Below, in pieces: positions 1 through 20,000 of a stretch of 20,000 nt of DNA. This DNA comes from Albugo candida. Lineage: Eukaryota. The stretch covers positions 356,026-376,025 of the forward strand of contig JBDOQK010000036.1 of assembly GCA_040437565.1 (NCBI GenBank). The letters are read 5' to 3'. The translations under genes were made by a program, and so were the position numbers. The notes below the pieces were generated by a model, which worked only from the letters and a program-made list of their open reading frames with translations, had not been told where the DNA came from and did no database searches. Positions within the stretch are counted from its first letter, which is position 1, and every line of letters begins with the position of its first letter.

Positions 1-630
1 TTCATTCTCAATGCGAGGAGTTTCGATTATTTCCAATTTTGCCGTATCCGCGGTATTTAGTTGCGCTACCAGGAATTCTTCAAGCGTACGCTTGGCGCAT
101 TCTAGTCCTTGTCTGTAAATCTCGAAGCCTGACATTAAACGACAGCTCAGCGACGCATCATGCTGGCCAAGAATCAAGATCAAGTTCTCTATATTCCAGC
201 GTTGTAAAAGATGAAGCAGACGATCACCCATTCCACTCAATCCCCGAGGATCTTCGCTTACAACCTCCCAAATATCCTTTTCGTGCTCTTCACTCGATTC
301 TCCGATAGTCGTCGCCCTTGCCTTATCAGTTGAGAGCATCAATTCGTCGCATTTCATGTTGATACCATGATAGCCGGCTATATTGGCTGATCTCTCCTTT
401 CGAGTACCCGATGTGCGAATTCTTGCAGCGATATGAATCTGGTGAAACCGTCGAAAGCGGCAATGCAGCGCAGTCATTCTCTGCACCCTATCGAAATCTG
501 CTTTCGCGCTTGTGGGAACGAGAAAAGTTTGAATGAGGTGTTTTTTTTCGATACAAGTAGGACCAAAAGTAAGCAAGAGATCATCGTAATGAGTTTCGAA
601 TAGATTTTGTCTATCGTTTTTTGGAGCCAT
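1..630 (-). CDS. Divergent IMPACT/YigZ (UPF0029)-like domain protein, 5' part; runs off the left edge of the window
   Basis: Manual translation: ATG at 630, open without a stop to base 1 (210 codons: MAPKNDRQNLFETHYDDLLLTFGPTCIEKKHLIQTFLVPTSAKADF...HIAARI...SEDPRGLSGMGDRLLHLLQRWNIENLILIL...IYRQGLECAKRTLEE...). Blocks resemble IMPACT motifs (GxxITDRKSTFQAH, HNIYAYRI, DDGExxAGxRLLHLL...NVxVVV...FKHIxxCAR). Absent from the ORF track, presumably because no stop lies in the window. Confidence 0.7.
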   Translation of the reverse strand, partial: MAPKNDRQNLFETHYDDLLLTFGPTCIEKKHLIQTFLVPTSAKADFDRVQRMTALHCRFRRFHQIHIAARIRTSGTRKERSANIAGYHGINMKCDELMLSTDKARATTIGESSEEHEKDIWEVVSEDPRGLSGMGDRLLHLLQRWNIENLILILGQHDASLSCRLMSGFEIYRQGLECAKRTLEEFLVAQLNTADTAKLEIIETPRIENE

Positions 631-680
631 GATGCATGCCAACAGGGAAGAAATATTACAATTCTGTGCTGTCGGTCAAA

Positions 681-1397
681 ATGGCTCCCACGTCGAGAAA
701 TAAAAAGATTAAGTCGAAAACGAATGGAGCCATCGTACAGAAACATAAATGCCCCTCTTCGTCTCAAGTTACATATGCGAACAGTGTTACGAACGTTATG
801 GAAGCTTTCACAGCATTTAAAACGTTGCACGTCAAGAAGAAACCAAGGCAAGAACACATCGTATTTGATTTACAGGATTATCATGCAGAGGACCTCAGCT
901 CCAACTTGAGAGATACTATATTTAATTTATACGAAGACAACATGAAAGAATTGTATGTAAAGTATGCGGACGGCGGCTACGATGCGGGGCAGAAGTATGA
1001 CGAATTATTTGAAGTATCGGCTCGTTATCTTCTGGTTTGGACGCGATCGGAAGAAAATGCGTGTGCTAGAGATACTGAGATAGCTACTGCAAACTTGTGT
1101 GCCTTTGTTCATTTCCGTTTCGTTGAAGAAGATGGCGCATCGATCATGTACTTGTACGAGCTTCAAGTTTGCAAAAGTGCCCAACGAATGGGCTTGGGAA
1201 AACACCTGATGCAAGTTTTGATGCTCATTGGCAACTCTCTCAAAATGGACATGCTAGTTTTGACTGTATTCAAGGAAAACTATGCAGCAATGGATTTCTA
1301 CAAGAAGCTGAACTTTGAAATTGATGAAACCTCCCCAAGCTTTTGTGGAGATGATTCGCAGTCATATGAGATACTGAGTAGGTCATTACAGCGATAA
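681..1397 (+). CDS. NAA40: N-alpha-acetyltransferase 40 (NatD)-like GNAT acetyltransferase
   Basis: IFNLYEDNMKELY...KYDELFEVSARYLLV, AFVHFRF, YLYELQV, acetyl-CoA motif QRMGLGKHLM, LTVFKENYAAMDFY...FEIDETSP...YEILSR match the NAA40/Nat4 family. ATG 681 (AAAATGG context) is preferred; an in-frame ATG at 636 is an alternative start. Confidence 0.88.
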   Translation: MAPTSRNKKIKSKTNGAIVQKHKCPSSSQVTYANSVTNVMEAFTAFKTLHVKKKPRQEHIVFDLQDYHAEDLSSNLRDTIFNLYEDNMKELYVKYADGGYDAGQKYDELFEVSARYLLVWTRSEENACARDTEIATANLCAFVHFRFVEEDGASIMYLYELQVCKSAQRMGLGKHLMQVLMLIGNSLKMDMLVLTVFKENYAAMDFYKKLNFEIDETSPSFCGDDSQSYEILSRSLQR

Positions 1398-1545
1398 AAA
1401 CAATCTTTATTGCCGATAGCATCTGTACACTCGCGAAATATGGTACCTGTGGAATGTCAACATCTATACATTTACAGAGTAGCTATTTGACGGCCGACTT
1501 TTGCGCTTTCCTTCGAATGTCAATAAACGGATGATTCATAATGGA

Positions 1546-3114
1546 TCATCTACCTTGTTGACGTTCAGCACGAATGTGCATTGTACACATCTCTCGATTT
1601 CGAGCCAATTTTTTGCAACTCGGAACCTTACATAGCTTTCCCCGTCGATGTATTTCACAAAGCCCGCCGCCACGATCTGTGCGAACACAACCTTCAATCT
1701 TACAGCTCAAGAAACCTCCATGCGTAGCACAAAAATTGCCGCGCTGAGCGCCTTTTTGACAGCCAACCGCATGACATCGTTTTCCCCCGCCATGAGCACG
1801 ACACAATCCCCCACCTTGACTGCTTTTACTACAATCAGGAAACTTGCAACGAGCACCACCACCATGTGCTTTGCACAAACCATGTGATTGTGATGCCTTA
1901 GAGCATCCTTCATGTTTGCATTTCTTTCCGCCTCCATGACCAATGCATAAATCACCATTTTGACTCGATTTGTTGCAACCGTCTATGGTACACTTACGAC
2001 CACCACCATGTGACTTACAAAACCCACGAGATCGTACTCGGCGTTCACATCCCGCAATACTACATTTCATGGCGCCCTTATGCGATGGCGTCATTTTTGA
2101 CGATGTTGTATTTATTTTTTTGCCAGAATCATGCATCATTCCTCTCGCAAAAAATTCGACACCCCCACGAGATATAAGATGTTGACCTGACGCAGACTGG
2201 TTCAATGAATTACCGGAAATAGCGATGGAATTGAGTTCTGATGGCTGGAAAAGCTCCTGATCCATTTCTGGGATTAGTCTATCGAGAGACTCGAAAGCTC
2301 TTTCCATTTGACCTAGTTCGCATGAGCCAGACTTTGCAAATTCTGGATTACAGTTGCTGATGTTTCCTTCATGTGAGTCAGCTAAATCACGACGAAGTGA
2401 GAAGGACAGAGGTTCAAACTCGAAAGAATCATGCTGGGCTTTTCTTTGTTCGAAATGGATTGGTTCGAGGTCGTTTATACTTTTTGACCTGGAACCAAAG
2501 AGAGTTGGTGGTAGTTGAACCGAATGTTTGCTCTGATTGCCAGTACTGATCTCAAGGTTATTTCCGTAAGGAATAGGAGATCGTGATAGTGGTGGAAATG
2601 AAGTTGGTGTAATTGAGCCAAGTTGCACGCTCTGATGCCTATTAAGAGTCGGCACATTTGCTAAAGGAGTGACCCCAAAGGTCGTATTGAGGCGAGTTTT
2701 TAGTAAATTCGAAGCCGATAAATAAGTGCCGTTGTAATAAGCGCTGTTATAGGACAATGAAGAGTTATCCGCTTGGTAATCTCTTGTCGGGGAACGATTG
2801 GGTAGCGATGTATGACGTGACAGTAGCACTGGAGTGGTACTTCCTTGACCGTTGAAACCGCTGACAGAAGGCAGCTGAAAATAGTGTTGCGCATGAGAGT
2901 TTCCAGATGCATTGGATGATGCTAACAGAGCCCCAAATGTCTTTGGTGAAGTATCAGCGGCACAAGTTTTCAATGAAGAGCTCAATGAGTCGGATGTATT
3001 CCATGAGCTGATGTCATAGCTCACGTTATTATATAGCGAATGGTTCGCAGTATCAAATGGTGCTCTGCGTCGTTGTTCAGTGTTTACATCGGGAGCACTT
3101 TGTAGGCCAGACAT
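1546..3114 (-). CDS. WRKY19-like cysteine/histidine repeat protein (putative zinc-finger regulator) with a low-complexity S/N/P-rich N-terminus
   Basis: Intronless ORF, first ATG at 3114 (the track starts at TTG 3123). The C-terminus has 7 tandem ~24-aa C-x4-C-x9-C-x2-H(GGG) units, a family expanded in oomycetes and other stramenopiles. Confidence 0.88.
   Translation of the reverse strand: MSGLQSAPDVNTEQRRRAPFDTANHSLYNNVSYDISSWNTSDSLSSSLKTCAADTSPKTFGALLASSNASGNSHAQHYFQLPSVSGFNGQGSTTPVLLSRHTSLPNRSPTRDYQADNSSLSYNSAYYNGTYLSASNLLKTRLNTTFGVTPLANVPTLNRHQSVQLGSITPTSFPPLSRSPIPYGNNLEISTGNQSKHSVQLPPTLFGSRSKSINDLEPIHFEQRKAQHDSFEFEPLSFSLRRDLADSHEGNISNCNPEFAKSGSCELGQMERAFESLDRLIPEMDQELFQPSELNSIAISGNSLNQSASGQHLISRGGVEFFARGMMHDSGKKINTTSSKMTPSHKGAMKCSIAGCERRVRSRGFCKSHGGGRKCTIDGCNKSSQNGDLCIGHGGGKKCKHEGCSKASQSHGLCKAHGGGARCKFPDCSKSSQGGGLCRAHGGGKRCHAVGCQKGAQRGNFCATHGGFLSCKIEGCVRTDRGGGLCEIHRRGKLCKVPSCKKLARNREMCTMHIRAERQQGR
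1575..2064 (-). repeat. Seven ~72-nt coding repeats (C-x4-C-x9-C-x2-HGGG)
   Basis: CSIAGC...CKSHGGG / CTIDGC...CIGHGGG / CKHEGC...CKAHGGG / CKFPDC...CRAHGGG / CHAVGC...CATHGGF / CKIEGC...CEIH / CKVPSC...CTMH. Confidence 0.85.
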
Positions 3115-3955
3115 TCTATTCAACAGATATGTGTGTTGTGATCGGAATTGTCTTTGCTTTACTCAGTGTAAATATTATATCACCGTATAGGACACCGCTT
3201 TGTGCAAGTAAAAACAATAGTAATGATGCAGACAAGCTACTGAACCTCCTTGGTCACCAAATCAAGTAGGAATTTGAAGAAAGAATGCAACACACGTGGA
3301 TTATTACAAACACCCTATAAAGTCAGATGGCAACGTAATCATTTGTTCTGTCTCCTGCCTTTCACCAAAACAAGCTGGCAAGGTACCTTATACCAAATTG
3401 CGCTATCCGAATGTAGGGTTGATGCAATGCACCGCTACTGTATTCCTCCATCAAGCTCATTGATATCATGTTAACAAGGTCAAATGCGGCATATGTTGGA
3501 TTTTCCGCTCGAAAAGAAAACCTTGTACTCGTCAAAGGGAATGCTGATTGATTGCAGCGGGTCGAGTATAGAGAACTGTGAGAGTAGGCTGTCGCGATTG
3601 CACCTGTTTGCAGGAGAAATCAGGTGTATGTAGTGCAGAAGTGTGAGATGGAATGGTGACCCATCGATATATTGTGCCGATCAAATATCGGTGGAATCTA
3701 ATACATAAATACGTCAAGTACCGCGGCTCCTAGTTGTGCCTGATTCCTATAAATGACATCTCATTACACAAACCAAATCGAGTACATTACACTCGGTCTG
3801 GTGTGTGCAAAAGTAGGTTTTATGAAGTGGCTATTCTTGTCGGGATATCAGTGACGCCTGATGCAGCAGAGCTGAGCAAGGGTCGGGGTGTTTCCGTTAC
3901 GCTCATAGGGACGAGTGTCACTTGTCCCGAGAAGTCGAAATTCGCTCGTCTGAAA

Positions 3956-6900
3956 ATGATACAGCCAGCTGACGGCCCTATGGACGGGATAAACTTCCAG
4001 TTGAGCGCTAGTGATCTGATAAAGCTGATTGAAACACCGCATGAGCATTGTGGCGAACAACTTCAGAAAATCGGCGGCATTGAGGCAGTCGCACGAGCCA
4101 TTCATGTAGACTTGCGAAAAGGACTTAACACTGATGATGTAGCGGATCTCAAGCAGCGCGTGAATGCTTTTGGAAGCAATGAGATAGCTCCGCCCAAGTC
4201 GAAGGGTATTTTGGAATTAATGTGGGAGGCTCTTCAAGACATTACTATCATAGTCCTGACTTGTTCAGGGGCTTTATCGGTCGTTCTATCTTCCACAGTC
4301 GGTGATCATCCTGACACAGGCTGGATCGAAGGATTTTGCATCATTATATCAGTCATAATTGTCACGCTTGTGACGGCACTGAACGATTACCAGAAAGAAA
4401 GACAGTTTAAAGCGTTGAACGCTGTCAAAGAAGATGAAAAGATCAAAGTGCTAAGGAATGGAGTTCCTTCGGAAATCAGCAAATTGAGTCTTGTGGTCGG
4501 TGATATTTTGCGAGTTGATCTTGGTGATATTATTCCAGCCGATGGAATTGTGTTTGATGAAAAGGAGTTGAAAATGGACGAATCAGCAATGACAGGAGAG
4601 TCAGATTTACTCGCAAAGAATGCAGAACATCCATTTCTGCTGTCTGGAACCAAGGTGATGGAAGGTCTAGGAAAGATGTTGGTCGTCTGCGTGGGAGAAA
4701 ACTCGCAGGCTGGTATAATCAAGAAACTCATCATAGGAAAATCAAATGAGGATAAGAAAAAAGTCAAGCCAACATCAGAGAAAGCAGTTGTGCTCCCCAG
4801 ATTGGATAATTCGAGTAAAGCAGAAGTGCAGCCATTACACTTTGATACCTCTTCAGCAAAGATAAATCCAACAAACACTGAAACCGTTGTTCAGGTCGGT
4901 CGTCCGACATCCAATTCCGCTGATCAGAAAGAAGAGTACGACGAGCATAATTCTTTGTCACCGCTGGAGGCAAAGTTGAACAATCTTACTGTTCTTATTG
5001 GAAAGCTTGGGACTGCAGTGGCAATAATTGTATTCATCATCATGTCAATACGATACTCTGTGGATACATTTCATCGTGATAAGCATCCGTGGCATAGTAA
5101 GTATGTGTCTGATTACCTGACTTTCTTTATCGTTGCGATCACCGTGCTGGTTGTTGCAATACCGGAGGGCTTACCGTTGGCTGTGACCATCGCCTTGGCA
5201 TATTCCGTCAAGAAAATGCTACTGGACAACAATTTGGTGCGACATCTCGATGCTTGTGAAACGATGGGAAGCGCTACCACAATCTGTTCTGACAAAACTG
5301 GCACACTTACAACGAATCGTATGAGTGTGATGCAGCTTTGGCTAGGCGGGCAAAAGTTTTTCCCTGCAATTTCAGCTTCATCAGCAATGTCAGAAGCCGT
5401 CAGGGACGCTTTCTGCAACGGAATATGTGTCAACTCCACTGCTGAGATCTTACGACCAAAAGTTGCTGGTGCACAGCCAGAGCATACTGGAAATAAGACT
5501 GAATGTGCACTATTGCAGTTTGCAAGCGATTGCGGTGTCGAATATGCCAAAGTTCGAGCCAGTGCAGAAATAGTGCATATGCTCACATTCTCAAGCAAGA
5601 AGAAACGAATGTCTGTCGCAGTTAAACTAACATCTACGTCATGCCGTGTTTACACAAAGGGAGCTACTGAAGTTGTTTTGGGACTTTGCAGTAAATTGAG
5701 GCGTCTTGATGGCTCCGTTTCGAGTTTAGATGCTGGCCAGAAAGATGACATCAACAGCACTGTGATAGAAGAATTTGCCTCACAAGGATACAGAACTCTG
5801 TGTCTTTCGTATCGAGATGTGGAATGCACGGCCGAAGGAATCCGAACATGGAGTGATGATGACATTGAAAAAGATCTTACATGTATAGGAATTGTCGGTA
5901 TTGAAGATCCTGTGCGTTCCGAAGTTCCTGGTGCTATTAAGTTATGCAAAAGGGCTGGTATTCTAGTTCGAATGGTGACCGGTGATAACATATCGACTGC
6001 ACGGTCAATTGCACACAAGTGTGGTATTCTCACTCATGGGGACAACGCTACTGTTATGGAAGGGCTGGAGTTCCGTAAGCGTGTTTTGGATAGTAAGGGC
6101 AATTTAATGCAGGATGAATTCGACAAAATCTGGCCAAATTTGCGCGTTTTGGCTCGATCTTCTCCAAAAGATAAATATACTCTTGTCACGGGATTGATAC
6201 AATCAAATGTCATGCCTTATGGACCACAAATTGTGGCTGTAACGGGTGACGGGACCAATGATGCGCCTGCCTTGAAAAAAGCCAATGTCGGGTTCGCAAT
6301 GGGTATTAGTGGAACAGCAGTCGCTAAAGATGCATCCGATATCATTTTGATGGATGACAATTTCACATCAATTGTAAATGCGATCAAATGGGGAAGGAAC
6401 GTTTATGACTCAATCGCTAAATTTCTTCAGTTTCAAATGACTGTCAATATTGTTGCGATTTCACTGGCGTTCCTTGGCGCCGTAATTTTGAAACAATCTC
6501 CTCTATCAGCGGTGCAAATGTTATGGGTGAATCTCATAATGGACTCTTTTGCATCTCTTGCACTAGCAACAGAATTTCCCAATCAAGCGCTGCTTGAACG
6601 ACGTCCTTACCCTAAGACCAGACCTATCATTTCGCGTATGATGAGCAAGCATATCCTCGGACAATCTATCTACCAGCTTGTTGTTTTGTTGGTGTTAGTT
6701 TTTTGTGGTGACAATCTACTCAATATCTCATCTGGACGCTACGATGACTTGCCGGAGAACAAAAAGAAGGACCCCACGGTTCACATGACCATCATATTCA
6801 ACGTGTTTGTCTGGGCACAGCTGTTCAACGAGCTCAATTGTCGCAAGATTCACGACGAAACCAATATTTTTGAAGGAATGACTAAAAATCGCACGTATCT

Positions 6901-7105
6901 TATTGTGTGTATCTTTCAGATTGCGATGCAGTTTATTATTGTCCAGTTCACAGGAAAGTTTTTCGAGTGCAAGCCTCTCAACGGAAAACAATGGCTTATA
7001 TCGATACTATTAGGTGCGGGGGCATTGCCAGTGGGCCTCATATTACGGCTCATTTCATTCAAACACGTACCTTCGTGGATGGTGATTTGTGCGGATGCCG
7101 AATAG
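3956..7105 (+). CDS. P-type IIB Ca2+-transporting ATPase (PMCA-type)
   Basis: DESAMTGES, VVAIPEGLPLAVT, phosphorylation motif ICSDKTGTLT, KGATE, MVTGDN, AVTGDGTNDAPALKKA, WVNLIMDS, FNELNCRKIH. First ATG at 3956 (MIQPADG...), intronless, 1049 aa. Confidence 0.96.
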   Translation: MIQPADGPMDGINFQLSASDLIKLIETPHEHCGEQLQKIGGIEAVARAIHVDLRKGLNTDDVADLKQRVNAFGSNEIAPPKSKGILELMWEALQDITIIVLTCSGALSVVLSSTVGDHPDTGWIEGFCIIISVIIVTLVTALNDYQKERQFKALNAVKEDEKIKVLRNGVPSEISKLSLVVGDILRVDLGDIIPADGIVFDEKELKMDESAMTGESDLLAKNAEHPFLLSGTKVMEGLGKMLVVCVGENSQAGIIKKLIIGKSNEDKKKVKPTSEKAVVLPRLDNSSKAEVQPLHFDTSSAKINPTNTETVVQVGRPTSNSADQKEEYDEHNSLSPLEAKLNNLTVLIGKLGTAVAIIVFIIMSIRYSVDTFHRDKHPWHSKYVSDYLTFFIVAITVLVVAIPEGLPLAVTIALAYSVKKMLLDNNLVRHLDACETMGSATTICSDKTGTLTTNRMSVMQLWLGGQKFFPAISASSAMSEAVRDAFCNGICVNSTAEILRPKVAGAQPEHTGNKTECALLQFASDCGVEYAKVRASAEIVHMLTFSSKKKRMSVAVKLTSTSCRVYTKGATEVVLGLCSKLRRLDGSVSSLDAGQKDDINSTVIEEFASQGYRTLCLSYRDVECTAEGIRTWSDDDIEKDLTCIGIVGIEDPVRSEVPGAIKLCKRAGILVRMVTGDNISTARSIAHKCGILTHGDNATVMEGLEFRKRVLDSKGNLMQDEFDKIWPNLRVLARSSPKDKYTLVTGLIQSNVMPYGPQIVAVTGDGTNDAPALKKANVGFAMGISGTAVAKDASDIILMDDNFTSIVNAIKWGRNVYDSIAKFLQFQMTVNIVAISLAFLGAVILKQSPLSAVQMLWVNLIMDSFASLALATEFPNQALLERRPYPKTRPIISRMMSKHILGQSIYQLVVLLVLVFCGDNLLNISSGRYDDLPENKKKDPTVHMTIIFNVFVWAQLFNELNCRKIHDETNIFEGMTKNRTYLIVCIFQIAMQFIIVQFTGKFFECKPLNGKQWLISILLGAGALPVGLILRLISFKHVPSWMVICADAE

Positions 7106-7746
7106 CTGTAAAGGTATGGAGGTCGTTATTGGCTTTGCGAGAGAATGGATGAATAACACGTTTGATACGCTTAATGAGTATCAGGAGGTCGTCTGTAAAA
7201 GGGGTTTATCAGCTGGTATCTAATTGATTCCATCTGCTAATGGCAGTCCATCGACGCACATACTTTTGAGCCGAATTGAGAGAGCTAGTGCATTCACTCT
7301 TAGTACCTTAATTGAAGTGTACATGATCACTGCAATATGATTCATTTTCTCCATCCATCTCTTTAACGTTTGCCTGTGTAGTGATACACCTCCCTACGTG
7401 CTCATATATCGTCATTTTCGCTAGCACATCTCTACCGTATCTATTTGGAGAACTCGCTGTTATCCGGCTGAGAAACATCCGGAAGAATAATGACGCCCCT
7501 GGTCCGCGATTCTAGGACTATAGGGTTTGCGAGACACCTTGCAGGCGTTACCGACAAATGTAATAGCGGATGAATGTAGCAGAAATGATTTTCGGCTTAC
7601 TATTGTGTACATAATTCAGGCAGATACGACGTCAACATTATACATAAAAGCTGAGTCCACTTATATCTTGTTTCAGCTTTCAAACAAATCTCGAGTTGGC
7701 CAGGATAATTGCGTTGTCATTGCATCTAAGAAACCGTACTACATAT

Positions 7747-7758
7747 TATATATATATA
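7747..7758. repeat. (TA)6 microsatellite
   Basis: tatatatatata in intergenic DNA. Confidence 0.6.
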
Positions 7759-8679
7759 TTGGGCTTTCAGCATTATCCCATTCTTCTTTCTTAATGTAAG
7801 AATGTGGTTTTGATTGTGACAAACAACGAGACCTGATGTTGTCACTTGTCATGACATCAAGCGGATCAGCAGATATCACAGAGTATTGTGTTCACGCCTC
7901 TGTATCAATCAACCGTACAAGGCCTTTAATGTCCCGCTGATGGAGATTTGCTCAGCAGTTCAATATGACTAGGAAACGAGCGGCATTGATTCTAACACAA
8001 TCCTCGCACGAATCTCACATTTCCGGCTCACTGCTACACTGTGCTTTCTCTGTGCGAGATAATGGAGAGACAAAGCATCAAAGTCGATTATGATTTCACA
8101 GTCAGACACGATGAGTTAATTATCCGTCCCTAGCAGGTTCACGTAATGCTTCTTTTTTGATTTTACTGCAGCAGTTTGCCTGAAAGAAAATGTGAGCATT
8201 ATCACTATATGGTCACTTAAACAAAGAAACAGCATTGTGGTAGGGCGCTTTTGGCGCTCAGGCACATGCATAACGTCACCATCCTATCTAGCAACACAAG
8301 ATCTCCTAGCCACGCTGATACTTGCCAAGCGCAGCGAAGGTGTAAAACTGTGTCTACGTATTGTTAGCAGAGTGAAATACAAGAGGTCCTGCTAATGGGA
8401 GCAGATTGATCAAATCTTCAAGTACAACAGGAATTGTCGTGAATGTACTCGTTTAGCTGACCTGAGCAAAAGCCTTCTCAACAAAACAATGCGACGGAGA
8501 AATATGACTTGAGCGATGCTAATCATTGAAAGTCTGGATGTGGTGTTGGACGAGATTGGAGATGAATGACACGTCCATGGATAAAAAGAAACATTTCTCA
8601 TCGAGTGACACTAGAAATGCAATTTCTAAATTTTTGGTCGCCTGTACCATTTACTGAACATGGTTGAAATATGTAGGCA

Positions 8680-9232
8680 CTACTGCTTTCTCAACAGACA
8701 ATATATCCGAGAGTCATTGTGCACTAAATGCAGATGCCGTTGCTCGCCACGTAAGCGCATGAGTAAACCTCCAAAGCTAGCGTATATAGCCACATTATTG
8801 CCTCCTTCATGCTCATACTGGAATATCTTGCCGTACATTCCATAGTCATAACGATCTAACAGCGTTGCCTGAAGTAGTCATATGAGAATCCGCCTATGCT
8901 TACAAAGCGTGATAGCATGGCATACCTTTCCACTCTGGTTGTAAATTCCATCATCGGGCTTTCCTTCTAGATCAAGGGTACTTACCAGTGCAAATGTAAA
9001 TTTGTCGTTCTTTTTCAGTCGCCAGACTTCAGAATTGATGTCCAATGTTAGTTCTAATTCATACGAAACGCCTTTGCCAACCACTCGAGTGACTAGCAGT
9101 AAAATATGTGCGCAACAGGTCAAAGTGTCGTGGTACAAAAGCAAGGATAGAAATCAAACCTTTATCAAACTTCTTTCCTTCAGGATTCAGCTGACGTACT
9201 TCAAATATGTCCTCAAAAAGTTCTGTTGCCAT
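8680..9232 (-). CDS. RPB8: DNA-directed RNA polymerases I/II/III common subunit RPABC3 (RPB8), 3 exons
   Basis: Exons 9232-9160, 9092-8926, 8868-8680; GT-AG introns of 67 nt and 57 nt. Spliced 142 aa: [28 protein letters not shown]...LTLDINSEVW...ATLLDRYDYGMYGKIF...YASFGGLLMRLRG...IYCLLRKQ*, including the hallmark SFGGLLM motif. Confidence 0.96.
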
Positions 9233-11797
9233 AGCACAAGGAATGGACGATGGAAATATCCGGATATTGTTGTAGTATACAGCTCTTCGTATACAGCGGT
9301 ATACAAAAGCATTCTCAGTGCAGATGTCTATTGCGAGCATCAAGATAAACTTGATGGATCACGCGTATTCGATCAAGCTTTTCGGTAATATTGCTCATTC
9401 AAGACGCAGTTTCCCTTCTTCTACTGGTGATCGACAAGATATTCAATCAAGATCATATGATTGTACATAATATGATACAAAGTCAAGCCCATTAAGAATA
9501 CCTGGAGCATTCTTGAAGCGTAGTCAGCTAATGACGAACAAGCACTCGTTCCGAGGACTCTAATGGGGTGCTACGTCACATTATGCCGGATAAAGCTCCC
9601 GTTTTAGCATCCAGAAGATGAGATCACCTCTATCACAAAGGAGAAAAACAACTGGAGAAGTTCGGGATAGCTGAATATTTCGTATACTGCACGCAAGAGC
9701 AAAAAAAAGTCGACATATTCAATGAATTATCGAGGCGATAATGATGTATGAATGCACTGCATTGTTGCTTGGAAAAACTGTTGCTCATGTACAAAGCGAT
9801 AAGACGCTCAAGAAAACGTAGTCTCGTGGTATATGAAACGTGAATAGAGCTCTTCAAGCTACATTGACAGTGCTCATAAAATCCTGAACAAACATGAGGA
9901 GATGACCTCGCGGTTCAGCCGGCATGTTGTGTTCCCAAAAATCTTGACTTGACGAAAATAAATGTCGCTAGAGGCGCTGTTGTTCATTGTCGTCTGATGC
10001 TGTCGATCCATCATAAAATGTCGTAGAGATAGACTTTCGGTAAGGGTAACGCGCACAGAAAACTACAAATTCTTATGCGTTTCCCCATTCAGGTCCAATC
10101 GCAAATGTGTAAGTTTGAACGGCCCTAGAATAGTCCAAATCGCCAACTTTATTGTACCTTGACTGTCTCGAAGGAGTTTTTACTGCTCTGTTATCGATCG
10201 ATACACATTATTTCTTTTAGCATCTTCGAAACCAGAAACGAAGAAAGAATTAGAAGCAATAAATAAGATCATGCACAGAGAAGATCGGAAGCGACGAGCA
10301 TGTTTCTAAAAAGGGAGGAGCTTTTCGCTATTGACTTGAGTGCTAGAATCTACGGATCATAAACAGAGCTTTTTGAAACTAAAGACAAGTAAAGTATGTT
10401 TCGTACGGGACGCTACCTACTCAATGGATATCATATAATTGTGCATGCACGATCGTGAGCGCGGAGCCTATGCACAACATGGAAGAGCTTTCTTCACAGG
10501 TTCCTATGTAGCATCAGGTTCATTCTATGAAAGATTTAGTCAAACCGTAGACTCGGATAGAAGCCAGAATTGTTGCATGTATATGATTGAAAATAGCGAG
10601 CACGCCTTTAAATTAAAATTCCTTCTTTCTGCATCATGCTGTACACCTCTGTAGCGAAGTAAATTCTCTCCAAGCAATACATCTTCAAAGAATCAAGCGA
10701 AATATTTTGGGCAGTGCTAGGACATTACAATGCTTAATATGTGATACTTTGAACCCTACATATCACACCATGGAGTTACGTATCAGAAATACATGAAGTA
10801 ACGTCAACCACCATTTTGCAAGCCGAGATGACGTTTGAGCAGAATCATAAGTGCTCTAAGCTTACGCATCAAAACTACGCTTGAAACAGCTTTCACTATA
10901 TTCTGTGCATGAAAAGTTTATTCAATGAATGAAGAAGCTATTATTTTACACCCGTCACGTATTTATCTGAATGATAGATGCAGTTTGTATGTGAAGCGGA
11001 TGTACCATGCGCATGAGTTAAACCTCAAGTCAGGTGATTCCCACAAGGTTATGGAACGTGTTCGTTCAAATGCCGAATATAAGCTGTGATTTTTACATCA
11101 TAATTTCCATAGATTACGAGATCCTCCGGAAGTTTGTACAGTAGCCATCGTCGTCATCCATCTGATTCTCAAAAATGACATTTTACATACCGATAATGAT
11201 CACAGCATCAACGAAACCGAGAAAATTCCTTCTATCCTTGCATATACCTCCCGACATAATATACAGTGACAGACATAACTTCCGTAATCAAAGTATAATC
11301 ATGTGCCTTGCTCACTACATTGGCACAATCTCAGACTAGCTGATAAGGCGTTGTTGGCTTATACGAAGCAACGACTAGACATCATGGTAACAAATGAATT
11401 GTGTGACATTAAGGATGACGTCGAGACGATTTTTGCCAGTATGGCATCGTATTTTTCGACCGAATGTATACATCATCTAATGAATCAACAGATGTGTTAA
11501 GGTCCTCTAATATGAGTACACGCATACGAGACGTGATGTACGCTTTATGCGCACAGCCTTTTCTTCATGCAGTGAGCACGTCGAATCACGCACATCATAG
11601 AGACCGATCGCCTTTTTCAAATGTGTATCACTCTAAAGCTTATCTAAAATTGAAAATTTTGATGAATCGGCTGTTATGATGAGCTCAGCGTTGCTTAGAA
11701 CAAGCCAAAAAATTCATTTTGATCGCGTGTCTTTAAAATTGTATCTCTGTAAGCTGGATTTATTATCATTCTTTATTCCCGTACTTGTATAGATCAG

Positions 11798-11813
11798 CCT
11801 CATTCCTCAATTT
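11798..11813 (+). promoter_or_regulatory. Oomycete INR+FPR core promoter element
   Basis: CCTCATTCCTCAATTT matches consensus GCTCATTYBNNNWTTY at all positions except the first; ends 25 nt upstream of ATG 11839. Confidence 0.7.
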
Positions 11814-11933
11814 TCTTGTGCACAATAAAGCTAATACGATGAAAACTCACATCTTGGTTGCGAATGTGGTGACGCTTGTGGCCTCATCAGACGGAGCATT
11901 ACTGCGAAAAGTTAATGAAGAAAGATTAGACAC

Positions 11934-12592
11934 GGGAACAACTTCAACTGGAGTGAAATTGGAGACCAGCACGAACTTCAATAGCATCAACCAGGTTACN
12001 NNNNNNNNNNNNNNNNNNNNNNNNNNNNNNNNNNNNNNNNNNNNNNNNNNNNNNNNNNNNNNNNNNNNNNNNNNNNNNNNNNNNNNNNNNNNNNNNNNNA
12101 CAACTTCAACTGGAGTGAAATTGGAGACCAGCACGAACTTCAATAGCATCAACCAGGTTACCGGTCGGGATCTTGTTATTGATGATAATCATCACGGCGA
12201 CCGATTGCAACCTCACGACGGTGACACAAGACAACCTGATGATAATAGCCCACATCAGTCTCATAATGCAAATCATATCATGAACAAAGTTAGCAATATG
12301 ACCCAAGCAATTCATTAACCATTTTGGATGGTCCATTTGGTAACGGGTCACTATTCCATCCAAAATGGTTAATGAATTGCTTGGGTCATATTGCTCACTT
12401 TGTTCATGATATTGATTTGCATTATGAGACTGATGTGGGCTATTATCATCAGGTTGTCTTGTGTCACCGTCGTGAGGTTGCAATCGATCGCCGTGATGAT
12501 TATCATCGATAACAAGATCCCAACCGGTAACCTGGTTGATGCTATTGAAGTTCGTGCTGGTCTCCAATTTCACTCCAGTTGAAGTTGTTCCC
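11934..12592. repeat. Long inverted repeat: left arm 236 bp (11934-12331 after collapsing the gap overlap), 24-nt spacer 12332-12355, right arm 237 bp (12356-12592)
   Basis: Direct reverse-complement comparison; arms differ by 4 substitutions (left-arm positions 12166, 12180, 12201, 12291) and one 1-bp indel (~12275). Confidence 0.93.
12000..12099. other. Assembly gap (100 N) with duplicated flanks
   Basis: 11938-11999 is identical to 12100-12161 (62 bp), suggesting an unmerged contig overlap. Confidence 0.9.
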
Positions 12593-12984
12593 ACCAGGCT
12601 ATGACGATGTAAAGCAGCAACCATATTATAATTATTACTGCACTGAATTAGTAGCCCGAACAATTGAGTGCGAGGATTCTGATATGCAGAAGGCTGTATC
12701 ACCAACTGATGGCTCTTGTACAGATTCGCCTCGTCGGACACCTGCTGAACCTTGTGCAAGTTCTCCTCGACGACCAGAAAAAACTGATGGTAAACCTGAT
12801 GACCCTCATTCAAGTCCTTCTTATCCCACAAAATTTCCCCCTCCTTCACGCCCGCCTCCACCTGTACCTGGTAATTAATAACCTATTTTATTTTATACTT
12901 GAATAATAAAAAATAAAACAAAATTTATTTTTTCATACTAAACCCCCTCCAAAGCTATCAAAATGTGCTGTACTCTTCGTCCCG

Positions 12985-13047
12985 CTTAGTTGAAGTTGTC
13001 TAGATTACTAGAATTAGACGTAAATGACTTCTCTAATGCCTAAACTA
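12985..13047 (+). repeat. Partial copy of the dispersed LTR-like repeat
   Basis: gcttagttgaagttgtctagattactagaattagacgtaaatgacttctcta aligns with 19770-19835 and with the reverse complement of 13620-13685. Confidence 0.7.
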
Positions 13048-13096
13048 CAATAAATAAACAAAATGAATGCAATGTTGGTCTAGAAAGCCGCAGCTA

Positions 13097-13196
13097 NNNN
13101 NNNNNNNNNNNNNNNNNNNNNNNNNNNNNNNNNNNNNNNNNNNNNNNNNNNNNNNNNNNNNNNNNNNNNNNNNNNNNNNNNNNNNNNNNNNNNNNN
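13097..13196. other. Assembly gap (100 N)
   Basis: Run of Ns. Confidence 0.95.
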
Positions 13197-13430
13197 AGAG
13201 AGGTGTCTCAATCTCCATATCGGCCTCTGATTGGCCAATTACCACGTCAGCCGGTAAAGGGTAGGTGAGGACGTGGGCGCATCCTTTAAAGGGAACGGGT
13301 CACTATCGGACGAGTTACGAGGAGACGAGTTACCCACATCCGGTGATGTAACGGACGAGTTATTAGGATACGGATGGTCAGCATCCGGTGAGGTGACGGT
13401 AGGAAGGCTTGAGATGTCGATAGAAACCAT
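13197..13430 (-). mobile_element. Possible degenerate N-terminus of a retrotransposon gag-like ORF
   Basis: S/P/D-rich ORF MVSIDISSLPTVTSPDADHPYPNNSSVTSPDVGNSS... with internal short repeats, starting ~70 nt downstream of the LTR-like repeat on the same strand; frameshifted near 13260. No diagnostic gag motif seen. Confidence 0.35.
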
Positions 13431-13500
13431 TATCTTCGACAGGGTAGAAAGTTTGTTGTATTCTGTTTGGCAGGTATGCAGCAGCTGGAAGATAGAAAAG

Positions 13501-13707
13501 TGACTCTCGTACCTTAGTGGTGAACACTACCACACTGTAGGACTGGAAACGAGGGAGATATTATTATCTCTCACAGGTATTTTACAAAACGTTTTCTATA
13601 TGTATATATGTTACTTAAGATAGCCTAAGCAACTAGAGAAGTCAGTAAGTTTAATTCTAGTAAGATAGACACCTTCAACTGAGCTGGGTACGGACCCTCT
13701 ACTTACA
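13501..13707 (-). mobile_element. ~207-bp LTR-like dispersed repeat (TG...CA on the minus strand)
   Basis: Minus strand begins TGTAAG and ends GAGAGTCA, with a central TATATACATATA. Roughly 80% identical by eye to 19754-19949 in opposite orientation. Confidence 0.6.
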
Positions 13708-14562
13708 ATTACTTTATACTAACGCCACATTGCAAGTGAATAAACAAAAATTGAGCTCCTGCATCCAGACACATCACCCGAGATTTTGTACAAACTTCAT
13801 ACGGGATGTAGTTGTATTCTAACTCAAGTCCTTCCAGCTTTATCCATATATCGCGTCGGCCACTGGTTTATTCAGCACGGTTTTTCTTCGTGTTTGCTTC
13901 CTACGGTAACTTGGAAAATGCAATGTTTTAATTGAACCTATCCAGTCTACCGCTCAGCGAATATGTTTGACGTGTCAAATTAGGTTATTTGCACTAGAGG
14001 ATCTTGTTTTGTGACATAGAAGTATCAAATATATGGTAGACCAAATGCTACAACTTAATCACAAGTTCGATACGCATATACTTACGAGTATCCTTACCTC
14101 ATTGCTCTCACAAGAATCTGGCACAGTTTGTGTCCTTGTCACGAGTGTACGGGTTTGTTCCCCAATATATCTTTGACAGATTAGGTTGGAGTAGTCTGTA
14201 ACCACCAACGGAGGCAAGCATGGTGGAAATAGTTTCGTAAAATAGGAATAGAAAGGTAATAGAATTCGATATTGCATGTACAATCCAGCTGTCGTACCAA
14301 CTTGCAAGTCCGGTAGAAAACATTTACATAATACCGTCAAATTTGATTTCAGGCTACTTCTAGGACTACACCATCAGCGTCATCGAAGTCGGTTTTTGCT
14401 GAATTTTTAATAGCACAATCATGAGAGTCGAGATCAGGGCACTGGAATCTTAGAAAACGGTTCTCGGATGTAATGGAGAATAGAATTCAAGATGACTGAT
14501 ACATTGATGATACGTTTCGAGATCTGTATTATACTTGTGGATAAAGCTGAGATAATCTGTAC

Positions 14563-15308
14563 CAATTGTTCAAGCTTTGCGTGATACCTTGAGTTAGAGT
14601 AGCTACATAATCATCATTTCGCACCAATTCGAGCAAGGAGAGATAATCTATTTATATTTGTCTAGTGCAACGCCGAAAAACTGACTGGACAGCTATTCTT
14701 TCGAATTCGCCTCTTTTCGACGAAACTTGACTGTTCTATAGCAATGCGAACAAAATCGTCGACAAGAATAGATGATTGCCAAGTTTTTAAGTTACATGAA
14801 TCCTTTTGTTTCTTGTGAGGCCATATTCAGTGACTGTCGGATCATAACTTTCCTAGACTCATGCAACCATACTCAATAGCAATGAACGATCTATAGCAAA
14901 GTATGTTTCTAGTGACTATGTTACTTCGATGTATTTGTCATTCCAGTTGCGAAGTCATTACATGCTGCAAGTATGTCCCGGTGTAGTTCTGAAAAAGTAC
15001 TTCGAGATATAGCAACAATATGGAGATTCACATTCCCCACAACGATAAAATATATGCATACCTTTCTCAGCTCTCACATCAAGCTCTCCGATGAGTGATT
15101 GTTCAATTTTGTTAAAATGATTACCAATGAAGCTAACGATTAAAAAAAAGCATTCTGCAACAAATTCGTATTCCTTCCCTCAATGCAATCTTGCGTCTTG
15201 GGAATTAAGCAATGCTTTAGTGATTATCACGTTCCCATATAATAAATTCGCGTACTTCCTCATTTCATTGGACGATTGATCGAATTGAAGCCATTCTTGT
15301 TCGATCAT
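14563..15308 (-). CDS. Putative small-exon, intron-rich gene of unknown function (partial model)
   Basis: Frame-consistent exons 15308-15256, 15132-15062, 14988-14925, 14852-14796, 14730-14686, 14602-14563, joined by GT-AG introns of 123/73/72/65/83 nt. Gives MIEQEWLQFDQSSNEMRNFIGNHFNKIEQSLIGELDVRAEKELHRDILAACNDFATGMTNTSKKVMIRQSLNMASQETKGFIQVSSKRGEFERIAVHYSNSRYHAKLEQL. Ends uncertain. Confidence 0.4.
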
Positions 15309-15677
15309 TCGGCTTTGATTGGCGCGATGTCGGAGAACAGACATGCGATCGATTGAAATTAGTTACCATGTCCCTGATCATTCAGACATGGCAGTAATTT
15401 TGTATTAGTCCACTGTCCGTCAAGTTGTATAATATACTAGTGGTTCATCAACAAAATACATGATTTTATTCCATATTCATGCTACACTTCGAAAAATGTA
15501 AACTAAAGTTTGATAACGTGATTCGTGGAGCAGGCCAACAGAGCGTCTTATTTGCAATCCATTTTCATAATAAAACAAGCTTGTGCAATGATTCCCGACG
15601 TAGTGGGATACGACAAATAAGGGTGCTGAACGCATCCAAACATATCCATGCAACGTGATTAAAAAAAAGTAAGTAAA

Positions 15678-16223
15678 ATGCACGGCTCAGCAGACTCGCT
15701 GACTTCTCAACAAGCTCGAATGATTTCACCTCATTTATATCGTCTCTACATCTCCTGGTACCAGAACGTTGCGAATCCACTCTCAAACGCCTACTGTACC
15801 GGCCAGCCAAGACGATGCTTCGTATCCCAGCCTGGAACGTCTCTAAGTAGCAATGCGAAGCTTTCAGAAAGACATTTACTGATTATACGACGTAGCGTTC
15901 GTGGAGTTCAAGAGCTCAAAAGAGTAGCCGAAGCATGTTGCGCCACGACTTTGATCGAAATCACTTCACAACTTAGCGATATGATAGGCGGCATGAACCT
16001 CGCAGAAACGCAGAAACCGTTCAAACTGACCAAATTACCGTACGATGTCAAATTTCACAAGAATGAATGGTTACGTGAAAAGGTTGCAGAAGAACAAGGC
16101 CAAAGACGAAACGTACAGCTGCGAAAGAGAAAGAGGGAGTCAGGATTGTTGGAAGGAAATGTCTCGACTGGAGTAAGATCGCGATTAAAGGTATCAGTGA
16201 CAATGCGAAGAATGAGAGAGTGA
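15678..16223 (+). other. 181-aa ORF, possibly a remnant of a Mutator (MULE)-type transposase C-terminal region
   Basis: ISPHLYRLY...PLSNAYCTG loosely resembles the region preceding the CTG...GLPCxH motif of fungal/oomycete MULE transposases, but the GLPCxH motif itself is missing; basic KRKR tail. Confidence 0.25.
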
Positions 16224-17035
16224 GTGGGACGGACAGATGACATATAAATGGATCGAAGAATGCGTATATTGTGGTGGATCAGGATGAAGGAGACCTAGAT
16301 ATGGTGATATGGGATGTAAGGCGATATGATTGCTGCGAAATAAGAAGAAGAATGGGGACTGCAGCTTTGATGTAGACCCTAAAAAGATATAATGTTCGGG
16401 TGCATTAAGGTGTCTACATAATAGAGTGATTGGTCAATATTTGAGTGGGAAGATCCATTAGCAAATATGATTGGAGAAATAATGGTAGCAGTGTTCATAT
16501 ATTGTGCAAGACACTTATAACCGACACCCGCCCCTATCTATGTGGCGAAATATCAAAATGTCAATTTTATGCAGCCTATACTTCTAACGTGCCAATAACC
16601 GGTTTTGTTAGCCAGTCAGGAGTAGTGTATGTAGGTAGGTCAATTAATCACATAATCTCTAGGGTTCCGTAAAGCACAATTGGAGGATCCATAAAATAGG
16701 ATGTGCTTTAATTGGAAACAATTGTACATGGCGTCAATACATGCTGCGGAGAAAAAGAAGCAAGAAATTGAAGTCCATGGTGATGTGCATGAATTTGAAA
16801 GTAGCAGCGCCAGCAACTAAAATAAATCCCAGATGGAGAACGAAAATGAAGTGGAAGATGATGACAGGATTGTTGGCAATATTGAGAGAGCTGTTCTTCT
16901 AGTACTGGCCAACGACAGCAACCGACCAGTGCAGTATCTGGTGAATTCGTCACGCACACAAAGGCGCAAGAACGCGTGCTGAATGATGCTGCGAGAGGCA
17001 CTAAACCGTTGACCGAATACTAGACGCTGAAACCA

Positions 17036-17738
17036 ATGTTTACAGAAGTAAATGCTGAAGTGAATGTGGATAACGCAAACGATGAAGGCTTGAATGCTGA
17101 ATCCGATGAATACGAGGGTACTGAGTGGACCAAAGATGATATCAGTTTGGCAGGAAAGAATCTCAAAAACCTAAATCGAATGCCGAGCGAGAAGAACAAT
17201 GCTGTACATGCGCGTGAAGCAGCGCTACTCGTCTTATTTCGACTACTCAAAATAGGGAAAACGAAAAAAGCGGCAAGTTCCTTTATCTCAGATGCAGCAG
17301 GAAGAGGGGTTTACTTTTCTAGATCAATACGGGAATAGGCTGGGACGTTTATGAAAGACGGGTATCTGCCTCAGTCGAAGCAAGGGAAACACGCCAAGCG
17401 ATCAAGTTCTCTAAACGACGAGGACTGTTAATCTAATGTCGAAATTTTAACCTTGACAAAGACACGTTTGCAGAAATCCTCCCGGAGTTAGGCTACGCTC
17501 CTTGCCCAAAAATATCGTAACGAACGACGATGCGCTGGCTACGGTCATTGCGAAGGGGATTTACATCTATGGTCATGAAAGACAAGATGGTATTGAGTAC
17601 CGCCAAAAGTTTCTGGCCAGATTATATAAATTTGATGCTAGCACGCCTATTTTCCCTGCAAAAGATGATAATTTCGAGAATGATCAGGATGATGTAATAT
17701 GGCCAGCAGCGAATATCCAGCCACTTCTTATGGTGACC
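17036..17738 (+). mobile_element. Degenerate IS630/Tc1/mariner-superfamily-like transposase pseudogene (N-terminal half)
   Basis: Across stops and frameshifts: GRGVYFSRSIRE*AGTFMKDGYLPQSKQGKHAKRSSSLNDED, ILPELG...KIS*RTTMRWLRSL, KGIYIYGHERQDGIEYRQKFL...LLMVT. Resembles the 'GHERxDVVxYR...LVTHDES' transposase family; truncated just before the first catalytic Asp. Confidence 0.65.
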
Positions 17739-18399
17739 CAGCCAATATACCACACCGATGTACATAAATACGCTCGGAGACACGCTAATATGAGTAAAGC
17801 GTCACGTTATGCTGTATTTCGTAGAACATCTAACAATGAGTGAAACTTAAATTTTGGAGAAAATCTAGAGGTGATGGTAAACAAAAAAGAAAAATCGCTA
17901 AAGCTATTGACTGATCGAGGCATGATGGAGTCAATTAAATATTCCACGGAAGCTATTATGAGAGCAGCAAGACAAAGAAGACAAATATGGGACGCTTGGG
18001 GGATCAAAGACAGTTCGGAAGGCAGTACCCCTTCATGTAGTGTGTTTTAAAAATGCGACGAGGCGGGTTATGTCAACGCCATTAACGACCTGGATGATAG
18101 AGAAAGCTGTCTGATGTTGCCGGAGGTGGTCAACGCTGAGACCCAAAGAGATGCTATCAAGGGAACTTTCGAGTCAAAAGTCGTCGAAGCAAGAAAAAAG
18201 GGAGCAAGGGAGGAATATTTTTCACTTCTACCGGTATCAGGTTGTTTCTCGGGCGGATCTCGTAGCAAACTCCCCAGTAGAAGTACCTACCCTCAAGGCT
18301 CACGAAGAAAGGGACTGAAACGGTGATGGCGAGATCCAGAAGCTATCCGCCGTTACACCGACATTTTCTGAAGCAACATATATCCAGTCTGGAATAACA

Positions 18400-19310
18400 C
18401 AAGTTGATTATCGTAATGCCAACTTAAGAAGTGGTAGAGCACCTCGAACTCTTACAAAAAGGACGTCGGAAGCTATCAAATGACGGTGTAGCTGCGAGCG
18501 GTAAACGGGCTCACAATTCCAACGGCGTGGCCAATGCCGCATTTGGAAGTGGTTCTCGCGAGTCTTCATAGATCACGCTTTTTCTTTTTTTTATTATTCG
18601 CTGGATTGTTTTTGTTTCTACTGGCAACTACCGCTACATGAAAGCAGTTGGTATTATTTTACTGTTGTAACCCCTGAAGGATTTTATGCGGAAAATTGAT
18701 GGCTGAACAGATGCTGTCCCTTTTGCACAGCATGTTGCTGAGCGAGTATTGAAACCCGCCCTCAACCAGGGTGTTCAAGTATGGATGAGTGATATTTTAT
18801 GTGGAAATAGAAATGAACTACTTAATATTTTGGAGACCGTTCTCAAAAGATGTGAAAACTTTGGTGTGAAGCTCCATCCAAAAAGTGTTGTTTCCTCATT
18901 TTCGAAACTGGGTGGTGCGGAAATAAGATTGCGGAAATGGAGGGATTCATTGCGACGACCAGATTGAAGGATTATGCGAAACGGGACGCCAATCACCGCT
19001 GCAGATATTCAGCAATTTCTTTGTGCGGTGAATTGGATGCGGAACAATATACCAAACTACTTGGCGCTGACACATTAACCGTGGGAGCGGCGGAAGCAGA
19101 AAGAAATGATAGCTGGTGCAAGCTCGATTAGATCAACACGATATCACATGACTAGTGTTTTTAGCTGATAAAGGATGCACTCTGCGCGAGAGTACTGGGA
19201 GGTATGTGTGTATACGGACGCGTCTCACGATAGCTGGGGAGCGATTGGGACTTAAGTGGGGCTGGGAGAGCTGGAAGATTCACTCAGCGAGTAAGTACAT
19301 GTACCACTCA
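18400..19310 (+). mobile_element. Degenerate Ty3/Gypsy pol (reverse transcriptase + RNase H) pseudogene
   Basis: Ordered fragments VDYRNAN, WPMPHLEVV, YSLDCFCFYWQLPLHESSWYYFTVVTPEG, VWMSDIL (decayed YxDD), VLKRCENFGVKLHPK, TPITAADIQQFLCAVNWMRNNIPNY, RNase H VCVYTDASHDSWGAI; multiple stops and frameshifts. Confidence 0.88.
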
Positions 19311-19472
19311 TCCTAGACTACACACTAGCTCAGTTAAGGGTGTTCGCCCGTAGTACTTTTATTTAGACACCTTTCTGTTACTACAGTTTGGTGGTTATCT
19401 ACTCTATTCTAATCACTAGTATGTAACGCTCTGAAGAGCCCGGTCCAACTCCTGTACAGTTATTTTCTGGTG

Positions 19473-19572
19473 NNNNNNNNNNNNNNNNNNNNNNNNNNNN
19501 NNNNNNNNNNNNNNNNNNNNNNNNNNNNNNNNNNNNNNNNNNNNNNNNNNNNNNNNNNNNNNNNNNNNNNNN
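19473..19572. other. Assembly gap (100 N) with duplicated flanks
   Basis: 19432-19472 is identical to 19573-19613 (41 bp). Confidence 0.9.
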
Positions 19573-19681
19573 TGAAGAGCCCGGTCCAACTCCTGTACAG
19601 TTATTTTCTGGTGTAGTTGCCAGCGGTCTTGACACGTCCATATCTTCATTGAGTAGGTTGATATTTACGTGGAGGAATCTT

Positions 19682-19756
19682 TGCCACCGCCGGGATTCGA
19701 ACCGGTGCACACATGGTCGGAACACATGTGTACTAACCGCTAGGCCCCCCGACGGG
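19682..19756 (-). pseudogene. Degenerate tRNA-like sequence (tRNA pseudogene or SINE-type head; possible anticodon TCC, Gly)
   Basis: Minus strand CCCGTCGGGGGGCCTAGCGGTTAGTACACATGTGTTCCGACCATGTGTGCACCGGTTCGAATCCCGGCGGTGGCA: A-box-like GCCTAGCGG, perfect B-box GGTTCGAATCC, acceptor stem pairs 6/7 with wobbles; D, T and anticodon stems imperfect. Confidence 0.65.
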
Positions 19757-19949
19757 GTCATACACACTAGCTCAGATGAAGGTGTCTATATTACTAGAAT
19801 TAGACTAACTGACTTCTCTAGTTGCCTAGGCTATCTTAAATAACATATATACATATAAAAACGTTTCGAGAATACCTGTGAGAGTTGATAATATGTCCCT
19901 CGTTGCTAGTTCTGCAGTGCGGTAGCGTTCACCACTACAGTACGAGAGT
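19754..19949 (+). mobile_element. Second long copy of the LTR-like dispersed repeat
   Basis: Reverse complement aligns over ~190 bp with 13504-13698; a further short fragment of its left end occurs at ~19319-19343. Confidence 0.7.
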
Positions 19950-20000
19950 GTGTCCATCGTGTAACGGATAGATGTTGAAAGTTGTAAAGTTGTTAAGTGG

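Follow-up and report, generated by a model that had tools for sequence, protein, structure and literature searches.

Inverted partial duplication in a secreted-looking gene of Albugo candida: a probably heritable disruption with latent hairpin-RNA potential

A lineage-specific, secreted-looking gene of the oomycete Albugo candida probably carries a real, heritable inverted partial duplication, so that the gene is disrupted and left with a latent potential to form hairpin RNA. The locus lies in a window of 20,000 nucleotides, the whole stretch of DNA analysed here, in which all coordinates are counted. As it stands, it is a well-documented loss of a candidate secreted-protein gene through inverted duplication. 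Were it transcribed, it would be a clean natural case of one mutation turning a protein gene into a hairpin-RNA precursor, and the precursor would retain the gene's own infection-stage promoter. Of the readings weighed below, a gene disrupted by local inverted duplication, its hairpin-RNA potential latent, is the most likely.

The features of the locus, in their order along the window, are these:

11800-11813, plus strand: INR+FPR-like core promoter motif (TCATTCCTCAATTT), 25 nt upstream of the ATG at 11839
11839-11999, plus strand: 5' coding part, with ATG, a signal-peptide-like hydrophobic N-terminus and LLRK..NEER; the sense arm begins with its last 66 nt (11934-11999)
12000-12099, no strand: false scaffold gap, 100 N inside the left arm with an exact 62-nt overlap on both sides
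12100-12331 together with 11934-11937, plus strand: sense (left) arm, 236 nt after gap collapse
12332-12355, plus strand: spacer, or hairpin loop, 24 nt
12356-12592, minus strand: antisense (right) arm, a 237-nt inverted copy of the coding segment whose frame is open on the minus strand
12594-12878, plus strand: 3' coding remainder, 94 open codons and a TAA (12876-12878), Pro-rich and homologous to the C-terminal part of the relatives

Architecture of the inverted repeat

Three contiguous inverted-repeat pairs together tile the whole repeat: 11934-11999 against 12527-12592 (pair I2, 66 nt, 100% identity), 12100-12275 against 12413-12588 (I1, 176 nt, 98%) and 12275-12331 against 12356-12412 (I3, 57 nt, 98%). 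Once the gap is closed up, the arms measure 236 nt (left) and 237 nt (right). They differ at five places, namely by four substitutions (12166/12522, 12180/12508, 12201/12487 and 12291/12396) and by a single-base length difference at about 12275/12413. Three of the substitutions fall in the outer arm, where two are synonymous and the third replaces R with W in the inverted copy. Complementarity stops at the arm borders, there being none between 11933 and 12593 or between 12332 and 12355. An earlier note on this DNA had described a 236-bp segment followed, after a 24-nt loop, by its own 237-bp reverse complement with five differences, and both the repeat pairs and the arm comparison bear this description out.

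The same note had expected such a transcript to fold into ~236 bp of near-perfect dsRNA. RNA folding of 12100-12900 indeed gives a single long stem, with a predicted energy of -485.4 kcal/mol as against -197.7 +/- 6.9 kcal/mol for shuffled sequence (z of -41.6). None of the 20 shuffles folds as well, and chance is dismissed as an explanation of the stem. In structural terms, then, the locus has what marks a hairpin-RNA locus, a long near-perfect inverted repeat with a short spacer.

The 100-N gap within the left arm is a scaffolding artefact made of two overlapping contig ends, because the 62 nt at 11938-11999 recur exactly at 12100-12161, on the other side of the gap. The window as written therefore carries a false duplication inside its left arm. 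In one of the public runs considered below (X1), the left-flank contig, which ends at 11989, shares 30 nt (k-1) with the arm contig once both are placed in arm coordinates, and hence no sequence is missing at the gap.

A gene interrupted by its own inverted segment

The open reading frame that begins at the ATG at 11839 starts with MKTHILVANVVTLVASSDGALLRKVNEER and has an N-terminal hydrophobic stretch, MKTHILVANVVTLVASS, which we regard as a candidate signal peptide only. A search with the N-terminal 53 residues among longer proteins brought up two relatives, both at 62% identity, of 340 aa (P0003) and 314 aa (P0004, hypothetical protein ABG067_005933 [Albugo candida]). Among the sequence comparisons, only these relatives point to the genus Albugo. 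When these are compared with the window by tblastn, their N-termini (residues 1-49) match 11839-11997 in frame +1 at 62% identity. Further along the plus strand, residues 194-297 of P0003 match 12645-12860 (40% identity, E 3e-13) and residues 212-271 of P0004 match 12705-12860 (48%, E 3e-12). The arm, taken from the minus-strand inverted copy, aligns with residues 19-120 of P0004 at 31% identity (E 2e-5 for the single comparison), and in this alignment the arm end ...QYDPSNSLTILD stands opposite ...QPYNASNIYTIFN.

The window thus runs 5' end, arm, [spacer, inverted arm], 3' end, and without the bracketed portion this order is collinear with that of the uninterrupted relatives, at a protein similarity of 31-62% only. 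Because the inverted copy sits between parts that are collinear with the relatives, the gene has been interrupted by its own inverted segment, much as the earlier note proposed when it spoke of an inverted self-duplication. The Pro-rich 3' end that had been placed after the arm likewise finds its counterpart in the C-terminal matches of the two relatives. Its reading frame is in the phase expected of a simple insertion, the inverted copy of 237 nt being a whole number of codons; such agreement in phase would arise by chance alone one time in three. Taken together, the sequence comparisons support the view that the gene was once continuous and later took up an inverted copy of coding sequence from its own upstream part. 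Read in the frame that stays open in the antisense arm, the spacer goes on as ..TILDGPFGNGSL, and it is probably native coding sequence from downstream of the arm.

The two relatives have the same order of parts as the window gene, from the N-terminus through a Q/H/P-rich middle to a Pro-rich C-terminal part, and they share with it the want of any Pfam family. They differ in being uninterrupted, in having VDGGRK in place of NEER and in extending past the window gene's stop. By eye only, the spacer peptide ..TILDGPFGNGSL resembles TIFNEPHSSGH of P0004, a likeness that suggests a native origin of the spacer. Beyond these two proteins the arm protein has no match among proteins of 49-158 aa, and 0 matches at E <= 0.001 in 1.84 billion representatives. 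At E <= 0.01, Pfam gives no family for the arm, the 3' part, P0003 or P0004. The Atlas model of P0004 has a pLDDT of 0.38, and the family is predicted to be disordered; in the Atlas search the best feature match, at 0.77, was below lead level and all structure matches had TM <= 0.25. The encoded protein is pictured as disordered and rich in Gln, His and Pro, and the gene is predicted to be lineage-specific.

What has become of the gene since is best judged from its sense arm, which, set against the inverted arm, lacks 1 nt near 12275 and carries a stop codon at 12291-12293. The annotated frame, 11839-12318, ends with a TAA at 12316-12318 and encodes ~105 aa after gap collapse. The inverted copy interrupts the coding sequence and contains a stop in plus-strand phase. 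To us the locus looks like a drifting pseudogene or a severely truncated gene. One could instead suppose that the gene still works, making a product of ~105 aa with a signal peptide and LLRK..NEER, and that the hairpin in its 3' part is incidental. In favour of this are an intact ATG, hydrophobic N-terminus and promoter-like motif, and a frame at 11839-12318 that is open apart from the false gap. We nevertheless find a working protein gene improbable. The relatives are 314 and 340 aa long, and the conserved C-terminal part has been lost from the frame; the protein collection holds no gene model of at least 94 aa with the window gene's N-terminus; and a 236-bp stem in the mRNA would presumably impede translation or set off RNAi.

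The inverted repeat in independent runs

An inverted repeat of this kind might also be made in the computer, as a fold-back chimeric contig or by the head-to-head joining of two haplotypes or paralogues that share a segment, and the earlier note had named a fold-back chimera or an inverted joining of haplotypes as the finding that would undo its reading. The setting of the repeat invites the thought: the contig that contains it measures 997 bp and is bounded on either side by a 100-N gap, with a contig end only 4 nt into the arm. A palindrome within a small contig between N gaps need not mean an assembly artefact, and the recurrence of the structure in contigs of independent runs, laid out below, weighs against one.

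The stretch 12100-13096 is contained in 20 rows from 15 studies of public runs, of which none is recorded as RNA, and four of the 24 runs listed were compared over 11000-14500: X1 (2015), X3 (2024, a plant metagenome), X4 (2019) and X19 (2025). All four consist of Logan k=31 contigs, whose 31-mer graphs cannot phase two arms with two flanks. Depths are low (3-8) in X3, X4 and X19, and the window itself may have come from one of the compared runs.

In X1, a 16.6-kb contig (depth 53.9) crosses from the left flank into the arm and ends 56 nt inside it, at 11989, and a 397-nt contig (depth 44.6, 12537-12933) comprises the right flank with 56 nt of the inverted arm, from which it follows that both outer flanks enter the same arm end. 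X3 has a matching right-hand contig (12537-12904). In X4, the arm is matched exactly by a 237-nt contig (12356-12592), into which each flank contig extends by 30 nt. As this is k-1, one short of what the tool counts as a bridge, only X1 (at both outer junctions) and X3 (at the right one) are strictly bridged. The arm contigs span 12356-12566 in X1 and X3, 12356-12592 in X4 and 12170-12331 in X19. They end at the border of arm and spacer, which is 12356 in the first three runs and 12331 in X19. A branch at this border is what an inverted repeat predicts, because in a k-mer graph the spacer is entered in both orientations.

The arms also vary from run to run. Position 11959 is G in X1 and X3, an extra difference between the arms that makes the branch at 12566, and at 12487, 12508 and 12522 the X4 arm contig agrees with the left arm. 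This variation fits arms that mutate independently, and not one segment that was assembled twice.

The read depth of the arms tells the same story. Of the 181 31-mers of 12356-12566, 68 are common to the left arm, and two copies with popped bubbles would give 1.376x depth. The depths of the arm contigs and flanks are as follows:

X1: arm contig 67.4 (predicted 67.8); flanks 53.9 and 44.6; ratio to mean flank 1.37
X3: arm contig 7.43; flanks 7.4 and 4.4; ratio ~1.26
X4: arm contig 8.5; flanks 5.9 and 5.57; ratio ~1.48, with 1.45 predicted (207 k-mers)

An arm depth of ~1.4x the flanks matches two diverged copies. The bin at 12287-12403 has depths of 60.4, 5.49, 7.51 and 3.99 in X1, X3, X4 and X19, respectively, and what remains of it after subtraction of the arm contig is an 84-nt spacer unitig (12302-12385) at 45.6, 3.4, 5.6 and 3.3. 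By this arithmetic on bin depths, as opposed to a direct reading, the spacer seems to be at about single-copy depth in all four runs. The extra cover in the bin is not the arm contig placed twice, because the left-arm bins next to it have no cover in X1, X3 and X4.

On this evidence the inverted repeat is probably no assembly chimera, and we hold an artefact of either kind to be highly improbable. The check is confined to short-k-mer contigs, and among the contig pieces listed for the four runs none spans the spacer, which leaves a chimera some room. Against it, X1, X3 and X4, which come from three studies (of 2015, 2024 and 2019, respectively), show the same graph topology, and every solution of the graph still needs arm, spacer and inverted arm. 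A chimera would be rare, whereas the spacer is estimated at about single copy in all four runs. A haplotype join would halve the depth of the flanks, yet the 16.6-kb left-flank contig has the same depth as the right flank. The five fixed differences between the arms, varying between runs, speak against both forms of the artefact.

A secreted-protein candidate

The open reading frame had been presented in the earlier note as effector-like, with a signal peptide and LLR..EER. Of this, LLRK and NEER are indeed there, but no canonical RxLR is. The peptide in the motif region, read directly, is GALLRKVNEER, in which the first position of RxLR is L and not R, and so no canonical RxLR follows the hydrophobic N-terminus. 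NEER itself is found in the window gene, and both relatives have VDGGRK at the same place. Nor does the protein have a recognisable effector domain such as WY/LWY, no Pfam family being found at E <= 0.01. In the secretome of A. laibachii, RXLR and RXLQ motifs are described as not enriched (PMC3130010). Judged from the sequence, "secreted-protein candidate" is a safer label than "effector".

Hairpin-RNA potential and its targets

Could the locus be transcribed? The consensus TCATTYYNCAWTTT, which we take to be the oomycete INR+FPR consensus, has one match in the 20 kb, where 0.03 are expected, and at least one match in 5 of 200 shuffles. The sole match is the motif at 11800-11813, and the INR/FPR promoter motif that had been reported before the ORF stands. 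Transcription of the locus is therefore plausible. X19, guessed to be RNA, was considered as evidence of expression and rejected, as it covers intergenic DNA at the same depth of ~4.

If read through, a transcript would form ~236 bp of near-perfect dsRNA and might then serve as a Dicer substrate. As the genome has no near-identical second copy, any siRNAs would be directed chiefly against the transcript from which they came. The depth of the arm k-mers in X1, 67.4 against the 67.8 expected from two arms alone, shows no near-identical target copy, and a third near-identical copy is excluded by the same equality. Neither k-mer depth nor protein searches thus turned up the targets that the earlier note had suggested, an intact allele or paralogues of the family. 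Among the joints listed for the four runs, none skips the inverted copy, which argues weakly against an intact allele.

How far, then, might the locus be a functional hairpin-RNA gene, expressed from its own promoter and giving 21- or 25-nt siRNAs that silence paralogues, an intact allele or host genes? In its favour, the locus has an intact promoter-like motif and a near-perfect stem of ~236 bp, and the structure has been kept in the runs of several studies and years. The broader biology is favourable as well. In Phytophthora, inverted repeats are strong sources of small RNA, with the highest small-RNA output per Mbp, mainly 21-nt (PMC3804510), and homologues of DCL1, DCL2 and RDR are reported for Albugo (PMC4791657). 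A role as siRNA precursor would be plausible.

Set against this are several observations. There is no near-identical target, the depth of the arms being that of the two arms only, and the arm protein is without relatives at E <= 0.001. Both arms have substitutions, which differ between runs, and no conservation of pairing is evident. The DCL2 of A. laibachii departs from RNase III motifs (PMC4791657). As to a cross-kingdom role, Arabidopsis ago1 shows no added resistance to A. laibachii, unlike to Hyaloperonospora (PMC7297541), a result that is indirect and applies only if the species is the same. A functional hairpin-RNA gene is, in our estimation, unlikely.

Separate judgements may be attached to the steps. 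That the locus yields small RNAs confined to the arms is possible, though on balance doubtful. That such small RNAs act beyond destroying their own precursor is a good deal less probable, because there is neither a third near-identical copy nor a paralogue at the protein level. A host-directed role of the small RNAs finds no support here. The boldest reading would make this a newborn hairpin-RNA gene, in which one template-switch event in an obligate-biotroph oomycete turned a secreted-protein gene and its promoter into a functional siRNA precursor of 236 bp of dsRNA, whose siRNAs would silence diverged members of the family or, at the time of infection with the promoter switched on, enter the host; we rate it as very unlikely. 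Judged by the titles listed in a literature search, the small RNAs of Albugo are apparently unstudied.

Origin and relation to known systems

For the disrupted gene that we prefer, the simplest origin would be the insertion of a 237-nt reverse complement of the coding segment lying 24 nt upstream, between that segment and the remainder of the gene. We infer that this may have occurred by a switch of the replication template to the complementary strand and back; alternatively, fold-back priming at a break, followed by end joining, could have had the same outcome. The insertion would have taken place without detectable loss of flanking gene sequence. It would have broken the reading frame, and the sense arm would later have gained its frameshift and stop. 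Two hallmarks of a template-switch or fold-back duplication are found at the locus: the inverted copy lies beside its source with a short spacer (24 nt), and the flanks are collinear with an uninterrupted form, as far as protein similarity of 31-62% only can tell.

The events treated in studies of template-switch hairpins are reportedly short, and 237 nt is much longer. The likeness lies in the outcome, a single event that copies adjacent sequence in inverted orientation and so leaves a perfect stem with a short spacer, and template switching in DNA replication is presented as a one-step source of such perfect hairpins (PMC8794818, PMC10710096).

Two further systems invite comparison. Plant proto-miRNA or hpRNA genes are said to be born by inverted duplication of their target genes, a model credited to Allen et al. 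(2004, Nat Genet). Here, too, an inverted gene duplication gives a long foldback complementary to its parent gene. The plant model keeps an intact founder as target, whereas in Albugo the parent gene itself is disrupted and a second copy was not detected.

The other is the class of inverted-repeat small-RNA loci of Phytophthora, for instance pin-IR2758, described as a 714-nt inverted repeat with heterogeneous 21-nt siRNAs (Fahlgren et al. 2013, PMC3804510). Both are long near-perfect inverted repeats in an oomycete genome, with intramolecular dsRNA predicted. The Albugo repeat differs in having been built in place from secreted-protein coding sequence behind its own promoter, and it belongs to another genus.

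Surroundings of the locus

The minus strand has an open frame of 258 codons (12106-12882), which was weighed as a possible gene and set aside. It is without a start that has a signal peptide, its arm part is merely the copied coding frame, and the relatives match the plus strand of 12594-12878 instead. Beyond the 3' coding remainder the DNA is AT-rich, as the earlier note had remarked in describing a UTR-like tract. The AT-rich tract is there, but much of it after 12888 is high-copy repeat. Next to the locus are genes for a PMCA-type Ca-ATPase, a GNAT acetyltransferase and a Zf_WRKY19-repeat protein. For the Ca-ATPase, among the 8000 candidates with the most words in common, the best named matches come from other oomycetes at about 73%, and the Albugo proteins listed, at 63%, are paralogues. 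All three neighbours have their best named matches in oomycetes.

Genomic setting of the disrupted gene

The secreted-protein candidate (ATG at 11839) that is broken by an inverted copy of its own coding segment lies on a stretch with three neighbouring genes.

633-1397, plus strand: GNAT acetyltransferase (E 1e-8)
1546-3162, minus strand: Zf_WRKY19-repeat protein, six repeats (E 2e-44)
3956-7105, plus strand: PMCA-type Ca-ATPase, intron-less

Given such neighbours, the surroundings of the disrupted gene are those of ordinary housekeeping genes, and not a gene desert.

A high-copy repeat adjoining the 3' end

Directly downstream, k-mer depth reveals a further feature.

12888-13096 and 13197-13690: high-copy repeat, directly 3' of the disrupted gene

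In X1, a public sequencing run of 2015 with a single-copy depth of ~50, the summed k-mer depth rises to 9,148 at 12872-12988 and to 58,345 at 13574-13690. The k=31 contigs of the runs compared here (X1; X3, 2024; X4, 2019; X19, 2025) leave many loose ends at 12987 and 13684. Because the region also carries imperfect inverted ends of 42 nt (12981-13022 versus 13646-13687, 83% identity), its sequence suggests a MITE-like or DNA-transposon element of ~700 bp.

All four runs contain a contig joint that leads from 13245 to 13418, skipping 172 nt, and this may reflect a length variant, or a copy of the repeat at another site that is shorter than this one. A tandem pair of 45 nt, with 73% identity between its units, is also seen within 13304-13393.

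A piece of the downstream repeat might conceivably also lie upstream of the disrupted gene, at 11090-11109. X3 depth is raised in the bin 11000-11116 (98 versus 7.4). A contig joint from 11109 to 12990, whose shorter side is just 20 nt, is present in X1 and X3.

Two forms at 14001-14500

Farther downstream, at 14001-14500, X1 and X3 each yield a pair of variant contigs, similar in depth, that differ at ~5–6% of sites (13 to 16 mismatches over 186-269 nt); X4 shows a single form only. Either the segment is present in two copies, or heterozygosity is high here.

Scaffold gaps and a minus-strand frame

Exact overlaps flank two of the three 100-N gaps in the window, at 12000-12099 (62 nt) and 19473-19572 (41 nt); these two gaps are therefore false, as are the short scaffold duplications found there. 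The flanks of the third, at 13097-13196, have no such exact overlap.

A stop-free frame of 258 codons on the minus strand (12106-12882) crosses the 3' part of the gene and the inverted arm, then the spacer and, in antisense, the sense arm. We judge that it arises incidentally, from the coding frame that was copied and from Pro-rich codons on the opposite strand.
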